This document shows positions 1 to 64,000 of a DNA stretch of 64,000 nucleotides, in pieces (positions within the stretch are counted from its first letter, which is position 1; every line of letters starts with the position of its first letter). The DNA comes from Escherichia coli. Lineage in GTDB: Bacteria; Pseudomonadota; Gammaproteobacteria; Enterobacterales; Enterobacteriaceae. The position numbers and the translations under genes were made by a program. The DNA lies in assembly GCF_016903815.1 (NCBI RefSeq), contig NZ_CP069973.1; one strand, given 5' to 3'. A model generated the notes under the pieces. That model did no database searches. It was not told the DNA's origin and saw nothing but the letters and a program-made list of their open reading frames with translations.

Positions 1-203
1 AACGCGGCCTGATCCTGATAGCATTCCGGGCTGGCACAGCCGAGCAGCGCCTCGCGGACGCTGCCATCGGAAAGCGGAATACGGGCTGAAAGTAAAGTCG
101 CACCCCAGTCCATCAGCGTGACTACCATCCCTGCGTTGTTACGCAAAGTTAACAGTCGGTACGGCTGACCATCGGGTGCCAGTGCGGGAGTTTCGTTCAG
201 CAC
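1..203 (-). CDS. galM: aldose 1-epimerase (galactose mutarotase), N-terminal ~67 codons; gene runs off window start
   Basis: Minus-strand frame opens at GTG overlapping galK stop (GTGCTGA) and translates [28 protein letters not shown]...; absent from ORF track because its stop is outside the window; fits gal operon order E-T-K-M. Confidence 0.75.
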
Positions 204-1345
204 TGTCCTGCTCCTTGTGATGGTTTACAAACGTAAAAAGTCTCTTTAATACCTGTTTTTGCTTCATATTGTTCAGCGACAGCTTGCTGTACGGCAGGCA
301 CCAGCTCTTCCGGGATCAGCGCGACGATACAGCCGCCAAATCCGCCGCCGGTCATGCGTACGCCACCTTTGTCACCAATCACAGCTTTGACGATTTCTAC
401 CAGAGTGTCAATTTGCGGCACGGTGATTTCGAAATCATCGCGCATAGAGGCATGAGACTCCGCCATCAACTCGCCCATACGTTTCAGGTCGCCTTGCTCC
501 AGCGCGCTGGCAGCTTCAACGGTGCGGGCGTTTTCAGTCAGGATATGACGCACGCGTTTCGCCACGATTGGGTCCAGTTCATGCGCAACAGCGTTGAACT
601 CTTCAATGGTGACATCGCGCAGGGCTGGCTGCTGGAAGAAACGCGCACCGGTTTCGCACTGTTCACGACGGGTGTTGTATTCGCTGCCAACCAGGGTACG
701 TTTGAAGTTACTGTTGATGATGACGACAGCCACACCTTTGGGCATGGAAACTGCTTTGGTCCCCAGTGAGCGGCAGTCAATCAGCAAGGCATGATCTTTC
801 TTGCCGAGTGCTGAAATTAGCTGATCCATGATCCCGCAGTTACAGCCAACAAACTGGTTTTCTGCTTCCTGACCGTTAAGCGCGATTTGTGCGCCGTCCA
901 GCGGCAGATGATAAAGCTGCTGCAATACGGTTCCGACCGCGACTTCCAGTGAAGCGGAAGAACTTAACCCAGCACCCTGCGGCACATTGCCGCTGATCAC
1001 CATGTCCACACCGCCGAAGCTGTTGTTACGCAGTTGCAGATGTTTCACCACGCCACGAACGTAGTTCGCCCATTGATAGTTTTCATGCGCGACAATGGGC
1101 GCATCGAGGGAAAACTCGTCGAGCTGATTTTCATAATCGGCTGCCATCACGCGAACTTTACGGTCATCGCGTGGTGCACAACTGATCACGGTTTGATAAT
1201 CAATCGCGCAGGGCAGAACGAAACCGTCGTTGTAGTCGGTGTGTTCACCAATCAAATTCACGCGGCCAGGCGCCTGAATGGTGTGAGTGGCAGGGTAGCC
1301 AAATGCGTTGGCAAACAGAGATTGTGTTTTTTCTTTCAGACTCAT
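197..1345 (-). CDS. galK: galactokinase
   Basis: 382 aa ORF, full-length GHMP kinase matching recalled E. coli GalK; operon position between galT and galM. Confidence 0.97.
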
Positions 1346-1348
1346 TTC

Positions 1349-2395
1349 TTACACTCCGGATTCGCGAAAATGGATATCGCTGACTGCGCGCAAACGCTCT
1401 GCTGCCTGTTCTGCGGTCAGGTCTCGCTGGGTCTCTGCCAGCATTTCATAACCAACCATAAATTTACGTACGGTGGCGGAGCGCAACAGAGGCGGATAAA
1501 AGTGCGCGTGCAGCTGCCAGTGTTGATTCTCTTCGCCATTAAACGGTGCGCCGTGCCAGCCCATAGAGTAGGGGAAGGAGCACTGGAAGAGGTTGTCATA
1601 ACGACTGGTCAGCTTTTTCAACGCCAGCGCCAAATCGCTGCGCTGGCCGTCGGTCAAATCGGTGATCCGCAAAACGTGGGCTTTGGGCAGTAGTAGCGTT
1701 TCGAACGGCCAGGCAGCCCAGTAAGGCACTACGGCTAACCAGTGTTCGGTTTCGACAACGGTACGGCTACCGTCTGCCAGCTCGCGCTGAACATAATCCA
1801 CCAGCATTGGTGATTTCTGTTCGGCAAAATATTCTTTTTGCAGGCGGTCTTCACGCTCAGCTTCGTTAGGCAGGAAGCTATTTGCCCAAATCTGTCCGTG
1901 CGGATGCGGGTTAGAGCAGCCCATCGCCGCACCTTTGTTTTCAAAGACCTGCACCCATGGGTATGTTTTCCCCAGTTCTGCGGTTTGCTCCTGCCAGGTT
2001 TTGACGATTTCCGTCAATGCCGCAACGCTCAGTTCTGGCAACGTTTTACTGTGATCCGGTGAAAAGCAGATCACCCGGCTGGTACCGCGCGCGCTCTGGC
2101 AACGCATCAGCGGATCTTTGCTTTCTGGCGCATCTGGCGTGTCAGACATCAAGGCCGCAAAGTCATTAGTGAAAACGTAAGTCCCGGTGTAATCGGGGTT
2201 TTTATCGCCTGTCACCCGCACATTACCTGCGCAGAGGAAGCAATCTGGATCATGCGCAGGTAACACCTGTTTGGCTGGCGTTTCCTGCGCCCCCTGCCAG
2301 GGGCGCTTAGCGCGGTGCGGTGAAACCAGAATCCATTGCCCGGTGAGCGGGTTGTAGCGGCGATGTGGATGATCAACGGGATTAAATTGCGTCAT
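1349..2395 (-). CDS. galT: galactose-1-phosphate uridylyltransferase
   Basis: 348 aa ORF with HPH active-site motif (CSNPHPHGQ); 3 nt from galK start. Confidence 0.97.
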
Positions 2396-2404
2396 GGTCG
2401 TTCC

Positions 2405-3421
2405 TTAATCGGGATATCCCTGTGGATGGCGTGACTGCCAGTGCCAGGTGTCCTGCGCCATTTCATCGAGTGTGCGCGTCACGCGCCAGTTCAGTTCACG
2501 GTCGGCTTTGCTGGCGTCCGCCCAGTAGGCCGGAAGGTCGCCCTCGCGACGCGGTGCAAAATGATAGTTAACCGGTTTGCCGCAGGCTTTGCTGAAGGCA
2601 TTAACCACGTCCAGCACGCTGCTGCCTACGCCAGCGCCGAGGTTGTAGATGTGTACGCCTGGCTTGTTCGCCAGTTTCTCCATCGCCACGACGTGACCGT
2701 CCGCCAGATCCATTACGTGGATGTAATCGCGTACGCCAGTACCGTCTTCGGTCGGATAATCGTTACCAAAAATCGCCAGCGAGTCGCGACGGCCTACAGC
2801 AACCTGGGCGATGTATGGCATCAGGTTATTCGGAATGCCTTGCGGATCTTCGCCCATATCGCCCGACGGATGTGCGCCAACCGGGTTGAAGTAGCGCAGC
2901 AGGGCAATGCTCCAGTCCGGCTGGGCTTTTTGCAGATCGGTGAGGATCTGTTCAACCATCAGTTTGCTTTTGCCGTAAGGGCTTTGCGGTGTGCCGGTCG
3001 GGAAGCTTTCAACGTATGGAATTTTGGGCTGATCGCCATAAACGGTGGCAGAGGAGCTAAAAATAAAGTTTTTGACGTTCGCGGCGCGCATGGCGCTAAT
3101 CAGGCGGAGAGTACCGTTGACATTGTTGTCGTAATATTCCAGCGGTTTTTGTACCGATTCGCCAACGGCTTTCAGCCCGGCGAAGTGGATCACGGTGTCG
3201 ATAGCGTGATCGTGCAGGATCTCGGTCATCAACGCTTCGTTACGAATATCGCCTTCAACAAACGTTGGATGTTTGCCGCCTAAACGCTCGATAACGGGCA
3301 GTACGCTGCGCTTACTGTTACAGAGGTTATCAAGAATGATGACATCATGACCGTTTTGCAGTAATTGCACACAGGTATGACTTCCAATGTAACCGCTACC
3401 ACCGGTAACCAGAACTCTCAT
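2405..3421 (-). CDS. galE: UDP-glucose 4-epimerase
   Basis: ORF track gives 352 aa; internal ATG at 3421 gives 338 aa beginning MRVLVTGGSGYIGSH (Rossmann GxxGxxG), matching recalled GalE length. Confidence 0.95.
   Translation of the reverse strand: MRVLVTGGSGYIGSHTCVQLLQNGHDVIILDNLCNSKRSVLPVIERLGGKHPTFVEGDIRNEALMTEILHDHAIDTVIHFAGLKAVGESVQKPLEYYDNNVNGTLRLISAMRAANVKNFIFSSSATVYGDQPKIPYVESFPTGTPQSPYGKSKLMVEQILTDLQKAQPDWSIALLRYFNPVGAHPSGDMGEDPQGIPNNLMPYIAQVAVGRRDSLAIFGNDYPTEDGTGVRDYIHVMDLADGHVVAMEKLANKPGVHIYNLGAGVGSSVLDVVNAFSKACGKPVNYHFAPRREGDLPAYWADASKADRELNWRVTRTLDEMAQDTWHWQSRHPQGYPD
3387..3402. promoter_or_regulatory. gal internal operator OI (GalR/GalS)
   Basis: Plus strand ATGTAACCGCTACCAC, reverse complement of the recalled OI sequence GTGGTAGCGGTTACAT, inside the galE 5' coding region. 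Confidence 0.6.
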
Positions 3422-3499
3422 AATTCGCTCCATTAGGCTTATGGTATGAAATAACCATAGCATAACAAAGATGCGAAAAGTGTGACATGGAATAAATTA

Positions 3500-3515
3500 G
3501 TGGAATCGTTTACAC
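3500..3515. promoter_or_regulatory. gal external operator OE (GalR/GalS) within galP1/P2 promoter region
   Basis: Plus strand GTGGAATCGTTTACAC, reverse complement of recalled OE GTGTAAACGATTCCAC, about 80 bp upstream of galE start. Confidence 0.7.
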
Positions 3516-3592
3516 AAGAATTTAGCCGTTTTTTATGCGCGATTAAGTGATTATAAAACAGAGGGTTTATGAATGATTGCGCTTTTTATCTG

Positions 3593-3626
3593 AAAAAAAA
3601 GACGCGGTTTCATGCCTGGATGCGTC
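3593..3626 (-). terminator. putative intrinsic terminator downstream of modF
   Basis: Hairpin GACGC-N16-GCGTC followed on the minus strand by a run of 8 T (plus-strand A8 at 3593-3600). Confidence 0.5.
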
Positions 3627-3683
3627 GAACCGTTGGCCGGAGAGGGCGCTTAGGCCGCCTCCGGCACGGTCAGCACTACCGAC

Positions 3684-5156
3684 TCAATTTATTTTTGTCA
3701 GCACATAGCGATAGAGTCCGCCGTCTGGCACGAACTCAAGACGATGGGTAATACAGGCAGGCGCATCTTCAGCGTGGTGCGAAACAAACAACAATTGCGT
3801 TTCACCTTCGCTAATCAGCACATCAACAAACCGGCGGATAAGCTGGCGATTGAGCGGATCAAGCCCCTGTAGTGGTTCATCGAGAATAAGCAACGTCGGA
3901 TGTTTCACCAGCGCGCGGACGATCAGCGCCAGGCGTTGTTGCCCCCAGGAAAGACTATGGAACGGAGCGTCAGCCGTGCGTTTATCAATGCCGAGAATAT
4001 CCAGCCACTGCTGCACCAGTTTTTGCTGGCGATCCGAAACGGCCTGATAAATGCCAATCGAATCAAAATAGCCAGAAAGAATCACATTACGCACAGTAGT
4101 ACTGACCCGGTAATCCAGATGCAAACTACTGCTGACGTAACCGATATGCTTTTTGATATCCCAGATGGTTTCGCCGCTGCCGCGACGTCGTCCGAAAAGC
4201 GTCAAATCGTTGCTGTAACCTTGCGGATGATCGCCAGTAATCAGGCTTAATAACGTCGATTTTCCCGCGCCATTTGGCCCGACAATTTGCCAGTGTTCAC
4301 CTGGATTCACCTGCCAGCTAAGGTTATTAAGAATGGGGCGATCATTATAAGAAACCACGCCGTTGTTCAGCACAATGCGCGGTTCGTTGGCGGGTAAGGC
4401 GTGACGTGCTGAAGGTTCATCCGGCTCCGGCAGTTGTACACCTTCAAGCTGTTCGCTATGCGCCAGTTGCGCAACGAGTGCTTGTTGGAGCAGTTCCTCT
4501 TTAGCGCCCGTTTCCGCTAACGTACAATCCGCCAGCACGCCAGCAAACTGGACAAATTCCGGGATCTCATCGAAGCGATTGAGCACCAGTACCAGAGTAA
4601 TACCGGACTGATGTAACGAGGCGAGTAGCTCAGCCAGCTGCTGACGTGAGGCAACATCCAGGCCATCGAACGGCTCATCAAGAATCAACAAGTCAGGCTC
4701 CGACATCAGCGCCTGACACAGCAGGGTTTTTCGCGTCTCGCCAGTGGAAAGGTATTTAAAGCGTCGGTCGAGGAGGGCGGTAATACCGAACTGCTGCGCC
4801 AGTTGCATGCAACGCGGAGTATCCTTTACTTCATCCTGAATGATCTCAGCCGTGGTACGCCCGGTGTCATCTTCGCCAGGACTAAGCATATCGGTGTTAT
4901 TCCGCTGCCATTCGTCGCTGACGAGCTTTTGCAATTGCTCGAAGGAGAGACGAGTGATGTGGGAAAACTGGCTTTGCCGTTCACCTTTCAAAAGCGGAAG
5001 TTCCCCCGCCAGCGCGCGGGCCAGGGCCGATTTCCCGCTTCCATTCGAACCGACAAACGCCCAACTATCACCCGCGTTTAACGTTAGCTGAGGCAATTGC
5101 AGCGTTTTTGTGTCGCTAAGACGAAATGTGCCTTGCAAAATTTGCAACGATGACAT
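3684..5156 (-). CDS. modF: molybdate-related ABC ATPase with two ABC domains
   Basis: 494 aa ORF with two Walker A motifs (GSNGSGKS, GPNGAGKS); start moved to internal ATG (MSSLQILQG) for the 490 aa recalled for K-12. Confidence 0.9.
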   Translation of the reverse strand: MSSLQILQGTFRLSDTKTLQLPQLTLNAGDSWAFVGSNGSGKSALARALAGELPLLKGERQSQFSHITRLSFEQLQKLVSDEWQRNNTDMLSPGEDDTGRTTAEIIQDEVKDTPRCMQLAQQFGITALLDRRFKYLSTGETRKTLLCQALMSEPDLLILDEPFDGLDVASRQQLAELLASLHQSGITLVLVLNRFDEIPEFVQFAGVLADCTLAETGAKEELLQQALVAQLAHSEQLEGVQLPEPDEPSARHALPANEPRIVLNNGVVSYNDRPILNNLSWQVNPGEHWQIVGPNGAGKSTLLSLITGDHPQGYSNDLTLFGRRRGSGETIWDIKKHIGYVSSSLHLDYRVSTTVRNVILSGYFDSIGIYQAVSDRQQKLVQQWLDILGIDKRTADAPFHSLSWGQQRLALIVRALVKHPTLLILDEPLQGLDPLNRQLIRRFVDVLISEGETQLLFVSHHAEDAPACITHRLEFVPDGGLYRYVLTKIN

Positions 5157-5223
5157 TTTATATCCCATTTTGTGCAGCGATTACTGACAGGGATACGTGT
5201 TTCATAACAAATTGTCAACACGC

Positions 5224-6012
5224 TTAGCATAGCGTGGCGATAATCACGCTGTCGGCATTAAAGTAGGCCGTGACATTCTGTCCTTGCTGAAGAGAAGTCG
5301 CTTCATTTACCGGCACTGTGGCGCACAGTGTTTGCCCGTCGGGTAGCGCCATTAATACTTCGCACTGCTCTGCGCCGCGCTCAATATGACTAATAATACC
5401 CGGTAATTGGTTGTCGGCGTTTTGTGCGACCGCTTCGTCCTGAGTAATGCCTACCCACGGCGCTTTTAGTAATATCAACACTTCTTTGCCTTCATCCAGC
5501 CCCAGACGCGCGCCGCTTTGTGCGGTAATTGCGACTTTCAGGCGTGTTTTTCCGTCAGCCAGTAAGACATCAACATGCTGTTGAACGTCATCATGATCGC
5601 GGGCGGTGATGGTGCCAAACCATTGGTTACGGGCGCTGGTTTGCAGTGAAAAACGTGAGATCGCGGCCAGCAGGCTGTTCAGCGGCAGGGCGTCATCGTC
5701 ACTTAACACATCAAAGGCTTTTTGCTGGATTTGCGCCAGTAAGTCATAGAGCTGAATCAGTCGCTGACCATAGCGGGTCAGTACTGCGCCGCCGCCACCT
5801 TTACCGCCTGTTGCGCGCTCGACCAGAATATGCTCACTTAACTGATTCATCTCGTTAATGGCATCCCAGGCACTTTTATAGCTGATACCGGCATCTTTCG
5901 CTCCCTGGCTAATGGAACCGGAAAGCGCAATGTGTTTTAGTAGCGAAATGCGGCGCGGGTCGGCGAATAATTTTTGTTGGAGCTTAAGGGTGAGAAGGAT
6001 TTCGGCCTGCAT
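5224..6012 (-). CDS. modE: molybdate-responsive transcriptional regulator
   Basis: 262 aa ORF; divergent from modABC, matches recalled ModE. Confidence 0.95.
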   Translation of the reverse strand: MQAEILLTLKLQQKLFADPRRISLLKHIALSGSISQGAKDAGISYKSAWDAINEMNQLSEHILVERATGGKGGGGAVLTRYGQRLIQLYDLLAQIQQKAFDVLSDDDALPLNSLLAAISRFSLQTSARNQWFGTITARDHDDVQQHVDVLLADGKTRLKVAITAQSGARLGLDEGKEVLILLKAPWVGITQDEAVAQNADNQLPGIISHIERGAEQCEVLMALPDGQTLCATVPVNEATSLQQGQNVTAYFNADSVIIATLC

Positions 6013-6122
6013 AACAATGTCCTGGCAAAAGTCTTATTGTGACGGAAAACGAACGCCACGCAAAGCTGACCGCACAAAAGGGGAGTGCTTTTCTGTGCTT
6101 AGCGGTTAGAATAGTCTCATGA

Positions 6123-6290
<168 letters not shown>

Positions 6291-6298
6291 TTCCCTGA

Positions 6299-6325
6299 AT
6301 GCCCGCTTAGTCGGGCATTTCTTTT
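6299..6325 (+). terminator. putative intrinsic terminator after acrZ
   Basis: Hairpin ATGCCCG-CTTAGT-CGGGCAT followed by TTCTTTT. Confidence 0.5.
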
Positions 6326-6412
6326 GCTCAACTTCCTGCTTTTCCTGCCGATATTTTTTCTCATCTACCTCACAAAGGTTAGCAATAACTGCTGGGAAAA
6401 TTCTGAGTTAGC

Positions 6413-6436
6413 CGTTATATTGACGCCTACATAACG
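6413..6436. promoter_or_regulatory. ModE operator at modA promoter
   Basis: CGTTATATTGACGCCTACATAACG, inverted CGTTATAT/ATATAACG-like half-sites about 20 bp upstream of modA ATG; fits ModE binding motif. Confidence 0.6.
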
Positions 6437-6455
6437 TTACATTAAGGGGTTACCA

Positions 6456-7229
6456 ATGGCTCGTAAATGGTTGAACTTGTTTGCCGGGGCGGCACTCTCT
6501 TTCGCTGTTGCTGGCAATGCACTGGCAGATGAAGGGAAAATCACGGTGTTCGCCGCCGCATCACTGACTAACGCAATGCAGAACATTGCTACGCAGTATA
6601 AAAAAGAGAAAGGCGTGGATGTGGTTTCTTCTTTCGCTTCGTCATCTACTTTGGCCCGTCAGATTGAAGCGGGTGCGCCTGCGGATCTGTTTATTTCTGC
6701 CGATCAGAAATGGATGGATTATGCGGTTGATAAAAAAGCGATCGATACAGCTACACGTCAGACACTGCTCGGCAATAGCCTGGTCGTTGTAGCACCGAAA
6801 GCCAGCGAGCAGAAAGATTTCACCATCGACAGCAAAACTAACTGGACTTCGCTGCTGAATGGCGGTCGCCTCGCGGTTGGCGATCCGGAACATGTCCCTG
6901 CTGGCATTTATGCAAAAGAAGCACTGCAAAAACTGGGCGCATGGGATACGCTCTCCCCGAAACTGGCTCCGGCGGAAGATGTTCGTGGCGCGCTGGCGTT
7001 GGTCGAACGCAATGAAGCGCCGCTGGGTATTGTTTACGGTTCTGACGCAGTTGCCAGCAAAGGGGTAAAAGTGGTTGCCACCTTCCCGGAAGATTCACAT
7101 AAAAAAGTGGAATATCCGGTTGCTGTTGTGGAAGGGCATAATAATGCGACAGTGATAGCATTTTATGATTATCTGAAGGGGCCGCAGGCTGCGGAAATCT
7201 TTAAACGTTACGGATTTACAACCAAGTAA
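6456..7229 (+). CDS. modA: molybdate ABC transporter periplasmic binding protein
   Basis: 257 aa ORF with N-terminal signal peptide; first gene of modABC. Confidence 0.97.
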   Translation: MARKWLNLFAGAALSFAVAGNALADEGKITVFAAASLTNAMQNIATQYKKEKGVDVVSSFASSSTLARQIEAGAPADLFISADQKWMDYAVDKKAIDTATRQTLLGNSLVVVAPKASEQKDFTIDSKTNWTSLLNGGRLAVGDPEHVPAGIYAKEALQKLGAWDTLSPKLAPAEDVRGALALVERNEAPLGIVYGSDAVASKGVKVVATFPEDSHKKVEYPVAVVEGHNNATVIAFYDYLKGPQAAEIFKRYGFTTK

Positions 7230-7918
7230 TGATACTGACCGATCCAGAATGGCAGGCAGTTTTATTAAGCCTGAAAGTTTCTTCCCTGGCTGTGCTGTTT
7301 AGCCTGCCGTTTGGGATCTTTTTTGCCTGGTTACTGGTACGTTGCACGTTTCCGGGCAAAGCTCTGCTCGATAGCGTACTGCATCTACCGCTGGTGTTAC
7401 CGCCCGTGGTCGTCGGTTACTTATTATTAGTTTCGATGGGACGGCGCGGATTTATCGGTGAACGTCTGTATGACTGGTTTGGTCTTTCTTTCGCGTTTAG
7501 CTGGCGCGGTGCGGTTCTCGCTGCCGCTGTCATGTCTTTTCCGCTGATGGTGCGGGCGATTCGTCTGGCGCTGGAAGGTGTTGATATCAAACTGGAGCAG
7601 GCCGCAAGAACACTGGGGGCCGGGCGCTGGCGAGTTTTCTTTACTATCACGTTACCGCTGACCTTACCGGGCATTATTGTTGGTACGGTACTGGCTTTTG
7701 CTCGTTCTCTCGGTGAGTTTGGTGCAACCATCACCTTTGTGTCGAACATTCCTGGCGAAACGCGAACTATTCCCTCTGCCATGTATACCCTGATCCAGAC
7801 CCCCGGCGGGGAAAGTGGCGCGGCGAGACTGTGCATTATTTCTATTGCGCTGGCGATGATCTCCCTCTTGATTTCAGAATGGCTGGCCAGAATCAGCCGT
7901 GAACGGGCGGGGCGCTAA
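7229..7918 (+). CDS. modB: molybdate ABC transporter permease
   Basis: 229 aa polytopic membrane ORF, start overlaps modA stop. Confidence 0.97.
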
Positions 7919-7920
7919 TC

Positions 7921-8979
7921 ATGCTGGAACTGAATTTTTCCCAGACGTTGGGCAACCATTGCCTGACCATTAATGAAACGCTGCCCGCCAATGGCATCAC
8001 TGCTCTCTTTGGCGTCTCCGGTGCCGGAAAAACTTCGCTGATTAACGCCATCAGTGGACTGACGCGCCCGCAAAAAGGGCGGATTGTCCTCAATGGGCGG
8101 GTACTAAATGATGCCGAAAAAGGTATCTGCCTGACGCCGGAAAAGCGTCGCGTTGGCTATGTTTTTCAGGATGCGCGGCTGTTCCCGCATTACAAAGTGC
8201 GTGGCAATCTGCGCTACGGCATGTCGAAAAGTATGGTCGATCAGTTCGATAAGCTGGTGGCGCTTTTAGGCATTGAACCGTTGCTTGACCGTTTACCAGG
8301 CAGCCTGTCCGGAGGCGAAAAACAGCGCGTGGCGATTGGTCGGGCTTTGCTGACAGCACCGGAATTGCTGTTGCTGGATGAACCGCTGGCGTCACTGGAT
8401 ATTCCGCGTAAACGCGAACTGTTGCCTTATCTGCAACGGCTGACACGGGAAATCAACATTCCGATGTTGTATGTCAGCCATTCGCTGGATGAGATCCTCC
8501 ATCTGGCAGACAGAGTGATGGTACTGGAAAACGGTCAGGTGAAAGCCTTTGGCGCGCTGGAGGAAGTGTGGGGCAGTAGCGTGATGAATCCGTGGCTGCC
8601 GAAAGAGCAACAAAGTAGCATTCTGAAAGTGACGGTGCTTGAGCATCATCCGCATTACGCGATGACCGCGCTGGCGCTGGGCGATCAGCATTTGTGGGTC
8701 AATAAGCTGGACGAACCGCTGCAAGCTGCGCTACGTATCCGCATTCAGGCTTCCGATGTTTCTCTGGTTTTACAACCGCCGCAGCAAACCAGCATTCGTA
8801 ACGTATTGCGGGCAAAAGTTGTTAATAGTTATGACGACAACGGCCAGGTGGAAGTGGAGCTGGAAGTCGGCGGTAAAACGCTGTGGGCGCGTATCAGCCC
8901 GTGGGCCAGGGATGAACTGGCGATCAAACCAGGCCTGTGGCTGTACGCGCAAATTAAAAGTGTGTCGATAACCGCCTGA
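7921..8979 (+). CDS. modC: molybdate ABC transporter ATPase
   Basis: 352 aa ORF with Walker [10 protein letters not shown] and signature LSGGEKQR. Confidence 0.97.
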
Positions 8980-9798
8980 TTAAATCAGGTGGCTATAAAT
9001 GAACCGGGCAATGCTGTCGGTGGTGTTATCACCAATCACAATGTTGGCGCGCGCTTTTACCGCATCATCGGCGTTGCCCATCGCCACGCCTGTACCAGCG
9101 GCCTCCAGCATACTGATATCATTAAAGTTATCGCCGAAGGCCACGACGTTTTCCATCGACCAGCCTTGCGCCTCAACCCATTTCGTCAAACGTTTACCTT
9201 TGCTGTTGCCGCCGCGTGCAATATCAACCTGATCCTGCCAGGACCATTCACACTCAAGTCCCAGTTCATGTTCGACATGCTTACCAAAATGCTGCAATTG
9301 CGGCAGGTCATCGTGCGTCAGGGCGAACTTCCATACGGCGTTAACTTGTTGCGCCGTTTCAGCCAGAGAAGCGACTTGTGTGAAAGTCGGACGCTGTTCC
9401 GGCGGCAGGGTTTGCGCCCAGTTAGACGTGCGAATGACATGCCCGGTCGGGTGCTCATAGACCATCGCATCATCCACATACATCAGACCGTGAATGTGGT
9501 GTTCATTCAGCATCTCAATGAGTTGCAGGGCTTTATTAACGGGCATTGGGTCCGCTTCCAGCACTGTTTTTGCATGATAATCATACAAATAGGTGCCATT
9601 ACAGCAAATAGCAGGTGTATCCAGCGCCAGCGCCTGATAAAAAGGATGAATAGCGACGTGATGGCGACCTGTGACGATGATTAATTGATAGCCTGCTTCG
9701 CAAGCGCGGGCTAGGGCTTCTATCGATGATGGAAGCAAGGTCTTTTTCGGGGTCAATAAGGTGCCGTCTAAGTCGAGAGCAATCACGCGTGTGGTCAT
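8980..9798 (-). CDS. ybhA: HAD-family (Cof-like) phosphatase, pyridoxal phosphate phosphatase
   Basis: ORF track 306 aa; internal ATG giving 272 aa MTTRVIALDLDGTLL (HAD DxDGT motif) matches recalled YbhA. Confidence 0.9.
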   Translation of the reverse strand: MTTRVIALDLDGTLLTPKKTLLPSSIEALARACEAGYQLIIVTGRHHVAIHPFYQALALDTPAICCNGTYLYDYHAKTVLEADPMPVNKALQLIEMLNEHHIHGLMYVDDAMVYEHPTGHVIRTSNWAQTLPPEQRPTFTQVASLAETAQQVNAVWKFALTHDDLPQLQHFGKHVEHELGLECEWSWQDQVDIARGGNSKGKRLTKWVEAQGWSMENVVAFGDNFNDISMLEAAGTGVAMGNADDAVKARANIVIGDNTTDSIARFIYSHLI

Positions 9799-9916
9799 GG
9801 CGTATTCCAGATTAAGGTTAAGAATTTTCGTCTGCGCGAATGGTACACCGATACCACTATCGGACAAAATTCTGCGTTTTAATTCAGCATTCACCGCCAA
9901 AAGCGACTAATTTTAG

Positions 9917-10948
<1,032 letters not shown>

Positions 10949-10988
10949 CCGCTGATTTACCCGGCGCAGTCTCTTCTGCGCCGGTGTA

Positions 10989-11942
10989 TTAACCTATCTC
11001 CTGTAACGCATGTCTCTGGCGTTCGACGATATTGGTCCACAAATTGTCTTTATCGTCAGTCCACAAATTAATCAGCAAGGCAAAAAAGCGTTCAGCTGCC
11101 GGAGAAAGCACGGCATCTTTGCGGCGAATAATCCCCAATGTCCGACGTATAACCGGTTCCACCAGCGGGATACCAATAATCGAAGAGTAGGGCGCATGAG
11201 GCATTGCCAGGCCTGGAAGCGCCGAAATCCCTAGTCCTGCCTCCACCAGTCCTAATGACGTCGAAAGATGACGCACTTCGTAAAACCAGTCCAGCTTCCA
11301 GGGCTTGTCGGCTAGCTGTTGTTCTATCAACAGTCGGTTGCCGCTGGAGGAGCGTACGCCAATCATTTTGTAACCCACTAACTCCTGCCATTCTACAAGC
11401 TGCTTTTTGGCCAATGGATGGTCACGCCGACAGGCCAGCACGAACGGCTCGTTGACCAGGGGGGTAAAATCAATGGATGAATTTGTGACGTTGTTCATGT
11501 TTATGCCAAAGTCTGATTCGTTACACAGCACCGATTCCATGCAATTATTCGTGCCTTGTTCCAGAATCCGCACTTTAATATTGGGATACAGCTCATTAAA
11601 TTTACCGATTGCCAGCGGTAAAAAATAAAATACTGCGGTCGGAATACACGCTAATGTCACCATACCACGATGATAAGCATTCATATCACGAATATTAAAA
11701 AGCGTTTCATCGAATTTCTTTATTAATTCCCGCGCCTCCGGGAGCAACCTTTTTCCTGCTTTTGTTAACGTAACCTTGCGAGTTGTACGCTCAAATAGTT
11801 GAATATGTAAATCTTCCTCCATCTTTTTTATTCTTCGCGTTAATGCAGGTTGCGTAATATTGAGTAATTTAGCGGCATTGTTAAATGAACTGGACTCTGC
11901 CAGTATGACAAATGCCTTCATACTTGATAATTCATGCTTCAT
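10989..11942 (-). CDS. ybhD: LysR-family transcriptional regulator
   Basis: ORF track 338 aa; start set to ATG at 11942 (MKHELSSMKAF, GGAG 8 nt upstream) for 317 aa; divergent from ybhH. Confidence 0.9.
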   Translation of the reverse strand: MKHELSSMKAFVILAESSSFNNAAKLLNITQPALTRRIKKMEEDLHIQLFERTTRKVTLTKAGKRLLPEARELIKKFDETLFNIRDMNAYHRGMVTLACIPTAVFYFLPLAIGKFNELYPNIKVRILEQGTNNCMESVLCNESDFGINMNNVTNSSIDFTPLVNEPFVLACRRDHPLAKKQLVEWQELVGYKMIGVRSSSGNRLLIEQQLADKPWKLDWFYEVRHLSTSLGLVEAGLGISALPGLAMPHAPYSSIIGIPLVEPVIRRTLGIIRRKDAVLSPAAERFFALLINLWTDDKDNLWTNIVERQRHALQEIG

Positions 11943-12125
11943 TATTACTCCGGAAAATGGAAGCGTCGATTTTGGGTGGCTGGCCGTTAAAAATTTTAAC
12001 TGCATTTAGCCAACTTAAATTAATGAAAAAATGTTATTAATCGTTGAGCTAAAGTCATTAGAGATGCTTTGCCCTTAATGTAACCATATCGCAATAAGTT
12101 ATGTTTTTAAATTGAGGGCATTATT

Positions 12126-13178
12126 ATGAAAAAAATACCCTGCGTGATGATGCGAGGTGGAACCTCGAGGGGCGCGTTCCTGTTAGCGGAACATTTACCC
12201 GAAGATCAAACGCAGCGCGATAAAATATTGATGGCAATTATGGGTTCCGGTAACGATCTGGAAATTGACGGTATTGGCGGCGGTAATCCGCTGACCAGTA
12301 AAGTCGCCATTATTAGCCGCTCCAGCGATCCGCGTGCAGATGTCGATTATCTGTTTGCTCAAGTTATCGTCCATGAGCAACGTGTCGATACCACGCCTAA
12401 CTGCGGCAATATGCTGTCTGGCGTTGGGGCATTCGCCATTGAAAATGGTTTGATTGCAGCGACTTCGCCAGTTACCCGCGTACGTATCCGCAACGTCAAT
12501 ACGGGTACGTTCATCGAAGCTGATGTGCAAACGCCAAATGGTGTTGTCGAGTACGAGGGTAGCGCCAGAATTGACGGCGTACCGGGTACTGCCGCACCGG
12601 TTGCGCTCACTTTCCTGAATGCCGCCGGAACCAAAACCGGAAAAGTCTTCCCGACGGATAATCAGATTGATTATTTTGACGATGTCCCGGTGACCTGTAT
12701 CGATATGGCGATGCCAGTTGTCATTATTCCTGCTGAATATCTGGGAAAAACAGGCTATGAATTACCGGCGGAGCTGGATGCCGACAAAGCATTATTAGCC
12801 CGCATTGAATCTATCCGTCTACAAGCGGGTAAAGCAATGGGCTTAGGCGATGTCAGTAATATGGTTATCCCTAAACCTGTGCTTATTTCTCCAGCGCAGA
12901 AAGGCGGAGCAATTAATGTGCGTTATTTTATGCCGCATTCTTGCCATCGCGCGCTGGCGATAACCGGTGCTATTGCCATTTCCAGTAGTTGTGCATTGGA
13001 AGGCACCGTCACCCGACAAATCGTCCCTTCTGTAGGATACGGCAATATCAATATTGAACACCCCAGTGGTGCGCTCGACGTTCATTTAAGTAATGAAGGT
13101 CAGGATGCCACGACGTTACGCGCATCTGTTATTCGGACAACCAGAAAAATATTTTCCGGTGAAGTTTTTCTTCCCTGA
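12126..13178 (+). CDS. ybhH: PrpF/AcnD-accessory family putative isomerase
   Basis: 350 aa ORF matching recalled YbhH. Confidence 0.9.
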   Translation: MKKIPCVMMRGGTSRGAFLLAEHLPEDQTQRDKILMAIMGSGNDLEIDGIGGGNPLTSKVAIISRSSDPRADVDYLFAQVIVHEQRVDTTPNCGNMLSGVGAFAIENGLIAATSPVTRVRIRNVNTGTFIEADVQTPNGVVEYEGSARIDGVPGTAAPVALTFLNAAGTKTGKVFPTDNQIDYFDDVPVTCIDMAMPVVIIPAEYLGKTGYELPAELDADKALLARIESIRLQAGKAMGLGDVSNMVIPKPVLISPAQKGGAINVRYFMPHSCHRALAITGAIAISSSCALEGTVTRQIVPSVGYGNINIEHPSGALDVHLSNEGQDATTLRASVIRTTRKIFSGEVFLP

Positions 13179-13253
13179 AAAAATTCGTTGTCAGGATAAG
13201 GACAATCAATAAAGGACTTCTGTATGAGTCATACAGAAAGAACAGGATTTTAA

Positions 13254-14687
13254 ATGAATAAAAAATCGTTATGGAAGCTAATTCTGATATTAGCGATCCC
13301 ATGTATTATTGGCTTTATGCCAGCTCCGGCAGGATTAAGCGAACTGGCGTGGGTGCTTTTTGGTATTTACCTGGCGGCCATTGTGGGGCTGGTTATCAAG
13401 CCTTTCCCGGAACCTGTCGTACTGTTAATTGCCGTTGCTGCCTCCATGGTGGTGGTCGGTAACTTATCCGACGGTGCGTTTAAAACCACCGCCGTATTAA
13501 GCGGTTACTCTTCAGGTACCACCTGGCTGGTGTTCTCGGCGTTTACCTTAAGCGCCGCATTTGTGACCACCGGCTTAGGTAAACGTATTGCCTATTTGCT
13601 GATTGGTAAAATTGGTAGCACTACCCTGGGTCTGGGTTACGTTACGGTATTTCTCGATCTGGTACTGGCTCCGGCAACACCGTCTAACACCGCGCGTGCG
13701 GGCGGCATTGTGTTACCGATCATCAACAGCGTGGCGGTGGCTTTGGGGTCCGAACCGGAAAAAAGCCCGCGTCGTGTCGGACATTACCTGATGATGTCCA
13801 TTTACATGGTCACCAAAACCACCAGCTATATGTTCTTTACCGCAATGGCGGGGAACATTCTGGCGCTGAAAATGATCAACGATATTCTGCACCTGCAAAT
13901 TAGCTGGGGTGGATGGGCGCTGGCCGCCGGATTGCCGGGTATCATTATGCTGCTGGTCACCCCGCTGGTGATTTACACCATGTATCCGCCAGAAATTAAG
14001 AAGGTGGATAACAAAACCATCGCCAAAGCGGGCCTTGCCGAACTGGGACCGATGAAAATCCGCGAAAAAATGCTGCTCGGTGTCTTCGTGCTGGCGCTGC
14101 TGGGCTGGATTTTCAGTAAGTCACTGGGGGTTGATGAATCCACCGTGGCAATCGTTGTTATGGCGACCATGCTGCTGCTGGGTATCGTTACCTGGGAAGA
14201 CGTGGTTAAAAATAAAGGCGGCTGGAATACCTTAATCTGGTACGGCGGTATTATCGGCTTAAGCTCCTTATTATCGAAAGTTAAATTCTTCGAATGGTTA
14301 GCTGAAGTCTTTAAAAATAACCTGGCATTTGATGGTCACGGTAACGTTGCTTTCTTCGTTATTATTTTCCTCAGCATTATCGTGCGTTATTTCTTCGCTT
14401 CCGGTAGTGCCTATATCGTTGCCATGTTACCGGTATTTGCCATGCTGGCGAACGTCTCCGGCGCACCGTTAATGTTAACCGCGCTGGCACTGTTGTTCTC
14501 CAACTCCTATGGCGGCATGGTTACTCACTATGGCGGCGCGGCAGGTCCGGTCATCTTTGGCGTGGGTTATAACGATATTAAATCCTGGTGGTTGGTCGGT
14601 GCGGTACTGACGATATTAACCTTCCTGGTGCATATCACCCTTGGCGTGTGGTGGTGGAATATGCTGATCGGCTGGAACATGCTGTAA
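13254..14687 (+). CDS. ybhI: DASS-family putative di/tricarboxylate transporter
   Basis: 477 aa polytopic membrane ORF. Confidence 0.9.
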   Translation: MNKKSLWKLILILAIPCIIGFMPAPAGLSELAWVLFGIYLAAIVGLVIKPFPEPVVLLIAVAASMVVVGNLSDGAFKTTAVLSGYSSGTTWLVFSAFTLSAAFVTTGLGKRIAYLLIGKIGSTTLGLGYVTVFLDLVLAPATPSNTARAGGIVLPIINSVAVALGSEPEKSPRRVGHYLMMSIYMVTKTTSYMFFTAMAGNILALKMINDILHLQISWGGWALAAGLPGIIMLLVTPLVIYTMYPPEIKKVDNKTIAKAGLAELGPMKIREKMLLGVFVLALLGWIFSKSLGVDESTVAIVVMATMLLLGIVTWEDVVKNKGGWNTLIWYGGIIGLSSLLSKVKFFEWLAEVFKNNLAFDGHGNVAFFVIIFLSIIVRYFFASGSAYIVAMLPVFAMLANVSGAPLMLTALALLFSNSYGGMVTHYGGAAGPVIFGVGYNDIKSWWLVGAVLTILTFLVHITLGVWWWNMLIGWNML

Positions 14688-14689
14688 AT

Positions 14690-14814
14690 ATACTCGTCAT
14701 ACTTCAAGTTGCATGTGCTGCGTCTGCGTTCGCTCACCCCAGTCACTTACTTATGTAAGCTCCTGGGGATTCACTCGATTGTCGCCTTCCTGCAACTCGA
14801 ATTATTTAGAGTAT
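14690..14814. repeat. ERIC (enterobacterial repetitive intergenic consensus / IRU) element
   Basis: Contains CGCTCACCCCAGTCACTTACTT (reverse complement of the ERIC2 primer sequence) and ATGTAAGCTCCTGGGGATTCAC (ERIC1R sequence) plus outer imperfect inverted arms; about 125 bp between ybhI and ybhJ. Confidence 0.75.
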
Positions 14815-14869
14815 ATCCATTTATTATCTTTCTGCGCACTTCTCGGTGCGCAGATATCTGGAGCATTTG

Positions 14870-17131
14870 ATGATCAAGTTATCTGAAAAAGGCGTGTTTC
14901 TCGCCAGTAATAACGAAATAATTGCCGAAGAACATTTCACCGGCGAAATTAAAAAAGAAGAAGCAAAAAAAGGCACTATTGCCTGGTCTATTCTCTCTTC
15001 TCATAATACGTCCGGAAATATGGATAAACTTAAAATTAAGTTTGATTCATTAGCCTCTCACGATATTACCTTTGTTGGTATTGTACAGACCGCTAAAGCG
15101 TCCGGTATGGAACGTTTCCCGCTGCCGTATGTGCTGACCAACTGCCATAACTCACTTTGCGCCGTCGGCGGCACCATTAACGGTGATGACCATGTTTTTG
15201 GTTTATCGGCGGCTCAGCGTTATGGCGGTATTTTTGTGCCTCCGCATATTGCGGTCATCCATCAATATATGCGCGAGATGATGGCAGGCGGCGGCAAAAT
15301 GATCCTCGGGTCAGACAGCCACACCCGTTACGGTGCATTAGGGACAATGGCAGTCGGTGAGGGCGGCGGCGAGTTGGTAAAACAATTGCTTAATGACACC
15401 TGGGATATCGACTATCCGGGAGTTGTTGCGGTGCATCTGACCGGAAAACCAGCGCCGTATGTGGGGCCACAGGATGTGGCGCTGGCTATCATCGGTGCCG
15501 TGTTCAAAAACGGCTACGTCAAAAACAAAGTGATGGAATTCGTAGGTCCCGGTGTTGCTGCGCTCTCTACCGATTTCCGTAACAGCGTTGACGTTATGAC
15601 CACGGAAACGACCTGTTTAAGTTCTGTCTGGCAAACCGATGAAGAAGTCCATAACTGGCTGGCGCTGCACGGTCGCGGCCAGGATTACTGCCAGCTTAAC
15701 CCTCAACCGATGGCGTACTACGATGGCTGCATCAGCGTTGATTTAAGCGCCATCAAACCAATGATTGCGCTGCCGTTCCACCCGAGCAACGTGTATGAAA
15801 TCGACATGCTGAACCAGAACCTGACCGACATTCTGCGTGAGATTGAAATTGAGTCCGAACGCGTGGCGCACGGTAAAGCCAAACTCTCGCTGCTGGATAA
15901 AGTGGAAAATGGTCGCCTGAAAGTGCAGCAGGGGATTATCGCAGGCTGTTCTGGCGGTAACTACGAAAACGTCATCGCGGCGGCGAATGCACTGCGCGGT
16001 CAATCCTGTGGCAATGACACCTTCTCGTTAGCGGTTTACCCGTCATCACAGCCGGTGTTTATGGATTTAGCCAAAAAAGGCGTGGTAGCAGATTTGATTG
16101 GCGCAGGCGCAATCATCAGAACCGCGTTCTGCGGCCCATGCTTTGGCGCGGGCGATACGCCAATCAACAACGGTTTGAGCATTCGCCACACCACGCGTAA
16201 CTTCCCGAACCGCGAAGGCTCTAAGCCAGCCAATGGGCAGATGTCAGCGGTGGCGTTGATGGACGCTCGTTCTATCGCTGCGACTGCGGCAAACGGTGGC
16301 TATTTAACCTCTGCCAGCGAACTTGATTGCTGGGACAACGTGCCGGAGTACGCCTTCGATGTAACGCCGTATAAAAACCGTGTTTATCAGGGCTTTGTGA
16401 AAGGGGCGACCCAGCAACCGCTGATTTACGGACCGAACATTAAAGACTGGCCGGAATTGGGTGCGCTGACTGACAATATCGTCCTCAAAGTGTGCTCGAA
16501 GATCCTCGACGAAGTCACCACCACCGACGAACTGATTCCTTCCGGTGAAACCTCTTCTTATCGTTCAAATCCGATTGGTCTGGCGGAGTTTACCCTGTCA
16601 CGCCGCGATCCAGGTTATGTTGGCAGAAGTAAAGCGACTGCTGAGCTGGAAAATCAGCGTCTGGCGGGGAATGTCAGCGAGCTGACAGAGGTGTTTGCGC
16701 GCATTAAGCAGATTACTGGTCAGGAGCATATTGATCCGCTGCAAACTGAAATTGGCAGCATGGTCTATGCGGTGAAACCAGGCGATGGTTCTGCGCGTGA
16801 GCAGGCGGCGAGCTGCCAGCGTGTGATTGGCGGTCTGGCGAATATTGCCGAGGAGTACGCGACTAAACGCTACCGTTCTAACGTCATCAACTGGGGGATG
16901 TTACCGCTGCAGATGGCGGAAGCGCCAACGTTTGAAGTGGGGGATTACATTTACATCCCTGGCATTAAAGCAGCGCTGGATAATCCGGGTACGACGTTTA
17001 AAGGTTATGTGATCCATGAAGATGCGCCGGTAACGGAAATTACGCTTTACATGGAAAGCCTGACGGCCGAAGAGCGCGAGATTATCAAGGCGGGTAGTTT
17101 GATTAACTTCAATAAAAACCGTCAGATGTAA
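14870..17131 (+). CDS. ybhJ: aconitase-family putative hydratase
   Basis: ORF track begins at an upstream non-ATG start (14846); ATG at 14870 ([10 protein letters not shown]) has GGAG 7 nt upstream and gives the 753 aa recalled for K-12. Confidence 0.9.
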
Positions 17132-17135
17132 AAAA

Positions 17136-17200
17136 AGGCGCTATGAAATATAGCGCCCAGTTTCATTAACCCGATGGTTCAGACTATCGGGTTTTCTTTT
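17136..17200. terminator. paired hairpins between convergent ybhJ and ybhC
   Basis: GGCGCTAT-GAAA-TATAGCGCC hairpin then CCCGATGG...CTATCGGG hairpin followed by T-rich tract. Confidence 0.5.
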
Positions 17201-18484
17201 TTACTTCTTCGCCTCTGCAACCACTTTGCTACCCACGCCGCGGTTATTGTATTCCCACATGCGGTTGTAGTTAGTGTCATTCATATTGCGTTGTATTTCG
17301 TCGCTATCGTCAACACTGCCGGTGTTACCTGCGAATGGACGATTGGAAATCACCGCATCGGCCCACGGTTTCGCCGTGTTAAAACCTTCGTTGATGGCGC
17401 TATCACGGATCACCACCTGACCGTTGGTATTGGCATCAACATCCAGCGAGCGGCCCAGTTGCGCCACGCCATCACCGGAAGCATTGAAACGGCTGTTTAC
17501 GGCGAGGAAACCGTAGTAAATGTTGGACAGCGTAGCCGGTGCAAACACATACGCTTCTTGCTGGGTACGGGAGTTCACCACGCGGAATTCGGTGTTATCG
17601 AACACCACTGCGCCGCGACCAGAAACGATATCCACATCCCCTTCAATATAGCTGTTGGTCACCAGCGTACGCGGCTGACGATTCGTTTCCAGACGGTTCT
17701 GCACACCGCTATTGGTGACAAAGAAGGTGTTCTGACGACCGAGAATGTTAACGTTGTTAATCTGTACCTGGTCACCATCAGTACGCAGTGCCACCGCCGG
17801 ATGGTTACCCGCATCTACGCTATCACCCAGCGTGTTTTCGATGGTCAGGTTTTGCAGTTGCAGGCCATTGTTTTGTGACCAGAAGACCGCAGAGCAGAGA
17901 ACACCGATACTGTCGCTGCGTTTGCTCTGGCAGCTATCGTACATATACCACGCTGGTTTACCTGGCATATATTTGCCGCGCGGGTTGACGTCGTGACGCC
18001 AGTCGGCAGGGCTCATGCCCCCATCAAGGGAAAGCCCAATCTTCACATCAATCGGTTTTTCACCTGTACCGTACAGAGTAATTCCACCCGGAGCGGCAGG
18101 GACATATACCGTTCCCTGATACTCACCAGGCATCACGGCAATATACTGGCGCTTGTTGGTACGCTTGATAATTGCCGCATCTACCGCCGCCTGAATCGTG
18201 GTATGCGTTACACCTTGAGTACCCGCCGGGCCGACAACAAAGTCAGGTTGCGCAGGCAAGGTAATTGGGGAAGGATTCCACGCTGCCGCACCTGGTGTCA
18301 GGGATGCAAAATAGTGTTGAGCATCGAAATTCTGCGCTTCTTTTGCCGACAGAATCGGGCGTGAAGAGGTACCAGGCGCGGTTTGATCAGAAGGACGTTG
18401 ATCGGGCGGTGTTGAGCTACAGGCGGTCAGCGTCACGCCAAAAGCCAATGCCAGCGCCAGACGGGAAACTGAAAATGTGTTCAC
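17201..18484 (-). CDS. ybhC: outer-membrane lipoprotein, pectinesterase-like fold
   Basis: 427 aa ORF with lipoprotein signal (LTAC lipobox). Confidence 0.93.
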   Translation of the reverse strand: MNTFSVSRLALALAFGVTLTACSSTPPDQRPSDQTAPGTSSRPILSAKEAQNFDAQHYFASLTPGAAAWNPSPITLPAQPDFVVGPAGTQGVTHTTIQAAVDAAIIKRTNKRQYIAVMPGEYQGTVYVPAAPGGITLYGTGEKPIDVKIGLSLDGGMSPADWRHDVNPRGKYMPGKPAWYMYDSCQSKRSDSIGVLCSAVFWSQNNGLQLQNLTIENTLGDSVDAGNHPAVALRTDGDQVQINNVNILGRQNTFFVTNSGVQNRLETNRQPRTLVTNSYIEGDVDIVSGRGAVVFDNTEFRVVNSRTQQEAYVFAPATLSNIYYGFLAVNSRFNASGDGVAQLGRSLDVDANTNGQVVIRDSAINEGFNTAKPWADAVISNRPFAGNTGSVDDSDEIQRNMNDTNYNRMWEYNNRGVGSKVVAEAKK

Positions 18485-18635
18485 AGGTTGCTCCGGGCTA
18501 TGAAATAGAAAAATGAATCCGTTGAAGCCTGCTTTTTTATACTAACTTGAGCGAAACGGGAAGGTAAAAAGACAAAAAGTTGTTTTTAATACCTTTAAGT
18601 GATACCAGATGGCATAGCGCCATCTGGCAGAGTGA

Positions 18636-19112
18636 TTAACTAAACATCGCAGTAATCGAGGCGCTTGCCAGAGAGTGGAAATGGACGTTAAACCCGACCA
18701 TCGCGCCGCTGGCACCTTCATCGACATCAATACGTTCTACATCCAGCGCGTGAACGGTAAAAATGTAGCGATGGGTTTCGCCTTTCGGCGGCGCTGCACC
18801 ATCGTACCCGGTTTTACCAAAGTCGGTACGCGTCTGCAAAACGCCGTCTGGCATTGCTACCAGACCAGAGCCAAACCCTTGCGGTAATACGCGGGTATCA
18901 GCGGGTAAATTAACAACGACCCAGTGCCACCAGCCGGAGCCGGTTGGCGCATCCGGGTCGTAGCAGGTGACGACAAAACTTTTCGTTCCCGCAGGAACAT
19001 CATCCCACGCCAGATGCGGTGAAATATTATCGCCATCGTAACCCATGCCGTTAAAGACATGACGATGTGGCAACTTATCGCCATCGCGCAGATCATTACT
19101 GATGAGTTTCAT
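18636..19112 (-). CDS. ybhB: PEBP/YbhB-family protein
   Basis: 158 aa ORF matching recalled YbhB. Confidence 0.93.
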   Translation of the reverse strand: MKLISNDLRDGDKLPHRHVFNGMGYDGDNISPHLAWDDVPAGTKSFVVTCYDPDAPTGSGWWHWVVVNLPADTRVLPQGFGSGLVAMPDGVLQTRTDFGKTGYDGAAPPKGETHRYIFTVHALDVERIDVDEGASGAMVGFNVHFHSLASASITAMFS

Positions 19113-19170
19113 GAACCCTCCTTTCTAGTTTGCAGAAAGTGCAGCCAGAAACCCTCACGCTGACTTCCCG

Positions 19171-20460
19171 TTATTGGCAAAAAAATGTTTCATCCTGCAC
19201 CGCACGATTAACCGCTGCGGTCAGACGCTGCAACTGTTGCGGGAGAATAATATAGGGCGGCATCAGGTAAATCAGTTTGCCAAATGGTCGTATCCAGACA
19301 CCCTGTTCGACAAAGAATTTTTGCAGCGCTGCCATATTCACCGGACGAGTGGTTTCGACCACGCCAATGGCCCCTAGCACGCGCACATCGGCAACCATTT
19401 TGGCATCACGGGCTGGTGCCAGTTGCTCGCGCAGTTGTACTTCAATAGCCACCACCTGCTGCTGCCAGTCGCCAGATTCGAGAATCGCCAGGCTGGCGTT
19501 TGCTGCCGCGCAGGCTAGCGGATTGCCCATAAAAGTTGGCCCATGCATAAAGCAACCGGCTTCGCCGTTACTGATGGTTTCCGCAACCTCGCGCGTGGTG
19601 AGTGTGGCGGAAAGGGTCATTGTACCGCCGGTTAAGGCTTTACCGAGGCACAAAATGTCCGGCGCGATATCTGCATGTTCACAGGCAAACAGTTTGCCAG
19701 TACGACCAAATCCGGTGGCGATCTCGTCGGCAATCAGCAAGATACCTTCGCGATCGCACATTTTGCGGATTCGTTTTAACCATTCCGGATGGTAGATGCG
19801 CATCCCGCCTGCGCCCTGGACAATCGGTTCAATGATCACCGCCGCGATTTCATGACGATGCGCCGCCATCAGGCGGGCAAAGCCCACCATATCGCGCTCA
19901 TCCCATTCACCATCCATGCGGCTTTGCGGGGCGGGAGCAAACAAGTTTTCTGGCAGATAGCCTTTCCACAGGCTGTGCATTGAGTTGTCCGGATCGCACA
20001 CCGACATCGCGCCAAAGGTATCGCCATGATAACCATTGCGGAAGGTCAGAAAACGCTGGCGCGCTTCGCCTTTGGCCTGCCAGTACTGCAACGCCATTTT
20101 CATCGCCACTTCTACCGCTACGGAGCCGGAGTCCGCGAGAAAAACGCATTCCAGCGGTTGCGGCGTCATCGCCACCAGTTTGCGGCACAGCTCAATGGCT
20201 GGCGCATGAGTGATACCGCCAAACATCACATGCGACATGGCATCAATTTGCGACTTCATCGCCGCATTAAGCTGCGGGTGATTGTAACCGTGGATCGCCG
20301 CCCACCAGGACGACATACCGTCAACCAGGCGTCTGCCGTCAGACAAAATTAGCTCGCAACCTTCGGCGCTCGCCACCGGATAAACCGGCAGCGGGGAGGT
20401 CATGGATGTGTAGGGGTGCCAGATATGGCGTTGGTCAAAGGCAAGATCGTCCGTTGTCAT
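19171..20460 (-). CDS. bioA: adenosylmethionine-8-amino-7-oxononanoate aminotransferase
   Basis: ORF track 466 aa; start set to ATG at 20460 ([17 protein letters not shown]) for 429 aa. Confidence 0.95.
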
Positions 20461-20467
20461 AATCGAC

Positions 20468-20507
20468 TTGTAAACCAAATTGAAAAGATTTAGGTTTACG
20501 AGTCTAC
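20468..20507. promoter_or_regulatory. bio operator (BirA) in divergent bioA/bioBFCD promoter
   Basis: TTGTAAACCAAATTGAAAAGATTTAGGTTTACGAG, the ~40 bp imperfect palindrome recalled as bioO, between bioA and bioB. Confidence 0.75.
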
Positions 20508-20546
20508 ACCGAATTAACAACAAAAAACACGTTTTGGAGAAGCCCC

Positions 20547-21587
20547 ATGGCTCACCGCCCACGCTGGACATTGTCGCAAGTCACAGAATTATTTGAAAAA
20601 CCGTTGCTGGATCTGCTGTTTGAAGCGCAGCAGGTGCATCGTCAGCATTTCGATCCACGTCAGGTGCAGGTCAGCACTTTGCTGTCAATTAAGACCGGAG
20701 CTTGTCCGGAAGATTGCAAATATTGCCCGCAAAGCTCGCGCTATAAAACCGGGCTGGAAGCCGAGCGGTTGATGGAAGTTGAACAGGTGCTGGAGTCGGC
20801 GCGAAAAGCGAAAGCGGCGGGATCGACACGTTTCTGTATGGGCGCGGCGTGGAAGAATCCCCACGAACGCGACATGCCCTATCTGGAGCAGATGGTGCAG
20901 GGGGTAAAAGCGATGGGCCTGGAGGCGTGTATGACGCTGGGTACGTTGAGTGAATCTCAGGCGCAGCGCCTTGCGAACGCCGGGCTGGATTACTACAACC
21001 ACAACCTCGACACCTCGCCGGAGTTTTACGGCAATATCATCACCACACGCACTTATCAGGAACGCCTCGATACGCTGGAAAAAGTGCGCGATGCCGGGAT
21101 CAAAGTCTGCTCAGGTGGCATTGTGGGCTTAGGCGAAACGGTAAAAGATCGCGCCGGATTATTACTGCAACTGGCAAACCTGCCGACGCCGCCGGAAAGC
21201 GTGCCAATCAATATGCTGGTGAAGGTGAAAGGCACACCGCTGGCGGATAACGATGATGTCGATGCCTTTGATTTTATTCGCACCATTGCCGTAGCGCGGA
21301 TCATGATGCCGACCTCATACGTGCGCCTTTCTGCCGGACGCGAGCAGATGAATGAACAGACTCAGGCGATGTGCTTTATGGCCGGGGCTAACTCAATTTT
21401 CTACGGTTGCAAACTGCTGACTACGCCGAATCCGGAAGAAGATAAAGACCTGCAACTGTTCCGCAAACTGGGGCTAAATCCGCAGCAAACTGCCGTGCTG
21501 GCAGGGGATAACGAACAACAGCAGCGTCTGGAGCAGGCACTGATGACCCCGGACACTGACGAATATTACAACGCGGCAGCACTATGA
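20547..21587 (+). CDS. bioB: biotin synthase (radical SAM)
   Basis: 346 aa ORF with CxxxCxxC motif (CPEDCKYC). Confidence 0.97.
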
Positions 21588-22738
21588 GCTGGCAGGAGAA
21601 AATCAACGCGGCGCTCGATGCGCGGCGTGCTGCCGATGCCCTGCGTCGCCGTTATCCGGTGGCGCAAGGGGCCGGACGCTGGCTGGTGGCGGACGATCGC
21701 CAGTATCTGAACTTTTCCAGTAACGATTATTTAGGTTTAAGCCATCATCCGCAAATTATCCGTGCCTGGAAGCAGAGTGCGGAGCAATTTGGCGTCGGTA
21801 GCGGCGGCTCCGGTCACGTCAGCGGTTATAGCGTGGCACATCAGGCGCTGGAAGAAGAACTGGCCGAGTGGCTGGGCTATTCGCGGGCACTGCTGTTTAT
21901 CTCTGGTTTTGCCGCTAATCAGGCGGTCATTGCCGCGATGATGGCGAAAGAGGACCGTATTGTTGCCGACCGGCTTAGCCATGCCTCATTGCTGGAGGCT
22001 GCCAGTTTAAGCCCGTCGCAGCTTCGACGTTTTACCCATAACGATGTCGCTCATCTGGCGCGACTGCTTGCTTCCCCCTGTCCGGGGCAGCAACTGGTGG
22101 TGACAGAAGGCGTGTTCAGCATGGACGGCGATAGTGCGCCACTGGCGGAAATCCAGCAAGTAACGCAACAGCACAATGGCTGGTTGATGGTCGATGATGC
22201 CCACGGCACGGGCGTTATCGGGGAGCAGGGGCGTGGCAGCTGCTGGCTGCAAAAGGTAAAACCAGAATTGCTGGTGGTGACTTTTGGCAAAGGATTTGGC
22301 GTCAGCGGGGCAGCGGTGCTTTGCTCCAGTACGGTGGCGGATTATCTGCTGCAATTCGCCCGCCATCTTATCTACAGCACCAGTATGCCGCCCGCTCAGG
22401 CGCAGGCATTACGTGCATCGCTGGCGGTCATTCGCAGTGATGAGGGTGATGCACGGCGCGAAAAACTGGCGGCACTCATTACGCGTTTTCGTGCCGGAGT
22501 ACAGGATTTGCCGTTTACGCTTGCTGATTCATGCAGCGCCATCCAGCCATTGATTGTTGGTGATAACAGCCGTGCGTTACAACTGGCAGAAAAACTGCGC
22601 CAGCAAGGCTGCTGGGTCACGGCGATTCGCCCGCCAACCGTACCTGCTGGTACAGCGCGACTGCGCTTAACACTAACCGCCGCGCATGAAATGCAGGATA
22701 TCGACCGTCTGCTGGAGGTGCTGCATGGCAACGGTTAA
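21584..22738 (+). CDS. bioF: 8-amino-7-oxononanoate synthase
   Basis: 384 aa ORF, start overlaps bioB stop. Confidence 0.97.
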
Positions 22739-23480
22739 TAAACAAGCCATTGCAGCGGCATTTGGTCGGGCAGCCGCGCACTATGAGCAACACGCAGAGT
22801 TACAGCGCCAGAGTGCTGACGTCTTACTGGCAATGCTCCCACAGCGTAAATACACCCACGTACTGGACGCGGGTTGTGGACCTGGCTGGATGAGCCGCCA
22901 TTGGAGAGAGCGTCACGCGCAGGTGACGGCGTTAGATCTCTCGCCGCCAATGCTTGTTCAGGCACGCCATAAAGATGCCGCAGACCATTATCTGGCGGGA
23001 GATATCGAATCCCTGCCGTTAGCGACTGCGACGTTCGATCTTGCATGGAGCAATCTCGCGGTGCAGTGGTGCGGTAATTTATCCACGGCACTTCGCGAGC
23101 TGTATCGGGTGGTGCGCCCCGGAGGCGTGGTCGCGTTTACCACGCTGGTGCAGGGATCGCTCCCTGAATTACATCAGGCGTGGCAGGCGGTGGACGAGCG
23201 CCCGCATGCTAATCGCTTTTTACCGCCAGATGAAATCGAACAGTCGCTGAACGGAGTGCATTATCAACATCATATTCAGCCCATCACGCTGTGGTTTGAT
23301 GATGCGCTCAGTGCTATGCGTTCGCTGAAAGGCATCGGTGCCACGCATCTTCATGAAGGGCGCTACCCACGAATATTAACGCGTTCGCAGTTGCAGCGAT
23401 TGCAACTGGCATGGCCGCAACAACAGGGGCGATATCCTCTGACGTATCATCTTTTTTTGGGAGTGATTGCTCGTGAGTAA
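22725..23480 (+). CDS. bioC: malonyl-ACP O-methyltransferase
   Basis: ORF track 264 aa; internal ATG ([14 protein letters not shown]) gives 251 aa; SAM-MTase motif LDAGCGPG. Confidence 0.9.
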
Positions 23481-24150
23481 ACGTTATTTTGTCACCGGAA
23501 CGGATACCGAAGTGGGGAAAACTGTCGCCAGTTGTGCACTTTTACAAGCCGCGAAGGCAGCAGGTTATCGGACGGCAGGTTATAAACCGGTCGCCTCTGG
23601 CAGCGAAAAGACCCCGGAAGGCTTACGTAATAGTGACGCGCTGGCGTTACAGCGCAACAGCAGCCTGCAGCTGGATTACGCAACGGTAAATCCTTACACC
23701 TTCGCAGAACCCACTTCGCCGCACATCATCAGCGCACAAGAGGGCAGGCCGATAGAATCATTGGTAATGAGCGCCGGATTACGCGCGCTTGAACAACAGG
23801 CTGACTGGGTGTTAGTGGAAGGTGCTGGCGGCTGGTTTACGCCGCTTTCTGACACTTTCACTTTTGCAGATTGGGTAACACAGGAACAACTGCCGGTGAT
23901 ACTGGTAGTTGGTGTGAAACTCGGCTGTATTAATCACGCGATGTTGACGGCACAGGCAATACAACACGCCGGGCTGACTCTGGCGGGTTGGGTGGCGAAT
24001 GATGTCACGCCTCCGGGAAAACGTCACGCTGAATATATGACCACGCTCACCCGCATGATTCCCGCGCCGCTGCTGGGAGAGATCCCCTGGCTTGCAGAAA
24101 ATCCAGAAAATGCGGCAACCGGAAAGTACATAAACCTTGCCTTGTTGTAG
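23473..24150 (+). CDS. bioD: dethiobiotin synthetase
   Basis: ORF track starts at an upstream non-ATG codon (TTG at 23467); GTG at 23473 gives the 225 aa form ([17 protein letters not shown]). Confidence 0.92.
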
Positions 24151-24161
24151 CCATCCTGTAT

Positions 24162-24213
24162 TTGGTTAAATTGCGAGCGAGATCGCGTCTTCGATTGACT
24201 GCAATTTAACCAA
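24162..24213. repeat. 13-bp inverted repeat (TTGGTTAAATTGC ... GCAATTTAACCAA) downstream of bioD
   Basis: Perfect 13-bp arms separated by about 26 nt; likely operon-end stem-loop. Confidence 0.4.
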
Positions 24214-24309
24214 TTAAATTCTAAAATAATCACGAAAAAAATTTTACTTCCGCATCATGCGATGTATGTGGGAATTGCCCAGGCGGCGGGGGATAGGGGC
24301 TGCAGACAG

Positions 24310-24332
24310 TTATCCACTATTCCTGTGGATAA
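24310..24332. promoter_or_regulatory. pair of inverted DnaA boxes upstream of uvrB
   Basis: TTATCCACT and (reverse strand) TTATCCACA 9-mers separated by 5 bp. Confidence 0.55.
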
Positions 24333-24634
24333 CCATGTGTATTAGAGTTAGAAAACACGAGGCAAGCGAGAGAATACGCGGCTTGCACGCGAATTGGCGT
24401 TAAAGACGGCTCAAAGAAATATCTTTTATTTTTTAACTGGTTAGATAATTGCAATGGCAGTCACTGAAGAGGCATCTCTTGCCATAAAACTGTCATCACT
24501 CATCTTGACAAATGTTAAAAAAGCCGTTGCTTTGGGGATAACCCGGTAAGGCCGGAGTTTTATCTCGTCACAGAGTAAATTTTGCTCATGATTGACAGCG
24601 GAGTTTACGCTGTAACAGAAATATTATGGTGAGG

Positions 24635-24654
24635 AACTGTTTTTTTATCCAGTA
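24635..24654 (+). promoter_or_regulatory. LexA (SOS) box overlapping uvrB promoter
   Basis: AACTGTTTTTTTATCCAGTA (CTGT-N8-CCAG) immediately followed by TATAAT -10 hexamer. Confidence 0.7.
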
Positions 24655-24728
24655 TAATTTGTTGGCATAATTAAGTACGACGAGTAAAATTACATACCTG
24701 CCCGCCCAACTCCTTCAGGTAGCGACTC

Positions 24729-26750
24729 ATGAGTAAACCGTTCAAACTGAATTCCGCTTTTAAACCTTCTGGCGATCAGCCAGAGGCGATTCGACGTCTC
24801 GAAGAGGGGCTGGAAGATGGCCTGGCGCACCAGACGTTACTTGGCGTGACTGGCTCCGGGAAAACCTTCACCATTGCCAATGTCATTGCTGATCTTCAGC
24901 GCCCTACCATGGTACTTGCGCCCAACAAAACGCTGGCGGCCCAGTTGTATGGCGAAATGAAAGAGTTCTTCCCGGAAAACGCGGTGGAATATTTCGTCTC
25001 CTACTACGACTACTATCAGCCGGAAGCCTATGTACCGAGTTCCGACACCTTCATTGAGAAAGATGCCTCGGTTAACGAACATATTGAACAGATGCGTTTG
25101 TCCGCCACCAAAGCGATGCTGGAGCGGCGTGATGTGGTTGTGGTGGCGTCTGTTTCCGCGATTTATGGTCTGGGCGATCCTGATTTATATCTCAAGATGA
25201 TGCTCCATCTCACGGTCGGCATGATTATCGATCAGCGCGCGATCCTGCGCCGACTGGCGGAGCTGCAATACGCTCGTAATGATCAGGCATTCCAGCGTGG
25301 TACTTTCCGCGTTCGTGGTGAGGTGATTGATATCTTCCCGGCAGAATCGGATGACATTGCACTTCGCGTGGAGCTGTTTGACGAGGAAGTGGAACGATTG
25401 TCGTTATTTGACCCGCTCACCGGGCAGATTGTTTCCACTATTCCACGTTTTACCATCTACCCGAAAACGCACTACGTCACGCCGCGCGAGCGCATCGTAC
25501 AGGCGATGGAAGAGATCAAAGAAGAACTGGCCGCCAGACGCAAAGTGCTGTTGGAGAACAACAAGTTGCTTGAAGAGCAGCGGCTGACCCAGCGTACCCA
25601 GTTTGATCTGGAGATGATGAACGAGCTGGGCTACTGTTCCGGGATTGAGAACTACTCGCGCTTCCTCTCCGGTCGTGGACCGGGTGAGCCACCGCCGACG
25701 CTGTTTGATTACCTGCCTGCCGATGGGCTGCTGGTGGTCGATGAATCACACGTCACCATTCCGCAAATTGGCGGCATGTATCGCGGTGACCGGGCGCGTA
25801 AAGAGACGCTGGTGGAGTACGGCTTCCGCCTGCCATCAGCGCTGGATAACCGTCCGCTGAAATTTGAAGAGTTCGAAGCATTAGCGCCGCAAACCATCTA
25901 TGTTTCGGCGACGCCGGGTAATTACGAGCTGGAAAAATCCGGCGGCGATGTGGTGGATCAGGTGGTGCGTCCAACCGGATTGCTTGACCCGATAATTGAA
26001 GTGCGGCCGGTGGCGACACAGGTTGATGATCTTCTTTCGGAGATTCGTCAGCGAGCGGCAATTAACGAACGCGTACTGGTTACAACTCTGACCAAGCGAA
26101 TGGCGGAAGATCTCACGGAATATCTCGAAGAACACGGCGAGCGCGTGCGTTATCTTCACTCCGATATCGACACCGTCGAGCGTATGGAGATTATCCGCGA
26201 CTTGCGTCTGGGTGAGTTCGACGTGCTGGTAGGGATCAACTTACTGCGCGAAGGTCTGGATATGCCGGAAGTGTCGCTGGTGGCGATCCTCGACGCTGAC
26301 AAAGAAGGCTTCCTACGTTCCGAACGTTCGTTGATCCAGACTATTGGTCGTGCGGCGCGTAACGTTAACGGTAAAGCGATTCTCTACGGCGATAAGATCA
26401 CCCCGTCAATGGCGAAAGCGATTGGCGAAACCGAACGTCGTCGCGAGAAACAGCAGAAGTACAACGAGGAACACGGTATTACGCCGCAGGGCTTGAACAA
26501 GAAAGTGGTCGATATCCTGGCGCTGGGGCAGAACATTGCTAAAACCAAAGCGAAGGGCAGAGGAAAATCGCGACCGATTGTTGAGCCGGATAATGTGCCG
26601 ATGGATATGTCGCCGAAAGCGTTACAGCAGAAAATCCATGAACTGGAAGGGCTGATGATGCAACACGCGCAAAATCTGGAGTTCGAAGAAGCGGCGCAAA
26701 TTCGTGACCAGTTGCATCAGCTGCGTGAGTTGTTTATTGCCGCGTCGTGA
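24729..26750 (+). CDS. uvrB: excinuclease ABC subunit B
   Basis: 673 aa ORF with Walker A (GVTGSGKT). Confidence 0.98.
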
Positions 26751-26758
26751 CAAGATGA

Positions 26759-26785
26759 CGAAGCCGGAATATTCTTCCGGCTTCG
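26759..26785. terminator. bidirectional hairpin between uvrB and ybhK
   Basis: GAAGCCGGAA-TATTC-TTCCGGCTTC perfect stem. Confidence 0.6.
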
Positions 26786-26787
26786 TG

Positions 26788-27756
<969 letters not shown>

Positions 27757-27893
27757 TTAACCTGCCAATATTGAGGATACAAACTATTTTCTTCTACCTC
27801 TAAAGGACGATGCACGCTATGCCTCTCTGATGATGTATATCAAAGTAAAACCGCCATTTTCCCTTATTCTGTAGCGAAATAGCACGATCATGA

Positions 27894-27917
27894 CGCTATA
27901 TACATGATTACATAGCG
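27894..27917. promoter_or_regulatory. putative ModE site in moaA promoter
   Basis: CGCTATATACATGATTACATAGCG, inverted CGCTATATA/TA(C)ATAGCG half-sites. Confidence 0.5.
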
Positions 27918-27974
27918 AAAGTGTGGATGGTAAAAATCTCATTTACGCGCTAGTATCGGCTTAACCACTAAACA

Positions 27975-28092
27975 CTCTAGCCTCTGCACCTGGGTCAACT
28001 GATACGGTGCTTTGGCCGTGACAATGCTCGTAAAGATTGCCACCAGGGCGAAGGAAGAAATGACTTCGCCTCCCGTATCTGGAAAGGTGTAC
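27975..28092 (+). ncRNA. moaA 5' leader, putative Moco (molybdenum cofactor) riboswitch
   Basis: Long structured leader (CCUCUGCACCUGGGUCAACUGAUACGGUGC...GCCACCAGGGCGAAGG...) ending at the moaA RBS; placement and sequence fit the recalled Moco RNA motif; extent approximate. Confidence 0.55.
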
Positions 28093-29082
28093 ATGGCTTC
28101 ACAACTGACTGATGCATTTGCGCGTAAGTTTTACTACTTGCGCCTGTCGATTACTGATGTGTGTAACTTTCGTTGCACCTACTGCCTGCCGGATGGCTAC
28201 AAACCGAGCGGCGTCACCAATAAAGGCTTTCTTACCGTCGATGAAATTCGCCGGGTTACGCGCGCCTTTGCCAGTCTGGGCACCGAAAAAGTGCGCCTGA
28301 CAGGCGGTGAGCCGTCTTTACGCCGCGACTTTACCGATATCATCGCCGCTGTGCGGGAAAACGACGCTATCCGCCAGATTGCGGTCACCACCAATGGTTA
28401 CCGTCTGGAACGCGATGTGGCGAACTGGCGCGATGCGGGACTTACTGGCATCAACGTCAGCGTTGATAGCCTTGACGCTCGCCAGTTTCATGCCATTACC
28501 GGGCAGGATAAATTCAACCAGGTCATGGCAGGGATCGATGCTGCATTTGAGGCCGGTTTTGAGAAGGTCAAAGTCAATACCGTGCTGATGCGTGATGTTA
28601 ATCATCATCAGCTCGACACCTTTCTGAACTGGATCCAGCATCGCCCTATCCAGCTGCGTTTCATCGAATTGATGGAAACGGGCGAGGGCAGCGAGCTCTT
28701 CCGTAAGCATCACATCTCTGGTCAGGTTCTGCGTGACGAGCTACTGCGTCGCGGCTGGATCCACCAATTACGTCAACGCAGCGACGGTCCCGCGCAAGTC
28801 TTTTGTCATCCGGATTACGCCGGAGAGATTGGCCTTATCATGCCGTATGAAAAAGACTTCTGCGCCACTTGCAACCGCCTGCGCGTTTCCTCCATTGGTA
28901 AACTCCATCTCTGCCTGTTTGGTGAAGGCGGCGTTAACCTGCGCGATCTGCTGGAAGACGATACCCAGCAACAGGCGCTGGAAGCGCGTATTTCAGCGGC
29001 GCTGCGGGAGAAGAAACAGACCCATTTCCTGCACCAAAACAACACCGGTATTACGCAAAACTTATCGTACATTGGCGGCTAA
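28093..29082 (+). CDS. moaA: GTP 3',8-cyclase (radical SAM)
   Basis: ORF track 356 aa; ATG at 28093 ([31 protein letters not shown]) gives 329 aa with CxxxCxxC. Confidence 0.95.
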
Positions 29083-29103
29083 AACGTCAAAAGGAGAGAT
29101 CAG

Positions 29104-29616
29104 ATGAGTCAGGTAAGCACTGAATTTATCCCGACCCGTATTGCTATTCTTACGGTTTCTAATCGTCGTGGTGAAGAAGACGATACCTCCGGTCACTATC
29201 TGCGCGATTCGGCGCAGGAAGCGGGCCATCACGTTGTCGATAAAGCCATTGTGAAAGAAAACCGCTACGCTATTCGCGCTCAGGTATCTGCGTGGATCGC
29301 CAGCGACGATGTACAAGTGGTATTGATTACGGGGGGGACTGGCCTGACGGAAGGAGATCAGGCTCCCGAAGCGCTGCTGCCGTTGTTCGACCGTGAAGTT
29401 GAAGGTTTTGGTGAAGTGTTCCGGATGTTGTCGTTCGAAGAGATTGGCACTTCCACGTTGCAATCTCGTGCGGTAGCGGGCGTCGCTAACAAAACGCTGA
29501 TTTTCGCCATGCCGGGTTCGACCAAAGCGTGCCGTACCGCATGGGAAAATATCATTGCGCCGCAGCTCGATGCCCGTACGCGTCCGTGTAATTTCCATCC
29601 ACATTTGAAGAAATAA
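29104..29616 (+). CDS. moaB: molybdenum cofactor biosynthesis protein B
   Basis: 170 aa ORF. Confidence 0.97.
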
Positions 29617-29618
29617 GT

Positions 29619-30104
29619 ATGTCGCAACTGACCCATATCAACGCCGCTGGCGAAGCGCACATGGTGGATGTCTCCGCCAAAGCGGAAACCGTGCGTGAAG
29701 CGCGCGCCGAAGCCTTTGTCACCATGCGCAGCGAGACGCTGGCGATGATTATTGATGGTCGCCACCACAAAGGCGACGTATTTGCCACTGCGCGTATCGC
29801 CGGTATTCAGGCGGCAAAACGCACCTGGGATCTGATCCCGCTGTGTCACCCGCTGATGCTCAGCAAAGTTGAAGTCAATTTACAGGCCGAGCCGGAGCAC
29901 AATCGGGTACGTATAGAAACCTTATGCCGCCTGACCGGGAAAACCGGTGTCGAAATGGAAGCGTTAACCGCGGCCTCCGTGGCGGCGCTGACCATTTATG
30001 ACATGTGCAAAGCGGTGCAAAAAGATATGGTAATTGGTCCGGTACGTTTGCTGGCGAAGAGTGGCGGCAAGTCGGGTGACTTTAAGGTGGAAGCGGATGA
30101 TTAA
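29619..30104 (+). CDS. moaC: cyclic pyranopterin monophosphate synthase
   Basis: 161 aa ORF. Confidence 0.97.
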
Positions 30105-30342
30105 AGTTCTTTTTTTCGCCCAGGTGCGCGAGTTGGTGGGAACAGATGCAACCGAAGTGGCTGCAGATTTCCCAACCGTTGAAGCGTTACGCCAACATCT
30201 GGCTGCGCAGAGCGATCGCTGGGCGCTGGCGCTGGAAGATGGCAAATTGCTGGCTGCCGTCAACCAGACGCTGGTGAGTTTTGACCATCCGCTGACTGAC
30301 GGCGACGAAGTGGCTTTCTTCCCGCCGGTAACCGGAGGTTAA
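30097..30342 (+). CDS. moaD: molybdopterin synthase sulfur-carrier subunit
   Basis: Internal ATG of 102 aa ORF gives 81 aa [13 protein letters not shown]...FFPPVTGG (C-terminal GG). Confidence 0.93.
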
Positions 30343-30343
30343 G

Positions 30344-30796
30344 ATGGCAGAAACCAAAATTGTTGTCGGCCCGCAGCCATTCAGCGTAGGAGAAGAGTAT
30401 CCGTGGCTGGCGGAGCGTGATGAAGACGGTGCGGTAGTCACCTTTACCGGTAAGGTGCGCAACCATAACCTTGGCGACAGCGTCAAAGCATTAACCCTCG
30501 AACACTATCCGGGGATGACTGAAAAAGCACTGGCAGAAATTGTCGATGAAGCGCGTAACCGCTGGCCGCTGGGGCGCGTCACGGTGATTCACCGCATCGG
30601 GGAATTATGGCCGGGCGATGAAATCGTTTTTGTCGGTGTCACCAGTGCGCATCGCAGCAGTGCGTTTGAAGCCGGGCAGTTTATTATGGATTATCTCAAA
30701 ACCCGCGCACCGTTCTGGAAGCGCGAAGCCACGCCGGAAGGCGACCGCTGGGTCGAAGCCCGGGAGAGCGATCAGCAGGCGGCAAAACGCTGGTAG
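30344..30796 (+). CDS. moaE: molybdopterin synthase catalytic subunit
   Basis: 150 aa ORF. Confidence 0.97.
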   Translation: MAETKIVVGPQPFSVGEEYPWLAERDEDGAVVTFTGKVRNHNLGDSVKALTLEHYPGMTEKALAEIVDEARNRWPLGRVTVIHRIGELWPGDEIVFVGVTSAHRSSAFEAGQFIMDYLKTRAPFWKREATPEGDRWVEARESDQQAAKRW

Positions 30797-30932
30797 TTTT
30801 TTGTTAGCCGGATAAGGCACAGCTGCGTCCGGCAATTTCACCGCTCAGTACATGTGTTTACGCTGCGTCGATGCACAGCCTCATCATTTTGCAGTATCCT
30901 TAAGATATTCCTTATATCTTCAGGAGATCGTC

Positions 30933-31637
30933 ATGGACAGATTCCCACGTTCTGATTCAATTGTACAACTCCGGGCTGGCTTGCAAACTTATATGGCGCA
31001 AGTCTATGGCTGGATGACCGTTGGCTTGTTGCTGACCGCATTTGTTGCCTGGTATGCGGCTAATTCCGCGGCCGTGATGGAGCTGTTGTTCACTAACCGT
31101 GTCTTTTTAATCGGTCTGATCATCGCGCAATTAGCATTGGTTATTGTGTTATCAGCGATGATTCAAAAGCTGAGCGCAGGTGTAACGACGATGCTCTTTA
31201 TGCTTTATTCGGCGCTGACGGGTCTTACGCTTTCCAGTATTTTCATTGTCTATACCGCTGCTTCTATCGCCAGTACTTTCGTCGTTACTGCCGGGATGTT
31301 TGGCGCAATGAGCCTGTACGGTTACACCACGAAGCGCGATCTAAGCGGCTTTGGCAATATGCTGTTTATGGCGTTAATCGGCATTGTGCTGGCATCGCTG
31401 GTCAACTTCTGGCTGAAAAGCGAAGCATTGATGTGGGCAGTCACCTACATCAGCGTGATTGTCTTTGTCGGATTGACGGCGTATGACACTCAGAAATTGA
31501 AAAATATGGGTGAGCAGATTGATACCCGCGACACGTCGAACCTGCGCAAATATTCCATTCTTGGCGCGTTAACCTTGTATCTGGACTTCATCAACCTGTT
31601 CCTGATGTTGCTGCGGATCTTCGGCAACCGCCGTTAA
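30933..31637 (+). CDS. ybhL: BAX inhibitor-1 family inner-membrane protein
   Basis: ORF track 261 aa; ATG at 30933 (MDRFPRSDSIVQL, GGAG upstream) gives 234 aa, 7 predicted TM. Confidence 0.92.
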   Translation: MDRFPRSDSIVQLRAGLQTYMAQVYGWMTVGLLLTAFVAWYAANSAAVMELLFTNRVFLIGLIIAQLALVIVLSAMIQKLSAGVTTMLFMLYSALTGLTLSSIFIVYTAASIASTFVVTAGMFGAMSLYGYTTKRDLSGFGNMLFMALIGIVLASLVNFWLKSEALMWAVTYISVIVFVGLTAYDTQKLKNMGEQIDTRDTSNLRKYSILGALTLYLDFINLFLMLLRIFGNRR

Positions 31638-31655
31638 TTCTTTTTCACCATCAAT

Positions 31656-31683
31656 ATCCCGGCCATGTGTCGGGATTTTTTTG
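31656..31683 (+). terminator. putative intrinsic terminator after ybhL
   Basis: ATCCCG-N9-CGGGAT hairpin followed by T7. Confidence 0.55.
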
Positions 31684-32395
31684 TGCACAGAAAACCCCCA
31701 GCTAGGCTGGGGGTTCCGGAAAGCTTTCAGCTTTGAGCCAGTTATTAAAACCCCTTTTGATTTGTTAAAACACCTTGCGGTCTGGCAACTGCAAGTGTCA
31801 AACAAGAAATCAAAAGGGGGTCCCAATGGGGAACGAAAAGAGCTTAGCGCACACCCGATGGAACTGTAAATATCACATAGTTTTTGCGCCAAAATACCGA
31901 AGACAGGTGTTCTACAGAGAGAAGCGTAGAGCAATAGGCAGTATTTTGAGAAAGCTGTGTGAGTGGAAAAGCGTACGGATTCTGGAAGCTGAATGCTGTG
32001 CAGATCATATCCATATGCTTGTGGAGATCCCGCCCAAAATGAGCGTATCCGGGTTTATGGGATATCTGAAAGGGAAAAGCAGTCTGATGCTTTACGAGCA
32101 GTTTGGTGATTTGAAATTCAAATACAGGAACAGGGAGTTCTGGTGCAGAGGGTACTACGTCGATACAGTGGGTAAGAACACGGCGAAGATACAGGATTAC
32201 ATAAAGCACCAGCTTGAAGAGGATAAAATGGGAGAGCAGTTATCGATTCCCTATCCGGGCAGCCCGTTTACGGGCCGTAAGTAACGAAGTTGGATGCAAA
32301 TGTCAGATCGTGTGCGCCTGTTAGGGCGCGGCTGGTAAGAGAGCCTTATAGGCGCATTTGAAAAACCTCCGGCTATGCCGGAGGATATTTATTTC
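31684..32395 (+). mobile_element. IS200-family insertion sequence (IS200/IS605 family, about 0.7 kb)
   Basis: Contains Y1 transposase gene; left-end perfect palindrome AAACCCCCAGC-TAG-GCTGGGGGTT and a right-end subterminal hairpin CCTCCGGC-TAT-GCCGGAGG; ends approximate (about ±15 bp). Confidence 0.7.
31826..32284 (+). CDS. tnpA: IS200 TnpA (HUH/Y1 transposase, 152 aa)
   Basis: MGNEKSLAHTRWNCKYHIVFAPKYRR...HIHMLVEIPPK... closely matches recalled Salmonella IS200 TnpA; ORF track's upstream extension rejected. Confidence 0.92.
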   Translation: MGNEKSLAHTRWNCKYHIVFAPKYRRQVFYREKRRAIGSILRKLCEWKSVRILEAECCADHIHMLVEIPPKMSVSGFMGYLKGKSSLMLYEQFGDLKFKYRNREFWCRGYYVDTVGKNTAKIQDYIKHQLEEDKMGEQLSIPYPGSPFTGRK

Positions 32396-32553
32396 TTACT
32401 AAAAACGACACTTAACAAGTACCAGGTATAAAATATGCCTTATGGCCGAGCGGAAGTGTTTTCCGTATCCATAAATACAAAAGTATTTTGTATGCGTGGT
32501 TTTAAATTTATTGATGGTGAATATTAATATTTTTTCTAGGGACAACTAAAAGA

Positions 32554-32943
32554 ATGGAATCATACTCGCAAAACAGCAATAAATTAGATTTTCAGCACGA
32601 GGCCAGGATATTAAACGGTATATGGCTCATTACCGCTTTGGGTATGGTGGCAACCGCAGGGCTGGTCCTGGTGATCATCATGAATGCCGCATTAATGAGT
32701 GAACGACCCGTTTGGGTAATAAGTTGCTTAATGATAGTGTTATGGTCAGGCATTATCTCGCATGGACGAAATAAGCTCCTTGAACTGGCAGGAAAATGCC
32801 ATAGCGAAGAGTTGTGGAGTCCGGTTCGTTGCGCTTTTACAGGTGCATTAACACTCTATTACTATTTTATCGGCTTCTTTGGGATACTTGCCGCTATAGC
32901 TATAACGCTTGTCTGGCAAAGGCATACGCGTTTTTTTCATTAG
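32554..32943 (+). CDS. ybhM: YbhM-like membrane protein, apparently truncated (129 aa)
   Basis: N-terminus MESYSQNSNKLDFQHEARILNGIW, about 3 TM segments; much shorter than the ~237 aa I recall for K-12 ybhM. Confidence 0.65.
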   Translation: MESYSQNSNKLDFQHEARILNGIWLITALGMVATAGLVLVIIMNAALMSERPVWVISCLMIVLWSGIISHGRNKLLELAGKCHSEELWSPVRCAFTGALTLYYYFIGFFGILAAIAITLVWQRHTRFFH

Positions 32944-32978
32944 TCGTAAATGCACATACTAAAGAACTTAACTAAACT

Positions 32979-33935
32979 TCACATCGCCGCTTCATTTTTC
33001 GCTCGTAGCTTCTTCGCCTGGCTTTCCAGTAGCAGGTAACAGATCAGCGCCAGCAGCAGCGGGATAAAGTAATACAGGACGCGATAAGCGAGCAGGGCGG
33101 CGATAATGCTCCCTTTCGAGGTATGCTCCCCAGCCAGTAGCGCGATAAATACCGCTTCCAGCACACCAATCCCCGCCGGAATATGCACGATGACGCCAGC
33201 AATACTACTAACCAGTAACACGCCCAGTACAAAGAAATAGTTCACGCTTTGACCAAGTAACAGCCAGATAATCGCCCCCATTACCATCCAGTTAACGCTG
33301 GAAATCAGCATCTGGGCGAGGGCAAATTTCCATGAAGGCAGCACCAGCTTTTGTCCTTTGATGGTCATATGGCGGTGCTTCGCGAAAGCGCAAAACCACA
33401 AATAAACCGCGATAATCATCAATAAGCCAATGCCGAGAATACGCAGCGTGGTTTGATCGACATACCAGTGATCCGGCAACTCCACCACGCCTGCGGTAAA
33501 GATAATCCCTGCCAGTAAAATATAGCCCAGCCAGTTGGTGGTAATACTGAGCGAGAAAATCCGCGTAATAGTGCTGCCCGGTAACCCTAGCCGGGAGTAC
33601 AAACGATAGCGCATACCAATGCCGCCGACCCAGGTACTGAGCGTCAGGTTGAAGGCGTAGCAGATAAACGACACCAGCATCACCTGGCGCTTCGCCAGTT
33701 TGTGACCGCAGTAAAAGCGGGCGAGCAGATCATAGCAGCCGTAAATCAGATAACTGACGACCACCAGCCCGACCGCACTGAGCAACGCAACGCGATTGTA
33801 GTCGCGGATGACCTTCCAGACCTCTTCCCAGTCCACCTTTTTGGCGTAGACCACCAGCAACACTATCACCGCGATAAAAAACAGCCAGGTGAGGATCTTC
33901 TTTGCTAAGCGCCAGCGTGGGTGTGATTTACTCAT
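32979..33935 (-). CDS. ybhN: inner-membrane protein (UPF0104 / lysylphosphatidylglycerol synthase TM region-like)
   Basis: 318 aa polytopic ORF, first gene of ybhN-clsB-ybhP arrangement. Confidence 0.93.
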   Translation of the reverse strand: MSKSHPRWRLAKKILTWLFFIAVIVLLVVYAKKVDWEEVWKVIRDYNRVALLSAVGLVVVSYLIYGCYDLLARFYCGHKLAKRQVMLVSFICYAFNLTLSTWVGGIGMRYRLYSRLGLPGSTITRIFSLSITTNWLGYILLAGIIFTAGVVELPDHWYVDQTTLRILGIGLLMIIAVYLWFCAFAKHRHMTIKGQKLVLPSWKFALAQMLISSVNWMVMGAIIWLLLGQSVNYFFVLGVLLVSSIAGVIVHIPAGIGVLEAVFIALLAGEHTSKGSIIAALLAYRVLYYFIPLLLALICYLLLESQAKKLRAKNEAAM

Positions 33936-35176
33936 CAGGGTTTTACCCCCGTGTTTTCAGTTTCTACCCGATCCTGCGTTTCCATTGTCGGCTGAGCGGG
34001 CGGGTCAACCTGCGCCAGACGTGGTGTGTGTGCCGGAAGCCAGCCGACCAGCGCCGGGAAGTGGCGTAAAAAGTGGAAGGCCAGCACGCTTTTGGTCAGA
34101 TTCCACCAGGTGCGTTTCGGCAGCATGGTTTCATCCACCTGCTGGCAGTCTGCGGCGATAATGCCGTTCAGATTATCGCGCAGCGTCTGGTTAAAATGAC
34201 GATCGTGGATGATGACATTTGCTTCGAGATTCAGTGACAAACTGAGCGGATCGAGATTACTGGACCCTACCGTCGCCCAGTGATCGTCCATCAACGCCAC
34301 TTTGCCGTGGAGCGGGCGGCGGCGATACTCAAAAACCTGAACGCCGCCTTTAACCAGATAGTTATACAGCAAGCGCGCGCCGACTCTGACAATCGGCATA
34401 TCCGGTTCGCCCTGAATGATCAGTTTGATCCGCACCCCGCGCCGTGCCGCTTTACGCAAGGCGTGTAAAAATCGATAGCCGGGGAAGAAGTAGGCGTTGG
34501 CGATAATCACTTCCCGCCGTGCCTGAGTGAGCATTTTCAGATAGTGACGTTCAATATCATCGCGATGTTCTTCGTTATCGCGCCAGACCAGCAATACCTG
34601 CGCTTCTCCCGGCTGGCGGTTCTCTTCCGCTTTGTGATGACGTCGCCACCAGCGTCGTGCCGCGCTCTGTCCTGGCAGGTTTTCCAGTTCAAATTGCAGA
34701 ATATCTTCGACAATCGGCCCTTCAAGGCGCACCGCGTAATCCTGTTTAGCCTCTGGACCGTAGCTGGACATATGCTCGGCGGAGTAATTCAGCCCGCCAA
34801 TAAAGGCGATATGCGCGTCGATCACCACAATTTTGCGATGCATCCGGCGAAACACATTGGTGCGCATACCAAAAAGGCGAGGGCGGGGATCGTAGTAGCG
34901 GAACACCACGCCAGCGGCCGTCAGTTCATTGACAAACTCATCGCTGAGATCCGGCGAACCGTAGCCATCAAGTAAGACTTCCGCTTTTACCCCGCGTTGC
35001 GCTGCTGCCAGTAGTGCCGCATGCAGTTGTTTGCCGACGTCATCCTCAAACCAGATAAACGTTTCAAGAATGATGCGTTCTTGTGCCTCGCCAATCGCCT
35101 TAAACACCGCGGGATAATATTGCTCGCCGTTTTCCAGCAACTGGATCTTATTGCCTTCGCGCCAGCTACATTTCAT
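33935..35176 (-). CDS. clsB: cardiolipin synthase B (PLD superfamily, two HKD motifs)
   Basis: 413 aa ORF with HRKIVVID and [11 protein letters not shown] motifs. Confidence 0.95.
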
Positions 35177-35934
35177 AAATGAATCTCCGCACTTAAAGGG
35201 GCATGATCAGAAAGGTGTCGCCATGTCCGCAGCGGCAACGCGGTTGGCGCGCTGGCGCTGGCATTTTTGACGTAGATCCTGTCCAGTCGTAGTAGAGGAA
35301 ATTGCACCGGAAACGTGCGCGCCGGGCGTCCGTGGGCGCGGGTAAAAATCTCATCCAGTCCGGCCTGCACTTTTAACGGATGATTAGCTTTTTGCCGCCA
35401 GTCATTGAAATCACCCGCCACCAATACCGGTTCGCCGTCCGGTAGCTCATTCACCCATTCGGCGAGCATCGCAAGCTGCGCCTGACGGTGCGCCTCACGC
35501 AGGCCCAAATGTACGCACATTACATGAATCGCTTTTCCGGTCATCGGCGGCACAATGCGGCAGTAGAGCACGCCGCGCTTTTCCGCACCATCGACCGAAA
35601 CATCGCGGTTTTCATAATGTTCAATGGGATAGCGCGACAGTACGGCGTTACCGTGATGCCCTTCCGGGTATACGGCATTGCGACCGTAGGCAAAATCGCT
35701 CCACATAGTGTCGGCGAGAAACTCGTAGTGCGAGGTATCGGGCCAGTTTTCCACATGCAGCGGATGAACTTCGTGCGCGCCCATCACTTCCTGCAGGCAA
35801 ACAATATCGGCGCTGACGGTACGCACGGCGTCGCGAAGTTCCGGCAAAATGAAGCGTCGGTTAAACGCGGTAAAGCCTTTGTGAATGTTGATGGTGAGCA
35901 CCTTGAACGAAAATTGTTGTGTTTGATCGGGCAT
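35173..35934 (-). CDS. ybhP: endonuclease/exonuclease/phosphatase-family protein
   Basis: 253 aa ORF, start overlaps clsB. Confidence 0.93.
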
Positions 35935-36066
35935 AATTTTCCTGTCTTTGCCTCTTATCTCATTGAAATAGTGTAGTCGGCGTCACAAAAAGGTGCGGTC
36001 TTACGGAATTTTCCGTAAAGTTCGGTACTCTGAGTAAGTAGAGATAAATTCTTCAGGAGAGAAGCC

Positions 36067-50811: not shown

Positions 50812-53094
50812 TCAGAAATGCATATTGGCCGTGAGCAGGAAGGTTCTTGGCTCGCCCGGGTGATAACGGTAGCCGCTCTTGTTGATTGAGGCGACGTAAT
50901 CGGTATCAAACAGGTTGTAGACGTTTAGCTGGAAGTCGAGATTGCGATTAACCCGATACCCCAGTTTAGCGTCGGCGACCCAATAACCTTCGGTAAACGC
51001 TGGCGTTCCCACCGCGCCGTCAGAACCTTTATGCATACTGCCGATATAGCGTGCGCCCGCACCAACGGAAATATCATCGGTTGCCTGATACTGGCTCCAT
51101 AAGGTAAAGGCGTGCTCCGGGGTATACGGCAGCGATGAGGAACCATCCTGGGCAACATCTTTGCCGTTTTTGATGGTTGCTTTTTGCTGGGTATAGCCGC
51201 CAATCACCTGCCACGCGGGAGTGATATTCCCGGCCACGGATATCTCATAGCCTTCGACGCGTTTCTTACCGTATTGCGAGTAAGTTCCGTCATCATTTTG
51301 CTCAACTTCATTTTCGATATCAGTACGGAACAGCGCGGCGGTGAGCAACAGGCGTTTATCCAGAACCTGCCATTTGGTGCCAATCTCGCTGGTGTTGGCT
51401 TTTTGCGGTTTAAAATCGGTGCGGTTGGCACTGTTACCGCTGCCAGACTGCGCAAGGGCGAAGTTGTTGCCGCCCGGAGGCTGCTGGGAAACGGCATAGT
51501 TAATATAGACATTGCCGTTTTCCGTCAGGTGATAAAGCGCCCCGGCTTTCCAGTTCACCAGATTGCCCGACTTAGCGGTATCGACGGTGGTGACCGGAGA
51601 ACCTTTTGCCATGCCAGCAGGGCAGGTGATGGCACCGCGTCCGCTGCCGCCGCAGGCGGTGGCACTGTCATATTCAGTATGATAATTATCCAGACGGATC
51701 CCGCCGTTCAGCTCAAAATCACGGGTGATTTGCAGCGTATCGAAGGCGTAAATTGCGAAGGTATCCGTCTGACCATTGGCGTTTGCGCCGTTGCGCGTCA
51801 GGCCGCCGGGATGAATGCTGCTGTCAGGATGATAAATATTTACCGCAGGTAACGTCACCGGATTAACGCCGTAGTTAGTCTGCGTTTCACGGGTAAATTC
51901 CACGCCGGTACTGACATCATGACCGATAGAAGCGGTATAGAACGTCGAGGTCAGGTTGGTCTGGTTGGTGAGAATTTTATTACTCACATCTTTAGCATTC
52001 GCCGTGCGTGACCAGGTCCAGCTATTCACATCGCTGGTGGGCTGGGTAATATTCGACGCCCCACCCATAATCGCCGTCATCAGGTAATCCTGCTTCACGC
52101 GCGACCAACGGGTAGTATTGCGAATGGTGGTGTTATCGTTGATGTCGTGCTCAAAACGCATGGTAGCGGTGTCGGTGGTCGAATCGTCGTAATCGGAATC
52201 CGTGCCGTAAAAGTTATGCGTATCAACTTTTCCGGAATGATTCAGGGCCGCCGTTCCCGCAGATGGGGCAGAATAGCCCGGCAAACCGATGGTCGGAATG
52301 CCGCCGTCTGGCGTGTTGTGCTGGGTGACATGCAGATAATTAAGATACAAACGATTCGCTGTACCAAGGCCAAAAGCGACAGAAGGGGCGATGCCGTAAC
52401 GCTCATTTTTGACTTTGTCGCGTCCGGCATCGTGCGTTTTTTCGCCCATCACATTCAGGCGCGCCGCGGTGGTATCACCAATGACCTGATTGACGTCCAG
52501 TGTGCCGCGGCGGAACCAGGCGCTACCAATACTGGCGGAGGCGTCAATGCCGGAATCATTGCGCGGCTGCTTGCTGATCATATTGATCGAGCCTGTCGGT
52601 GCGCTGCGCCCGTAGTCGGTGCCGGACGGCCCTTTAATCACTTCGACCTGCTCGGTATTGAAGGTGTCGCGCGAGACGCTGCCGATATCGCGAATGCCAT
52701 CAATATAAATACTGTTAGAGGTATCAGCACCGCGCATATAAATGGCGTCGCCAGTGGTGGAGTTACCGTTCTCACCCGCAAAAAACGCACCCACGCCGGG
52801 GACGTTTTTGAGTGCGTCGGTAAGGTTGGTTGCGCCCTGATCTTTAATCACTTGTTCAGAAATCACCGTCATCGTGCGGGTAGTATCCGCTACCGGACGC
52901 GAGAATTTCGGATCTGCAGATTGTTGTGGCGCATAAAGCGAAGGCGTTGATGCTTCGACAACCAGCGTGTCATCCGCGTTAGTTTGCCCTTCGGCGGCGA
53001 GTGCCTGAGCCACAGGCGTGATGCCAATACAAAGACCGGCAAAGAACGTGAGCGAATGAAATTGTCTGGCAGGGAAATTGCGATTGTTTTCCAT
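50812..53094 (-). CDS. fiu: TonB-dependent catecholate siderophore receptor
   Basis: 760 aa ORF with signal peptide, TonB box region and C-terminal aromatic residue (…ANMHF). Confidence 0.97.
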
Positions 53095-53198
53095 TTTGCA
53101 GGTGACTTTTTCTTATATGTTGAAATTTTCACTGCCACGAGAAAGCCTCTCTGCGGATGCGATGCCACTGTTAATCTCGTGATAGCGCTCGTGCAAGT

Positions 53199-53223
53199 GA
53201 TAATAATTTTGATAAGCATTATC
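53199..53223 (-). promoter_or_regulatory. Fur box upstream of fiu
   Basis: Minus-strand GATAATGCTTATCAAAATTATTATC, resembling GATAATGATAATCATTATC consensus, about 100 bp upstream of fiu start. Confidence 0.55.
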
Positions 53224-53358
53224 ACTTGGCGCGATTTTCTATCACCCATTGTGCGAAAAAGAAATACATTTATTTACATTACGTTCATATTTGATGTTTT
53301 TTGATTACAAAACAGGCGAAAACTGCATCCAGAGGCGAATGCAGTTACGTTGGTGGGG

Positions 53359-53619
53359 TTATTTGTAGATGGTTGCAGTACCGAACATCTGGTCATTTCC
53401 GCCTGCGGAATTAATGACATAACCTTTCGCGCCTTGCTCGCGCGCTTTTTCTGCCAGTTTATCCTCCAGATCGCTTAGGTTTGATGCGCCAGTTGCCGAA
53501 ACGGTACCGGCGGGCCGTAGCTGACCGCTGTCCAGGTTACTCATCGGTTGCGCGGCATAAGCCGTGAGAGAGATTCCGCTCAGGACGGTGGCAATCAGTA
53601 GTGTGAGGCACTTTTTCAT
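53359..53619 (-). CDS. mcbA: DUF1471 (YhcN-family) periplasmic protein
   Basis: ORF track 134 aa; internal ATG (MKKCLTLLIATVLSG, GAGGATG SD) gives 86 aa; C-terminal ...GTATIYK, paralog of ybiJ. Confidence 0.88.
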   Translation of the reverse strand: MKKCLTLLIATVLSGISLTAYAAQPMSNLDSGQLRPAGTVSATGASNLSDLEDKLAEKAREQGAKGYVINSAGGNDQMFGTATIYK

Positions 53620-53894
53620 AATGACATCCTCATAAATACAACGGGTAGTGCCTGATAAGTGTAGGTCGCCTGGGCGATGAAAATGACGCAAAAAATTGAC
53701 AGAGATACGCTTATTTTTTGAACGATATATTTTTACAAAATAAGACAAATCAATGACATGCATGATGCTGATTTTTATGATGAATTGCCATAAACCATAG
53801 CCATGTTAAGGTTTTTAGAAATGATAAACGCAGCCAGATATTTACCCTGTCGCGTTATGCGGGTATCTTACGCCGCTGCTTAAAGGAGAATGCT

Positions 53895-54821
53895 ATGTCC
53901 GCCCAGAAACCGGGGTTGCATCCGCGCAACCGTCATCACAGCCGCTACGATCTCGCCACGCTTTGTCAGGTCAATCCTGAACTCAGGCAATTCCTCACGC
54001 TTACACCCGCCGGGGAGCAAAGCGTAGACTTTGCCAATCCGCTGGCGGTGAAGGCGCTCAATAAGGCGTTGCTGGCCCATTTTTACGCCGTAGCGAACTG
54101 GGATATCCCCGACGGTTTTCTCTGCCCGCCAGTACCGGGCCGGGCGGATTATATTCATCACCTTGCCGATTTACTGGCAGAAGCAAGCGGAACAATTCCA
54201 GCTAATGCCAGCATTCTGGATATCGGCGTTGGTGCGAACTGTATTTACCCGCTGATTGGTGTACATGAATATGGCTGGCGTTTTACTGGTAGTGAAACCA
54301 GCAGCCAGGCGTTAAGCAGTGCGCAGGCGATCATCAGTGCTAATCCGGGGCTTAACCGCGCCATTCGTCTGCGTCGGCAAAAAGAGAGTGGGGCGATTTT
54401 TAACGGCATCATCCATAAAAACGAGCAATACGACGCGACCTTGTGTAACCCGCCATTCCACGATTCCGCCGCTGCGGCACGGGCAGGTAGTGAACGTAAA
54501 CGCCGTAACCTGGGGCTGAACAAAGACGATGCACTGAACTTTGGTGGTCAGCAACAGGAGTTGTGGTGTGAAGGCGGTGAAGTCGCTTTTATCAAAAAGA
54601 TGATTGAAGAGAGCAAAGGCTTCGCGAAGCAGGTGATGTGGTTTACCTCGCTGGTATCTCGTGGCGAAAACTTGCCGCCGTTGTATCGTGCTCTGACGGA
54701 CGTGGGCGCGGTGAAAGTGGTCAAAAAAGAGATGGCCCAGGGGCAAAAGCAGAGCCGCTTTATTGCCTGGACCTTTATGAACGACGAGCAGCGCCGCCGT
54801 TTTGTCAATCGCCAGCGTTAA
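53895..54821 (+). CDS. rlmF: 23S rRNA m6A1618 methyltransferase
   Basis: 308 aa ORF with NPPFH motif. Confidence 0.95.
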
Positions 54822-57043
54822 AGCGTTGGTTCCCCCGGCGGCAGCGGTTCAGCCGGGGCCGCGCCCGGAGCAGGCAGCACCTGATAAGTCTGTACCGGCG
54901 CGCGAACACCCGCCAGGTCGAAATGTTTTTTCACCTGGCTGTCGAGGGCAAAGCGGACCGTCCACTGTTTGAGTGGCAGCGTGGTGAACGAAACACGCAG
55001 TGTAAATGCGGTATTGCTTAAGCCGACAATCCCGGCAAAATTCGGTTCACCAATAATCAGCCCGCGAATTTCTTCGTTTTCCATCAATTCCGCTACCGCA
55101 TCTTTCAGTGCCTGATTGGCTTTATCAGCATCTTCATGGCGATCAACATCGTAATTTGCCACCACCGAACCAATGCCGCGGACGAAGTTAGCAAAGGTGG
55201 TTATCGAAGACCATGGAATGATGTGATACGCCCCGGTATCCTGACGCACGCCCACGGAGCGAATCGACATCCGTTCCACAGTGCCGGTCAACGGCCCGAT
55301 AGTCACCAAATCTCCAGTGTTCATGCCGTTTTCAAACTGAATAAATACCCCGGTGATAATATCTTTCACCAGCGTTTGCGAACCAAAAGAGATAGCCAGC
55401 CCCAATGCACCGGCACCTGCCAGCAATGGCGCGATATTAACGCCGATTTCCGACAACACAATCATGATGGTGATGGTACTGATAATCACCGCCAGCGCGT
55501 TACGGAACAGCGTCAGCAGGGTACGCGTACGGGCGCTGGGTAGTGGGCGGCCATGAATATCCGAAGCCAGCCTGTTTTCGATCAAACTGGCGAGCACCGT
55601 CCAGCCAACCGCCGAGAAGAAAAGAATGAGTGCGATACGGATCAGGATATCTACGGTTTTCTGCCCCGCACCGTTTTGCAGCCAGTTCCAGAAATCGAAC
55701 AATCCCCATGCGCTCAACAGCAACATTACCGCCACGCAGACGGTCAGAATACGCGCCGTTTTCAGCGCCGCCGAAAGCCAGCCATTCAGCCGTTTTTGCA
55801 ACTCCGGATAGTTACGCTGAGTATGTGGCGAGAGGGTGATGGTTTTCGCCAGCCAGCGGGAAAACATACCGGAAACAAATGCTGCGATACCAATAATCGC
55901 CAGGCTGCGCACCGTTGCACCCATCATAAATTTCAGGCTGTTGCCCGGATCGAACAACGAAAAGAAAAACAGCACGATAAAATAGGCGCTTGCCAGCCAG
56001 TGCCACACCAGCGCAAAGGCGCGGATAAACAAGCTGAAAAAGGCCAGCGAATGCTCCGCGAAGTTGAGCAAATGCTGGGTAATCTCTTTTTTATTACGAA
56101 AGATCAGGTACAACGCCCAGACGGTCATGCACAGCATAATGATGACGTTCGCCAGCGCACCTATCTGTACATTCACCTGATTAGAGATAATCGGCACGGC
56201 GACAATCAGGCCATAGCCAATCAGGCTGCTTAACCAGCTCAGGCGACGACTCCAGTAACGGGCGGTCTCGTCATGAATCGTGAACGGGCGCAGTTCCGCC
56301 ACGTTTGGGCAAAAAATCAGGCGTAGTACGGCTTTGAAAAATTCAATCAGGGCAAAGGCGCTGAGAAACAAACTTTGTTGGAAAGCGATGGTGCGACTGC
56401 CCGCATTCAGGTTGTCGCTTAAAACCTGACCGACAAATAATGTCAGTGCCAGTAACAGCAGGTCGATAATAAACGCCCCGATAATCATCGCCGGAAGCTG
56501 CAACCAGTTGCTGCGTTCGCGATTTTTTTGCCGCGCCCACTGGCCCATTTTGCGATACAGCGGCAGTGCGCACAGACGAATCAGCCAGTAAAAACCAAAC
56601 ACTAATACCGCTAACATTGAAAAATGGGTCAACGCATTGCTGAAGGTTTGTGGATTAAACGGCTTATGCGGGGAGCCGGTGATATTGCGATAAAGTTGTC
56701 CGAAGCGGGCGGAAAGGGCTTCACCATAATGGCGGCTGACTTCGGTGACTTTTTGCAGCACGGTTTGCTCTTCAACCAGCGTCGGCGGCACGATCTTCGG
56801 TACGGGTTCCGCAGGGGGCGTCGCGGCGACGGTGCGCAACTGGTCGATCAACTCTTTACGCGAGGTGTCATTATCCAGCACATCCGCCAGTGCGCCATAG
56901 GCCGCTTTTTTTTGTTCGATATCCGGTTCAGGGGCCGGTTCAGTCGTTGAGTCCGTTGTCGTTGTGGTTGTAACGCCGGGTATGGATACCGCGTGGGCAG
57001 GTGCGCCCAGCAGGCAGAAGAGGATGAACAGGATCCACCGCAT
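54818..57043 (-). CDS. ybiO: MscS-family mechanosensitive channel
   Basis: ORF track 750 aa; ATG at 57043 ([25 protein letters not shown]) gives 741 aa. Confidence 0.93.
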
Positions 57044-57159
57044 GACTCCTCCAGTGAGAAAACAGAGCAAAAAGATAAGTATAGATGCTGGGGGAGGAGC
57101 GATTTTAAATGAGAGGAATCTGGTGTGCCTCCCTTTCGGGGGAAAGGGAGGCTGAGAAG

Positions 57160-57882
57160 TTAAGAGACGTGCTGCAAAAATTCCTGCAAGCGCTGGCTCG
57201 GTGGGTTCTTGATCAACACCTGCGGATCGCCATCTTCCGCAATCCGGCCTTTGTCGATAAAGATCAGGCGCGAAGCTACTTTCTCGGCAAAACCGATTTC
57301 GTGTGTCACGATCACCATCGTCATCCCTTCTTCAGCCAGATCCTGCATAACCTTCAGCACTTCATGGCGCAGTTCCGGGTCAAGAGCGGAAGTCGGTTCA
57401 TCAAACAGCATCATTTTCGGCTTCACCGCCAGCGCGCGTGCGATCGCCACACGCTGCTGTTGACCACCAGAAAGTTCGGAAGGGTAGTGATGTGCACGTT
57501 CTGCCAGACCGACTTTCGCCAGCAGCTCACGCGCCAGTTTTTCCGCCTCTTCTTTGTTCGCGCCACGCACGCGTAGCGGACCAAACATGACGTTTTCCAG
57601 CGCCGTCAGATGCGGGAAGAGGTAAAACTGCTGGAACACCATACCTGCTTCCTGGCGAATCAGGCGCTCGTCAACTTTCGGATCGTTAACCTTCAGGCCA
57701 TCAACAATCAGATCGCCGGAAGTGATTTCTTCCAGTTTGTTGATGCAGCGCAGCAGGGTCGATTTACCGGAACCGGACGGCCCGATAATCACCACGACTT
57801 CGCCCTGAGCAATGTTCAAATCGATATTGTGCAGCACCTGGGTTGGACCAAAATGCTTGGAGACGTTTTTAAATTCAATCAC
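57160..57882 (-). CDS. glnQ: glutamine ABC transporter ATPase
   Basis: 240 aa ORF, Walker [10 protein letters not shown], signature LSGGQQQR. Confidence 0.97.
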
Positions 57883-58538
57883 AGGATTTTCATCCTTCTT
57901 TCCAGACGACGCAGAATAAAGCTCAGCACCAGGGTAATAATCAGATAGAACACCGCCACGGCGCTCCAGATCTCAAGGGCGCGGAAGTTACCGGCAATAA
58001 TTTCTTGCCCCTGACGGGTCAGTTCCGCCACGCCGATAACAATAAACAGCGAGGTGTCTTTAATGCTGATGATCCACTGGTTACCCAGCGGCGGCAGCAT
58101 ACGACGCAGTGCCAGCGGTAAAATGACGTAGCGAATGGTTTCCCAACGTGAAAGACCAAGCGCCAGTCCTGCTTCACGAAAACCTTTGTGGATAGACAGC
58201 ACCGCACCACGCGTGATTTCCGCAATGTACGCGCCGGAGTTGATCATGATGGTGACCACCGCCGCAGTAAACGGGTCGATGCGTAAGTCGTTAAACGCCA
58301 TCGGCAGGGCGAAATAGATAAACATCACCTGGACGACGATAGGTGTGCCGCGGATCACTTCAATAAAGACCAGCGCGACGTGGTTGGCTATCCAACCACC
58401 GAAGGTGCGTGCAAAACCTGCCAGCAATCCGATCACCAGACCGCCAGCCAAACCGAGGACCGAGATCCACAGGGTCATTTTGGCACCTTCAATCAGAAGC
58501 GGAATGGCAGGCCAGATGGCACTCCAGTCAAACTGCAT
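57879..58538 (-). CDS. glnP: glutamine ABC transporter permease
   Basis: 219 aa membrane ORF. Confidence 0.97.
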
Positions 58539-58587
58539 ATGTTGTTCCTGTTACCGTGGTGTAAATAATCAAATTCAGGGTAATTAA

Positions 58588-58668
58588 TGGCCCCGGAGCG
58601 GGTTTGCGCCCCTCACCCTAATCCTCTCCCCAGAGGGGAGAGGGAACTGCCAGTGCGCCTTACAGGCG
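58588..58668. repeat. GC-rich palindromic intergenic repeat (BoxC/REP-like)
   Basis: CCCCTCACCCTAATCCTCTCCCCAGAGGGGAGAGGGAACTGCC with dyad CTCTCCCC-AGA-GGGGAGAG between glnP and glnH; family name from memory. Confidence 0.4.
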
Positions 58669-58676
58669 TAGCGTTA

Positions 58677-59438
<762 letters not shown>

Positions 59439-59469
59439 CTATCCACGGGACGATCCCCTGCGTGACATT

Positions 59470-59493
59470 CACATATATGAAAAAATCGTGCCA
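59470..59493 (-). promoter_or_regulatory. sigma-54 promoter glnHp2
   Basis: Minus-strand TGGCACGATTTTTTCATATATGTG (TGGCAC-N5-TTTCA, -24/-12 class). Confidence 0.5.
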
Positions 59494-59565
59494 GTTTTGC
59501 AACTCATTGATTTATCGAGATGCGGTAAAAACGTGATGCACGATTTATAGGGCAATACCCTGAAG

Positions 59566-59597
59566 GTGCACCATTCTGGGGCACCAAACTGGTGCGC
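59566..59597. promoter_or_regulatory. tandem NtrC enhancer sites upstream of glnHp2
   Basis: TGCACCATTCTGGGGCACCAAACTGGTGCGC with GCACCA/TGGTGC half-sites. Confidence 0.5.
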
Positions 59598-59826
59598 TAA
59601 AATTGTGCACTCAACACAGTGATTATTTAGCGTAAAACCTGATGAAAAAACAATCTTTATGTAACAATTGTGTGATGATGTGGATACAAAAAATTTACTT
59701 AATCAGCTGGAGATAGCAGATGAATGCACTAAATAAGTGCGTTGAGGTGGGCTGCAAAACAAAACGGCCTCCTGTCAGGAAGCCGCTTTTATCGGGTACT
59801 AAAGTTCTCCACCATCAGCGATGGAT

Positions 59827-60474
<648 letters not shown>

Positions 60475-60590
60475 TTAGATATATTGATAAGAACAATTCT
60501 TATTTATTTGCTCGCCAGGAATTTTCGGAATAAATATGCTTTTGCATAATTCGATATATAAAGACGGTGTAGAGGAAAAGTAGCGAGAAA

Positions 60591-60620
60591 TTCTGCATGG
60601 TTATGCATAACCATGCAGAA
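60591..60620. terminator. 30-bp perfect palindrome, probable rhtA terminator
   Basis: TTCTGCATGGTTATGCATAACCATGCAGAA, 9 bp downstream of rhtA stop. Confidence 0.45.
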
Positions 60621-60628
60621 ATGTAAAT

Positions 60629-61516
60629 TTAATTAATGTCTAATTCTTTTATTTTGCTCTCTTTGCGTACTGTCAGCGTAGACCCCATTGAAGCGGCGAT
60701 GATAGCGCCGAGCGCCAGCAGCTGTATGGGTGTCAGTGTTTCTCCGAGGAAAATCATCCCGGAAACGGCAGCCAGCGCCGGTTCCATGCTCATCAGCGTA
60801 CCAAATGTCCGTGTTGGCAAACGGGTGAGGGCAATCATTTCCAGCGAATAAGGCAGAGCGGTCGAGAGAATAGCGACCGCCAGACCCAATGGAATAACCG
60901 ACCAGTGCCAGAGTGCTTCACCAGCCTGAAGCGCTCCAATTGGCACGAAAATTAACGCTGCAATCAACGAACCAATTGCCACCGTCGCAGGGCCATGTTC
61001 TGCTCCTGCGCGTTGCCCACTTAAAATGTAAATAGCCCAACAAGCCCCGGCCCCCAGAGCCAGCGCACAGCCGGTTAAATCGACATGGGAAACGTCTTGC
61101 CCCAGCGGTAGCAGGAACCACAGACCAAGAACCGCCAGAACAACCCAGACGAAATCTACCGGGCGACGAGAAGAGAACAGCGCCACCGCCAGTGGTCCGG
61201 TGAACTCCAGCGCCACCGCAATACCCAGCGGTACCGTCTGAATAGAAAGATAAAAAAGATAATTCATCCCCCCCAGCGAAACGCCGTAAAACAACAGCGG
61301 TAACCGTTGCTCTTTGGCAAAGCGCAGTCGCCATGGCTTAAAGAACGCGATGAGGATCAGCGTTCCTAATGCCAGACGCAGCGCAGTGACACCCGGTGCG
61401 CCCACCAGAGGAAAAAGTGACTTAGCTAACGAGGCTCCACCCTGAATAGACGCCATGGCAACGAGCAATATGACTATTGGTAACCAGACCGGCATTTTAC
61501 GTAATGAACCAGGCAT
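60629..61516 (-). CDS. rhtA: DMT-family threonine/homoserine exporter
   Basis: ORF track 299 aa; internal ATG (MPGSLRKMPVWL) gives 295 aa, 10 TM. Confidence 0.93.
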   Translation of the reverse strand: MPGSLRKMPVWLPIVILLVAMASIQGGASLAKSLFPLVGAPGVTALRLALGTLILIAFFKPWRLRFAKEQRLPLLFYGVSLGGMNYLFYLSIQTVPLGIAVALEFTGPLAVALFSSRRPVDFVWVVLAVLGLWFLLPLGQDVSHVDLTGCALALGAGACWAIYILSGQRAGAEHGPATVAIGSLIAALIFVPIGALQAGEALWHWSVIPLGLAVAILSTALPYSLEMIALTRLPTRTFGTLMSMEPALAAVSGMIFLGETLTPIQLLALGAIIAASMGSTLTVRKESKIKELDIN

Positions 61517-61868
61517 CCTTTCTCCCACAAATATCTAGACTTAAGTAAAGCGTGGAGTGTACTGGATATACCCAATGCTGGTTGAGCATTTGTTGAAAAA
61601 ATTTTCCCCCGTTTTGACTAAAATGCGCCAGGATTGATGGAATCATTAGTCTGGTGATTAGGAATAATCTGGATGAATGACAGGGAAAACATGCGTAATA
61701 CTTACGCAGTTCTCTGAAAAAGTGATTTAAATTTAGATGGATAGCGGTGTATGGAAACGTTCTGTTACATGAAATGGCCCGTTAGACATCACAAATCGCG
61801 AAGAGTTTCCCATTAATTTTTGATATATTTAAAACTTAGGACTTATTTGAATCACATTTGAGGTGGTT

Positions 61869-62384
61869 ATGAAAAAAATTGCATGTCTTTCAGCACTGGC
61901 CGCAGTTCTGGCTTTCACCGCAGGTACTTCCGTAGCTGCGACTTCTACCGTAACTGGCGGTTACGCACAGAGCGACGCTCAGGGCCAAATGAACAAAATG
62001 GGCGGTTTCAACCTGAAATACCGCTATGAAGAAGACAACAGCCCGCTGGGTGTGATCGGTTCTTTCACTTACACCGAGAAAAGCCGTACTGCAAGCTCTG
62101 GTGACTACAACAAAAACCAGTACTACGGCATCACTGCTGGTCCGGCTTACCGCATTAACGACTGGGCAAGCATCTACGGTGTAGTGGGTGTGGGTTATGG
62201 TAAATTCCAGACCACTGAATACCCGACCTACAAACACGACACCAGCGACTACGGTTTCTCCTACGGTGCTGGTCTGCAGTTCAACCCGATGGAAAACGTT
62301 GCTCTGGACTTCTCTTACGAGCAGAGCCGTATTCGTAGCGTTGACGTAGGCACCTGGATTGCCGGTGTTGGTTACCGCTTCTAA
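61869..62384 (+). CDS. ompX: outer membrane protein X
   Basis: ORF track starts at an upstream non-ATG codon (GTG at 61863); ATG at 61869 gives 171 aa MKKIACLSALAAVLAFTAGTSVA..., C-terminal YRF. Confidence 0.97.
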   Translation: MKKIACLSALAAVLAFTAGTSVAATSTVTGGYAQSDAQGQMNKMGGFNLKYRYEEDNSPLGVIGSFTYTEKSRTASSGDYNKNQYYGITAGPAYRINDWASIYGVVGVGYGKFQTTEYPTYKHDTSDYGFSYGAGLQFNPMENVALDFSYEQSRIRSVDVGTWIAGVGYRF

Positions 62385-62399
62385 TCACTTCGTTGATAT

Positions 62400-62432
62400 A
62401 AAAAATCCGCCTCTCGGGGCGGATTTTTGTTT
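62400..62432. terminator. bidirectional terminator between ompX and opgE
   Basis: A5-ATCCGCC-TCTCGG-GGCGGAT-T5GTTTTT hairpin flanked by A- and T-runs. Confidence 0.6.
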
Positions 62433-64000
62433 TTAAGGTTTCGGGTCGAAAATATCGGTTCCGAGATGGTTGTAATCCACCTTCTGTAACTGGAAGTTGG
62501 TGATGTATATCGGCCCGGCTTTCTTCTCAGATATAAACGGGTATTTGATGTTAATTTCCTTCGCTTTAATTCCCGTCCACTGGGAGAAAAAGCCTAAGAA
62601 GTCATTGGCAGAGCGGCGGGCTTTAATCACCCGATGCGCTTTATCGTCGCTCGAAATGACCATAAAAGGCACCTGGAAATTTTGCTGATATTTATCATCA
62701 TGGGCAAGGTATTGCACGTCTTTGCCGCGCTCTTTAAAAGCCAGACCGTGGTCAGAAAAGTAAACCAGCGAGAAGCTGCTGCCGCTGTTGCGTAACTGAT
62801 CGTACAGCTTGCGCAGTAAATCGTCTGTTTGCGTCATGGTATAGAGATAGCACGACGTTTCTTTCGATTGCACAAAGGTTTCGTATTTGCCTTGTGTTCG
62901 GTCGCAGGCCTGCGGATGTGAGCCCATCAGATGTAAAACAATCAGCTGCGGTTGCGAGTGCTCTTGCGCCAGCACTTGAGCGGTCATATCCAGTAACGCT
63001 TCGTCTTTCGTGTTTTTATCTGCTTCAAAATTACCTTCTTTCAGGAAGTACACTTCATCTGCACGTTTGGCGATGCTGGCGATGGCGGTATCGTATTCGC
63101 CGATTTGGCCCTGGTTGGAAAACCACCAGGTCTGGAAGCCCGCGCGATTTGCCAGGGTGACAAAGTTATCCTGAAACTGTGGTTTGCCATCGACTACGCG
63201 ATTGAGCGTTAAGCCAAGCGATTTCTGCGTGGAGCCACTGGCGGCAATGTAGTCAGCAAATATCAAACCGTTAACGCTGCTGGCAAACGGGGTATTGTCC
63301 CAGTGACCGCCAAAGGCACCGAGGGCATCGCGACGCGCGCTTTCACCGATCACCACCACATAGGTCTGATACTTCGGCTTAACGGCAGTGACCGTCCAGG
63401 TATCTTTCATTCCGGACAGTTTTGCCATCCGTTCTTGCTCTTCAATCACCTCGTTATTATTGACGATGACATCCTTAGCAAAACGAAATACCGGATAGCC
63501 AGTATCTTTCAGTTTAAATACGCCACCCCAGGCCAGGTTTTGCACGGGAGCAACAAAAAATGTCGCCACACTGAATACCAGACACAGGCTGTCGAAGGTA
63601 TTCCAGCGCGCTTTTTCATTCTCTTTTTTTCGCCTGATTGCTATTACGCCGAGCGCAAAAATAAATAAGCCGACCAGGTAGCTGTACCACGGAAAAATCG
63701 TCAGGATTTCGGTCGACTCTTCCATATTGGTGGAGTGCAATGCCAGCAATGTATTGAAATTAGGCGCGCCGTAGGCCTGAGCAAAAGGGAAATAACAAGC
63801 CGCCACCAGCGAACTGACACCGACCAGAACTTTTTGTACGCGAGGCAATGTTCGCCATAGCAAAAGCAACATAGCCGTAAACGCAGCGGTGTAGAGCAAA
63901 CTGAAGGGATAACCTAAGCCGAGGTTAATTAATAGCGACTGTAAAAAGTAGAACGCAGTCCACGGGCTAAATACCCGGCTACGGGTAACAAGCGATTCTT
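62433..64000 (-). CDS. opgE: phosphoethanolamine transferase (OPG modification), 5' end beyond window
   Basis: Minus-strand frame is open from the stop at 62433 to the window edge (…ESLVTRSRVFSPWTAFYFLQ… upstream of the ORF-track start); K-12 length (527 aa) implies the start lies about 16 nt beyond position 64000. Confidence 0.9.
   Translation of the reverse strand, partial: ESLVTRSRVFSPWTAFYFLQSLLINLGLGYPFSLLYTAAFTAMLLLLWRTLPRVQKVLVGVSSLVAACYFPFAQAYGAPNFNTLLALHSTNMEESTEILTIFPWYSYLVGLFIFALGVIAIRRKKENEKARWNTFDSLCLVFSVATFFVAPVQNLAWGGVFKLKDTGYPVFRFAKDVIVNNNEVIEEQERMAKLSGMKDTWTVTAVKPKYQTYVVVIGESARRDALGAFGGHWDNTPFASSVNGLIFADYIAASGSTQKSLGLTLNRVVDGKPQFQDNFVTLANRAGFQTWWFSNQGQIGEYDTAIASIAKRADEVYFLKEGNFEADKNTKDEALLDMTAQVLAQEHSQPQLIVLHLMGSHPQACDRTQGKYETFVQSKETSCYLYTMTQTDDLLRKLYDQLRNSGSSFSLVYFSDHGLAFKERGKDVQYLAHDDKYQQNFQVPFMVISSDDKAHRVIKARRSANDFLGFFSQWTGIKAKEINIKYPFISEKKAGPIYITNFQLQKVDYNHLGTDIFDPKP

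Follow-up and report, generated by a model that had tools for sequence, protein, structure and literature searches.

The concept of the excludon reportedly goes back to Sesto et al. 2013. In its convergent form, two neighbouring genes on opposite strands face each other tail to tail, their transcripts overlap at the 3′ ends, and mutually exclusive expression is the defining outcome. Table 1 of the ExcludonFinder study (NAR 2025, PMC12288877) names modC/ybhA, ybhQ/ybhR and rlmF-ybiO as convergent excludons of E. coli; both the phenomenon and the two gene pairs treated here are already published. Related descriptions exist for other features considered at these loci. Convergent overlapping genes are known to arise by 3′ extension after a stop-codon change (PMC2716372; PMC4161906), Rho-dependent transcripts have been described that keep precise ends behind protective 3′ stem-loops (Dar & Sorek 2018, PMC6061677), and collision-driven bidirectional terminators have been reported as boundary stem-loops without a U-tract (Ju et al. 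2019; Wang et al., bioRxiv 10.1101/2022.10.23.513370).

In this line, we have followed up the convergent pairs modC/ybhA and ybhQ/ybhR in a window of 64,000 nt from Escherichia coli (the whole stretch of DNA that was analysed, from contig NZ_CP069973.1). The two layouts are likely to represent an ordinary and ancient way in which Enterobacteriaceae pack convergent genes as tightly as possible, each mRNA ending inside the coding sequence of its partner and the transcripts overlapping.

Layout and conservation of the two junctions

The modC gene, coding for the ATPase of the molybdate ABC transporter, occupies positions 7921-8979 of the plus strand and ends with a TGA at 8977-8979, and ybhA, coding for a PLP/FBP phosphatase of the HAD family, occupies 8980-9798 of the minus strand, with its TAA stop (the reverse complement of TTA) at 8980-8982. 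The stops of both genes adjoin and the gap is 0. In the second pair, ybhQ (36067-36477, plus strand) codes for an inner-membrane protein of 136 aa from family PF11076, and ybhR (36439-37545, minus strand), an ABC-2 permease gene, closes the cecR-ybhGFSR cluster. They share a dual-coding, codon-aligned stretch of 39 nt on both strands (36439-36477), where the ybhR stop lies opposite a TTA codon of ybhQ, the ybhQ stop lies opposite a TCA codon of ybhR, and the 12-residue tail of YbhQ is the antisense reading of the 11-residue tail of YbhR. The coordinates of both pairs are identical in the NCBI PGAP annotation of strain 7/2, to which the window is 100% identical, and in the RefSeq annotation of K-12 MG1655, confirming two statements of an earlier note on this DNA, namely that the modC stop (8979) abuts the ybhA stop (8980) and that ybhQ and ybhR overlap by 39 nt. 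The same note had left a door open to misassigned stops, which can be closed because the Pfam domains extend to the C-termini (Hydrolase_3 spans residues 6-267 of 272 in YbhA, TOBE 290-351 of 352 in ModC and ABC2_membrane_2 6-366 of 368 in YbhR); moreover, orthologues from 76 species align to the last residue and carry the stop directly after it. Both frames of ybhQ/ybhR are equally genuine genes, with a Pfam match for each protein and a conserved overlap. The arrangement is real and conserved, yet it is not rare: three of the nine convergent junctions of the window have a gap of 0 or less (0 for modC/ybhA, -39 for ybhQ/ybhR and -4 for rlmF/ybiO), the other six gaps ranging from 35 to 138 nt, and the published count for E. 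coli amounts to 75 convergent overlapping pairs (PMC4161906).

Among the Enterobacteriaceae, the zero gap between modC and ybhA is kept in 76 of 79 species loci, with stop codons that vary between TAA, TAG and TGA, and Kosakonia pseudosacchari has a modC/ybhA spacer of 108 nt that carries a canonical terminator. For ybhQ and ybhR, an overlap of 39 nt is found in each of the 43 sequences that were compared, with 37 distinct ones overall; they cover Citrobacter, Salmonella, Leclercia, Enterobacter and a taxon whose YbhQ identity is 65%. One assembly from error-prone long reads, which has frameshifts and shows a 31-nt 'overlap', was left out of this comparison. At loci lacking ybhR, YbhQ has no such tail and a canonical terminator-like hairpin with a T-run follows ybhQ. 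As a control, the pgl/ybhD spacer showed eight different lengths (30-65 nt) in 12 loci, the only ones where this control was usable, since the adjacency is rarely conserved (12 of 80 loci). Regarding constraint on the shared codons, third positions were invariant in three of seven cases within the overlap versus 47 of 267 elsewhere (p = 0.12) in an unbiased set of six genera. A larger set of 34 ybhR sequences was not used for this purpose because the search pattern itself fixes codons 359-366, and the low synonymous change seen there within the overlap was discarded as an artefact of that pattern. Altogether, the layouts may persist because the protein domains fill the genes to the last residue and almost no neutral DNA is left for insertions, a persistence that need not mean selection for the overlap. 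The C-terminal tail of YbhQ, in turn, would have arisen by extension into ybhR.

Transcript ends within the partner genes

Public data from K-12 were used to place the ends of the transcripts. Term-seq ends and Rho-dependent regions were taken from Supplementary file 2 of PMC7815308, where the published sequences span -50 to +10 around each end and were set to window positions through the K-12 annotation, and further 3′ ends (TRS) from the tables of PMC10687069. Strand-resolved sense and antisense RNA, RNase III mutants and p19-captured dsRNA, with the duplexes listed in Table S3, came from PMC7373196. All these transcripts belong to K-12 grown in LB or minimal medium and not to the strain of the window, and modABC was presumably repressed there by ModE-molybdate. 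With no spacer available, each mRNA 3′ end has to form inside the partner coding sequence, and the transcripts consequently overlap. The earlier note held that there is no room for a terminator on either strand, which stands for the intergenic DNA and fails for the partner genes, where the end-forming elements sit (36483-36513 and 9716-9748). Its expectation that termination takes place within coding sequence was right for both mapped mRNAs: ybhA ends 100 nt inside modC, and ybhQ extends into ybhR, stopping 40 nt beyond its own stop codon.

The ybhQ end is the sharper one. A stem at 36483-36513 of the plus strand (-20.3 kcal/mol, z = -4.24), opposite ybhR codons 345-355, is followed 4 nt later by the mRNA end at 36517 (MG1655 825080), which Term-seq recovers in two conditions and classes as 'primary ybhQ / antisense ybhR', and which the TRS data place at 825079-81 as a second independent dataset. 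There is no U-tract after this stem (the tail reads AACTATTCCACAC), and a terminator scan makes no call. Two Rho-dependent regions delimit the span 36366-36619 (both strands; PMC7815308 Supplementary file 2), their positions being imprecise because each is given as the best position within an 800-nt window: a plus-strand region at about 825182 (window 36619), which lies 142 nt beyond the ybhQ stop and has a score of 3.95 and p = 5e-7, and a minus-strand region at 824929 (window 36366), which lies inside ybhQ, 73 nt beyond the ybhR stop, and has a score of 3.85. Both regions are bicyclomycin-sensitive, and the plus-strand one is about 100 nt beyond the ybhQ mRNA end. The C/G ratio of 36514-36640 is 1.24, compared with 0.96 in the window as a whole, which is weak as a rut-like signal. 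The minimum overlap of the two transcripts is the 152 nt between 36366 and 36517. This picture fits what has been published on Rho-dependent 3′ ends (PMC6061677). The ybhQ transcript would be terminated by Rho and then trimmed back to the protective stem-loop, and Rho would free the transcripts of the ybhR operon after the ribosomes have come off at the stop codon. The position of the stem beside the mapped end is the sole basis on which we infer an end-forming role for it. Pairing was kept in 88.5% of cells versus 88.3% after shuffling, with one double change among 37 sequences, a covariation test made uninformative by a stem that hardly varies. Synonymous-site suppression was absent at the stem codons of 34 full-length ybhR sequences (entropy 0.90 against a background of 0.93), where the suppression seen in the six-genus set (4/7, p = 0.024) failed to hold.

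On the other side, the ybhA mRNA has a 3′ UTR of about 100 nt (8880-8979, minus strand; 101 nt according to TRS) that lies wholly antisense inside the modC coding sequence and ends at 8880 (MG1655 797513) behind a weak stem followed by UUUU. For modC, no 3′ end is mapped in the public Term-seq, TRS or TERMITe data, and scanning the sequence after the gene found no terminator-like site before 9716. At that position, a plus-strand hairpin (9716-9736) with a stem of nine pairs is followed by AAGG, a TCTTTTT stretch containing a T5 run and a Term-seq end at 9748 (MG1655 798381), the features of an intrinsic terminator. This element (9716-9748) lies antisense within ybhA codons ~17-28, near the 5′ end of the gene; its hairpin is limited to Escherichia and its T-run is conserved as the antisense of Lys-Lys codons. 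Directly after modC, the plus strand also holds a shadow ORF of 231 aa (8989-9684), antisense to ybhA and with no Pfam match, which we take to be probably the historical 'modD'. The operon is called modABCD in the title of an older paper.

In the reading we prefer, modABC would have no terminator of its own, and part of its transcription would read antisense through all of ybhA (~770 nt) as far as the terminator-like element at 9716-9748. This reading is vulnerable where it concerns the source of the plus-strand RNA over ybhA. The best surviving alternative, which we regard as a rather improbable one, attributes this RNA to an independent antisense transcript with a promoter of its own inside ybhA. 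Such promoters are common in E. coli (PMC7373196), the public maps contain neither a modC-linked 3′ end nor a full-length transcript, and per kb the antisense RNA over ybhA reaches only some 25% of the modC level. A consensus scan of 8900-10000 found no sigma-70-like promoter on either strand, although a scan of this kind cannot exclude an internal antisense promoter. Against the alternative also stand the stretch free of terminator-like sites from modC to 9716, and the published call of a 3′-overlap excludon for this pair, which is based on the coverage of 58 RNA-seq samples, at least 50% of which had to show it.

Antisense RNA, its possible consequences and the palindrome at the stops

The antisense overlap expected in the earlier note is borne out by the public 3′-end maps together with strand-resolved RNA, which show antisense RNA and captured dsRNA for both pairs. 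Wild-type sense/antisense levels were 19.4/18.7 RPM for ybhA and 14.2/24.0 RPM for ybhR, so that plus-strand RNA over ybhA is about as abundant as the sense RNA and antisense exceeds sense over ybhR; the values for modC and ybhQ were 94.2/2.4 and 111/5.0 RPM. A simple calculation from the ybhQ level (111 RPM × 79/411 nt) gives ~21 RPM, near the 24 RPM observed antisense to ybhR. Capture by p19 recovered 83-491 RPM over ybhA and 24-354 RPM over ybhQ and ybhR, compared with 11-30 RPM for ybhS and 17-36 RPM for modC, and Table S3 of PMC7373196 includes a perfectly paired duplex, captured by RNase III/p19, inside ybhA (9618-9639, both strands).

Whether this RNA does anything is another matter. 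The suggestion of the earlier note that the arrangement may produce antisense regulation is unsupported: in the rnc-14 and rnc-38 mutants of RNase III the sense RNA of ybhA, ybhR, ybhQ and modC was not raised (from 19.4 to 18.5 and 15.0 RPM, respectively, for ybhA, and from 14.2 to 11.6 and 6.2 RPM for ybhR), and a literature search returned no study of either pair and no known functional link between the partners. A further search on ybhA expression in relation to molybdate or ModE retrieved only unrelated papers. Under standard conditions, any effect on regulation is probably small. It has to be weighed, however, that the overlap could have been selected, each pair being a functional excludon in which transcription of one gene represses the partner through head-on interference and/or cleavage of the duplex by RNase III. 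As an example, molybdate starvation would derepress modABC and in this way silence the PLP phosphatase YbhA. This explanation can draw on the presence of both pairs in the published excludome, on the higher synteny of excludon pairs, on the exactly conserved architecture of the junctions and on the levels of antisense RNA and p19-enriched dsRNA given above. We nevertheless judge it unlikely, as the flat sense RNA in both mutants and the missing link between the partners speak against it, some species carry a spacer or an insertion, and the lack of neutral DNA at the junctions accounts more simply for their conservation. Even more doubtful is a specific version in which derepressed modABC, devoid of its own terminator, would run through ybhA up to the Escherichia-specific intrinsic terminator and lower YbhA in molybdate starvation, the ybhQ stem-loop being likewise a selected dual-use element in ybhR codons.

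A third reading concerns an imperfect palindrome at 8968-8996 (both strands), whose 14-nt arms are 86% complementary and centred on the two stop codons (8982). Its predicted folds on the two strands have energies of -15.9 and -14.7 kcal/mol (z = -2.6 and -3.0), and it has no U-tract. As the end-forming element it was rejected: of the features of an intrinsic terminator only the hairpin is present, the U-tract and a mapped end being absent, and its cross-species support is weak. One reading would make it a bidirectional terminator driven by RNA-polymerase collision, halting both transcripts at the gene boundary; a symmetric stem-loop exactly between the genes, folding on both strands and lacking a U-tract as described for that class, would suit this role, and a comparison of genera reveals some double changes at pair 21-45. 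We consider this highly improbable. In the available maps, made under presumably repressing conditions for modABC, neither Term-seq nor TRS places a 3′ end within 8968-8996 on either strand, the dominant ybhA end lies ~90 nt further, at 8880, and plus-strand RNA runs on over ybhA to 9748. Moreover, pairing across species is close to the shuffled level (78.3% observed versus 76.9%), the outer pairs are open in most species and a C.A mismatch interrupts the middle of the stem in 25 of 72 sequences. The palindrome is probably incidental, and a search of Rfam families gave no match at either junction, even at E <= 1.

Finally, next to no credence can be given to the tight junctions being annotation artefacts (misplaced stops or a spurious ybhQ), for which no support was found beyond ybhQ being small and poorly characterised, given that domains reach the C-termini, protein lengths and stop positions are kept across genera, and YbhQ belongs to a Pfam family (PF11076) and has an mRNA with a mapped 3′ end.

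Comparison with described systems

Beyond bookkeeping, the significance of the two loci is little. They are textbook cases of mRNA 3′-end formation without a spacer between convergent genes, where the signals that form the ends relocate into the coding sequence of the partner, here as a protective stem-loop, as Rho-dependent termination and as an intrinsic-type terminator, and duplex RNA forms. A zero gap and a 39-nt overlap kept across the family, together with a natural spacer variant that carries a canonical terminator, could suit them for tests of excludon function.

Both pairs share with convergent excludons the opposite-strand, tail-to-tail neighbours and the overlapping 3′ ends of their transcripts. 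They differ in that the mutually exclusive expression that defines the class is only putative for them, sense RNA staying flat in the RNase III mutants, and in that the overlap comes here from absent intergenic DNA rather than from a spacer bridged by a long 3′ UTR. With the overlaps created by 3′ extension (PMC2716372; PMC4161906), ybhQ/ybhR has in common its tail-to-tail orientation, a YbhQ tail found only where ybhR lies opposite, and the origin of that tail as an antisense reading of the conserved YbhR C-terminus. In contrast, its 39 nt exceed the 4 nt of rlmF/ybiO, the other convergent overlap of the window, and this length stays the same throughout a broad set of genera.

The ybhQ mRNA shows the same precise end after a U-tract-less stem as the Rho-dependent transcripts of Dar & Sorek (2018, PMC6061677), with a bicyclomycin-sensitive region ~100 nt downstream. 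In this case, however, an opposite-strand gene harbours both the stem-loop and the presumed rut within its coding sequence, the C-over-G bias is weak, and trimming would have to be assumed. As for the collision-driven bidirectional terminators (Ju et al. 2019; Wang et al., bioRxiv 10.1101/2022.10.23.513370), modC/ybhA presents the same kind of boundary stem-loop between convergent genes, also free of a U-tract, whereas no ends fall at it and the transcripts continue ~100 nt past it in one direction and up to ~770 nt in the other.

Gene layout and conservation of the convergent junctions

The plus-strand gene modC (7921..8979) ends with a TGA at 8977-8979 that directly abuts the TAA of the minus-strand gene ybhA (8980..9798; plus-strand TTA at 8980-8982), leaving a gap of zero between the two ORFs, and ybhQ (36067..36477, plus strand) shares 39 nt with ybhR (36439..37545, minus strand). 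The boundaries of the four genes are the same in the PGAP annotation of E. coli strain 7/2, whose chromosome is 100% identical to the window, and in the K-12 MG1655 RefSeq annotation, so that both the abutting stops and the 39-nt 3' overlap described in the earlier note are exact. The overlap is codon-aligned, with the ybhR stop opposite a Leu codon of ybhQ and the ybhQ stop opposite a Ser codon of ybhR. A misassignment of the stops, which had been left as a way out for modC/ybhA, is ruled out by the C-terminal domains and the orthologue alignments. The annotated stops of modC, ybhA and ybhR are correct, as Pfam domains reach the C-termini of ModC (TOBE, residues 290-351 of 352), YbhA (Hydrolase_3, 6-267 of 272) and YbhR (ABC2_membrane_2, 6-366 of 368), and alignments of ModC and YbhA orthologues from 80 species-level loci retrieved with YbhA extend to the last residue, with the stop directly after it.

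Of the 79 loci containing both genes, 76 have the zero gap; they range from Escherichia to Klebsiella and Kosakonia, with identities down to 75% for YbhA and 79% for ModC and with variable stop codons (TAA/TAG/TGA). The modC/ybhA adjacency is kept in 79/80 loci versus 12 for the neighbouring control pair pgl/ybhD, whose spacer shows eight different lengths (30-65 nt) among those 12. We read this conservation as a frozen state, because the last residues are needed by both proteins and neutral insertion is possible solely at the junction itself. The only clean spacer among the species loci is that of Kosakonia pseudosacchari (108 nt; positions 3320-3427 of its locus, L072), a natural counter-example to the zero gap that carries a canonical terminator in the modC direction, with a GC hairpin, CGCCCCTG-cgt-CAGGGGCG, then the T-tract TCATCTTTT. 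In the Enterobacteriaceae MAG UBA3516 (locus L035, 3320-5393), ybhA and modC are separated by an insertion of ~2 kb that is bordered by a duplication of the modC 3' end. One of its two genes specifies a 183-aa protein carrying an HExxH motif, the other a product of 119 aa whose N-terminus is lipoprotein-like; the insertion may be an effector/immunity-type cassette. The third exception, a Citrobacter koseri record, is probably a frameshift or assembly error.

The ybhQ/ybhR overlap keeps its 39 nt in Citrobacter, Salmonella, Leclercia and Enterobacter, also in a taxon with YbhQ only 65% identical, and in 37 distinct sequences in total, metagenome contigs included. The YbhQ tail SKHR[VI]R[RH], an antisense reading of YbhR AYAMFRR, is restricted to loci with ybhR on the opposite strand. 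A distant relative (L093, 2388-2500) has no ybhR, and rhlE follows ybhQ there; its YbhQ has 128 aa, 8 aa fewer, with a hairpin and T-run of its own downstream. These sequences fit an overlap that arose by 3' extension.

Tight convergent junctions are ordinary rather than very unusual. The nine in the window have gaps of 0, 40, 69, 37, 35, -39, 138, -4 and 48 nt, and in a published survey E. coli had 75 pairs of convergent overlapping genes (PMC4161906). The -4 junction, rlmF/ybiO, is a third tight one, with the TTAA at 54818-54821 common to both stops.

Elsewhere in the window, an IS200C transposase gene (31826-32284), with an Rfam STnc490 sRNA match at its left end (31693-31816), and a neighbouring hypothetical gene of 129 aa (32554-32943) lie between ybhL and ybhN. 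Between rhlE and dinG, the stop of a 146-aa hypothetical gene overlaps the start of a RelE/ParE-family toxin gene (44270-44551), and the two (43830-44551) look like a toxin-antitoxin pair; dinG itself (44722-46873) is a frameshifted pseudogene in the strain 7/2 annotation. Upstream of moaA, 27961-28105 holds a molybdenum-cofactor riboswitch (103 bits to Rfam RF01055), with published Term-seq ends just within that gene.

Transcript ends at modC/ybhA

The TRS map places the ybhA 3' end at 797513(-), with a 3' UTR of 101 nt (PMC10687069), that is, at window position 8880, ~100 nt into modC, with a weak stem ahead of it and UUUU following. No modC 3' end appears in the published K-12 3'-end tables examined, including Term-seq (PMC7815308) and TRS (PMC10687069). 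The only nearby plus-strand end, Term-seq 798381 (window 9748), is antisense to ybhA and directly follows a T5 run preceded by a hairpin of nine pairs (9716-9736), a site also called by a terminator scan. This intrinsic-terminator-like element (9716-9748, plus strand) lies antisense in ybhA codons about 17-28; its hairpin is restricted to Escherichia, and its T-run lies opposite conserved Lys-Lys codons.

We infer that some modABC transcription continues in antisense through the whole of ybhA up to 9748, with an internal antisense promoter as a live rival source of the RNA over ybhA. A scan of both strands from 8900 to 10000 gave no sigma-70-like promoter. Directly 3' of modC and antisense to ybhA, a 231-aa plus-strand ORF with a GTG start (8989-9684) gave no Pfam match and is probably a shadow ORF, the one named 'modD' in older 'modABCD' nomenclature. 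The title of a 1999 paper calls the operon modABCD.

The modC/ybhA stops are spanned by a palindrome whose 14-nt arms fold together on both strands. Its pairing among 72 distinct sequences was 78.3% versus 76.9% when shuffled; the outer pairs were open in most of them, and 25 had a C.A mismatch in the middle of the stem. As no 3' end is mapped there, we see in it a by-product of the two genes' terminal codons. Neither this junction nor ybhQ/ybhR matched Rfam.

Duplex RNA and the proposed antisense regulation

The ExcludonFinder list of 165 convergent excludons, each found in half or more of 58 RNA-seq samples, includes modC-ybhA, ybhQ-ybhR and rlmF-ybiO; in the same work, convergent excludons could not be validated by dsRNA capture (PMC12288877). 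The finding is an ordinary and already catalogued one. In wild-type total RNA (PMC7373196), sense/antisense levels were 94.2/2.4 RPM for modC, 19.4/18.7 for ybhA, 111/5.0 for ybhQ, 14.2/24.0 for ybhR and 16.2/1.2 for ybhS, and p19-captured dsRNA over six samples reached, in the same order, 17-36, 83-491, 29-342, 24-354 and 11-30 RPM, where only 13.5% of genes had at least 100 RPM in the stationary-phase sample. By our own arithmetic, the ybhQ mRNA tail would yield ~21 RPM (111 x 79/411), close to the ybhR antisense signal (24.0 RPM). A perfectly paired RNase III-type duplex within ybhA, listed in PMC7373196, was placed at window 9618-9639.

Sense RNA did not rise in two RNase III mutants, neither for ybhA (19.4 to 18.5 and 15.0) nor for ybhR (14.2 to 11.6 and 6.2; PMC7373196), which leaves the suggested antisense regulation unsupported. 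No link of ybhA expression to molybdate status was found in the literature. On structure, the interpretation is right, and existing data document it: in published K-12 maps transcripts end within partner coding sequence as proposed, ybhA inside modC and ybhQ inside ybhR.

Transcript ends at ybhQ/ybhR

Term-seq found, in two conditions, a dominant 3' end at MG1655 825080(+), classed as 'primary ybhQ, antisense ybhR' (PMC7815308), and TRS places the ybhQ end at the same site (825079-81; PMC10687069). Converted through ybhQ (MG1655 824630..825040) and the -50 to +10 span of the published sequences relative to the end, it corresponds to window 36517, 40 nt beyond the ybhQ stop and 79 nt into ybhR. 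Another Term-seq end at ~36127 (+) (MG1655 824690), 60 nt into the ybhQ ORF (intrinsic-terminator score 4.9, Rho score 0.6), could reflect premature termination or processing.

The 36517 end lies 4 nt downstream of a stem-loop (36483-36513; -20.3 kcal/mol, z = -4.24) with no U-tract after it. This stem-loop is well conserved (88.5% of cells paired), with no covariation; nor were synonymous sites suppressed among 34 full-length ybhR sequences, where a small-sample hint of suppression from six genera failed to hold. Its core is set by Trp-Pro and Ala-Thr codons, and therefore RNA-level selection on it is unproven.

Bicyclomycin-sensitive regions (PMC7815308) were reported at 825182(+), window 36619, and at 824929(-), window 36366, the latter within ybhQ and 73 nt past the ybhR stop; together with the ybhQ end, this minus-strand Rho region gives a transcript overlap of at least 152 nt. 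With its precise end, a stem-loop lacking a U-tract and a bicyclomycin-sensitive region beyond, the ybhQ 3' anatomy matches that described for Rho-dependent mRNAs, which end precisely a short way past stable stem-loops that no U-tract follows and have their rut sites further downstream (PMC6061677).

Follow-up and report, generated by a model that had tools for sequence, protein, structure and literature searches.

The ybhD–ybhHIJ genes of Escherichia coli are already known, and the question they raise is which compound they handle, none having been established as their substrate in the literature that we searched. They occupy positions 10989-17131 of the window, a 64,000-nucleotide stretch of contig NZ_CP069973.1. 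A sequence-only reading of this DNA had described them as an uncharacterised, LysR-regulated module for uptake and dehydration or isomerisation of a tricarboxylate. The label 'uncharacterised' holds in the light of the literature, and the interpretation is supported, with refinements to its analogy with the AcnD/PrpF pair, to the substrate and to the taxonomic range. What is new is a predicted function: we see about an even chance that the four genes form an inducible uptake-and-funnelling module for an aconitate isomer, most likely plant-derived trans-aconitate.

Organisation and control of the locus

The open reading frames and the RefSeq annotation of an identical stretch agree on the placement of the genes, and the limits previously given are exactly the stop codons of ybhD and ybhJ. 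Pfam, NCBIfam and the annotation likewise uphold the gene identities and the layout, in which the LysR gene ybhD diverges from ybhH, ybhI and ybhJ. All four are real conserved genes, far above chance. The locus is present, with at least 80% of the query covered, in 5315 of 5426 complete E. coli genomes (about 98%), and it is conserved as a unit, at differing chromosomal sites, in several genera. In Klebsiella aerogenes the four-gene module lies at another chromosomal site, together with an extra CitMHS transporter, and directly adjoins the citS-oadGAB-citAB/citC citrate fermentation locus; in Edwardsiella tarda ybhI is apparently truncated. Comparison of gene neighbourhoods links ybhJ to ybhH and ybhI in Enterobacterales only.

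The regulator gene ybhD (10989-11942, minus strand) encodes 317 residues counted from the annotated start, the mechanical open reading frame running on to 12005, and the product matches the Pfam families LysR_substrate (E 2.5e-46) and HTH_1 (E 2.8e-21). Over its full length YbhD is 47% and 54% identical to the LysR partners of YbhH homologues on Rhizobium and Providencia plasmids. The sole functional study of YbhD (PMC9068703) reports that ybhH is strongly up on deletion of ybhD, describes a ChIP-exo site for the protein and gives as the only mutant phenotype a weak, 'L-malate related' one. A candidate operator, the perfect inverted repeat ATTAAT-N11-ATTAAT with a T-N11-A motif, lies in the ybhD-ybhH intergenic region at 12019-12041; across Escherichia, Citrobacter, two Edwardsiella species and Klebsiella its first half-site does not vary and the T-N11-A motif is kept. 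A genomic SELEX screen also lists ybhH as a predicted CRP target.

The sequence supports reading ybhH-ybhI-ybhJ as a single transcription unit, because the first terminator predicted on the plus strand within or beyond these genes is the classic one 3' of ybhJ. It belongs to a region common to ybhJ and the convergent gene ybhC (17137-17193), in which a bidirectional hairpin at 17137-17157 precedes an intrinsic terminator of the plus strand at 17168-17193, with a T-run behind it. The 75-bp spacer between ybhH and ybhI contains a 10-bp plus-strand hairpin (13217-13239) that has no T-run behind it and is thus not a terminator; an AGGA Shine-Dalgarno sequence precedes the ybhI ATG. Between ybhI and ybhJ lies an ERIC (enterobacterial repetitive intergenic consensus) element (14689-14815) in which both standard ERIC primer sequences are matched exactly (14731-14752 and 14753-14774) and which folds into one long hairpin with a z-score of -6.2. 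E. coli and E. albertii carry the element and Citrobacter, Edwardsiella and Klebsiella lack it, so that the gap measures 182 bp with this Escherichia-only insertion, compared with 55-75 bp in the other genera.

Isomerase, transporter and hydratase

YbhH (12126-13178, plus strand; 350 residues) belongs to the PrpF family of allylic isomerases (Pfam PrpF, E 1.6e-167), and its own crystal structure is available as PDB 6OTV. Its Lys59 and Cys93 align with the catalytic Lys66 and Cys100 of LigU. Identity falls from 46% with LigU through 41-42% with the TbrA-like isomerase, the lower value being that for a Bacillus thuringiensis PrpF protein with a DMT-transporter partner (tbrAB-like), to about 40% with TarA, a figure obtained for the Shigella and Edwardsiella orthologues of YbhH; in a published species table (PMC11495376) the PrpF homologues listed for Shigella, E. 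fergusonii and Edwardsiella have this value. Neighbourhoods are informative about the product. Rhizobium plasmid modules in the YbhH clade contain nothing but the isomerase, an orthologue of YbhD and an ABC importer; as there are no downstream enzymes, what the isomerase makes must already be a central metabolite. In Gemmobacter a 49% homologue sits between tripartite tricarboxylate transporter genes and tcuAB, and a metagenomic contig in which a LysR gene diverges from isocitrate dehydrogenase, PrpF and aconitase genes provides an independent parallel. YbhH is predicted on these grounds to be an aconitate isomerase.

YbhI (13254-14687, plus strand; 477 residues) is a carboxylate transporter of the DASS family (TIGR00785, 553 bits; Pfam Na_sulph_symp, E 1e-194). 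It is of the exchanger type, grouping with two antiporters of anaerobic fermentation in E. coli, CitT (citrate:succinate, from citCDEFXG-citT) and TtdT (tartrate:succinate), to which it is 33% and 34% identical over its full length. Its best relatives of solved structure are the chloroplast dicarboxylate transporters DiT1 and DiT2.1, along with chains 6WTW and 6WU1, which were deposited only as 'DASS family sodium-coupled anion symporter'.

YbhJ (14870-17131, plus strand; 753 residues) is an aconitase-family [4Fe-4S] hydratase (Pfam Aconitase, E 8.7e-88; NCBIfam PRK11413 'hydratase', 1539 bits), with relatives encoded in at least 598 stretches from GTDB species representatives. The best 80 loci outside Enterobacterales encode orthologues of 65-72% full-length identity, common among gut anaerobes, and in anaerobic Bacillota (Lachnospiraceae, Hungatella and Megasphaera) these take the place of the aconitase gene in citrate synthase-aconitase-isocitrate dehydrogenase operons. 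Among 40 loci from neither Collinsella nor enterobacteria, 19 have, no more than 4.5 kb from the orthologue, citDEF, a citrate synthase gene or a gene resembling that for isocitrate dehydrogenase; the arrangements include YbhJ with citrate synthase and isocitrate dehydrogenase, and YbhJ-isocitrate dehydrogenase or YbhJ-citDEFGC diverging from a LysR gene. PrpF or DASS genes were never found beside the gut-anaerobe orthologues in the neighbourhoods examined, whereas ybhJ of Enterobacterales is joined instead to an isomerase, a transporter and a LysR regulator. Because the anaerobe orthologues adjoin genes for citrate synthase, isocitrate dehydrogenase or citrate lyase, we conclude that YbhJ is probably a genuine, anaerobe-type aconitase.

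Alignment with mitochondrial aconitase is consistent with this assignment. The Fe-S cysteines Cys360, Cys421 and Cys424 are all kept, as are counterparts of aconitase His147, Asp165-Ser166-His167, Arg447, Arg452, Ser642 and Arg644; the three ligands and almost every catalytic residue are the same throughout the YbhJ family. A point against the assignment is that all members have Cys92 in place of aconitase Asp100. Judged by motif spacing relative to the pig enzyme, Asp553 and Arg565 are the putative equivalents of aconitase Asp568 and Arg580. One transcript study found ybhJ up 18-fold alongside the anaerobic fumarase gene fumB.

Predicted pathway and known relatives

The gene families, catalytic residues, operon-like anatomy, control of ybhH by YbhD and neighbourhoods of homologues are grounded in the present analysis or in published work. 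In the pathway that we propose, YbhI would bring in the substrate and probably release succinate or another C4-dicarboxylate in return; YbhH would convert it to cis-aconitate by Lys/Cys allylic isomerisation; and YbhJ, as an oxygen-sensitive [4Fe-4S] aconitase of the gut-anaerobe type, would hydrate this to citrate or isocitrate, which could pass to citrate lyase or isocitrate dehydrogenase. YbhD would repress the operon until its effector is present, and the setting is probably anaerobic. Our inferences concern which substrate is used, which way it is transported and what it is exchanged for, as well as the anaerobic setting and all of the enzymatic activities. Several points weigh against this reading: E. 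coli is not known to grow on trans-aconitate, the one phenotype reported for the ybhD mutant relates to L-malate, and YbhH is somewhat nearer in sequence to LigU than to the TbrA-like isomerase or TarA.

The closest parallel is the proven trans-aconitate system of Bacillus velezensis FZB42 (PMC11495376), in which the LysR gene tarR diverges from tarA, for a PrpF-family aconitate isomerase, and tarB, for an importer. The logic would be the same: import, isomerisation to cis-aconitate and entry into central metabolism, as also in the Rhizobium plasmid modules. The transporters differ, YbhI being a DASS exchanger and TarB an MFS protein; ybhJ is an additional gene; and TarR is an activator, while ybhH is de-repressed when YbhD is lost. 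The function of tar is proven, whereas the activities of the E. coli proteins are predicted. E. coli does not appear in the accessible part of the species table of the tar study, a further point against the reading. The E. coli L-tartrate locus, with ttdR divergent from ttdAB-ttdT, similarly combines a LysR regulator, an Fe-S hydro-lyase and a DASS antiporter, but its enzyme is a fumarase-type tartrate dehydratase rather than a PrpF isomerase with an aconitase-type partner, and YbhD resembles TtdR in the DNA-binding domain only (26% over 117 residues).

The analogy originally drawn, with AcnD/PrpF of the 2-methylcitrate cycle (Shewanella oneidensis; PMC5690661), stands at the superfamily level, where both systems pair an aconitase-superfamily enzyme with a PrpF-superfamily isomerase. 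It does not extend below that level: YbhJ scores 63 bits with the AcnD model (cut-off 1420) and YbhH 186 bits with the PrpF equivalog model (cut-off 440), and prpB and prpC are absent beside ybhHIJ. The order of reactions is probably reversed, and the gene context in other bacteria points to plain aconitate, isomerised and then hydrated, rather than to a methylcitrate-type dehydration.

Competing explanations

A different unsaturated carboxylate, such as an itaconate- or citraconate-type acid, 2-methylaconitate, homoaconitate or another substituted tricarboxylate, is an unlikely substrate. YbhH would move its double bond and YbhJ would hydrate the product, on the model of 3-methylitaconate isomerase and dimethylmalate dehydratase in nicotinate fermentation or of AcnD/PrpF; a PrpF-family isomerase and an aconitase-family enzyme are indeed paired in two known pathways. 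Among solved structures 3-methylitaconate isomerase (PDB 3G7K, E 4e-67) matches YbhH better than PrpF does (1e-47), and the YbhJ orthologue of Edwardsiella hoshinae appears in one UniRef entry under the name '2,3-dimethylmalate dehydratase large subunit'. The citrate-related operons of the close YbhJ orthologues, the minimal Rhizobium-type modules that require an existing central metabolite as product, and the scores far below the AcnD and PrpF cut-offs all argue otherwise, and methylcitrate is already served by PrpD in E. coli. Distinctly improbable, in our view, is the annotated role of YbhH as a (4E)-oxalomesaconate isomerase or tautomerase like GalD and LigU, with ring-cleavage products of gallate or protocatechuate (4,5-cleavage) entering through YbhI and YbhJ replacing the usual hydratase. 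YbhH does exceed the cut-off of the NCBIfam OMA_tautomer equivalog (515 against 440 bits) and shares with LigU the identity and catalytic Lys and Cys noted above, and oxalomesaconate is trans-aconitate with one added carbonyl group. The YbhH clade (58-100% identity) is nevertheless distinct from that of genuine GalD/LigU, whose genes are always accompanied by galB/galC or ligJ-type genes in the neighbourhoods compared, as in the galB-galC-galD clusters of Sodalis and a Klebsiella plasmid; the ybh locus contains no GalB/LigJ hydratase, CHA aldolase or ring-cleavage dioxygenase, and the Rhizobium members of its clade have no downstream enzymes at all.

The same proteins could in principle run backwards, YbhJ making cis-aconitate from citrate, YbhH converting it to trans-aconitate and YbhI exporting it, as in the tbrAB production operon of B. 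thuringiensis. The reaction of aconitate isomerases can go either way, with the trans isomer favoured, and TarA is interchangeable with TbrA (PMC11495376). A dedicated aconitase would increase precursor supply, and the tbrA-like gene likewise has a transporter partner. We judge export highly improbable, however: the Rhizobium YbhD-YbhH orthologue pair is coupled to a binding-protein-dependent ABC system, and such systems are importers; CitT and TtdT are annotated as serving substrate uptake; and both the predicted CRP target and repression by YbhD fit a catabolic operon. A decaying remnant, or a non-catalytic or stress role in which YbhJ is an inactive aconitase paralogue affecting redox or iron balance, also seems improbable. 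Krisko et al. (2014; PMC4054840) call YbhJ 'a catalytically inactive paralog' after Blank et al. (2002), and the ybhJ deletion mutant is sensitive to H2O2 and low in NADPH (PMC4054840); a biofilm screen places ybhJ among its oxidative-stress hits, and the apparently truncated ybhI of E. tarda could signal decay. Against this stand the invariant Fe-S ligands and near-invariant catalytic residues of the YbhJ family, the intact locus in nearly all E. coli genomes, and the cohesion of the module at different chromosomal sites in several genera.

Organisation and control of the ybhD–ybhHIJ locus

The segment at 10989-17131 holds four long open reading frames, and an identical RefSeq stretch of E. 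coli carries the annotation ybhD on the minus strand and ybhH, ybhI and ybhJ on the plus strand, with pgl and ybhC as the flanking genes. Profile searches place ybhD (10989-11942, minus strand) in the LysR family (HTH_1 and LysR_substrate domains), ybhH (12126-13178, plus strand) in the Pfam PrpF family (E = 1.6e-167), ybhI (13254-14687, plus strand) in the DASS transporter family (Pfam Na_sulph_symp, E = 1e-194; TIGR00785, 553 bits) and ybhJ (14870-17131, plus strand) in the aconitase family (Pfam Aconitase, E = 8.7e-88; NCBIfam PRK11413 'hydratase', 1539 bits). Open reading frames, annotation and profiles agree on the layout described in the sequence-only reading, in which a divergent LysR gene adjoins PrpF, DASS and aconitase-family genes. 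The locus is itself already known, its genes having been annotated previously, and it is found at ≥80% query coverage in 5315 of 5426 complete E. coli genomes. The label 'uncharacterised' also stands, in that a literature search on ybhH, ybhI, ybhJ and ybhD turned up no substrate assignment. Several human isolates match the full 6.3-kb stretch at 100% identity. G+C content is 0.386 at 11500-11999, in the 5' half of ybhD, compared with ∼0.51 in the surrounding region, a composition consistent with a horizontally acquired module.

The 183-bp spacer between ybhD and ybhH contains a perfect dyad, ATTAAT-N11-ATTAAT (12019-12041), that includes a T-N11-A motif. Across Escherichia, Citrobacter, two Edwardsiella species and Klebsiella the first half-site of this dyad is invariant and the T-N11-A is retained, and it is the obvious candidate for the YbhD operator, to which binding is predicted. 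Deletion of ybhD strongly raises ybhH expression, and a ChIP-exo site for YbhD has been reported; the same study mentions possible Nac control and a weak L-malate growth phenotype, and leaves the function open (Rodionova et al. 2022, PMC9068703). Its supplement gives no fold-change for ybhJ. In other work ybhH is a CRP target in genomic SELEX, and ybhJ rises 18-fold alongside fumB in one co-culture study. Scans of the ybhD-ybhH region with FNR, CRP, ArcA and Nac consensus sequences gave nothing convincing, and a sigma-70 scan gave no enrichment over shuffled sequence.

Terminator prediction on the plus strand found none from ybhH to the end of ybhJ; the ybhH-ybhI spacer contains a hairpin without a T-run, together with a Shine-Dalgarno sequence, and a classic terminator, a plus-strand stem-loop with a T-run, lies 3' of ybhJ at 17168-17193. 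Within the 182-bp ybhI-ybhJ spacer is a complete ERIC (IRU) repeat (14689-14815), matched exactly at 14731-14774 by both of the standard ERIC primer sequences, and the region folds into a long hairpin (z-score -6.2). The repeat is a lineage-specific insertion, present in E. coli and E. albertii and missing from Citrobacter, Edwardsiella and Klebsiella, in which the spacer is 55-75 bp. Because no internal plus-strand terminator is predicted and the 182-bp gap is explained as an ERIC insertion, the sequence fits a single ybhH-ybhI-ybhJ transcript, and co-transcription is predicted. Directly upstream of the ybhJ Shine-Dalgarno sequence is a GC-rich 10-bp hairpin at 14833-14856 (CTGCGCAC...GTGCGCAG), which overlaps an alternative GTG start at 14846, is not followed by a T-run, and could affect ybhJ translation or mRNA stability.

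The putative isomerase YbhH and the transporter YbhI

YbhH has several features of the oxalomesaconate isomerases GalD and LigU of the gallate and protocatechuate pathways. It scores 515.5 bits with the oxalomesaconate tautomerase model NF033377, above the cut-off of 440, and its Lys59 and Cys93 align with Lys66 and Cys100 of LigU; PDB entries 6P3H and 6P3K are mutants at these two LigU positions. The GalD proteins of Sodalis and of a Klebsiella plasmid, which are encoded within galB-galC-galD clusters, are 45-50% identical to YbhH, and homologues in Novosphingobium overlap an amidohydrolase (LigJ-type) gene. Neither GalB/LigJ (OMA/KCH hydratase) nor GalC/LigK (CHA aldolase) is present at the E. 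coli ybh locus, however, and in a neighbour-joining tree the YbhH clade stands apart from the GalD/LigU clade, with a TbrA-like protein basal to both. We reject membership of the GalD/LigU family on these pathway neighbours and this clade placement, despite the passed model and the Lys/Cys pair. The structure of YbhH has been deposited as PDB 6OTV under the name 'putative isomerase' only; the protein encoded in the window differs from the 6OTV sequence at a single residue near the C-terminus (...GEV[F/Y]LP), which is Phe in the source strain and Tyr in 6OTV.

The echo of the AcnD/PrpF pair of the 2-methylcitrate cycle, drawn in the sequence-only reading, holds at the superfamily level and fails at that of the equivalogs, where YbhJ scores 63.3 bits with the AcnD model TIGR02333 (cut-off 1419.85) and YbhH 186 bits with the PrpF model TIGR02334 (cut-off 440.55). 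The locus has pgl and ybhC as neighbours instead of prpB and prpC, and we reject the methylcitrate reading. With that analogy confined to the superfamily, the broader interpretation, of a LysR-regulated tricarboxylate-type catabolic module with its own importer, is supported overall.

The closest relatives of YbhH outside the Enterobacteriaceae (58-59% identity) are found on Rhizobium and Sinorhizobium plasmids, where a LysR gene, the isomerase gene and an ABC importer (NMT1-type binding protein, ATPase and permease) make up the entire module; a Providencia plasmid carries the LysR-isomerase pair alone. The paired plasmid LysR proteins of Rhizobium and Providencia are full-length orthologues of YbhD, with 47% and 54% identity. 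The occurrence of regulator, isomerase and importer without a further enzyme implies that the product of the isomerase is already a central metabolite. In Gemmobacter, a homologue 49% identical to YbhH is encoded between tripartite tricarboxylate transporter genes and tcuAB, which encode tricarballylate-to-cis-aconitate enzymes, and a Bacillus thuringiensis plasmid PrpF gene, whose product is 41-42% identical to YbhH, is paired with a DMT transporter gene in the arrangement described for the trans-aconitate production operon tbrAB. The name '4-oxalomesaconate tautomerase' on YbhH-clade proteins without a gallate pathway is a probable over-annotation, and the likely mis-annotation of this clade is one of the new points of the present analysis. 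Oxalomesaconate is trans-aconitate with one extra carbonyl, and for this reason the action of a LigU-like active site on aconitate is plausible by analogy. Literature searches on aconitate isomerase, LigU/6OTV, ybhH/I/J/D and YbhJ as an aconitase found no functional characterisation.

The Gemmobacter fulvus plasmid locus (532-10379 of the collected stretch L100) clusters a two-component system, tctC/tctA, a PrpF-family '4-oxalomesaconate tautomerase' gene, a GntR regulator gene and tcuAB. Such a gene set suggests an island for the use of both tricarballylate and aconitate, in which the isomerase is probably mis-named.

Over its full length YbhI is 33% identical to the citrate:succinate antiporter CitT and 34% identical to the tartrate:succinate antiporter TtdT. 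Its best PDB matches are DiT1 and DiT2.1, dicarboxylate transporters of the chloroplast that operate by exchange, followed by 6WTW and 6WU1, whose deposited name is no more than 'DASS family sodium-coupled anion symporter'. YbhI has the DASS fold and its closest likeness is to known exchangers of the CitT/TtdT/DiT group, from which antiport is predicted. The L-malate phenotype of the ybhD mutant would fit a C4-dicarboxylate as the exchange partner, a suggestion that is speculative.

Delivery of a central metabolite by regulator, isomerase and importer alone, as deduced for the plasmid modules, is how the proven trans-aconitate system tarR<->tarA-tarB of Bacillus velezensis operates (PMC11495376). 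A divergent LysR gene adjoins the ybh operon as it does tarAB, and at the ybh locus the T-N11-A dyad is kept and ybhH expression is altered by deletion of ybhD. The product of ybhH belongs, like TarA, to the PrpF superfamily, and its aconitate isomerase activity is predicted. The YbhH orthologues of Shigella and Edwardsiella are ∼40% identical to TarA, and in a published species table PrpF homologues from Shigella, E. fergusonii and Edwardsiella (∼40% to TarA) figure as tarA-type, by listing alone (PMC11495376). The systems differ in the importer, TarB being an MFS protein whereas the ybh locus has a DASS transporter gene downstream of the isomerase gene; the ABC system in the transporter's place in the Rhizobium modules is a functionally equivalent swap. 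The E. coli ttd locus is laid out like the ybh locus, in that its LysR gene is divergent and an Fe-S hydro-lyase is accompanied by a DASS antiporter.

YbhJ and its relatives in anaerobic bacteria

Alignment with pig mitochondrial aconitase pairs the Fe-S cysteines Cys360, Cys421 and Cys424 of YbhJ with Cys358, Cys421 and Cys424, and shows that counterparts of His147, Asp165-Ser166-His167, Arg447, Arg452, Ser642 and Arg644 are kept. These cysteines and catalytic counterparts are invariant in eight members of the YbhJ family, down to 40% identity, and throughout the family Cys92 stands where aconitase has Asp100. A TTD-x11-R motif in YbhJ (Asp553, Arg565) has the same spacing as Asp568/Arg580 of the pig enzyme, a putative equivalence deduced from this spacing; the region with Asp553/Arg565 failed to align when the swivel domain of YbhJ was compared, over its N-terminal part, with mitochondrial aconitase by sequence alone.

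The decisive evidence on YbhJ comes from comparison. With each GTDB species represented by a single genome, a scan gave at least 598 stretches related to YbhJ. The best 80 of these, with a few Enterobacterales set aside, are 65-72% identical to YbhJ over the full length and belong to anaerobes of gut and rumen (Lachnospiraceae, Enterocloster, Hungatella, Blautia, Butyrivibrio, Collinsella, Megasphaera, Acidaminococcus, Ellagibacter and others); none of these best-80 loci has a YbhH or YbhI homologue near the YbhJ orthologue. Their neighbourhoods were compared by clustering the adjacent ORFs de novo and annotating them with Pfam and NCBIfam. Five loci (L017, L019, L031, L033 and L091) have an operon of YbhJ, citrate synthase and isocitrate-dehydrogenase-like genes, of which three Megasphaera loci (L035, L055 and L088) have a divergent version; two (L015 and L016) have the order LysR<->YbhJ-IDH, one (L021) LysR<->YbhJ-citD-citE-citF-citG-citC, and in two more (L027 and L079) citDEF adjoins the YbhJ gene. 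Counted over the loci without Collinsella and without Enterobacterales, a gene for citrate synthase or isocitrate dehydrogenase(-like), or citDEF, lies ≤4.5 kb from the YbhJ orthologue in 19 of 40. No citrate or isocitrate enzyme gene lies beside ybhJ in the E. coli locus.

YbhJ has been called a 'catalytically inactive paralog' of aconitase, with Blank et al. 2002 cited (PMC4054840). Because it is 65-72% identical to orthologues that occur in citrate/isocitrate gene contexts, the simplest reading, and a new one, makes YbhJ a true aconitase from a family of anaerobe type. Such an enzyme would have been missed in aerobic E. coli extracts if the operon was repressed, the enzyme oxygen-labile, or both.

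Other contexts are also found. In the Collinsella loci (L040-L090) the YbhJ orthologue has heat-shock genes around it, namely dnaK, clpB and those for a DnaJ-domain protein and a MerR-family regulator. Acidaminococcus fermentans, a trans-aconitate user, has its YbhJ orthologue amid housekeeping genes with no isomerase nearby, and distant relatives from a 50%-cluster library (35-47% identity) have uninformative contexts, two being stand-alone (P0148 and P0155) and one on a short contig (P0121). An unrelated metagenome contig (L009, 199-10202) has the order LysR<->isocitrate-dehydrogenase-like-PrpF-aconitase, with an aconitase 40% identical to YbhJ and two further, divergent aconitase-family genes, the product of one being 59% identical to YbhJ. 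The three aconitase paralogues may belong to a module that leads from aconitate to 2-oxoglutarate, and on this contig the same three activities have been joined independently. On a second metagenome contig (L007, 3832-10241), a small Gly_transporter-family gene separates two YbhJ-like paralogues (54% and 45% identity), and a LysR gene adjoins them.

A putative aconitate route, its alternatives and its distribution

From the families, residues, anatomy and neighbourhoods observed, we infer a module for the uptake, isomerisation and hydration of an aconitate isomer, and judge its chances to be about even; substrate, direction, antiport partner, anaerobic setting and every activity in it are predictions. 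YbhI would take up the isomer, most likely trans-aconitate, against a dicarboxylate, YbhH would convert it to cis-aconitate, and YbhJ would hydrate this to citrate or isocitrate, for use by citrate lyase or isocitrate dehydrogenase; YbhD would keep the operon off until an effector is present. What is new is the suggestion, which could equally prove right or wrong, that ybhD–ybhHIJ is a variant of tar-type aconitate assimilation in which the transporter is a DASS exchanger and an anaerobe-type aconitase has been recruited. More tentatively, the locus might be an enterobacterial hybrid, an anaerobic trans-aconitate pathway that combines proteobacterial YbhD-YbhH with a succinate-exchanging DASS protein and a gut-anaerobe aconitase, in which YbhJ would be a third true aconitase of E. 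coli, active only when induced and when oxygen is low, and feeding citrate lyase. Gut E. coli would in this case be able to use a plant acid that occurs widely in grasses and cereals.

Among the alternatives, the substrate could be another unsaturated acid, of the itaconate/citraconate type or a methyl- or homo-aconitate, which we think rather unlikely. A stress-related or decaying role would accommodate the description of YbhJ as inactive, and also the H2O2 sensitivity and low NADPH of a ybhJ deletion mutant (PMC4054840); we consider it improbable. True oxalomesaconate metabolism, to which the NF033377 score and the LigU-type Lys/Cys pair of YbhH point, is made highly improbable by the missing hydratase and aldolase genes and the separate clade, and export or production of trans-aconitate by the locus seems to us slightly more improbable again.

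If the aconitate reading is correct, four conserved y-genes of the best-studied bacterium acquire a function, and YbhJ, dismissed as inactive, is explained. Grasses, cereals and sugar cane are rich in trans-aconitate, which is an inhibitor of aconitase. A gut route for its use would bear on E. coli nutrition in herbivores and cereal-eating people, as well as on how tricarballylate forms in the rumen and on the engineering of strains that produce aconitate. The YbhJ-type aconitase family is unstudied and widespread among gut anaerobes.

The combination of LysR, PrpF, DASS and YbhJ genes is found in Escherichia, Citrobacter, Edwardsiella and Klebsiella, at chromosomal sites that differ by genus. 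In Klebsiella aerogenes (L004/L005, 4865-12286 and 14016-22286) an extra CitMHS-family transporter gene lies between the DASS gene and ybhJ, and the module directly adjoins a second LysR gene and the citrate fermentation genes citAB, oadGAB, citS and citC. In Edwardsiella tarda (L002/L003, 8405-10000) the ybhH-ybhJ interval has no called gene and retains only a C-terminal ybhI fragment (9133-9915, 88% identity); ybhI is probably a pseudogene in this species and is intact in E. hoshinae (L014).

Follow-up and report, generated by a model that had tools for sequence, protein, structure and literature searches.

A full-length ERIC element between ybhI and ybhJ of Escherichia coli, its insertion history and its possible part in processing of the ybhHIJ message

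The spacer between ybhI and ybhJ of Escherichia coli contains a full-length ERIC (IRU) miniature inverted-repeat transposable element of 127 bp, located at positions 14689-14815 of the window (the whole stretch of 64,000 nucleotides that was analysed), an assignment that we regard as practically certain. The element is non-autonomous. The explanation that we favour as a whole, with a probability of roughly 0.6, is that of a fixed ERIC copy that would be read through within the ybhH-ybhI-ybhJ message and there expose, when opened by ribosomes, a site for cleavage by RNase E.

ERIC elements have been known since 1990-91; those of E. coli, also named IRU, were reportedly treated by Sharples & Lloyd in 1990, Hulton et al. 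in 1991 and Wilson & Sharp in 2006. Being a textbook ERIC at a position that is also present in K-12, the copy described here is of a known kind and has almost certainly been recorded before, and nothing of substance distinguishes it from the known E. coli elements. A literature search for ERIC together with ybhJ returned nothing relevant, and RefSeq leaves the 182-bp ybhI-ybhJ spacer (14688-14869, corresponding to 803,321-803,502 of NC_000913.3 in MG1655) without annotation.

Identity, limits and family of the element

The two flanking genes, ybhI (13254-14687, annotated as an anion permease) and ybhJ (14870-17131, annotated as a hydratase), lie on the same strand in the RefSeq annotation of strain 7/2, a 100% match to the window, as well as in that of K-12 MG1655; these gene coordinates make the position of the element intergenic, with 54 bases between its end and the ybhJ start (Table 1). 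By family, YbhH belongs to the PrpF isomerases, YbhI to the anion transporters of DASS type and YbhJ to the aconitases. Homologues of YbhJ with 67-74% amino-acid identity were also encountered in many Clostridia (Lachnospiraceae, Enterocloster, Hungatella and others; contigs L009-L082), the homologue from Edwardsiella (81%) being little closer than these. The clostridial genes mostly lack ybhH and ybhI neighbours, and a LysR-type gene lies nearby in 16 of 74; these observations suggest that the gene may have been transferred across phyla.

Table 1. Features of the ybhI-ybhJ spacer (window coordinates)
Feature	Position	Strand	Remarks
ybhI stop codon TAA	14685..14687	+	one base between the stop and the first ERIC base
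ERIC / IRU miniature inverted-repeat element, 127 bp	14689..14815	+	strand given in the sense of the ybhI-to-ybhJ transcript; primer sites, palindrome, end-to-end alignment with 43 independent ERIC loci
Left terminal inverted repeat TATACTC	14689..14695	+	from sequence; first TA (14689-14690) is copy 1 of the target-site duplication
Central conserved inverted repeat	14731..14774	.	ERIC2 site (-) at 14731-14752 and ERIC1R site (+) at 14753-14774
AU-rich stretch GAAUUAUUUAG, candidate RNase E site	14799..14809	+	in the 3' arm as transcribed; from a motif scan and a fold under constraint
Right terminal inverted repeat GAGTATA	14809..14815	+	from sequence; last TA (14814-14815) is copy 2 of the target-site duplication
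Perfect 9-bp hairpin TCTGCGCAC-N6-GTGCGCAGA	14831..14854	+	GC-rich; 5 nt upstream of the ybhJ Shine-Dalgarno; outside ERIC
ybhJ ribosome-binding site	14860..14872	+	GGAG 14860-14863, ATG 14870-14872; RefSeq start; both invariant in the cross-species alignment

An ERIC element between these genes had been proposed from the letters of the window alone, on the grounds that both ERIC primer sequences are present verbatim within an imperfect palindrome of ~125 bp, and its presence is borne out by the primer sites, the palindrome, the alignment of the arms and the RefSeq gene calls. The ERIC1R primer sequence, ATGTAAGCTCCTGGGGATTCAC, matches exactly on the + strand and that of ERIC2, AAGTAAGTGACTGGGGTGAGCG, exactly on the - strand; each occurs only once in the 64 kb, even with up to three mismatches allowed, and in none of 100 shuffled sequences. 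Around these sites extends an imperfect palindrome, whose outer arms, each of 26 nt (14688-14713 and 14791-14816), show 81% complementarity and whose central arms occupy 14737-14750 and 14755-14768. The limits of 14690-14814 given in the original prediction have to be widened by one base on either side, to the ends TATACTC and GAGTATA; the narrower range, 125 bp, corresponds to the length of the net insertion, by which the spacer here (182 bp) exceeds that of the empty site described below (57 bp). A palindrome arisen by chance is ruled out by the shuffles and by the z-scores of the hairpin, and a REP/BIME identity by the unrelated sequence.

To place the element within its family, metagenome contigs were scanned with a 20-nt piece of the ERIC core, which yielded 120 hits in 56 flank groups and, once copies of the ybhI-ybhJ locus had been removed, 43 independent full-length loci. 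Since the core had served as bait and is therefore identical by construction, only the arms were compared with the consensus. Outside the primer sites they agree at 82/83 positions with an E. coli-type consensus derived from independent copies and at 74/83 with that of all 43 loci, so that the good fit to the family is not confined to the primer-matching core; over its whole length the element agrees with the all-copy consensus at 118/127 positions. Most copies begin with TATAC and end with GTATA, and element position 6 changes in step with position 122 between loci, the two being T-A in 14 copies and C-G in 26. Near-identical copies are present in 5425 of the 5426 complete E. coli genomes, at a median of 6 places per genome, and the window strain has a single substitution of its own, A in place of C, at element position 90.

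ERIC/IRU elements are defined by a length of ~127 bp, inverted-repeat ends, TA termini with duplication of the target, an intergenic site and a transcript that forms a hairpin (PMC2229807, PMC3184786). The hallmarks are all found at ybhI-ybhJ: the length of ~127 bp, the central inverted repeat, similarity to the family over the whole length, TA-ended terminal repeats, dispersal in multiple copies and the hairpin fold. A second copy, between cusC and cusF of E. coli BLR(DE3) (L083 2501-2628), differs at only 2 of 127 positions and has the same length, TATACTC/GAGTATA ends, TA flanks and central inverted repeat. It starts 5 bases past the annotated end of cusC and stops 25 bases short of cusF, so that both elements are intercistronic, begin 1-5 bases after the upstream stop and have like orientation to transcription. 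No match to the ybhI-ybhJ junction was found in BLR(DE3).

Some metagenomic copies depart from this pattern. At L143, L157, L091, L105 and L109, one half is a normal ERIC and the other a foreign GC-rich repeat (for example ...GCCCCTACGGG...CAGGGCCAGCGCAAGC); these chimeric copies may represent either ERICs that took up insertions internally or composite repeats. On contig L197 the left flank of another ERIC locus is joined to the ybhJ side, probably an assembly chimera formed through the repeat.

Among other small repeats, REP/BIME elements are likewise intergenic, transcribed and palindromic enterobacterial sequences able to affect mRNA decay, but they consist of GC-rich units of ~35-40 bp with another consensus; a REP cluster occupies the ybhJ-ybhC spacer of K-12 and not that of the window strain. 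In MG1655 this spacer (L002 8766-8998) is 233 bp long and full of REP/BIME-type repeats, and in the window strain (17132-17200) it is 69 bp long and contains two back-to-back terminator-like hairpins. The Correia (NEMIS) elements of Neisseria resemble ERICs in being small, with inverted-repeat ends and TA duplication, co-transcribed and processed by a ribonuclease, at their paired ends (PMC10969869); their sequence is unrelated, and their duplex is the substrate of RNase III, in contrast to an unmasked single strand cut by RNase E. Promoters or IHF sites are present in some Correia elements, whereas ERICs have no known DNA motif (PMC2229807).

A scan against Rfam at gathering thresholds gave no family that reached its cut-off at the ERIC. 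We know of no ERIC family in Rfam. Elsewhere in the window, two known features exceed their gathering scores: 27961-28105 matches a molybdenum cofactor riboswitch at 103 bits, and 31693-31816 matches STnc490, a small RNA that binds Hfq, at 146 bits. The attachment site of phage lambda, located between ybhC and ybhB, has its core, GCTTTTTTATACTAA, intact at 18531-18545 and is thus unoccupied in the window strain.

Insertion history and conservation

We searched all complete E. coli genomes, at a stringent E-value cut-off, with an empty-site query composed of the left flank, TA and the right flank. Among the 5426 genomes, exactly one has the empty site, that of E. coli GF4-3 from guinea fowl (NZ_CP053258.1; L084 3035-3091), in which the spacer is 57 bp long and contains a single TA in the context CTGTAAA-TA-TCC (junction CTGTAAATATCC). 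This single TA identifies the ERIC as a net insertion of 125 bp accompanied by a TA duplication. The element with both flanks was found in 5331 genomes, which makes one empty junction among 5332; some ybhHI DNA is present in 5361 genomes, the genes are missing from 65, and partial deletions or insertion-sequence insertions occur in some.

GF4-3 may have lost the ERIC secondarily and precisely, or it may carry an old ERIC-less allele. The flanks of its empty site are those of an ordinary E. coli, with ybhH, ybhI and ybhJ intact and 97-98% identical; however, two substitutions private to this strain lie within 7 bp of the junction, one of them being the Citrobacter state. In GF4-3, ybhI and ybhJ share a reading frame, in which the ybhI TAA is the sole stop codon up to ybhJ.

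In Escherichia albertii the ERIC is inserted at the same TA. The ybhH-ybhI-ybhJ arrangement occurs without it in Citrobacter youngae, C. gillenii, Citrobacter sp. FP75, Intestinirhabdus alba and Edwardsiella hoshinae, whose spacers, apart from that of I. alba (~200 bp), are ~57-70 bp long and hold the hairpin and the Shine-Dalgarno. The simplest reading of this distribution is a single ERIC insertion before the split of E. coli and E. albertii, at a TA one base past the ybhI stop, which would then have gone to fixation. The hairpin ahead of the ybhJ Shine-Dalgarno occupies the same place in 8/8 enterobacterial loci, ERIC-less ones included; its stem sequences differ between them, with compensatory changes in 3/8 pairs. 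As judged from this alignment, the hairpin is ancestral and older than the ERIC, which would have inserted upstream of it; were the ybhJ message processed, this hairpin might shield its 5' end.

Compared with E. albertii, the window differs at 1 of 127 ERIC sites, at 4 of 54 sites in the rest of the spacer and at 55 of 200 third-codon sites (27.5%) in the flanking genes, for which the adjacent 300 bp of ybhI and ybhJ served as reference (Fisher p = 2e-12). Within E. coli (19 haplotypes), variable sites number 5/127 in the ERIC versus 44/200 at third-codon positions (p = 2.5e-6), and the rate of change of the ERIC is about that of amino-acid-changing sites. High sequence conservation is a long-known property of the family. 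Gene conversion with other ERIC copies could contribute to this slow evolution; since it would not by itself hold the family consensus constant between species, we infer that some selection, on the host or on the source copies, is implied.

Transcription, folding and a proposed processing step

No sigma-70-like promoter was detected by scanning either strand of the spacer, nor any intrinsic-terminator-like site, the nearest being the ybhJ/ybhC pair at 17137-17193. An internal promoter in the spacer was rejected on this promoter scan, and an intrinsic (Rho-independent) terminator because the scan found no GC-rich stem directly followed by a U run. With a spacer devoid of both, the ERIC is probably co-transcribed. 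The short spacers of the ERIC-less relatives make it likely that ybhI-ybhJ co-transcription is ancestral, and the ERIC would thus probably be read through within the ybhH-ybhI-ybhJ message. The copy between cusC and cusF lies inside cusCFBA, which we take to be one operon; its position and identical orientation are consistent with co-transcription at ybhI-ybhJ, and for this twin, too, read-through may be presumed. Expression of ybhH and ybhI is repressed by YbhD, a LysR regulator encoded divergently (PMC9068703); the supplement of that study holds no expression values for ybhJ.

The + strand, which is the sense strand, is predicted to fold as RNA into a long hairpin of -42.4 kcal/mol (z = -5.7); the corresponding values for the - strand are -53.6 kcal/mol and z = -6.7. 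All 46 distinct ERIC copies fold ~10 kcal/mol more weakly in the orientation that is sense at ybhI-ybhJ (mean -42.6 versus -52.7 kcal/mol), a family-wide effect of G-U versus C-A. In these folding models, the asymmetry hints at RNA-level selection in the stronger-folding orientation. The ybhI-ybhJ mRNA carries the weaker-folding one, with the AU-rich stretch in its 3' arm. Among 49 distinct metagenomic copies, orientation beside stop codons showed no clear bias on crude ORF calls (12 in this orientation, 9 in the other).

In Yersinia, ERICs located at the 3' ends of genes lower the amount of the upstream transcript by means of an RNase E site that is unmasked in the 3' inverted repeat, in an orientation-dependent manner (PMC2229807, PMC3184786, PMC10969869). 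As described for Y. enterocolitica (De Gregorio et al. 2005, via the same three papers), these ERICs share with the present copy the miniature size, the TA duplication, the position beside a stop codon and, probably, co-transcription, to which we add, by analogy, the proposed ribosome-dependent unmasking; they differ in that the effect has been measured in Yersinia only, and in their consensus, the Yersinia type being unlike the ybhI-ybhJ copy (which agrees with the all-copy consensus at 118/127). The sense orientation at ybhI-ybhJ would correspond to the Yersinia 'B' orientation, as judged from the position of the AU-rich arm. An AU-rich 3' arm beside a stop codon is the arrangement for which reviews report upstream destabilisation in Yersinia.

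By this analogy, the ERIC, with neither promoter nor terminator of its own, would be read through in the ybhH-ybhI-ybhJ messenger, and its RNA would fold into a long imperfect hairpin between the ybhI and ybhJ cistrons. With one base between the ybhI stop and the left arm, a ribosome at that stop must cover the arm, and ribosomes terminating at ybhI would repeatedly open the base of the hairpin and bare the AU-rich 3' arm to RNase E. A cut in this arm would divide the message into a ybhHI portion and a ybhJ portion, the latter starting with the older, conserved GC-rich hairpin ahead of its ribosome-binding site. The outcome would be unequal stabilities of the two parts, an effect that is possibly small. 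Every step beyond the co-transcribed hairpin is our best mechanistic guess. The GAAUU at 14799 fits the RNase E pattern RN↓WUU and is a candidate site by motif scan; when a ribosome footprint was imposed at the stop codon in a constrained fold, the unpaired probability of the 3' arm rose from 0.30 to 0.48. Counting against the mechanism are the modest extent of this modelled unmasking, the lack of a clear orientation bias in the crude test and the fact that GF4-3 does without the ERIC. The suggestion in the original prediction that the element may modulate ybhJ expression relative to ybhI is plausible as a hedged extrapolation from the Yersinia ERICs.

Alternative readings and significance

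The main rival to ribosome-unmasked cleavage, possible in our view and clearly less probable, is a neutral passenger: the element would be a fixed relic, transcribed through with no measurable effect on ybhHI or ybhJ, that stays in place for want of excision and whose sequence is held near the family consensus by gene conversion. ERIC copies are few in each genome (median 6) and near-identical between loci, as at cusC-cusF, which is what homogenisation gives; the strain lacking the element keeps the three genes intact, the ERIC-less relatives share the operon layout and the crude orientation test showed no bias. However, gene conversion homogenises copies within a genome and not a family consensus between species, and the contrast between 1/127 differences in the element and 27.5% at third-codon sites relative to E. 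albertii, together with a single empty site among 5332 junctions, speaks against a mere passenger. The slow evolution and the retention of the element in all but one of >5300 genomes would fit selection for a host role, that is, co-option as an intercistronic RNA-processing module in which the ERIC, with the hairpin ahead of ybhJ, sets different levels of YbhH/YbhI and YbhJ; such a module seems doubtful to us.

We consider it improbable that the hairpin, followed by the U-rich UCCAUUUAUUAUCUUUCU, forms a partial terminator or attenuator that ends most ybhHI transcripts and uncouples ybhJ. The tract after the ERIC is moderately U-rich, and the ybhD study reports de-repression of ybhH and ybhI and handles ybhJ apart (PMC9068703); yet the terminator scan of the spacer was empty, the ERIC stem is imperfect and AU-rich at its base, the U run is interrupted, no promoter-like site for independent expression lies between ERIC and ybhJ, and an ERIC in like orientation sits inside cusCFBA, taken to be one operon. 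Least probable of all is an independent small gene, in which the ERIC would encode a small RNA of its own, comparable to the AS5 antisense RNA of Vibrio, or else a short peptide. The whole 129-position model of Rfam RF02818 (V_AS5) can be aligned with the - strand over 14693-14816, scoring 49.7 bits (E = 2.5e-10), and shares the long-hairpin architecture, and isrH matches in part; with this score V_AS5 falls far short of its 96-bit gathering cut-off, and the Vibrio family, described as an antisense RNA, is merely ERIC-like. Membership in V_AS5 or isrH was rejected on these sub-threshold scores, those families containing ERIC-like sequence. For a peptide, the frame after the ybhI stop is open through the whole ERIC for 61 codons, and on metagenome contig L167 the ybhI stop is changed from TAA to AAA; nevertheless, neither strand has a promoter-like site, and the ERIC contains no start codon with a ribosome-binding site. 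The 61-codon frame ends at a TGA that overlaps the ybhJ ATG, and the stop change on L167 would extend YbhI through the ERIC.

An ERIC at ybhI-ybhJ in itself carries little weight beyond annotation. A change in the ratio of upstream to downstream expression by an intercistronic ERIC has been shown in Yersinia only; GF4-3 and the other strains form a natural filled/empty pair that documents the TA duplication and provides a ready control strain for this ratio in E. coli. The strong conservation of the element relative to the neighbouring silent sites restates the old question of why ERICs are so conserved.

Follow-up and report, generated by a model that had tools for sequence, protein, structure and literature searches.

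The window analysed here, a 64-kb stretch of DNA, is part of an Escherichia coli chromosome, and the spacer under study is the well-studied bioD-uvrB intergenic region, which is bounded by two genes on the plus strand:

23473..24150, plus strand: bioD coding sequence, the final gene of bioBFCD (annotated by RefSeq in the strain 7/2 region, which is 100% identical; ORF list)
24729..26750, plus strand: uvrB coding sequence (ORF list; annotation of the matching strain)

According to the ORF list and the annotation, bioD ends at 24150 and the uvrB ATG lies at 24729, which places the spacer at 24151-24728 and reproduces the length of 578 bp given by an earlier, sequence-only reading of this DNA. 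The spacer is 100% identical to that of E. coli strain 7/2 and 98.1% identical to that of K-12, and it was found once in 5424 of 5426 complete E. coli genomes. It differs from K-12 at 11 substitutions, none of which falls in any motif named below, and all motif sequences are those of K-12. Five of the substitutions (24254, 24262, 24263, 24265, and 24303) lie upstream of the DnaA-box cluster described below, four of them clustered at 24254-24265. For comparison, 80 related loci were retrieved via the UvrB N-terminus, covering Enterobacterales along with four Aeromonas genomes.

The first feature downstream of bioD is an inverted repeat:

24162..24213, plus strand: perfect 13-bp inverted repeat (arms at 24162-24174 and 24201-24213), the proposed 3′ hairpin of the bio operon mRNA

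The repeat begins 11 nt past the bioD stop, and its arms, TTGGTTAAATTGC (24162-24174) and GCAATTTAACCAA (24201-24213), flank a 26-nt loop and can be extended to 16 nt at 94% complementarity. The sequence-only reading had noted a perfect 13-bp repeat with this loop just after bioD, and the repeat indeed proved non-random: two perfect 13-bp inverted repeats with loops of up to 40 nt occur in the 64-kb window, compared with 0.045 expected from 200 first-order Markov simulations of 64 kb. The other one lies at 60591-60620 and has a 4-nt loop. The predicted RNA fold at the bioD-proximal repeat has a free energy of -20.9 kcal/mol (z = -4.6 relative to shuffles of the 68-nt stretch). The repeat occurs as a single copy in 5419 of 5426 E. 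coli genomes, which excludes a repeated mobile element.

Like intrinsic (Rho-independent) terminators, the repeat would place a stable hairpin directly behind an operon's final gene, with A/T-rich sequence beyond it; unlike them, it has an AU-rich stem with four G-C pairs in 13, a loop of 26 nt, and a tail, UUAAAUUCU, that contains no uninterrupted U-tract. A terminator scan made no call at the repeat, an Rfam scan of 23900-24900 gave nothing credible (two chance-level eukaryotic matches, E ~0.8-0.9), and bioD is not among the listed 3′ ends in one Term-seq dataset (PMC7815308 supplement). Among four diverged Escherichia sequences, E. albertii included, the arms carry four changes compared with about 16 in the equally long loop, a roughly fourfold difference. 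Three of the four arm changes are transitions that give G·U pairs in the plus-strand RNA and A·C on the other strand, and the remaining one, a transversion, breaks a pair; in the same four sequences, the 13-bp stem shows three one-sided G·U changes only and no compensatory double changes.

Among the compared loci, the repeat is restricted to Escherichia. In Citrobacter the arms are missing and the loop sequence survives in part. In genera with noncoding DNA after bioD (Kluyvera, Photorhabdus, Brenneria, Providencia, Edwardsiella, and Shimwellia), unrelated hairpins stand no more than 40 nt from its stop, some of them with T-runs. Our preferred reading, at about even odds, is that the repeat forms a 3′ hairpin in bio operon mRNA, either a weak terminator or an exonuclease barrier; such a hairpin would form in the bioBFCD transcript and mark or protect its 3′ end. 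Alternatively, the repeat may act as DNA, as the site of a dimeric protein or a cruciform, or may be a functionless scar from an ABC-transporter ATPase gene that was lost or never gained. The restriction to Escherichia, the noncanonical terminator features, and the presence of a convergent ABC_tran gene at the same position in Enterobacter, Kosakonia, and others would all suit these alternatives, which we nevertheless consider somewhat unlikely: the arm centres are 39 bp apart, too distant for a typical dimeric regulator, the arms are conserved roughly fourfold better than the loop, the single-copy status speaks against a mobile element, and all three arm transitions keep pairing only in plus-strand RNA.

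This convergent ABC-transporter ATPase gene occupies spacers of about 1.4 kb in Enterobacter, Kosakonia, Lelliottia, some Citrobacter, and others, and it is absent from Escherichia. The product has 240 aa (Pfam ABC_tran, E = 8e-23), and the gene overlaps the bioD 3′ end; it lies at 527-1249 on the minus strand of locus L008 and is present in about 20 other loci.

Downstream of the repeat, a cluster of DnaA boxes is followed by a conserved flank:

24310..24318, plus strand: DARS1 DnaA box I, TTATCCACT (motif scan; opposite in orientation to box II across a 5-bp gap; kept in 80 of 80 loci)
24324..24332, minus strand: DARS1 DnaA box II, TTATCCACA, a perfect consensus box and the DnaA-box6 of Wurihan et al.
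24336..24344, minus strand: DARS1 DnaA box III, TAATACACA, 3 bp from box II (matches the ChIP-seq Table 1 of PMC11317965)
24345..24386, no strand assigned: conserved 42-bp flank of box III (conservation profile)

Read on the plus strand, the core consists of TTATCCACT, ATTCC, and TGTGGATAA (24324-24332), so that boxes I and II face each other across 5 bp, and box III, oriented as box II, follows closely after 3 bp. This arrangement agrees with the published description of DARS1, in which two opposed 9-mer boxes, I and II, stand 5 bp apart, box II is a perfect consensus, and box III lies head-to-tail with box II (PMC6868365). The published double box cTAATACACAtggTTATCCACAg (PMC11317965) is the reverse complement of 24323-24345, which identifies TAATACACA at 24336-24344 as box III. 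Furthermore, the cluster occupies the orthologous position between bioD and uvrB, and compared with K-12 DARS1 (Fujimitsu et al. 2009; Sugiyama et al. 2019, PMC6868365), it has the same locus, box I-III sequences, orientation, 5- and 3-bp gaps, and position, with no differences in the core and all 11 substitutions elsewhere in the spacer. The inverted DnaA 9-mers together with box III are therefore DARS1, the DnaA-reactivating sequence upstream of uvrB. The sequence-only reading had correctly recognised the two inverted 9-mers but missed their identity as DARS1, box III, and a fourth box discussed below.

The core is also invariant across the survey: box I, a 5-bp gap, TGTGGATAA, a 3-bp gap, and box III precede uvrB in all 80 loci, with box III reading TAAT[A/G]CACA in 63 of them. 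DARS-like sequences have been stated to be conserved in many proteobacteria, and our survey agrees. Within the 64-kb window, box II is the sole perfect DnaA consensus box. When one mismatch from TTATCCACA is allowed, the whole window contains 25 such 9-mers compared with 11.6 +/- 3.5 in dinucleotide shuffles, an approximately twofold excess that was reached in none of the shuffles.

The best-established job of the DARS1 boxes is the regeneration of ATP-DnaA for replication initiation, not control of uvrB. In K-12, ADP-DnaA bound to box II recruits protomers to boxes I and III, a Gln208-dependent head-to-head AAA+ contact releases ADP, and the resulting apo-DnaA then rebinds ATP. At the present locus, DnaA-ADP on box II would recruit protomers to box I (head-to-head) and box III (head-to-tail) in the same manner, and release of ADP through the head-to-head contact would thus allow DnaA to reload with ATP. 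ADP release has been reconstituted in vitro on a 70-bp DARS1 fragment, with dependence on the head-to-head boxes (PMC6868365), and full release in vitro is reported to require a 42-bp flank past the last box (Fujimitsu 2009, as quoted in PMC4585315). This reported flank coincides with the conserved block at 24345-24386 in our alignment.

The remaining part of the spacer contains the uvrB promoters, in which the following elements were located:

24635..24654, plus strand: uvrB SOS (LexA) box AACTGTTTTTTTATCCAGTA, identical to the published box (matrix score 23.5 bits)
24653..24658, plus strand: P2 -10 hexamer TATAAT (the LexA box is stated to lie between the P2 -35 and -10)
24662..24696, plus strand: P1, with -35 TTGGCA at 24662-24667, -10 TAAAAT at 24685-24690, and +1 at 24696 (promoter scan, 10/12 matches with 17-bp spacing; primer mapping)

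The bare consensus CTGT-N8-ACAG, with one mismatch allowed, is non-discriminating (21 matches in the window compared with 17.6 expected), and a 20-bp LexA weight matrix was used instead, built from 26 other E. coli SOS boxes with uvrB excluded. With this matrix, 24635-24654 takes rank 1 among about 64,000 positions, its 23.5 bits exceeding the training-site median of 20.7 bits. The box forms a CTG-N10-CAG palindrome, A/T-rich at its centre, and overlaps the core promoter of a gene for DNA repair; it lies in the P2 spacer, 44 bp upstream of the P1 +1. The sequence-only reading had described a CTGT-N8-CCAG LexA box abutting a TATAAT hexamer; both were reproduced at the same coordinates, with CTGTTTTTTTATCCAG at 24637-24652 and TATAAT directly 3′ at 24653-24658, and the box it named is the one that heads the matrix scan. 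CTG-N10-CAG is conserved in the orthologous promoters, at a similar distance from DARS1, in 75 of the 80 loci, being absent from the four Aeromonas loci and Edwardsiella hoshinae, and the length of about 330 bp between DARS1 and the SOS box is constant from Escherichia to Proteus. The invariance of the DARS1 core in 80/80 loci and the persistence of the SOS pattern in 75/80 therefore indicate that both elements are under selection.

Four primers of PMC6015884 map exactly onto the window (-567 = 24129, -280 = 24416, -77 = 24619, and +33 = 24728), which fixes the P1 +1 at 24696. Because the same study puts LexA-box1 between the -35 and -10 of P2, the abutting TATAAT is the P2 -10 (PMC6015884). 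P3 is located by the primer limits within 24129-24416, where it overlaps DARS1. When the motifs are compared with the mapped promoters, as the sequence-only reading had proposed, P1 and P2 thus agree, and P3 can be placed only within this interval. From the hexamer and a P1-P2 distance of 31 bp, which Sancar reportedly gave in 1982, we infer a P2 start near 24665. Relative to the published uvrB P1, P2, and P3 promoters with their LexA box (Sancar 1982; van den Berg 1985; Wurihan 2018, PMC6015884), there is full identity in the SOS box, the P2 -10, and both P1 hexamers, and the numbering fits exactly; the one difference is a G/T polymorphism, also distinguishing the spacer from K-12, at position 24633, which belongs to the P2 -35 region immediately 5′ to the SOS box.

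In its right half (24645-24653), the SOS box reads TTATCCAGT, a weak, two-mismatch DnaA-like box that corresponds to DnaA-box1 of Wurihan et al. Most Enterobacterales have CCAG at this half and not the LexA-consensus ACAG, so that the DnaA-like reading is preserved. The extra LexA boxes 2-4 of Wurihan et al. were not accepted as candidates, being far from the consensus: apart from box1, the best 20-mer in the spacer scores -0.4 bits with our matrix. Elsewhere in the window, the second-best matrix match is TATTGGCTGTTTATACAGTA at 44688-44707, the dinG SOS box, 15 bp before the dinG start (44722); its score is circular, since the dinG site was in the training set. The annotation of the matching strain 7/2 marks dinG as frameshifted and has a RelE/ParE toxin gene just upstream.

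Joint control of uvrB by LexA and DnaA is broadly right and already published (Wurihan 2018, PMC6015884). LexA binds its box and represses P1-2, and DnaA binds the inverted boxes and represses P3; LexA-box1 is footprinted by LexA in DNase I assays, mutation of its CTG leads to threefold derepression, and the chromosomal uvrB gene shows additive derepression in lexA and dnaA(A345S) mutants (PMC6015884). The same paper also cites van den Berg 1985, and the DnaA part of this control rests mainly on reporter fusions and one dnaA allele (PMC6015884). As published work shows, LexA on a box that fills the P2 spacer next to the -10 blocks P2 until SOS induction, and DnaA bound to DARS1 boxes that overlap P3 also represses P3. 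The combined SOS and DnaA input on uvrB proposed by the sequence-only reading accordingly stands as published joint repression, although that reading omitted the role of DARS1 in replication control.

Another reading is that the DnaA boxes are chiefly a titration or repressor site for P3, with DARS nucleotide exchange being secondary in vivo. A TG-to-CA mutation of box II derepresses P3 5.9-fold (PMC6015884), the ChIP signal is modest (coverage of 16 compared with 78-213 at DARS2; PMC11317965), and DARS1 is described as supportive relative to DARS2, all of which would fit such a priority. We nevertheless consider it quite improbable, given that the 70-bp DARS1 fragment releases ADP in vitro via the head-to-head boxes and that cells with DARS1 deleted are larger, contain fewer origins, and have a smaller share of their DnaA bound. 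The weight of the deletion evidence is limited by the extent of the allele used in several studies (primers in PMC4585315), which maps to 24162-24603 here and takes with it the bioD-proximal inverted repeat, P3, the IHF-like site, and the distal DnaA box (the last two are described below), so that the phenotypes cannot be cleanly assigned to the core alone.

A broader question is whether the inverted repeat and the DnaA and LexA boxes together make up a single integrated region for the transcriptional control of uvrB, as the sequence-only reading held. Repression of uvrB reporter fusions by DnaA and LexA each, and the higher activity of the full-length region compared with P1-2 or P3 alone (PMC6015884), are consistent with such integration. 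However, the DnaA cluster has an independent and better-documented biochemical function as DARS1, and it is conserved together with box III and the 42-bp flank, both of which are needed for ADP release. As for the repeat, its position 11 nt past the bioD stop, upstream of every mapped uvrB promoter element, its absence outside Escherichia, and the occurrence of other hairpins at this bioD-proximal position elsewhere make a link to uvrB unlikely. Taken as a whole, a single integrated uvrB control region is an unlikely description of the spacer. All four motifs named by the sequence-only reading exist at the coordinates it gave and exceed chance; two corrections apply, in that the DnaA boxes number three and constitute DARS1, and the inverted repeat is to be counted with the bio operon side. 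The spacer is very probably a composite of three separately acting elements, each already characterised or ordinary, namely a proposed bio-side hairpin, DARS1, and the uvrB P2/P1 promoters. The locus is already known, and in it the recharging of the replication initiator (DARS1) and SOS-controlled excision repair (uvrB) share DNA.

The comparative data additionally drew attention to two features between DARS1 and the promoters:

24431..24443, plus strand: IHF-like 13-mer TTTTAACTGGTTA, two mismatches from WATCARNNNNTTR
24533..24541, minus strand: distal (fourth) DnaA box TTATCCCCA, with one mismatch, on the same strand as boxes II and III (motif scan)

The distal box (TGGGGATAA) is almost invariant and lies 206-214 bp (~209 bp, or ~20 helical turns) from box II in 73 of the 80 loci, with variable flanks. 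The IHF-like 13-mer is invariably found 106-107 bp past the box II start, midway to the distal box. In the alignment, 34 of 81 loci, including those of Serratia, Proteus, and Kosakonia, match the IHF core consensus WATCARNNNNTTR perfectly at this position, and a further 33 of 81 deviate by one mismatch, compared with a background of 0.08 per kb for the IHF pattern in the rest of these loci. The site has decayed to two mismatches in Escherichia, Citrobacter, and some others. In vivo, DnaA occupies the spacer according to ChIP-seq (PMC11317965), with a summit at 813,331 (NC_000913.3), in which numbering the core spans about 813,107-813,141 and the distal box about 813,330-813,338. The summit position corresponds to about 24534 here, 195 bp before the uvrB ATG, and thus falls on the distal box, about 200 bp downstream of the core, for which reason the DARS1 core may not be the sole or main DnaA site in vivo.

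Reviews describe DARS1 as core-only and activator-independent, and E. coli DARS1 is reported to be activator-independent; the published DARS1 descriptions that we found contain neither an IHF site nor an architecture of a distal box with an IHF site at the midpoint. On the basis of conservation and spacing, we tentatively raise the possibility, which we rate as improbable at present, that DARS1 exceeds the three-box core and is folded by IHF with the distal DnaA box in most Enterobacterales. An IHF-induced U-turn halfway between them would bring the distal box back onto the core, in the manner of datA, oriC, and DARS2. If this extended model were true, DARS1 in most other genera could be IHF-gated, and the decay of the IHF site in Escherichia would therefore make E. 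coli DARS1 look activator-independent. Upon confirmation, the comparative observation could extend the DARS1 model. DARS2, located upstream of mutH, shares with DARS1 the order of box I, 5 bp, box II, 3 bp, and box III as well as extra downstream DnaA boxes, but its core boxes are of low affinity, and it requires IHF and Fis. As a template for the DARS1 architecture it was rejected, since its second core-like module lies 316 bp away and not 209, and the resemblance is general only.

Several minor features were noted in the course of the analysis. The block TTGACAAATGTTAAAAA (24506-24522), 10 bp upstream of the distal DnaA box, is kept in Enterobacteriaceae and Erwiniaceae and contains a perfect TTGACA, with no -10 at a usable spacing on the plus strand. 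A terminator-like hairpin at 24543-24555 was discarded, as its conservation fails even in E. albertii. An open reading frame through DARS1 (24257-24403, 48 aa), whose frame is also open in Enterobacter, was rejected as coding because its conservation lacks a three-base periodicity and does not extend to the N-terminal part. Beyond the spacer, a perfect 12-bp hairpin with a 5-nt loop at 26758-26786 starts 8 nt past the uvrB stop and is likely the uvrB terminator.

Follow-up and report, generated by a model that had tools for sequence, protein, structure and literature searches.

The moaA gene of Escherichia coli is preceded by an intergenic region of 396 nt, which raises the question whether the leader of its mRNA carries a regulatory RNA and how such an RNA might act on the molybdenum cofactor (Moco) synthesis genes behind it. 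We addressed this question for a chromosomal stretch of 64,000 nucleotides from contig NZ_CP069973.1 (assembly GCF_016903815.1), hereafter called the window. Here, uvrB (24729-26750) is followed by yvcK/ybhK (on the minus strand, from 26788), the intergenic region, moaA-moaE, and ybhL. According to the open reading frames and the PGAP names, the regulated operon extends on the plus strand from 28093 to 30796 and comprises moaA (28093-29082), moaB (29104-29616), moaC (29619-30104), moaD (30097-30342), and moaE (30344-30796), whose products contain the Pfam domains Radical_SAM and Mob_synth_C, MoCF_biosynth, MoaC, ThiS, and MoaE. The original prediction had placed a highly structured leader of about 120 nt at 27975-28092, downstream of a ModE-like palindrome, and had likened it to the Moco RNA motif that controls translation of moaABCDE.

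A cmscan search of all 4227 Rfam families identified RF01055, the Moco RNA motif, at 27961-28105 on the plus strand with 103.4 bits (gathering score 36) and an E-value of 1.2e-24. The match was found on this strand only and was full length, covering model positions 1-135 of 135, so that the covariance-model check named in the prediction turned out positive. With permissive filters, no Rfam family besides RF01055 reached E ≤ 1 between 27600 and 28400. A PGAP feature named "molybdenum cofactor riboswitch" has the same coordinates as the Rfam match in the 100%-identical E. coli strain 7/2. The leader RNA is base-for-base the same as that of K-12 MG1655 in an alignment over 27962-28110, so that the Moco RNA class was defined on exactly the RNA present here. 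The assignment to this motif was thus correct, as was the position immediately before the moaA start codon (ATG 28093-28095). The predicted interval lay in the right place, but it clipped 3 nt of the 5′ strand of helix P1, and the Rfam match is wider. The predicted length fits the core of the element, which measures 119 nt from P1 to P1 (27972-28090) and agrees with the geometry of the published 138-nt construct, which extended beyond P1 by 9 nt on the 5′ side and by 10 nt on the 3′ side (Regulski 2008, PMC2408646).

With high confidence, we regard this segment as the Moco riboswitch of E. coli moaA, which lies in the approximately 130-nt 5′ UTR of moaABCDE and acts in cis as a translational OFF switch, with the full Rfam match and PGAP feature (27961-28105, plus strand) representing an aptamer with a built-in expression platform. 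The assignment is based on family membership, structure, the location of the Shine-Dalgarno (SD) sequence in P1, and the identity to K-12, together with published data showing that repression requires Moco synthesis and P3 pairing. The element has already been described and annotated, and its classification holds nothing new. The 441-nt segment 27760-28200 is 100% identical in many E. coli strains and was found in 5424 of 5426 complete genomes. As a side observation, it occurs at 5435 places in the 5426 complete E. coli genomes, two of them on plasmids, and a few genomes have two copies.

For the anatomy of the aptamer, the Rfam consensus structure was projected onto the window sequence. All five helices P1-P5 map onto 27963-28099, with 34 of the 41 consensus pairs being canonical and three extra pairs present in P3. 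The non-canonical consensus pairs are located in the P2 internal loop, at one mismatch in P3, in the sheared G.A/A.G pairs under the P4 loop, and at one A.A at the base of P1, and the junction sequences AGCC, GCC, AGGG, and CCUCCC...UGGAAAGG agree with the consensus. The P2 hairpin (27980-28016, plus strand as for all elements of the aptamer) is formed by 27980-27990 and 28006-28016 with a UCU/UUU internal loop, and distally by 27994-27996 and 28001-28003. Between these two stems lies a variant of the tetraloop-receptor region, reading CCUGGG/UACGG in E. coli versus CCUAAG/UAUGG in the family consensus. In the P3 hairpin (28018-28043), GUGACAAU (28018-28025) pairs with AUUGCCAC (28036-28043) with one A.C mismatch. 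The P4 hairpin (28046-28071) consists of 28046-28056 paired with 28061-28071, and here the GAAA tetraloop (28057-28060) is present on top of two sheared G.A pairs. The mini-hairpin P5 (28072-28082), in which CC (28072-28073) pairs with GG (28081-28082), lies within the most conserved core, CCUCCCGUAUCUGGAAAGG.

P1 connects the aptamer to the translation start. Its 5′ strand (27963-27977) has the core ACAC-C (27972-27975 plus 27977), which pairs with GGUGU (28086-28090), and weak outer pairs at 27963, 27964, and 27966 extend the helix as far as 27963/28099. The expression platform (28083-28099) includes the SD sequence AAAGGUG (28083-28089), the moaA start codon AUG (28093-28095), and the outer P1 positions 28096, 28098, and 28099. 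The SD bases GGUG (28086-28089) thus are the 3′ strand of P1 and end 3 nt before the AUG (28093). The same arrangement, with the SD sequence in P1 and the platform built into the aptamer, was given for E. coli previously (PMC2408646).

Homologous loci were collected by scanning one genome per species with the conserved-core pattern GCCTCCCGTNNNTGGAAAGG, which yielded at least 120 loci in Proteobacteria, Bacillota, Actinomycetota, Chloroflexota, Acidobacteriota, and other phyla. Of 20 loci spot-checked with Rfam, 18 reached the RF01055 gathering score. Among the matches listed, 46 of 104 first downstream open reading frames contained the MoaA radical-SAM motif; others that were sampled encoded aldehyde:ferredoxin oxidoreductase, MoeA, a periplasmic binding protein of the tungstate/molybdate type, and molybdopterin oxidoreductase. 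Some loci occurred in multiple copies. Two Moco motifs are located about 150 nt apart on opposite strands of one Actinomycetota contig (L060, 727-845 minus and 996-1116 plus), and three separate loci were found in each of two MAGs (L006, L007, and L008 in one and L058-L060 in the other), consistent with the multi-copy and tandem arrangements reported by Regulski 2008 (PMC2408646).

A model of our own, built from the window and three enterobacterial orthologues with the Rfam-derived structure, gave 90 matches in 100 sources. In the resulting alignment, which was fitted to the model structure and in which the retrieval pattern had preset P5, the junction columns, and the end of P4, 89.5% of the cells held standard pairs compared to 64.4% in shuffles and 34-46% with slid partners. 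A compensatory change on both sides was found in 37 of 44 pairs and the covariation score was 0.489 versus about 0.06; none of 500 shuffles reached any of these measures. P1 was supported by covariation in helices 1-4 of the alignment. All 14 pairs of P2 showed compensatory changes, as did all eight of P3, where 93.3% of the cells were paired, and seven of the 11 pairs of P4, whose three 3′-terminal pairs were fixed by the retrieval pattern. P5 was invariant and uninformative for covariation because its columns had been fixed in the same way.

The P3 columns were gapped in 47-64 of the 90 alignment rows. Variants of the Moco motif lacking P3, which have been proposed as sensors of the tungsten cofactor (Tuco), share P1, P2, P4, P5, and the junction core with the window RNA, and some of the retrieved loci precede genes for aldehyde:ferredoxin oxidoreductase or for tungstate-type binding proteins. 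Unlike these variants, the window RNA possesses a full 8-bp P3 (28018-28025/28036-28043), which, judged by sequence, assigns it to the Moco-type group and not to the tungsten-cofactor type. Deletion of P3 in the E. coli RNA destroyed regulation and did not switch specificity (PMC2408646).

Transcription of the operon has been attributed to two promoters, the FNR-dependent S2 and S1, which is activated by ModE-molybdate (PMC2408646, citing Anderson 2000). The distance from S1 to the moaA start codon was given as 131 nt, and this segment mediates repression by Moco (PMC2408646). The 5′-UTR clone of Adams 2021 begins with AACCACTAAACAC, corresponding to position 27963 (PMC7815308). Based on this clone and on the 131-nt distance, transcription from S1 would start at about 27962-27963, and the likely -10 hexamer is a weak TAGTAT at 27951-27956 on the plus strand, read by eye. 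S2, taken to lie at -87 from S1 (PMC2408646, legend of Fig. 2), would be near 27875. A box with one mismatch to the FNR consensus TTGAT-N4-ATCAA, ATGATGTATATCAA, is present at 27830-27843 on the plus strand. It is centred about 39 nt upstream of the presumed S2 start and by this position is probably the FNR site of S2; the FNR pattern by itself was not significant, with five matches in the window versus 2.3 expected. A scan with the sigma-70 consensus between 27650 and 28200 revealed no strong promoter, as expected for activator-dependent promoters, and the promoter positions consequently rest on the literature and the -10 hexamer read by eye.

The palindrome claimed by the original prediction is real. 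It is situated upstream of S1 at 27894-27917 (plus strand) and reads CGCTATATA-CATGAT-TACATAGCG, deviating at one position from the core of the ModE consensus of E. coli, ATCGNTATATA-N6-TATATANCGAT (PMC545781). The pattern occurs twice in the 64 kb of the window compared to 0.01 occurrences expected. Both the riboswitch and the ModE operator had thus been placed to within a few bases from the letters alone, which makes this locus a correct positive control. The second palindrome matching the ModE consensus, CGTTATATTGACGCCTACATAACG, is located at 6413-6436, 20 nt before an open reading frame of 257 aa (6456-7229) that is followed by frames of 229 and 352 aa, and a divergent frame of 262 aa lies at 5224-6012. 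By their size and order, these frames look like modABC and a divergent modE, and the position in front of a modA-sized frame is what we take to be the expected place of the classic ModE operator.

The element lies in the 5′ UTR directly upstream of moaA-moaE, the genes for Moco synthesis, and its effect on translation has been studied with the K-12 leader. When this leader was fused in frame to lacZ under control of a constitutive promoter, induction of moaABCDE caused a more than 3-fold repression (PMC2408646), in agreement with the predicted control of moaABCDE translation. Mutant M1, in which P3 is disrupted, lost repression, and the compensatory mutant M2 regained it (PMC2408646). Repression was also lost in mogA, modC, and moeA knockouts and was kept in a mobA knockout (PMC2408646). 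The requirement for modC, mogA, and moeA and the dispensability of mobA point to Moco itself as the signal rather than to molybdate, MPT, or bis-MGD. The RNA-binding protein CsrA was reported to bind two sites in the aptamer and to activate translation (PMC7652899; PMC4347634). The leader contains exactly two GGA motifs, one inside P4 (28053-28055) and one at P5 (28081-28083), which are candidate CsrA sites. When refolded in vitro, the RNA was reported to adopt more than one conformation (PMC13271884).

Taken together, the most likely mechanism is the following. Transcription is activated by ModE-molybdate bound at 27894-27917 in the case of S1 and depends on FNR in the case of S2, and the leader folds into the five-stem aptamer P1-P5, in which the GAAA tetraloop of P4 probably docks on P2, a predicted contact. 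Abundant Moco would bind to the multistem junction and lock P1, thereby hiding the moaA SD bases GGUG. As these bases form the 3′ strand of P1, ribosomes could not load, and MoaA-E would not be made. According to the literature, moaA mRNA that is not translated undergoes Rho-dependent termination inside the open reading frame. Overall, this would constitute feedback by the end product of the pathway, a control layer on Moco synthesis placed on top of the transcriptional controls by FNR (anaerobiosis) and ModE (molybdate). In this scheme, direct contact between Moco and the RNA, and with it the exact ligand species, is presumed.

Several alternatives to this mechanism were considered. The assumption that an ordinary 5′ UTR looks structured here by chance might seem to be favored by single-sequence folding. 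The minimum free energy (MFE) of the leader was -42.0 kcal/mol compared to a mean of -36.0 for shuffled sequences (z = -1.57), 14 of 200 shuffles folded as well, and the opposite strand folded slightly better (z = -2.47). Moreover, the conserved structure imposed on the leader sequence had only -26.6 kcal/mol, far from the -42.0 of the MFE fold. The description "highly structured" is therefore not borne out by folding energy but is justified by the covariance model and by covariation, and it is these two lines of evidence rather than thermodynamic folding that demonstrate structure beyond chance. RNA folding of 27960-28100, which had been proposed as a check, would be misleading, because the MFE fold departs from the conserved structure and its stability is not significant. 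In view of the E-value of 1.2e-24, the covariation in 90 homologues, and the identity to an experimentally tested regulatory RNA, a chance origin of the structure is untenable. The MFE fold pairs the 5′ strand of P2 (UGCACCU, 27985-27991) with the SD region (AGGUGUA, 28085-28091), which is incompatible with the aptamer and also masks the SD sequence. This gives rise to the idea that the leader is not a simple two-state Moco sensor, and that in the ligand-free RNA the pairing of the P2 strand with the SD region represents a second SD-masking state that is resolved by CsrA at the two GGA motifs. Such a state would account for the apparent absence of P2 in in-line probing and for the activation of translation by CsrA. 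Without ligand, much of P2 was not supported by in-line probing (Regulski 2008, PMC2408646). As a conserved feature, the helix 27985-27991/28085-28091 was rejected: among the 90 homologues, 63.2% of its cells were paired, as many as in the average shuffle (63.3%), and 281 of 500 shuffles were as good; the sequences from Enterobacteriaceae vary too little for a family-specific test. We consider a second masking state of this kind unlikely. In a weaker version of this reading, the true ligand may be other than free Moco.

The nature of the signal leads to another alternative, in which the leader is a conserved regulatory RNA that responds not to Moco but to a different pathway-dependent signal, such as a complex of Moco with a carrier protein, an MPT-related species, or another metabolite, so that it would not be a genuine small-molecule riboswitch. 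Direct binding of Moco, which is unstable, was beyond the reach of the study of Regulski 2008 (PMC2408646), a paper from 2024 still called the exact Moco-related metabolite unidentified (PMC10845959), and our literature search yielded neither a solved structure of the Moco riboswitch nor a report of direct binding. In addition, the aptamer does contain binding sites for a protein, CsrA (PMC7652899). However, the aptamer keeps its architecture and its junction in many phyla, with strong covariation, a pattern that typifies RNAs sensing a metabolite directly and is difficult to explain by a single protein partner common to all of them. Furthermore, the knockout phenotypes locate the signal downstream of MoeA and upstream of MobA, i.e., at Moco itself, and no protein factor for the Moco response of the leader was known to Regulski 2008 (PMC2408646). 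An indirect sensor is thus very unlikely and, like a more complex multi-state switch, would leave the classification of the element unchanged. A different question is whether the primary control is premature transcription termination in the leader or the early open reading frame, Rho-dependent or intrinsic, rather than a block of ribosome binding. Adams 2021 mapped a strong RNA 3′ end at K-12 position 817052 (PMC7815308, supplement), which by the K-12 alignment corresponds to 28101 on the plus strand, 8 nt into the moaA open reading frame and just past the aptamer. The same study reported a bicyclomycin-sensitive region within moaA (K-12 817336, window 28385) and a more than 2-fold increased expression of a moaA fusion in the rhoR66S mutant (PMC7815308). 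The 3′ end at 28101 was nevertheless flagged "riboswitch" and listed as not Rho-dependent (PMC7815308); it probably represents the terminus of a stable RNA of about 139 nt, consisting essentially of the riboswitch. The leader lacks a hairpin resembling an intrinsic terminator, and the only hairpin of this type with a U-tract between 27650 and 28200 is located at 27681-27694, upstream of the promoters. Since the SD sequence is physically part of P1, since regulation was seen with a translational fusion under a constitutive promoter (PMC2408646), and since Rho-dependent termination in an untranslated open reading frame is an expected consequence of translational repression, termination as the primary mechanism appears extremely improbable.

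A Moco-responsive switch acting at ribosome binding can be compared to other riboswitches of E. coli. The TPP riboswitch of thiM and the cobalamin riboswitch of btuB are translational OFF switches in which the SD sequence is sequestered on ligand binding. The moaA leader has in common with them the feedback by an end-product cofactor, the control at ribosome binding, and secondary effects by Rho or mRNA decay. Unlike in thiM and btuB, the SD sequence of moaA lies within P1 of the aptamer itself and not in a separate downstream platform, ligand binding by the aptamer is inferred, and the aptamer itself harbors binding sites of CsrA, a global RNA-binding protein (PMC7652899).

The closest known system is the K-12 moaA Moco RNA ("138 moaA" and "149 moaA" of Regulski 2008), which matches the window in sequence from 27962 until past the start codon and has the same neighbors (yvcK/ybhK upstream, moaABCDE and ybhL downstream), the same ModE box, P1-P5, and the SD sequence in P1. 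Within the 354-nt upstream region, the window differs from K-12 by three single bases, none of which is located in a helix: T instead of C at 27826, 4 nt before the FNR-like box; G instead of A at 27947, in the S1 spacer; and T instead of A at 27961, 1-2 nt before the S1 start and at the unpaired first position of the Rfam match. A further difference is found behind ybhL, where the window and strain 7/2 carry a copy of IS200 that K-12 lacks, ybhM following directly after ybhL in the latter. In this part of the window, a match to STnc490 (RF01405, an Hfq-binding RNA) was observed at 31693-31816 on the plus strand with 146 bits, followed by an IS200-type tnpA open reading frame (31826-32284); the STnc490 model evidently corresponds to the left end of IS200 and the 5′ UTR of tnpA.

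Follow-up and report, generated by a model that had tools for sequence, protein, structure and literature searches.

Between ybhL and ybhM, the Escherichia coli DNA analysed here (a stretch of 64,000 nucleotides, hereafter the window) carries a segment that is missing from this place in K-12, and the locus thereby raises two questions: what the segment is, and why it lies at the very point where transcription of ybhL is expected to end. We consider it very probable that the region is an intact copy of the known element IS200C (IS200/IS605 family, IS200 group), inserted into the T-tract of the ybhL terminator by the mechanism of its family, essentially silent and probably neutral. IS200C itself is an already known element, and only its chromosomal site is particular to the clade. 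The pattern of sites that IS200-type copies occupy, as seen in sequence comparisons, points to an insertion process that is directed to terminators, and most of the argument below concerns that pattern and the ways in which it could have arisen.

Identity and completeness of the element

The only supported open reading frame in the 712 bp, tnpA, is matched along its entire length by the Pfam Y1_Tnp model (E 4e-38) and scores 147.7 bits with the NCBIfam equivalog transpos_IS200 (cut-off 55), and its product aligns to the solved structures of the Sulfolobus, IS608 and ISDra2 TnpA proteins (2ec2, 2a6m and 2xm3; E 4e-23 to 1e-14). The frame is intact and both parts of the catalytic site are present, the HUH motif H61-I-H63 and Y125; the substitution Y125F is the published catalytic-dead mutant of TnpA (PMC4513863). 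The product is identical to WP_000526135.1, annotated as 'IS200C family transposase', and at the DNA level the element matches, with 100% identity, copies in which tnpA carries the RefSeq/PGAP label 'IS200/IS605-like element IS200C family transposase'. A Y1 HUH transposase, subterminal hairpins at both ends, the lack of a target-site duplication, a length of about 700 bp with tnpA as the sole gene, and a left-end (LE) palindrome followed by a 5'UTR stem-loop masking the Shine-Dalgarno sequence together place the element in the IS200 group of the IS200/IS605 family.

Could the segment nevertheless be a decayed or non-autonomous IS200 remnant, or belong to another family, for instance as an IS605-type element with tnpB? 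We regard this as scarcely conceivable, for the reading frame is intact with its HUH and tyrosine residues, both ends are present, the total of 712 bp holds no tnpB-sized reading frame, and the copy is 100% identical to many others; together with the Pfam and NCBIfam matches, these observations led us to reject both readings. The earlier note on this DNA, made from its sequence, had described a complete IS200-family unit with a Y1 tnpA of 152 aa, a left-end terminator palindrome and a right-end hairpin, and all of this is upheld by the Pfam, NCBIfam and Rfam matches, by the reading frame and the two folds, and by the presence of both ends (Table 1).

The limits of the element were drawn from filled and empty sites. 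Global alignment with K-12 returned a single insertion of 712 bp at 31680-32391, slidable by TTT to 31683-32394, and strain 746, a closer relative that also has an empty site and whose flanks are 99.1-99.3% identical, gave the same 712-bp insertion; the difference between filled and empty sites is thus exactly 712 bp, with no target duplication. Among 10 E. coli copies compared, conservation ends at TTGTGCAC... on the left and at ...ATATTTATT on the right, and the part common to all ten runs from TTGTGCACAG... through ...GGAGGATATTTATT, with divergence outside it. Because both boundaries fall in T residues, the ends are resolvable only to 1-2 nt. Our best estimate is 31682-32393; the interval given earlier, 31684-32395, has the right length and lies about 2 bp too far to the right. 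The termini, TGTGCACAG... and ...ATATTTATT, as read from the sequence, are not inverted repeats of one another.

Table 1. Features of the ybhL-ybhM region. Positions are those of the window; IS nt, numbering within the element.
Feature	Position	Strand	Basis and remarks
ybhL CDS (Bax inhibitor-1/YccA family)	30933..31637	+	ORF list; identical locus in strain 7/2 annotated ybhL
ybhL intrinsic terminator (hairpin 31656-31676, 7-T run 31676-31682)	31656..31682	+	Terminator scan; -12.9 kcal/mol; final T (or two) from the IS
IS200C, complete, 712 bp	31682..32393	+	712-bp gap relative to K-12 and strain 746; landmarks fit with nt 1 = 31682; each end +/-1-2 nt
Left-end perfect palindrome AACCCCCAGCTAGGCTGGGGGTT	31693..31715 (IS nt 12-34)	+	Unique in the window; -18.7 kcal/mol
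Rfam RF01405 (STnc490)	31693..31816	+	146.4 bits (gathering 56), E 2e-31, full model 1-124; covers LE hairpin and tnpA 5'UTR
Predicted antisense sRNA art200, ~90 nt, starting 5' at IS nt 153/154	31746..31835	-	Coordinates transposed from Salmonella IS200
5'UTR stem-loop burying the Shine-Dalgarno sequence AAGGGGGT	31751..31819 (IS nt 70-138)	+	-40.4 kcal/mol, z -3.9; matches published nt 69-138
tnpA, 152-aa Y1 HUH transposase (H61-I-H63; Y125)	31826..32284	+	Pfam, NCBIfam, structure homology
Right-end subterminal hairpin CCTCCGGCTATGCCGGAGG and T-rich tail ATATTTATT	32366..32393 (hairpin 32366-32384, IS nt 685-703)	+	Fold and terminator scan
Sigma-70-like site, the only one upstream of ybhM, intact, 12 bp past the IS right end	32405..32434	+	Weak consensus match; 1 found vs 2.4 expected in shuffles
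Short ybhM allele, 129 aa	32554..32943	+	324-bp in-frame deletion vs K-12, junction 32656/32657

Numbered from nt 1 = 31682, the copy has its palindrome at nt 12-34, its stem-loop at nt 70-138, the ATG of tnpA at nt 145 and its end at nt 712, and in published IS200 the terminator occupies nt 12-34 and the stem-loop nt 69-138, with art200 starting at nt 153/154 and overlapping the first three codons (PMC4513863). The palindrome occurs once in the window, where 0 matches are expected by chance, and is known as a bidirectional terminator that blocks incoming transcription (PMC4513863). The right-end (RE) hairpin folds at -15.9 kcal/mol (z -4.9) and was scored as terminator-like on both strands. 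On the minus strand, the art200 region folds at -35.5 kcal/mol (z -5.1), and the presence of this antisense RNA is predicted here by analogy with the element described in PMC4513863. The STnc490 model matches the tnpA-sense strand, over the LE palindrome and the 5'UTR, and thus corresponds to the sense 5'tnpA structure; STnc490/art200 has been described as antisense to the tnpA 5'UTR (PMC4513863).

Compared with IS200 of Salmonella enterica and IS200C of E. coli, the window copy shows no difference of substance: all fall in the 707-712 bp class and share the single 152-aa tnpA with its start codon at nt 145 and Y125, the LE palindrome (nt 12-34), the stem-loop (nt 69/70-138), the RE hairpin, and the lack of inverted repeats and of target duplication. 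IS1541 of Yersinia pestis has the same 19-nt LE palindrome core, the same RE hairpin with its ATATTTATT tail and the same position behind a hairpin and T-run, but differs in its first 12 nt (GTGCCCAG as opposed to GTGCACAG), in its much higher copy number and in the tandem dimers that it forms in Y. pestis.

The insertion site in the ybhL terminator

The empty site, CCCGGCCATGTGTCGGGATTTTTTTCTTACT, is the ybhL terminator itself, with the same hairpin and T7 in K-12 and in strain 746. IS200C sits inside the 7-T tract of this terminator, its right side keeping one T (ATATTTATT-T-CTTACT), and tnpA is co-oriented with ybhL. The element had been placed in the earlier note between the ybhL terminator and ybhM; this is right for the ybhM side, but on the other side comparison with the unoccupied site in K-12 and in strain 746 puts the insertion within the T-tract rather than beyond the terminator. 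The K-12 spacer between the two genes is 204 bp, which corrects an expectation of about 225 bp. We also considered the upstream hairpin as a part of the element and rejected this, since the hairpin differs at every site and remains at empty sites.

Because the initial T of the element restores 7 Ts behind the hairpin, termination of ybhL is predicted to be unaffected by the insertion. Conversely, the element would be protected from read-through twice over, first by the terminator of the host gene and then by the palindrome at its own left end.

In NZ_AP021895.1 (strain 2018-11-3CC), an IS1A is annotated under the ybhL-ybhM match, which measures 1339 bp, compared with some 560 bp where the site is empty; hence the same short region has been hit by different insertion sequences in different lineages.

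Terminators beside other IS200-type copies

The position of the window copy is not peculiar to it. All 10 E. coli copies compared lie directly 3' of a GC-rich hairpin with a T-run, a different one in each case, with the left end facing the T-run and tnpA co-oriented with the upstream gene. Besides the present site, they occupy the uhpT/adeD, pqqU/mcbR, grcA/eamB and aroG/gpmA intergenic regions, a place next to hypT, and places downstream of carB, plaP, sseA and one hypothetical gene. This sample is biased to T-rich left flanks, because BLAST reports the best-scoring place of each record. A similar arrangement has been mentioned for IS1541, whose copies Odaert et al. reportedly found, in 1998, shortly downstream of co-oriented genes.

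A sample free of that bias came from a scan for the 19-nt palindrome core CCCCCAGCTAGGCTGGGGG in one representative genome per species, which returned at least 120 loci. The matches listed include Y. pestis (IS1541), Vibrio, Brenneria, Dickeya, Edwardsiella, Pluralibacter, Budvicia and Oxalobacter, as well as Mailhella, Desulfovibrio, Peptococcaceae, other Bacillota, Elusimicrobia and Saccharibacteria. Among these listed matches, a strict terminator motif abuts the left end at 76 of 94 junctions (81%), as against 57 of 5000 random windows (1.1%). Measurement of the distance from a perfect stem to the element is noisy, with 30 junctions lacking such a stem, and A-T pairs between A-runs and the T-run shift the stem foot. 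When one mismatch was allowed and stems were trimmed to their G-C closing pair, a hairpin was found at 100 of the 107 unique left junctions (93%) among the matches listed; the same relaxed search found one at 6% of all runs of T>=5, at 13% of T-runs outside long ORFs and at 10% of random positions. With the strict hairpin rule, a hairpin stands immediately 5' of only 7% of T>=6 runs, or 13% of those outside long ORFs.

The spacing between hairpin and element is narrow as well. In 94 of the 100 junctions with a hairpin (relaxed search, matches listed), the distance from the stem foot forward to the G of the TTG start is 4-9 nt (mode 6-7), and the flanks follow a consensus of a GC-rich stem and then TTTTnTT before that G, with T at 69-87% at positions -6 to -3 and an invariant TT thereafter. 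Tandem copies in Y. pestis carry the pattern one step further: at three loci (L107, L108 and L110) a second IS1541 starts exactly after the RE hairpin and ATATTTATT of the first, and the right end of the element therefore behaves like a target. In strain NCTC5923, to which these loci and a fourth (L124) belong, some of the IS1541 copies stand head to tail, the RE tail ATATTTATT being followed directly by the GTGCCCAG of the next copy.

The scan returned two further kinds of context. An identical 19-nt core with a GAAAA-type 5' segment occurs in remote taxa, namely Saccharibacteria, Elusimicrobia, Desulfovibrionaceae, Bacillota, Oxalobacter and Vibrio (L013-L094); many of these left ends lie at contig ends, which suggests multi-copy elements, and their conservation across such remote taxa implies a wide horizontal spread. 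In Ruminococcus, Lachnospiraceae, Eubacteriales, Clostridiaceae and Thioploca MAGs (L039, L041, L042, L073, L082 and L095-L105), the core also appears in repeated contexts that have no IS200-type TTG...GAAAA left end, for example as ...AATAAGCAT-core-TAT or ...GTTAAAGAAATA-core-ATG, and frequently close to the end of a contig. Such contexts may represent miniature elements or other elements of the IS200/IS605 type.

Mechanism and choice of target

Of 15 overlapping 8-kb windows, 13 have a positive GC skew on the + strand, which also bears tnpA and the top strand of the element. The site corresponds to about 0.815 Mb in K-12, which we take to be on the clockwise replichore. From the skew and the replichore it follows that the top strand of the element is on the lagging-strand template, which is where the rule for this family places the active strand. 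The TnpA enzymes of the family excise the top strand as a single-stranded circle, which they insert into single-stranded DNA on the 3' side of a short specific sequence, with a preference for the lagging-strand template (PMC2806898, PMC5027513).

On this model, TnpA would have released another copy as a single-stranded circle and integrated this circle into the single strand exposed at the replication fork. GAAAA is conserved immediately 5' of both the LE and the RE hairpin, and the T-run may be the cleavage or target sequence with which this GAAAA pairs, by analogy with the guide sequences of IS608 that Barabas (2008) and Guynet (2009) are said to have described. The extruded terminator hairpin and its T-run might then mimic the element's own right end, a GC-rich hairpin followed by ATATTTATT; alternatively, the terminator hairpin could supply an adjacent duplex that facilitates integration, as has been reported for TnpA of IS608 (PMC5027513). 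Once in place, translation of tnpA would be kept low by the stem-loop masking the Shine-Dalgarno sequence and by antisense art200, and for this reason we take the copy to be essentially silent and probably neutral.

IS608 of Helicobacter pylori and ISDra2 of Deinococcus radiodurans serve as the family's mechanistic paradigms, with homologous TnpA proteins (2a6m, E 4e-19; 2xm3, E 2e-16), subterminal hairpins at both ends, and insertion likewise 3' of a short specific sequence on a single-stranded lagging-strand template. They differ in that they carry tnpB, use a target of 4-5 nt (TTAC and TTGAT) and have no reported need for an adjacent hairpin; IS200-type copies, unlike these two, stand behind a T-run that has a GC-rich hairpin in front of it. 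In the choice of site, and in that alone, IS200 resembles the class C (IIC) group II introns, which insert just downstream of the stem-loops of intrinsic terminators, a safe haven in which they avoid gene disruption. These introns are unrelated retroelements, with a ribozyme and a reverse transcriptase, and the likeness is an analogy.

We tentatively propose, as a possibility that may well prove wrong, that the elements of the IS200 group (IS200, IS200C, IS1541 and their relatives in Vibrio, Desulfovibrionaceae, Bacillota, Elusimicrobia and Saccharibacteria) are terminator-homing transposons. Their circle would enter a T-tract at 4-9 nt on the 3' side of a GC-rich hairpin extruded from the lagging-strand template, with the hairpin recognised as a mimic of the right end and GAAAA pairing with the T-run. 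If true, homing of this kind would explain why these elements are nearly harmless and silent, how 20-50 identical copies can accumulate in a genome without gene disruption, and the possible double hit on the ybhL terminator. It would also tell what target a classic 'dormant' element recognises, a matter long unclear, and add a target made of structure plus sequence to the guide-sequence model of IS608.

The same pattern of sites could arise if the T-run were all that the transposase needs, with insertions elsewhere, in genes or promoters, being purged by selection, or with copies being silent only behind terminators. We consider this rather unlikely as a full account. It would accommodate sites without a hairpin, and such sites are possible, given that a known IS1541 insertion interrupts inv in Y. 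pestis. [quoted passage not shown] The terminator rule is thus partly known, as a statistical association in one preprint that is understood there as regulation. In the literature searched, which did not extend to older non-open papers (Odaert 1998; Beuzon and Casadesus 1997, 2004), we found no explicit statement that a terminator hairpin with its T-tract is the recognised target of IS200. Selection as the sole cause is nonetheless weakened by the T-run controls and by the spacing. An adjacent hairpin accompanies 13% of T-runs outside long ORFs and 93% of the IS junctions among the matches listed; many hairpin-less T-runs in intergenic regions should be harmless to occupy, yet they are unused. 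Purging would leave the narrow distance from hairpin to element (4-9 nt in 94 of 100 junctions) to be accounted for, and the tandem junctions, at which the RE hairpin and tail of one element serve as the site of the next, also tell against it.

A different reading of the window copy, which leaves terminator homing aside, is that it has been kept as a source of host-regulatory RNA (processed 5'tnpA and art200), a domesticated sRNA locus as in Salmonella. The full STnc490/5'UTR structure is intact, and 5'tnpA regulates invF and virulence regulons in trans in Salmonella (PMC5435999, 10.1101/2024.06.26.600842). The listed genomes with a 100%-identical copy, moreover, have 17-27 IS200 matches each. 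Recent expansion would explain identical copies equally well, however, and there is nothing special about this particular copy. To our knowledge the Salmonella targets (invF of SPI-1) are absent from E. coli, and we hold a domesticated role here to be quite improbable.

Distribution and lineage

IS200-like DNA is present in 3099 of 5426 complete E. coli genomes, at a median of 2 and a maximum of 35 places, and the 20 listed genomes that have a 100%-identical copy contain 17-27 IS200 places each. The copy in the window is intact and does not differ in sequence from the other copies of its lineage. A 1301-bp query spanning the locus matched the K-12 record only at the ybhL-ybhM flanks, and we conclude that K-12 has no IS200, as the earlier note had said. 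The insertion at the ybhL site occurs in exactly 96 of the 5426 genomes, with an identical right junction in 95 of the 96; it had been called strain-specific, and although it is indeed restricted to a lineage, 'clade-specific' is the more exact term. Strain WCHEC96200, which has the same IS at the ybhL locus, belongs to ST405, phylogroup D (PMC5762679), so that the window comes most likely from an ST405-type strain, this being the one carrier strain that was checked against the literature. IS200C at ybhL may serve as a clade marker for the ST405-type lineage and has little importance otherwise.

The one carrier with a different right junction is CFSAN018748 (NZ_CP028192.1), which reads ATATTTATT|CTTACT, with one T fewer, at the place equivalent to 32385-32400 of the window. 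Its junction fits an element of 711 bp, that of the window an element of 712 bp. The IS itself is identical (0 mismatches in 711 bp), there are 3 differences among 400 positions of the left flank, and the YbhL protein is of the K-12 type. This could be an independent insertion in the same terminator, slippage in the T-run, or a homopolymer error of assembly.

The ybhM gene downstream

The gene beyond the element is ybhM, as the earlier note had named it, and alignment with K-12 refines this to a deletion allele (Table 1). The deletion removes 108 codons from the 237-aa ybhM of K-12, in frame, and its junction shows a 4-bp microhomology, CAGG. In RefSeq the short form is called either 'hypothetical protein' or 'Bax inhibitor 1 family protein'; its product matched no NCBIfam model. 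The deletion junction is found in 464 of the 5426 genomes at 93-100% identity; it is commoner than the IS, and occurs without it in strain 746. A further 800 genomes or so give no megablast match to the deleted ybhM segment, for other reasons. We considered the IS as the cause of the deletion and rejected it, given the allele's presence in 464 genomes and beside the empty site of strain 746. An effect of the element on read-through and on the expression of ybhM is plausible.

Follow-up and report, generated by a model that had tools for sequence, protein, structure and literature searches.

Organisation of the ybhL-ybhM-ybhN region

The window, which is the whole 64,000 nt stretch of Escherichia coli DNA analysed here, carries the gene order moaC-moaD-moaE-ybhL-[IS200]-ybhM-ybhN-clsB-ybhP. 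The synteny moaCDE-ybhL-ybhM-ybhN-clsB-ybhP is that of K-12, and the orthologous locus moaE-ybhL-ybhM-ybhN-clsB is present in both genomes. Together with DNA and protein alignment to K-12, this identifies the ORF at 32554–32943 (+ strand) as the orthologue of K-12 YbhM (b0787, NP_415308.1). The ORF runs from an ATG start to a TAG stop over 390 nt and specifies 129 aa, whereas ybhM of K-12 MG1655 (b0787) is annotated at 820793–821506, a length of 714 nt or 237 aa. On either side of the resulting gap in ybhM, the nucleotide identity to K-12 is about 95%.

The stop codon of the short ybhM is separated by a 35 bp spacer (32944–32978) from the convergent gene ybhN (32979–33935, − strand), which is intact and encodes 318 aa according to both the ORF list and the annotation of homologous loci. 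The spacer has the same length in K-12, where ybhN ends at 821542 and the 35 bp gap after the ybhM stop occupies 821507–821541. On the other side of ybhM, the interval to ybhL is occupied by an IS200 element (31683–32394). The ybhL ORF called mechanically at 30852–31637 begins at an upstream ATG and is 261 aa long; annotated YbhL has 234 aa and starts at 30933 (MDRFPRSD...), so there is no real difference from K-12.

An earlier, sequence-only reading of this region described a 129 aa ORF with about three transmembrane (TM) helices, adjoining an IS200 and separated by 35 bp from ybhN, and gave K-12 YbhM as about 237 aa. All of these points agree with the ORF list and the K-12 annotation, which excludes the possibility that K-12 ybhM itself encodes only about 129 aa, and a Kyte-Doolittle scan finds three hydrophobic spans in the short protein against seven in K-12 YbhM. 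The same reading had the 3′ end of K-12 ybhM overlapping ybhN, which is incorrect; because of this supposed overlap, the shortfall was estimated at about 268 bp, while alignment to K-12 gives 324 bp. It also proposed that an internal deletion had been accompanied by a change of frame. The deletion is borne out, as a single clean gap in the alignment to K-12 ybhM, but the frame change is not: the C-terminal residues match those of K-12, the last 74 being identical, and are not derived from a frameshift.

An in-frame deletion between short direct repeats

The deletion removes exactly 324 bp, equal to 108 codons (K-12 codons 36–143). The short YbhM is therefore K-12 YbhM minus residues 36–143, with residues 1–35 and 144–237 kept, and over these two segments it is 96% identical to the K-12 protein (NP_415308.1). 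Colinearity with K-12 extends over the C-terminal 94 residues, which differ by four substitutions only, A38V, V43M, I53V and I55V (short-allele numbering). Start codon, promoter, reading frame, C-terminus, stop codon and the spacing to ybhN are all as in K-12.

The anatomy of the breakpoints was read from 8 short alleles aligned with 14 full-length ones. Imperfect 11 bp direct repeats, CAGGGCTGGCC and CAGGGTTGGCC, flank the deleted segment and match at 10 of 11 positions. In full-length alleles the left repeat reads CAGG[G/A]CTGGCC (codons 35–38) and the right repeat CAGGGTTGGCC (codons 143–146), the two being 324 bp apart. One copy, CAGGGCTGGTC, remains at the junction in the window (32657–32667, + strand), and all 8 short haplotypes keep a single, chimeric copy. 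Since the C at position 6 of the left copy is retained in the junction, the crossover lay within TGGCC. The T at junction position 10, which gives rise to A38V, is private to the window haplotype.

The parental alleles have a repeat on each side of the lost segment and the product has exactly one copy, as expected of a direct-repeat deletion. The geometry of an IS-mediated adjacent deletion is not found, as the right end of IS200 is at 32394 and the breakpoint at 32657–32667. Judged from the alignment, the 324 bp loss has the features typically left by slippage during replication or by recombination over a short homology, and involves no IS end. It resembles the short-direct-repeat deletions of other bacterial genes, in which the same signature of one chimeric copy and no other rearrangement is seen; compared with the usual slippage deletions, it stands out only by being in frame and by joining two TM helices that run in the same direction.

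Predicted product of the short allele

YbhM is an uncharacterised inner-membrane paralog of ybhL and yccA, and belongs to the BI-1/TMBIM family. Full-length K-12 YbhM matches the Bax1-I profile (Pfam PF01027) with 75.1 bits over profile positions 3–205. The short protein still falls within this family (34.5 bits against a cutoff of 34.1, E = 2.4e-8), with a match limited to profile positions 129–205 of 207. It does not have the seven TM helices typical of BI-1 proteins: the missing residues 36–143 take away the last part of TM1, all of TM2 to TM4 and the first part of TM5, which K-12 YbhM has.

What remains of these helices is joined in a hybrid TM1/TM5 helix (32608–32694, + strand; codons 19–47) of 29 residues, the N-terminal 17 contributed by TM1 and the C-terminal 12 by TM5. 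TM6 (32707–32763, + strand; codons 52–70) is kept, with the conservative changes I53V and I55V, as is TM7 (32830–32916, + strand; codons 93–121), which contains the motif LYYYFIGFF. The short product is predicted to be a three-pass membrane protein; as the four passes removed are an even number, TM6 and TM7 should face the same way relative to the N-terminus as in the full-length form.

A structural reference is offered by BsYetJ (PDB 4PGR and others), the bacterial BI-1 homologue of known structure and a member of the same Pfam family, with which YbhL aligns over about 190 residues. BsYetJ has been reported (Chang et al. 2014) to be a pH-sensitive Ca2+ leak channel, in which a pair of Asp residues in TM6 and TM7 is said to act as a di-aspartyl pH sensor. 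YbhL and BsYetJ share the motifs YD and LYLDFINLF. The corresponding YbhM motifs are SHGRN and LYYYFIGFF in both short and full-length alleles, with G (in SHGRN) and Y (in LYYYFIGFF) at the conserved Asp positions of BsYetJ; thus the Asp pair is absent even from full-length K-12 YbhM. A phmmer search with YbhM against PDB sequences gave no match at E ≤ 1.

The short allele differs further from BsYetJ in being without most of the fold. The BI-1 fold, as seen in the BsYetJ structure, consists of two triple-helix halves, TM1–3 and TM4–6, arranged around TM7. With both halves gone, the short protein cannot adopt the seven-helix fold and should be unable to act as a BI-1-type channel, and it is most likely a loss-of-function remnant. 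The publications found to mention ybhM contain nothing on the function of YbhM or on this allele, and those on YbhL, YccA or Bax inhibitor proteins contain nothing on YbhM.

Distribution of the short allele in E. coli

The frequency of the allele was estimated across 5,426 complete E. coli genomes. Probes for several haplotypes were concatenated with CT spacers, as an unspaced junction probe had given a false 28 nt seed in full-length alleles. A 48-mer probe for the window-type deletion junction matched 280 of the 5,426 genomes, and the union of seven junction haplotype probes raised the number of short-allele carriers to about 572 (10.5%), a census that depends on exact 28 nt seeds and so would miss unseen junction haplotypes, amounting to at most about 40 genomes. 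The full-length allele, detected by the union of five segment haplotype probes, is present in 4,809 genomes. Short and full-length alleles together account for 5,381 of the approximately 5,421 genomes with the locus, leaving about 40 in other states. An apparent absence of the K-12 deleted segment from about 1,265 genomes (4,156 matches) proved to be an artefact: the B2-type full-length allele has no exact 28-mer in common with K-12 and is missed by megablast.

The split of the carriers by haplotype was estimated from evenly spaced rows of the junction census. The 2017C type and the NR3736 type (G36E, N44D) each account for about 190 genomes, the window haplotype (A38V) for about 94 and the 'AC' types with L31 for about 95. 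The junction haplotypes beyond the reach of the first probe were P3 and P5, which have CAGGACTGGCC at the junction, and P4, which has CAGGGTTGGCC together with the nonsense change Q122*. The P4 product (L018:2501-2890, L019:2501-2890) is 121 aa long. Strain 7/2 (NZ_CP023820) is 100% identical to the window over the 721 bp tested. Strains with the exact window haplotype include some named '405' and 'O102:H6', presumably pointing to ST405, as far as strain names can be taken as a guide.

At the protein level, the short YbhM is identical to RefSeq WP_001522650.1 and to the translation of the gene annotated in strain EFF60, and the exact 129 aa sequence occurs in at least 1,000 public contigs. The surrounding 90%-identity cluster has 452 member sequences, which are named either 'hypothetical protein' or 'FtsH-binding integral membrane protein'. 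Some members have L31 instead of M31, and residues around the junction also vary; three (P0002, P0007 and P0008) show C-terminal frameshifts or read-through extensions. The short ybhM is, then, a common and already catalogued allele, an ordinary natural variant. Entries of 129 aa described as 'hypothetical protein' or 'Bax inhibitor 1 family protein' (WP_001522650.1, WP_000446924.1, WP_000446922.1 and others), which stand in hundreds of E. coli genomes, should be named ybhM with residues 36–143 deleted. The allele also makes a convenient lineage marker, and in combination with IS200 it marks one sublineage.

One origin or several

Carriers of the short allele mostly cluster together on both flanks of ybhM, yet they differ by 1–2.5% among themselves. 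Among the 5,426 genomes there is no near-identical full-length counterpart of any short type, the best reaching 95.5–97.8%. Together, these observations speak for an old deletion, passed on by descent and later reshuffled by recombination. It would have occurred at least once, in a haplotype resembling that of G3/10 and Z0117, through slippage during replication, or recombination over a short homology, at the pair of 11 nt repeats. The short allele may then have been passed on vertically and spread by recombination, with IS200 probably inserting afterwards into the ybhL terminator of one sublineage (ST405 / O102:H6 by strain names).

It is also plausible, although we would put it at somewhat under an even chance, that the same 324 bp were lost two or more times by slippage at the 11 nt repeats, making them a recurrent hotspot. 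Three repeat chimeras are found, GC and AC, which match variants of the left copy, and GT, which matches the right copy. Their agreement with different parental copies points to separate events, but the same repeat variants could result from point mutation or from short conversion tracts with one end at the junction. On both flanks (0.2% and 0.8%), carriers of P4 fall inside the full-length cluster of K-12 and Z0117, which again would suit a second event, whereas the retained 3′ part of P4 is equally close to other short alleles and to full-length alleles. P5 is closest to the full-length G3/10 allele (4 differences, compared with 6 to another short allele). Recurrence is opposed by the missing near-identical counterparts noted above, and by the grouping of most short carriers in one cluster on the downstream flank. 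An argument for a single origin based on L31M, which lies beside the junction and was present in all of the first eight short alleles, was dropped, since short variants with L31 exist.

The ybhN-clsB flank (window 32979–35176 and the homologous loci) is unusually variable from lineage to lineage, with up to 4.3% nucleotide difference and a dS of about 0.13, yet its dN/dS of 0.02 marks strong purifying selection. The tree of the upstream flank differs from that of the downstream flank for 18KM2445 and P4b, which indicates recombination breakpoints around ybhM.

Constraint on ybhM and selection on the remnant

Compared within the same genomes, pairwise dN/dS is 0.14–0.18 in ybhM and 0.02 in ybhL and ybhN. 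This weak constraint, the lack of the conserved Asp pair and the occurrence of independent lesions elsewhere fit a gene that is dispensable and weakly constrained in E. coli. The dispensability of ybhM is useful for assigning function to the three or four BI-1 paralogs. In our assessment the 129 aa ORF is very probably a natural in-frame deletion allele of ybhM, and most likely a tolerated loss-of-function remnant of a dispensable gene.

An unlikely alternative is that the three-helix product is functional and selectively maintained, for example as a TM6–TM7 module that has kept an interaction with FtsH or the paralogous YbhL and YccA, the hybrid helix having adapted since the deletion. Several statistics from the 8 short and 14 full-length haplotypes bear on this. 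The ORF is intact in 8 of 8 short haplotypes, whose flanks are 1–2.5% apart (the Q122* change of P4 only trims the last 8 residues), and the promoter is intact as well. The ratio of nonsynonymous to synonymous changes is 0.18 among short alleles, the same value as full-length alleles give for these codons; of the TM6–TM7 variants absent from the 14 full-length alleles, 3 are nonsynonymous and 7 synonymous (p = 0.0016 against neutrality). An intact ORF, an unchanged ratio and a synonymous bias would fit continued selection on the remnant. Private amino-acid changes (A17V, A28S, L31M, G36E, A38V, I42F and N44D) cluster in codons 17–44, around the hybrid helix (Fisher p = 0.025).

These signals are weakened, however, by the small number of haplotypes sampled and by the behaviour of the data as sampling grew. 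As more full-length alleles were included, fewer variants remained 'private', so that recombination from full-length alleles is a sufficient explanation, with much of the synonymous diversity possibly imported in this way. The clustering in the hybrid helix falls to p = 0.12 once two mutations within the repeat are left out, and chance alone can leave an ORF of 390 nt free of stops after about 10 neutral substitutions. The protein cluster also includes members altered at the C-terminus by a frameshift, an extension or a stop, other strains carry many further disruptions of ybhM, and the publications found give no function even for full-length YbhM. A more elaborate version, in which about 10% of E. 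coli would maintain a mini-membrane protein encoded by a long-lived second allele, with purifying selection on TM6–TM7, an adaptive hybrid helix and possibly more than one hotspot origin, is likewise improbable.

Several other states of the locus were seen. A W39* change (TGG to TGA), located exactly at the left repeat region, makes ybhM a pseudogene in 16 genomes, including VE-T2 (L013:2074-2787). IS1 has inserted independently within ybhM in SCEC020026 (L022:1297-2787) and in H243 (SY3626), so that the gene is annotated as two fragments. In strain 3359 (L014:3001-4100), an IS1B stands at the expected ybhM start with yliM/ompX directly after it; ybhM, ybhN, clsB, ybhP and many downstream genes have been lost in association with IS1.

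Outside the window, 750 of the 5,426 E. coli genomes have an extra BI-1-family gene of 234 aa (WP_001299026.1) between ybhL and ybhM, as at L013:1300-2004, L023:2501-3205 and L024:2501-3205. Its product shows about 28% identity to YbhM and 25% to YbhL, making it a third tandem paralog that segregates in the species. The genomes with this gene also have a replacement of the first ~33 nt of ybhM (MNSRSANNITND... in place of MESYSQNSNKLD...). The idea that W39* is common to all 750 was rejected, as the stop is found in 16 only and typical three-gene loci keep an intact ybhM.

The adjacent IS200 element

The element between ybhL and ybhM is of the IS200C type (31683–32394, + strand), delimited by alignment to K-12 and XJ34, and is the single copy in the window. 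It carries tnpA at 31826–32284 (Pfam Y1_Tnp, PF01797; 130.7 bits), an STnc490 RNA element (Rfam) at its 5′ end (31693–31816) and a right-end hairpin at 32366–32384. Relative to K-12, it is a simple addition of 712 bp. The Y1 (HUH) transposase, hairpins at both ends and absence of a target-site duplication place it in the IS200/IS605 family, whose elements have no inverted repeats. Its 712 bp length, Y1 transposase, STnc490 element, terminal hairpins and site beside a terminator hairpin are all shared with IS200C. The insertion point is the intrinsic terminator of ybhL (31656–31682, + strand), a stem-loop followed by a run of seven T residues that was found by a terminator scan; the element begins directly behind this T run.

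The core promoter of ybhM (32405–32432, + strand; ACGACA-16-TATAAA) is intact. In K-12, ybhM has a constitutive RpoD promoter within an H-NS-bound spacer (PMC3946193), and its hexamers are also present in the window. The right end of IS200 lies 10 nt upstream of the −35 hexamer and 160 bp upstream of the ybhM ATG. With its position close to the −35 hexamer, in a spacer bound by H-NS, the element could alter the regulation of ybhM even though it is not the cause of the deletion.

The sequence-only reading had attributed the shortened gene to this neighbour, an internal deletion with frame change caused by or associated with the IS200. Besides the short distance to the ybhM start, the near-constant co-occurrence in the window haplotype (about 93 of 94–95 genomes) speaks for such a link. 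A wider census argues against it. With junction probes whose arms are too short to seed where the junction is absent, the IS200/flank junction at this site was found in 95 of the 5,426 genomes. IS200 and the short allele occur together in the window and about 93 genomes (95 − 2 = 93; 94 − 1 = 93), while XJ34, by inspection, and its near-twin XJ6-3, by inference, have IS200 next to a full-length, 714 nt ybhM. Conversely, about 480 of the 572 deletion carriers have no IS200 junction at the site; these include EFF60, with an identical 129 aa protein, and six more loci with a short allele (2017C-4173W12, ETEC1748, HR5-1, 18KM2445, NR3736 and A10). Most genomes have neither. All four combinations of IS200 and deletion thus exist, leaving the proposed link unsupported, and a restriction of the deletion to IS200-bearing genomes can be rejected from the same counts (572 against 95) and from EFF60 and XJ34.

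The structure of the locus agrees with the census. About 265 bp of intact sequence, colinear with K-12, lie between the end of IS200 and the breakpoint, the breakpoints coincide with a direct repeat and not with IS ends, and the deletion is in frame with a C-terminal part colinear with K-12. An origin of the deletion linked to IS200 is thereby refuted; the deletion arose independently of the element, which is probably a later, sublineage-specific insertion. Co-location of an IS and a lesion in one genome is no evidence of causation.

In XJ34 (L002:1770-2560, compared with window 31640–32420), an IS200C is inserted in the same terminator T-run and in the same orientation, in an unrelated background. 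The XJ34 locus has a full-length ybhM and a divergent ybhL 3′ end, with 8 T residues instead of 7 and 5 SNPs in the IS200. The shared site suggests either that the ybhL terminator is an insertion hotspot or that an old insertion has been moved by recombination.

Relationship of the two length classes

The least probable reading, that the short form is ancestral and the 237 aa form arose from it by insertion or duplication, draws on nothing beyond the existence of two length classes and can be considered extremely unlikely, as the full-length protein covers Bax1-I profile positions 3–205 of 207, like its paralogs YbhL and X, while the short form is without positions 1–128, BsYetJ aligns end to end with YbhL, and the long form is found in 88.6% of genomes and in every deep lineage sampled (A, E and B2).

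Follow-up and report, generated by a model that had tools for sequence, protein, structure and literature searches.

A BoxC repeat copy between glnH and glnP of Escherichia coli and its candidate role as a hairpin at the end of glnH mRNA

We have analyzed the spacer between glnH and glnP in a stretch of 64,000 nucleotides of Escherichia coli DNA (the window). Judged by its similarity to known copies, the element in this spacer is a diverged BoxC (PIT/TMECO) repeat, although it misses the strict consensus of the family by one base. We consider it reasonably probable that this copy is co-transcribed with glnHPQ and that its hairpin defines or protects a transcript containing glnH only. The genes dps, glnH, glnP, glnQ and ybiO are encoded here on the minus strand. 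The upstream cistron glnH (58677-59423, minus strand) encodes the periplasmic glutamine-binding protein, and its message ends at the hairpin. It is followed by glnP (57879-58538, minus), the downstream cistron, for the membrane subunit, and by glnQ (57160-57882, minus), also a member of the glnHPQ operon. The glnH-glnP spacer is 138 bp long (58539-58676). Its counterpart in K-12 MG1655 lies at 847120-847257, with the same gene order and spacing as in the window; the two spacer alleles differ at four positions, one of them in the loop of the hairpin and none in the stem.

The hairpin is formed by the arms CCTCTCCCC (58623-58631) and GGGGAGAGG (58635-58643), which are 100% complementary over 9 bp and enclose a 3-nt AGA loop. 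This perfect G+C-rich dyad (58623-58643, both strands) is read in the mRNA as CCUCUCCCC-UCU-GGGGAGAGG, about 33 nt after the glnH stop codon. The dyad pattern occurs once in the 64-kb window and in none of 100 dinucleotide-preserving shuffles. The spacer RNA as a whole folds with -50.1 kcal/mol (z = -2.6 against shuffles). An earlier sequence-only reading had described a GC-rich dyad between glnH and glnP; it is present, and is one base pair longer than first written. The interval given for it, 58588-58668, does contain the repeat but is somewhat wide, as the part common to other copies extends over approximately 58607-58660; the remainder is locus-specific flank with two small palindromes. 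A small flanking palindrome at 58654-58670 (both strands; CGCCU-GUA-AGGCG on the mRNA strand, 5-7 bp) overlaps the edge of the repeat directly after the glnH stop codon. It is strain-specific, intact here but broken by three substitutions in K-12 and most sampled alleles, and thus is unlikely to be essential.

Other candidate features of the region were set aside. In the minimum free energy fold, the GUUCC directly 5' of the hairpin pairs over 5 bp with the Shine-Dalgarno region of glnP; the K-12 fold lacks this pairing. A plus-strand ORF of 166 codons (58587-59087) begins within the repeat region, but it is antisense to glnH and almost certainly spurious. A covariance-model search against Rfam at E <= 1 gave no match to the spacer. 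The only matches in 57000-60500 were weak ones below the gathering score, to ctRNA_p42d (26.9 bits) and STnc70 (19.9 bits). They fall at 59754-59844 (minus) on a hairpin with a U run downstream of dps, which is the dps intrinsic terminator; a strong K-12 Term-seq 3' end at 848340 matches this terminator (Adams et al. 2021, PMC7815308). The same data include, in one condition, a 3' end at K-12 position 848057 (window ~59476, minus) that falls within the 5' leader of glnH, 53 nt before its start codon, and may be a premature 3' end or a leader-derived RNA (Adams et al. 2021).

The repeat family has been named more than once. BoxC reportedly goes back to Bergler (1992), with a list of 32 copies by Bachellier (1996), and the PIT elements are said to go back to Hoyne and Maher (2000 and 2002). 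To our knowledge, no function is accepted for BoxC repeats beyond a link to genome instability. The same element, called BoxC first and PIT next, is now called TMECO, with the consensus CCCTCNCCC-N3-6-GGGNGAGGG-N3-GGGNGAGGG and 23 MG1655 copies catalogued in Table 1 of Holder et al. (2015, PMC4666352); copies with TTA as the second loop are type A, and those with CCG type B. The three-block core of the glnH-glnP copy (58610-58644, minus) reads CCCTCTCCC / CTCTG / GGGAGAGGA / TTA / GGGTGAGGG, followed by G, and is of type A by its second loop. Over 36 positions of the mRNA strand, the core CCCTCTCCCCTCTGGGGAGAGGATTAGGGTGAGGGG is identical at 34 to copies 9, 16, 19 and 22 of Holder's table. The commonest copy, "type A mm" (CCCTCGCCCCTCTGGGGAGAGGGTTAGGGTGAGGGG), differs from it at the other two. 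The first difference is in block 2, GGGAGAGGA, which ends in GGA instead of GGG, and this is where the strict consensus is missed. The second is a G to T change in block 1. The commonest BoxC hairpin has an internal G.A mismatch, and the T in the glnH-glnP copy repairs it to give a perfect stem, with a predicted RNA hairpin energy of -18.3 kcal/mol compared with -15.7 kcal/mol for the commonest hairpin. A relaxed TMECO pattern, in which the last base of block 2 was freed, has a single match in the window and none in shuffles. Holder's table of 23 MG1655 copies has no entry near 847,200, presumably because GGA breaks the strict consensus.

The boundaries of the repeat were estimated from ten K-12 type-A copies, taken from the published coordinates and aligned with 70-nt flanks. 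Similarity among the copies runs from about 17 nt left of the first C block to just past the third G block, which places the unit in the window at about 58607-58660 (minus; ~54 bp with approximate boundaries, GCGCACTGGCAGTTCCCTCTCCCCTCTGGGGAGAGGATTAGGGTGAGGGGCGC on the mRNA strand). On the left, GCGCACTGGCAGTTCCCT of the window can be aligned to the pattern G.GCAC.G.AC.GTCCCCT shared by the K-12 copies; on the right, conservation is weak in every copy. The assignment to BoxC that had been suggested from the sequence is thus borne out by a match to the published consensus at all but one base, by the 34 of 36 identities to the commonest K-12 copy, and by flanks like those of ten K-12 copies. The glnH-glnP copy shares with the family its succession of C block, loop, G block, TTA and G block, its intergenic position and its multiple copies. 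It is unlike typical copies in that block 2 ends in GGA and the hairpin is perfect, and unlike published descriptions of BoxC in that a mapped RNA 3' end is tied to its hairpin. All ten K-12 copies fetched are intergenic, as is the copy in the window, and they occupy varied intergenic sites. Two canonical K-12 copies are also intercistronic, one between pstA and pstB (locus 996-1030), another ABC-transporter operon with BoxC between cistrons, and one between yihS and yihR (locus 953-987).

The spacer sequence is far from unique. Compared by blastn with 5426 complete E. coli genomes, it matches 60,885 places, which are spread over 5425 of these genomes; the median genome has 11 such places and the richest 24. 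This settles the copy-number check proposed in the earlier reading; no second copy was found within the 64-kb window. In a pattern scan of one genome per species, a three-block motif of this kind is also abundant in Polaromonas, Mitsuaria, Contendobacter and unclassified MAGs (at least 120 stretches among the matches listed, none of these from Escherichia), which agrees with the wide distribution published for the BoxC family. On sequence grounds, its abundance in Polaromonas and Mitsuaria points to a BoxC-like family spread far beyond the Enterobacteria. In these two genera the motif often occurs in closely spaced inverted pairs, about 30-110 bp apart, that resemble the A+B pairs known from E. 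coli.

This copy is linked to RNA by a 3' end mapped in K-12 MG1655 by Term-seq at NC_000913.3 position 847200 on the minus strand (Adams et al. 2021, PMC7815308, supplementary file 1). The sequence strings in this file are 61 nt long with the 3' end at position 51, a convention that was checked against the SgrS terminator. Each of the three growth conditions shows the end at 847200; for two of them the mean read counts are 30,332 and 130,459, compared with 89,018 and 681,605 for the neighboring dps terminator (PMC7815308), so that the counts of the two ends lie within about 3-5 fold of each other. The sequence around the end is ACACCTGTAAAACGCACTGGCAGTTCCCTCTCCCCTATGGGGAGAGGATTA|GGGTGAGGGG, where the bar marks an end exactly 4 nt past the stem. 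Transferred through the collinear K-12 locus, the equivalent in the window is 58619 (minus; ...GGGGAGAGGAUUA-3'), and the third G block GGGTGAGGGG (58609-58618, minus), the proposed third strand of an intrastrand DNA triplex, lies downstream of it. The end was classed as "orphan" only because 58 nt separate it from the glnH stop codon. Thus a stable stem-loop lies 3' of a cistron and an RNA end, mapped in K-12, follows it closely, as would mark a protective stem-loop. Two more BoxC-type hairpins have Term-seq 3' ends exactly 4 nt past the stem, at 3781065 after lldD (copy 17 of the table) and at 4231270. Both are transcribed in the opposite repeat orientation to the glnH-glnP copy. As the 4-nt spacing is found in both orientations, the hairpin and not the G-rich third block would be the common determinant. 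The sequence patterns searched gave no Term-seq 3' end for the pstA-pstB and yihS-yihR copies. Within the literature open to search we found no published link of BoxC to RNA 3' ends or to a role at the RNA level, and the link described here may be new.

A precedent for such a role is the REP element between malE and malF, an intercistronic mRNA stabilizer that leads to more binding protein than membrane subunits. In glnHPQ mRNA, the first two BoxC blocks form the 9-bp G+C hairpin. The polycistronic transcript would be cut in an AU-rich stretch further downstream, or would occasionally stop there, after which 3'-to-5' exonucleases would trim it back and stall at the stem. The protected glnH-only message would stay while the glnPQ RNA decays, and binding protein would come to exceed the membrane and ATPase subunits in amount, as with the REP at malE-malF. 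With the hairpin upstream of the site of the sRNA GlnZ, glnH would also be shielded from GlnZ-triggered silencing of glnPQ. We infer the stalling of exonucleases as opposed to termination, the effect on the glnH:glnPQ ratio, and the insulation from GlnZ. In five E. coli ABC-transporter operons, 3' structures stabilize the binding-protein cistron, and it is always that gene that is stabilized (Dar & Sorek 2018, PMC5927463). Like the structures of that study, the fold described here is stable, lies at the boundary of a substrate-binding-protein gene with the other transporter genes, and has a Term-seq 3' end directly after it; unlike most of them, which lie inside the downstream coding sequence, it is a repeat element in a spacer. 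The glnQ-glnP-glnH operon was analyzed in the genome-wide survey but is not listed as differentially decaying (Dar & Sorek 2018, PMC5927463). The suggestion of the sequence-only reading that the stem-loop stabilizes glnH mRNA is partly supported: the 3' end in K-12, a hairpin at ten of ten loci and an invariant stem give it real, though indirect, support, while the operon is missing from the list of those regulated by decay.

The part of the proposal that concerns GlnZ involves the glnP leader. The conserved leader CACCACGGUAACAGGAACAACAU (58539-58561, minus) holds the Shine-Dalgarno sequence AGGA and the GlnZ target CCACGGUAAC (58559-58550, minus) at the glnP ribosome-binding site. The best duplex with the 25-nt GlnZ seed has a predicted energy of -18.4 kcal/mol (58560-58549), and the site is 50 nt downstream of the BoxC repeat. 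GlnZ represses glnP by pairing just 5' of the Shine-Dalgarno sequence (Walling et al. 2022 preprint; Miyakoshi et al. 2022, PMC9731577). In a Salmonella GlnZ pulse, glnP and glnQ decreased more than 4-fold and are the only genes of the operon named at that level in the accessible text, where glnH is not (PMC9731577).

The copy is nearly fixed in the species. A 221-bp stretch across the spacer recurs at no less than 97% identity in 5401 of the 5426 E. coli genomes, with K-12, O157:H7 and ST131 among the lineages represented. The allele of the window itself (at least 99% identity) is a minority type found in about 713-857 of the 5426. Among ten E. coli alleles, a small sample that is not phylogenetically independent, all 18 stem positions are invariant, whereas the 3-nt loop occurs in four forms (UCU, UAU, CCU and GCC). 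The third G block is polymorphic in the same sample, with a G>A change and a 1-nt deletion, and the segment from the repeat to the glnP start is almost invariant. An invariant stem with a variable loop is suggestive of selection on structure, although palindrome stems may also be maintained in ways that do not involve selection at the RNA level.

Comparison with other enterobacteria extends this picture. Nine other loci were retrieved through GlnH protein clusters: Salmonella, E. marmotae, Citrobacter sedlakii, Klebsiella pneumoniae, Enterobacter, Kluyvera, Pseudescherichia, Serratia, and a metagenomic scaffold ("albertii-like") whose GlnH equals an E. albertii protein. The order rhtA-dps-glnH-glnP-glnQ is found in seven of the nine, and the Enterobacter and Serratia loci have different genes upstream. 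BoxC is absent from the orthologous spacer (locus coordinates ~2248-2390) of all nine. In place of BoxC, each carries some other GC-rich hairpin, which starts 13-24 nt beyond the glnH stop codon; the hairpin energies range from -16 to -28 kcal/mol, and the spacers fold with z-scores between -2.3 and -3.9. REP-type hairpins (GCCCGG...CCGGGCCTACA) are present in Salmonella, Citrobacter sedlakii and Pseudescherichia, and closely related forms in E. marmotae and the albertii-like scaffold; the hairpins of Klebsiella, Enterobacter, Kluyvera and Serratia have non-REP sequences. The Salmonella spacer is 145 bp long and has additional structured sequence. Besides the flanking gene ends, only the last ~23 nt before the glnP start (CACCACGGUAACAGGAACAACAU) align across most loci, Enterobacter and Serratia being divergent there. 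Overall, the structure after glnH is conserved across the loci examined while its sequence has been replaced repeatedly. The REP-type spacer allele of E. marmotae has no match in any E. coli genome searched. As BoxC is absent from the relatives and the marmotae allele from E. coli, the repeat was gained once the lineage had separated from E. marmotae but before E. coli diversified.

These REP-type hairpins in relatives bear on the description of the E. coli element as REP-like, which does not hold for its sequence: a scan of the 64-kb window with the REP consensus (GCCKGATGCGRCG...CGYCTTATCMGGCCTAC) at up to 3 mismatches gave no match, and the core of the E. coli spacer has no resemblance to REP. 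The stretches CCGGGGCC and GCGCACTGGCAG beside the core were considered as remnants of an ancestral REP split by the BoxC insertion; this was rejected as unproven, since the left stretch aligns with the BoxC unit found at other copies. The likeness to REP stabilizers (malE-malF, and REP325 in yjdMN) is one of arrangement. Common to both are a site just 3' of the binding-protein or upstream cistron, a GC-rich stem with no U run, an RNA that ends shortly beyond this stem, and a proposed block to 3'-to-5' exonucleases. Unlike REP or BIME elements, the glnH-glnP copy belongs to an unrelated sequence family and forms a single hairpin with no BIME array. We know of no RAYT transposase that goes with BoxC. 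A broader proposal, which we put forward tentatively and hold to be somewhat less probable than its contrary, is that transcribed BoxC copies act as REP-like hairpins that define or protect RNA 3' ends, and that E. coli swapped an ancestral REP-type hairpin for BoxC with the function kept.

Among the other explanations, the one that survives best is that the repeat is neutral and selfish, having spread or been captured into a tolerant intergenic spot, and that decay leaves the RNA 3' end as an incidental intermediate that does not affect expression. In the function of flanking genes, in orientation and in distance to ORFs, BoxC copies are unbiased (Holder et al. 2015, PMC4666352), and other copies occur in many sorts of intergenic site. 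The same paper cites earlier assays in which PIT elements had neither promoter nor terminator activity and no effect in vivo (PMC4666352), which would suit a neutral element, as does the absence of glnHPQ from the list of differentially decaying operons (PMC5927463). The hairpins in the many genera examined here could partly reflect a permissive spot as well, repeats being inserted where they are tolerated. A neutral copy would, however, hardly be expected to be near fixation (5401 of 5426 genomes), to vary in its loop but not in its stem, or to carry a repair of the mismatch typical of its family. Every other locus examined also has a hairpin at this place despite the turnover of the spacer, and the 3' end is strong and found in all conditions. 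We therefore regard a neutral repeat as unlikely, at something like one chance in a handful.

A second explanation is that the element is a partial terminator or pause site, an attenuator at which some RNA polymerases stop after glnH, so that the 3' end is a primary product. An end only 4 nt past a strong GC stem would fit this, REPs can be partial terminators, and in Enterobacter, Kluyvera, Pseudescherichia and Citrobacter U-rich runs follow the equivalent hairpin, as in leaky intrinsic terminators. The E. coli stem, however, is followed by AUUAGGGUGAGGGG, which has no U run, and no hairpin-plus-U-run terminator was scored on the mRNA strand of the spacer. The bicyclomycin-sensitive (Rho) regions listed by Adams et al. 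(2021, PMC7815308) have no entry for glnP or the spacer, and PMC4666352 cites assays in which PIT elements lacked terminator activity. It is these points, the missing U run and Rho region and the inactivity of PIT elements as terminators, together with the precedent of REP and of the ABC-transporter operons, that favor trimming over termination, and we consider an attenuator on its own to be improbable, more so than a neutral repeat. By analogy, a mixed role as stabilizer and leaky terminator is possible at glnH-glnP; REP325 is a stabilizer as well as a partial terminator.

The proposal published for TMECO, that an intrastrand triplex or cruciform in the DNA stalls replication and promotes rearrangement, is very improbable as the explanation here: triplex formation has been observed in vitro with TMECO oligonucleotides, strains differ by more rearrangements at TMECO loci (PMC4666352), and eight of nine triplets appear possible for the glnH-glnP copy from its sequence, but DMS footprinting in vivo did not support the triplex (PMC4666352), block 2 departs from the triplex consensus, the third block is polymorphic where the hairpin is not, and the site is not an unstable one, since 5401 of 5426 genomes (99.5%) keep the locus intact and collinear. 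A rearrangement at the repeat was seen in a single case, strain B2.3 (NZ_CM185023.1, 3120-3360 of the retrieved locus), in which the spacer breaks in the 3' arm of the hairpin (CCTCTCCCCGGCGGGGA|ATAGTG, window equivalent ~58639) and leads into an IS21-like ISEc10 element (istA/istB), so that glnH is no longer adjacent; this IS21-family junction would suit a DNA-level element.

The repeat family is a known one and the mechanism a textbook one from malE-malF, so that the gain from this analysis is incremental and the result an ordinary one. If a glnH-only transcript is indeed defined or protected by the BoxC hairpin, this would account for a strong 3' end that is classed as "orphan" in the Term-seq data published for E. 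coli. It would bear on the ratio of binding protein to membrane subunits in ABC-transporter operons and on the escape of glnH from GlnZ silencing. One copy of BoxC, a family described mainly as a DNA curiosity, would gain a concrete candidate role at the RNA level, and the locus would be a case in which one repeat family gave way to an unrelated one while selection acted on structure only.
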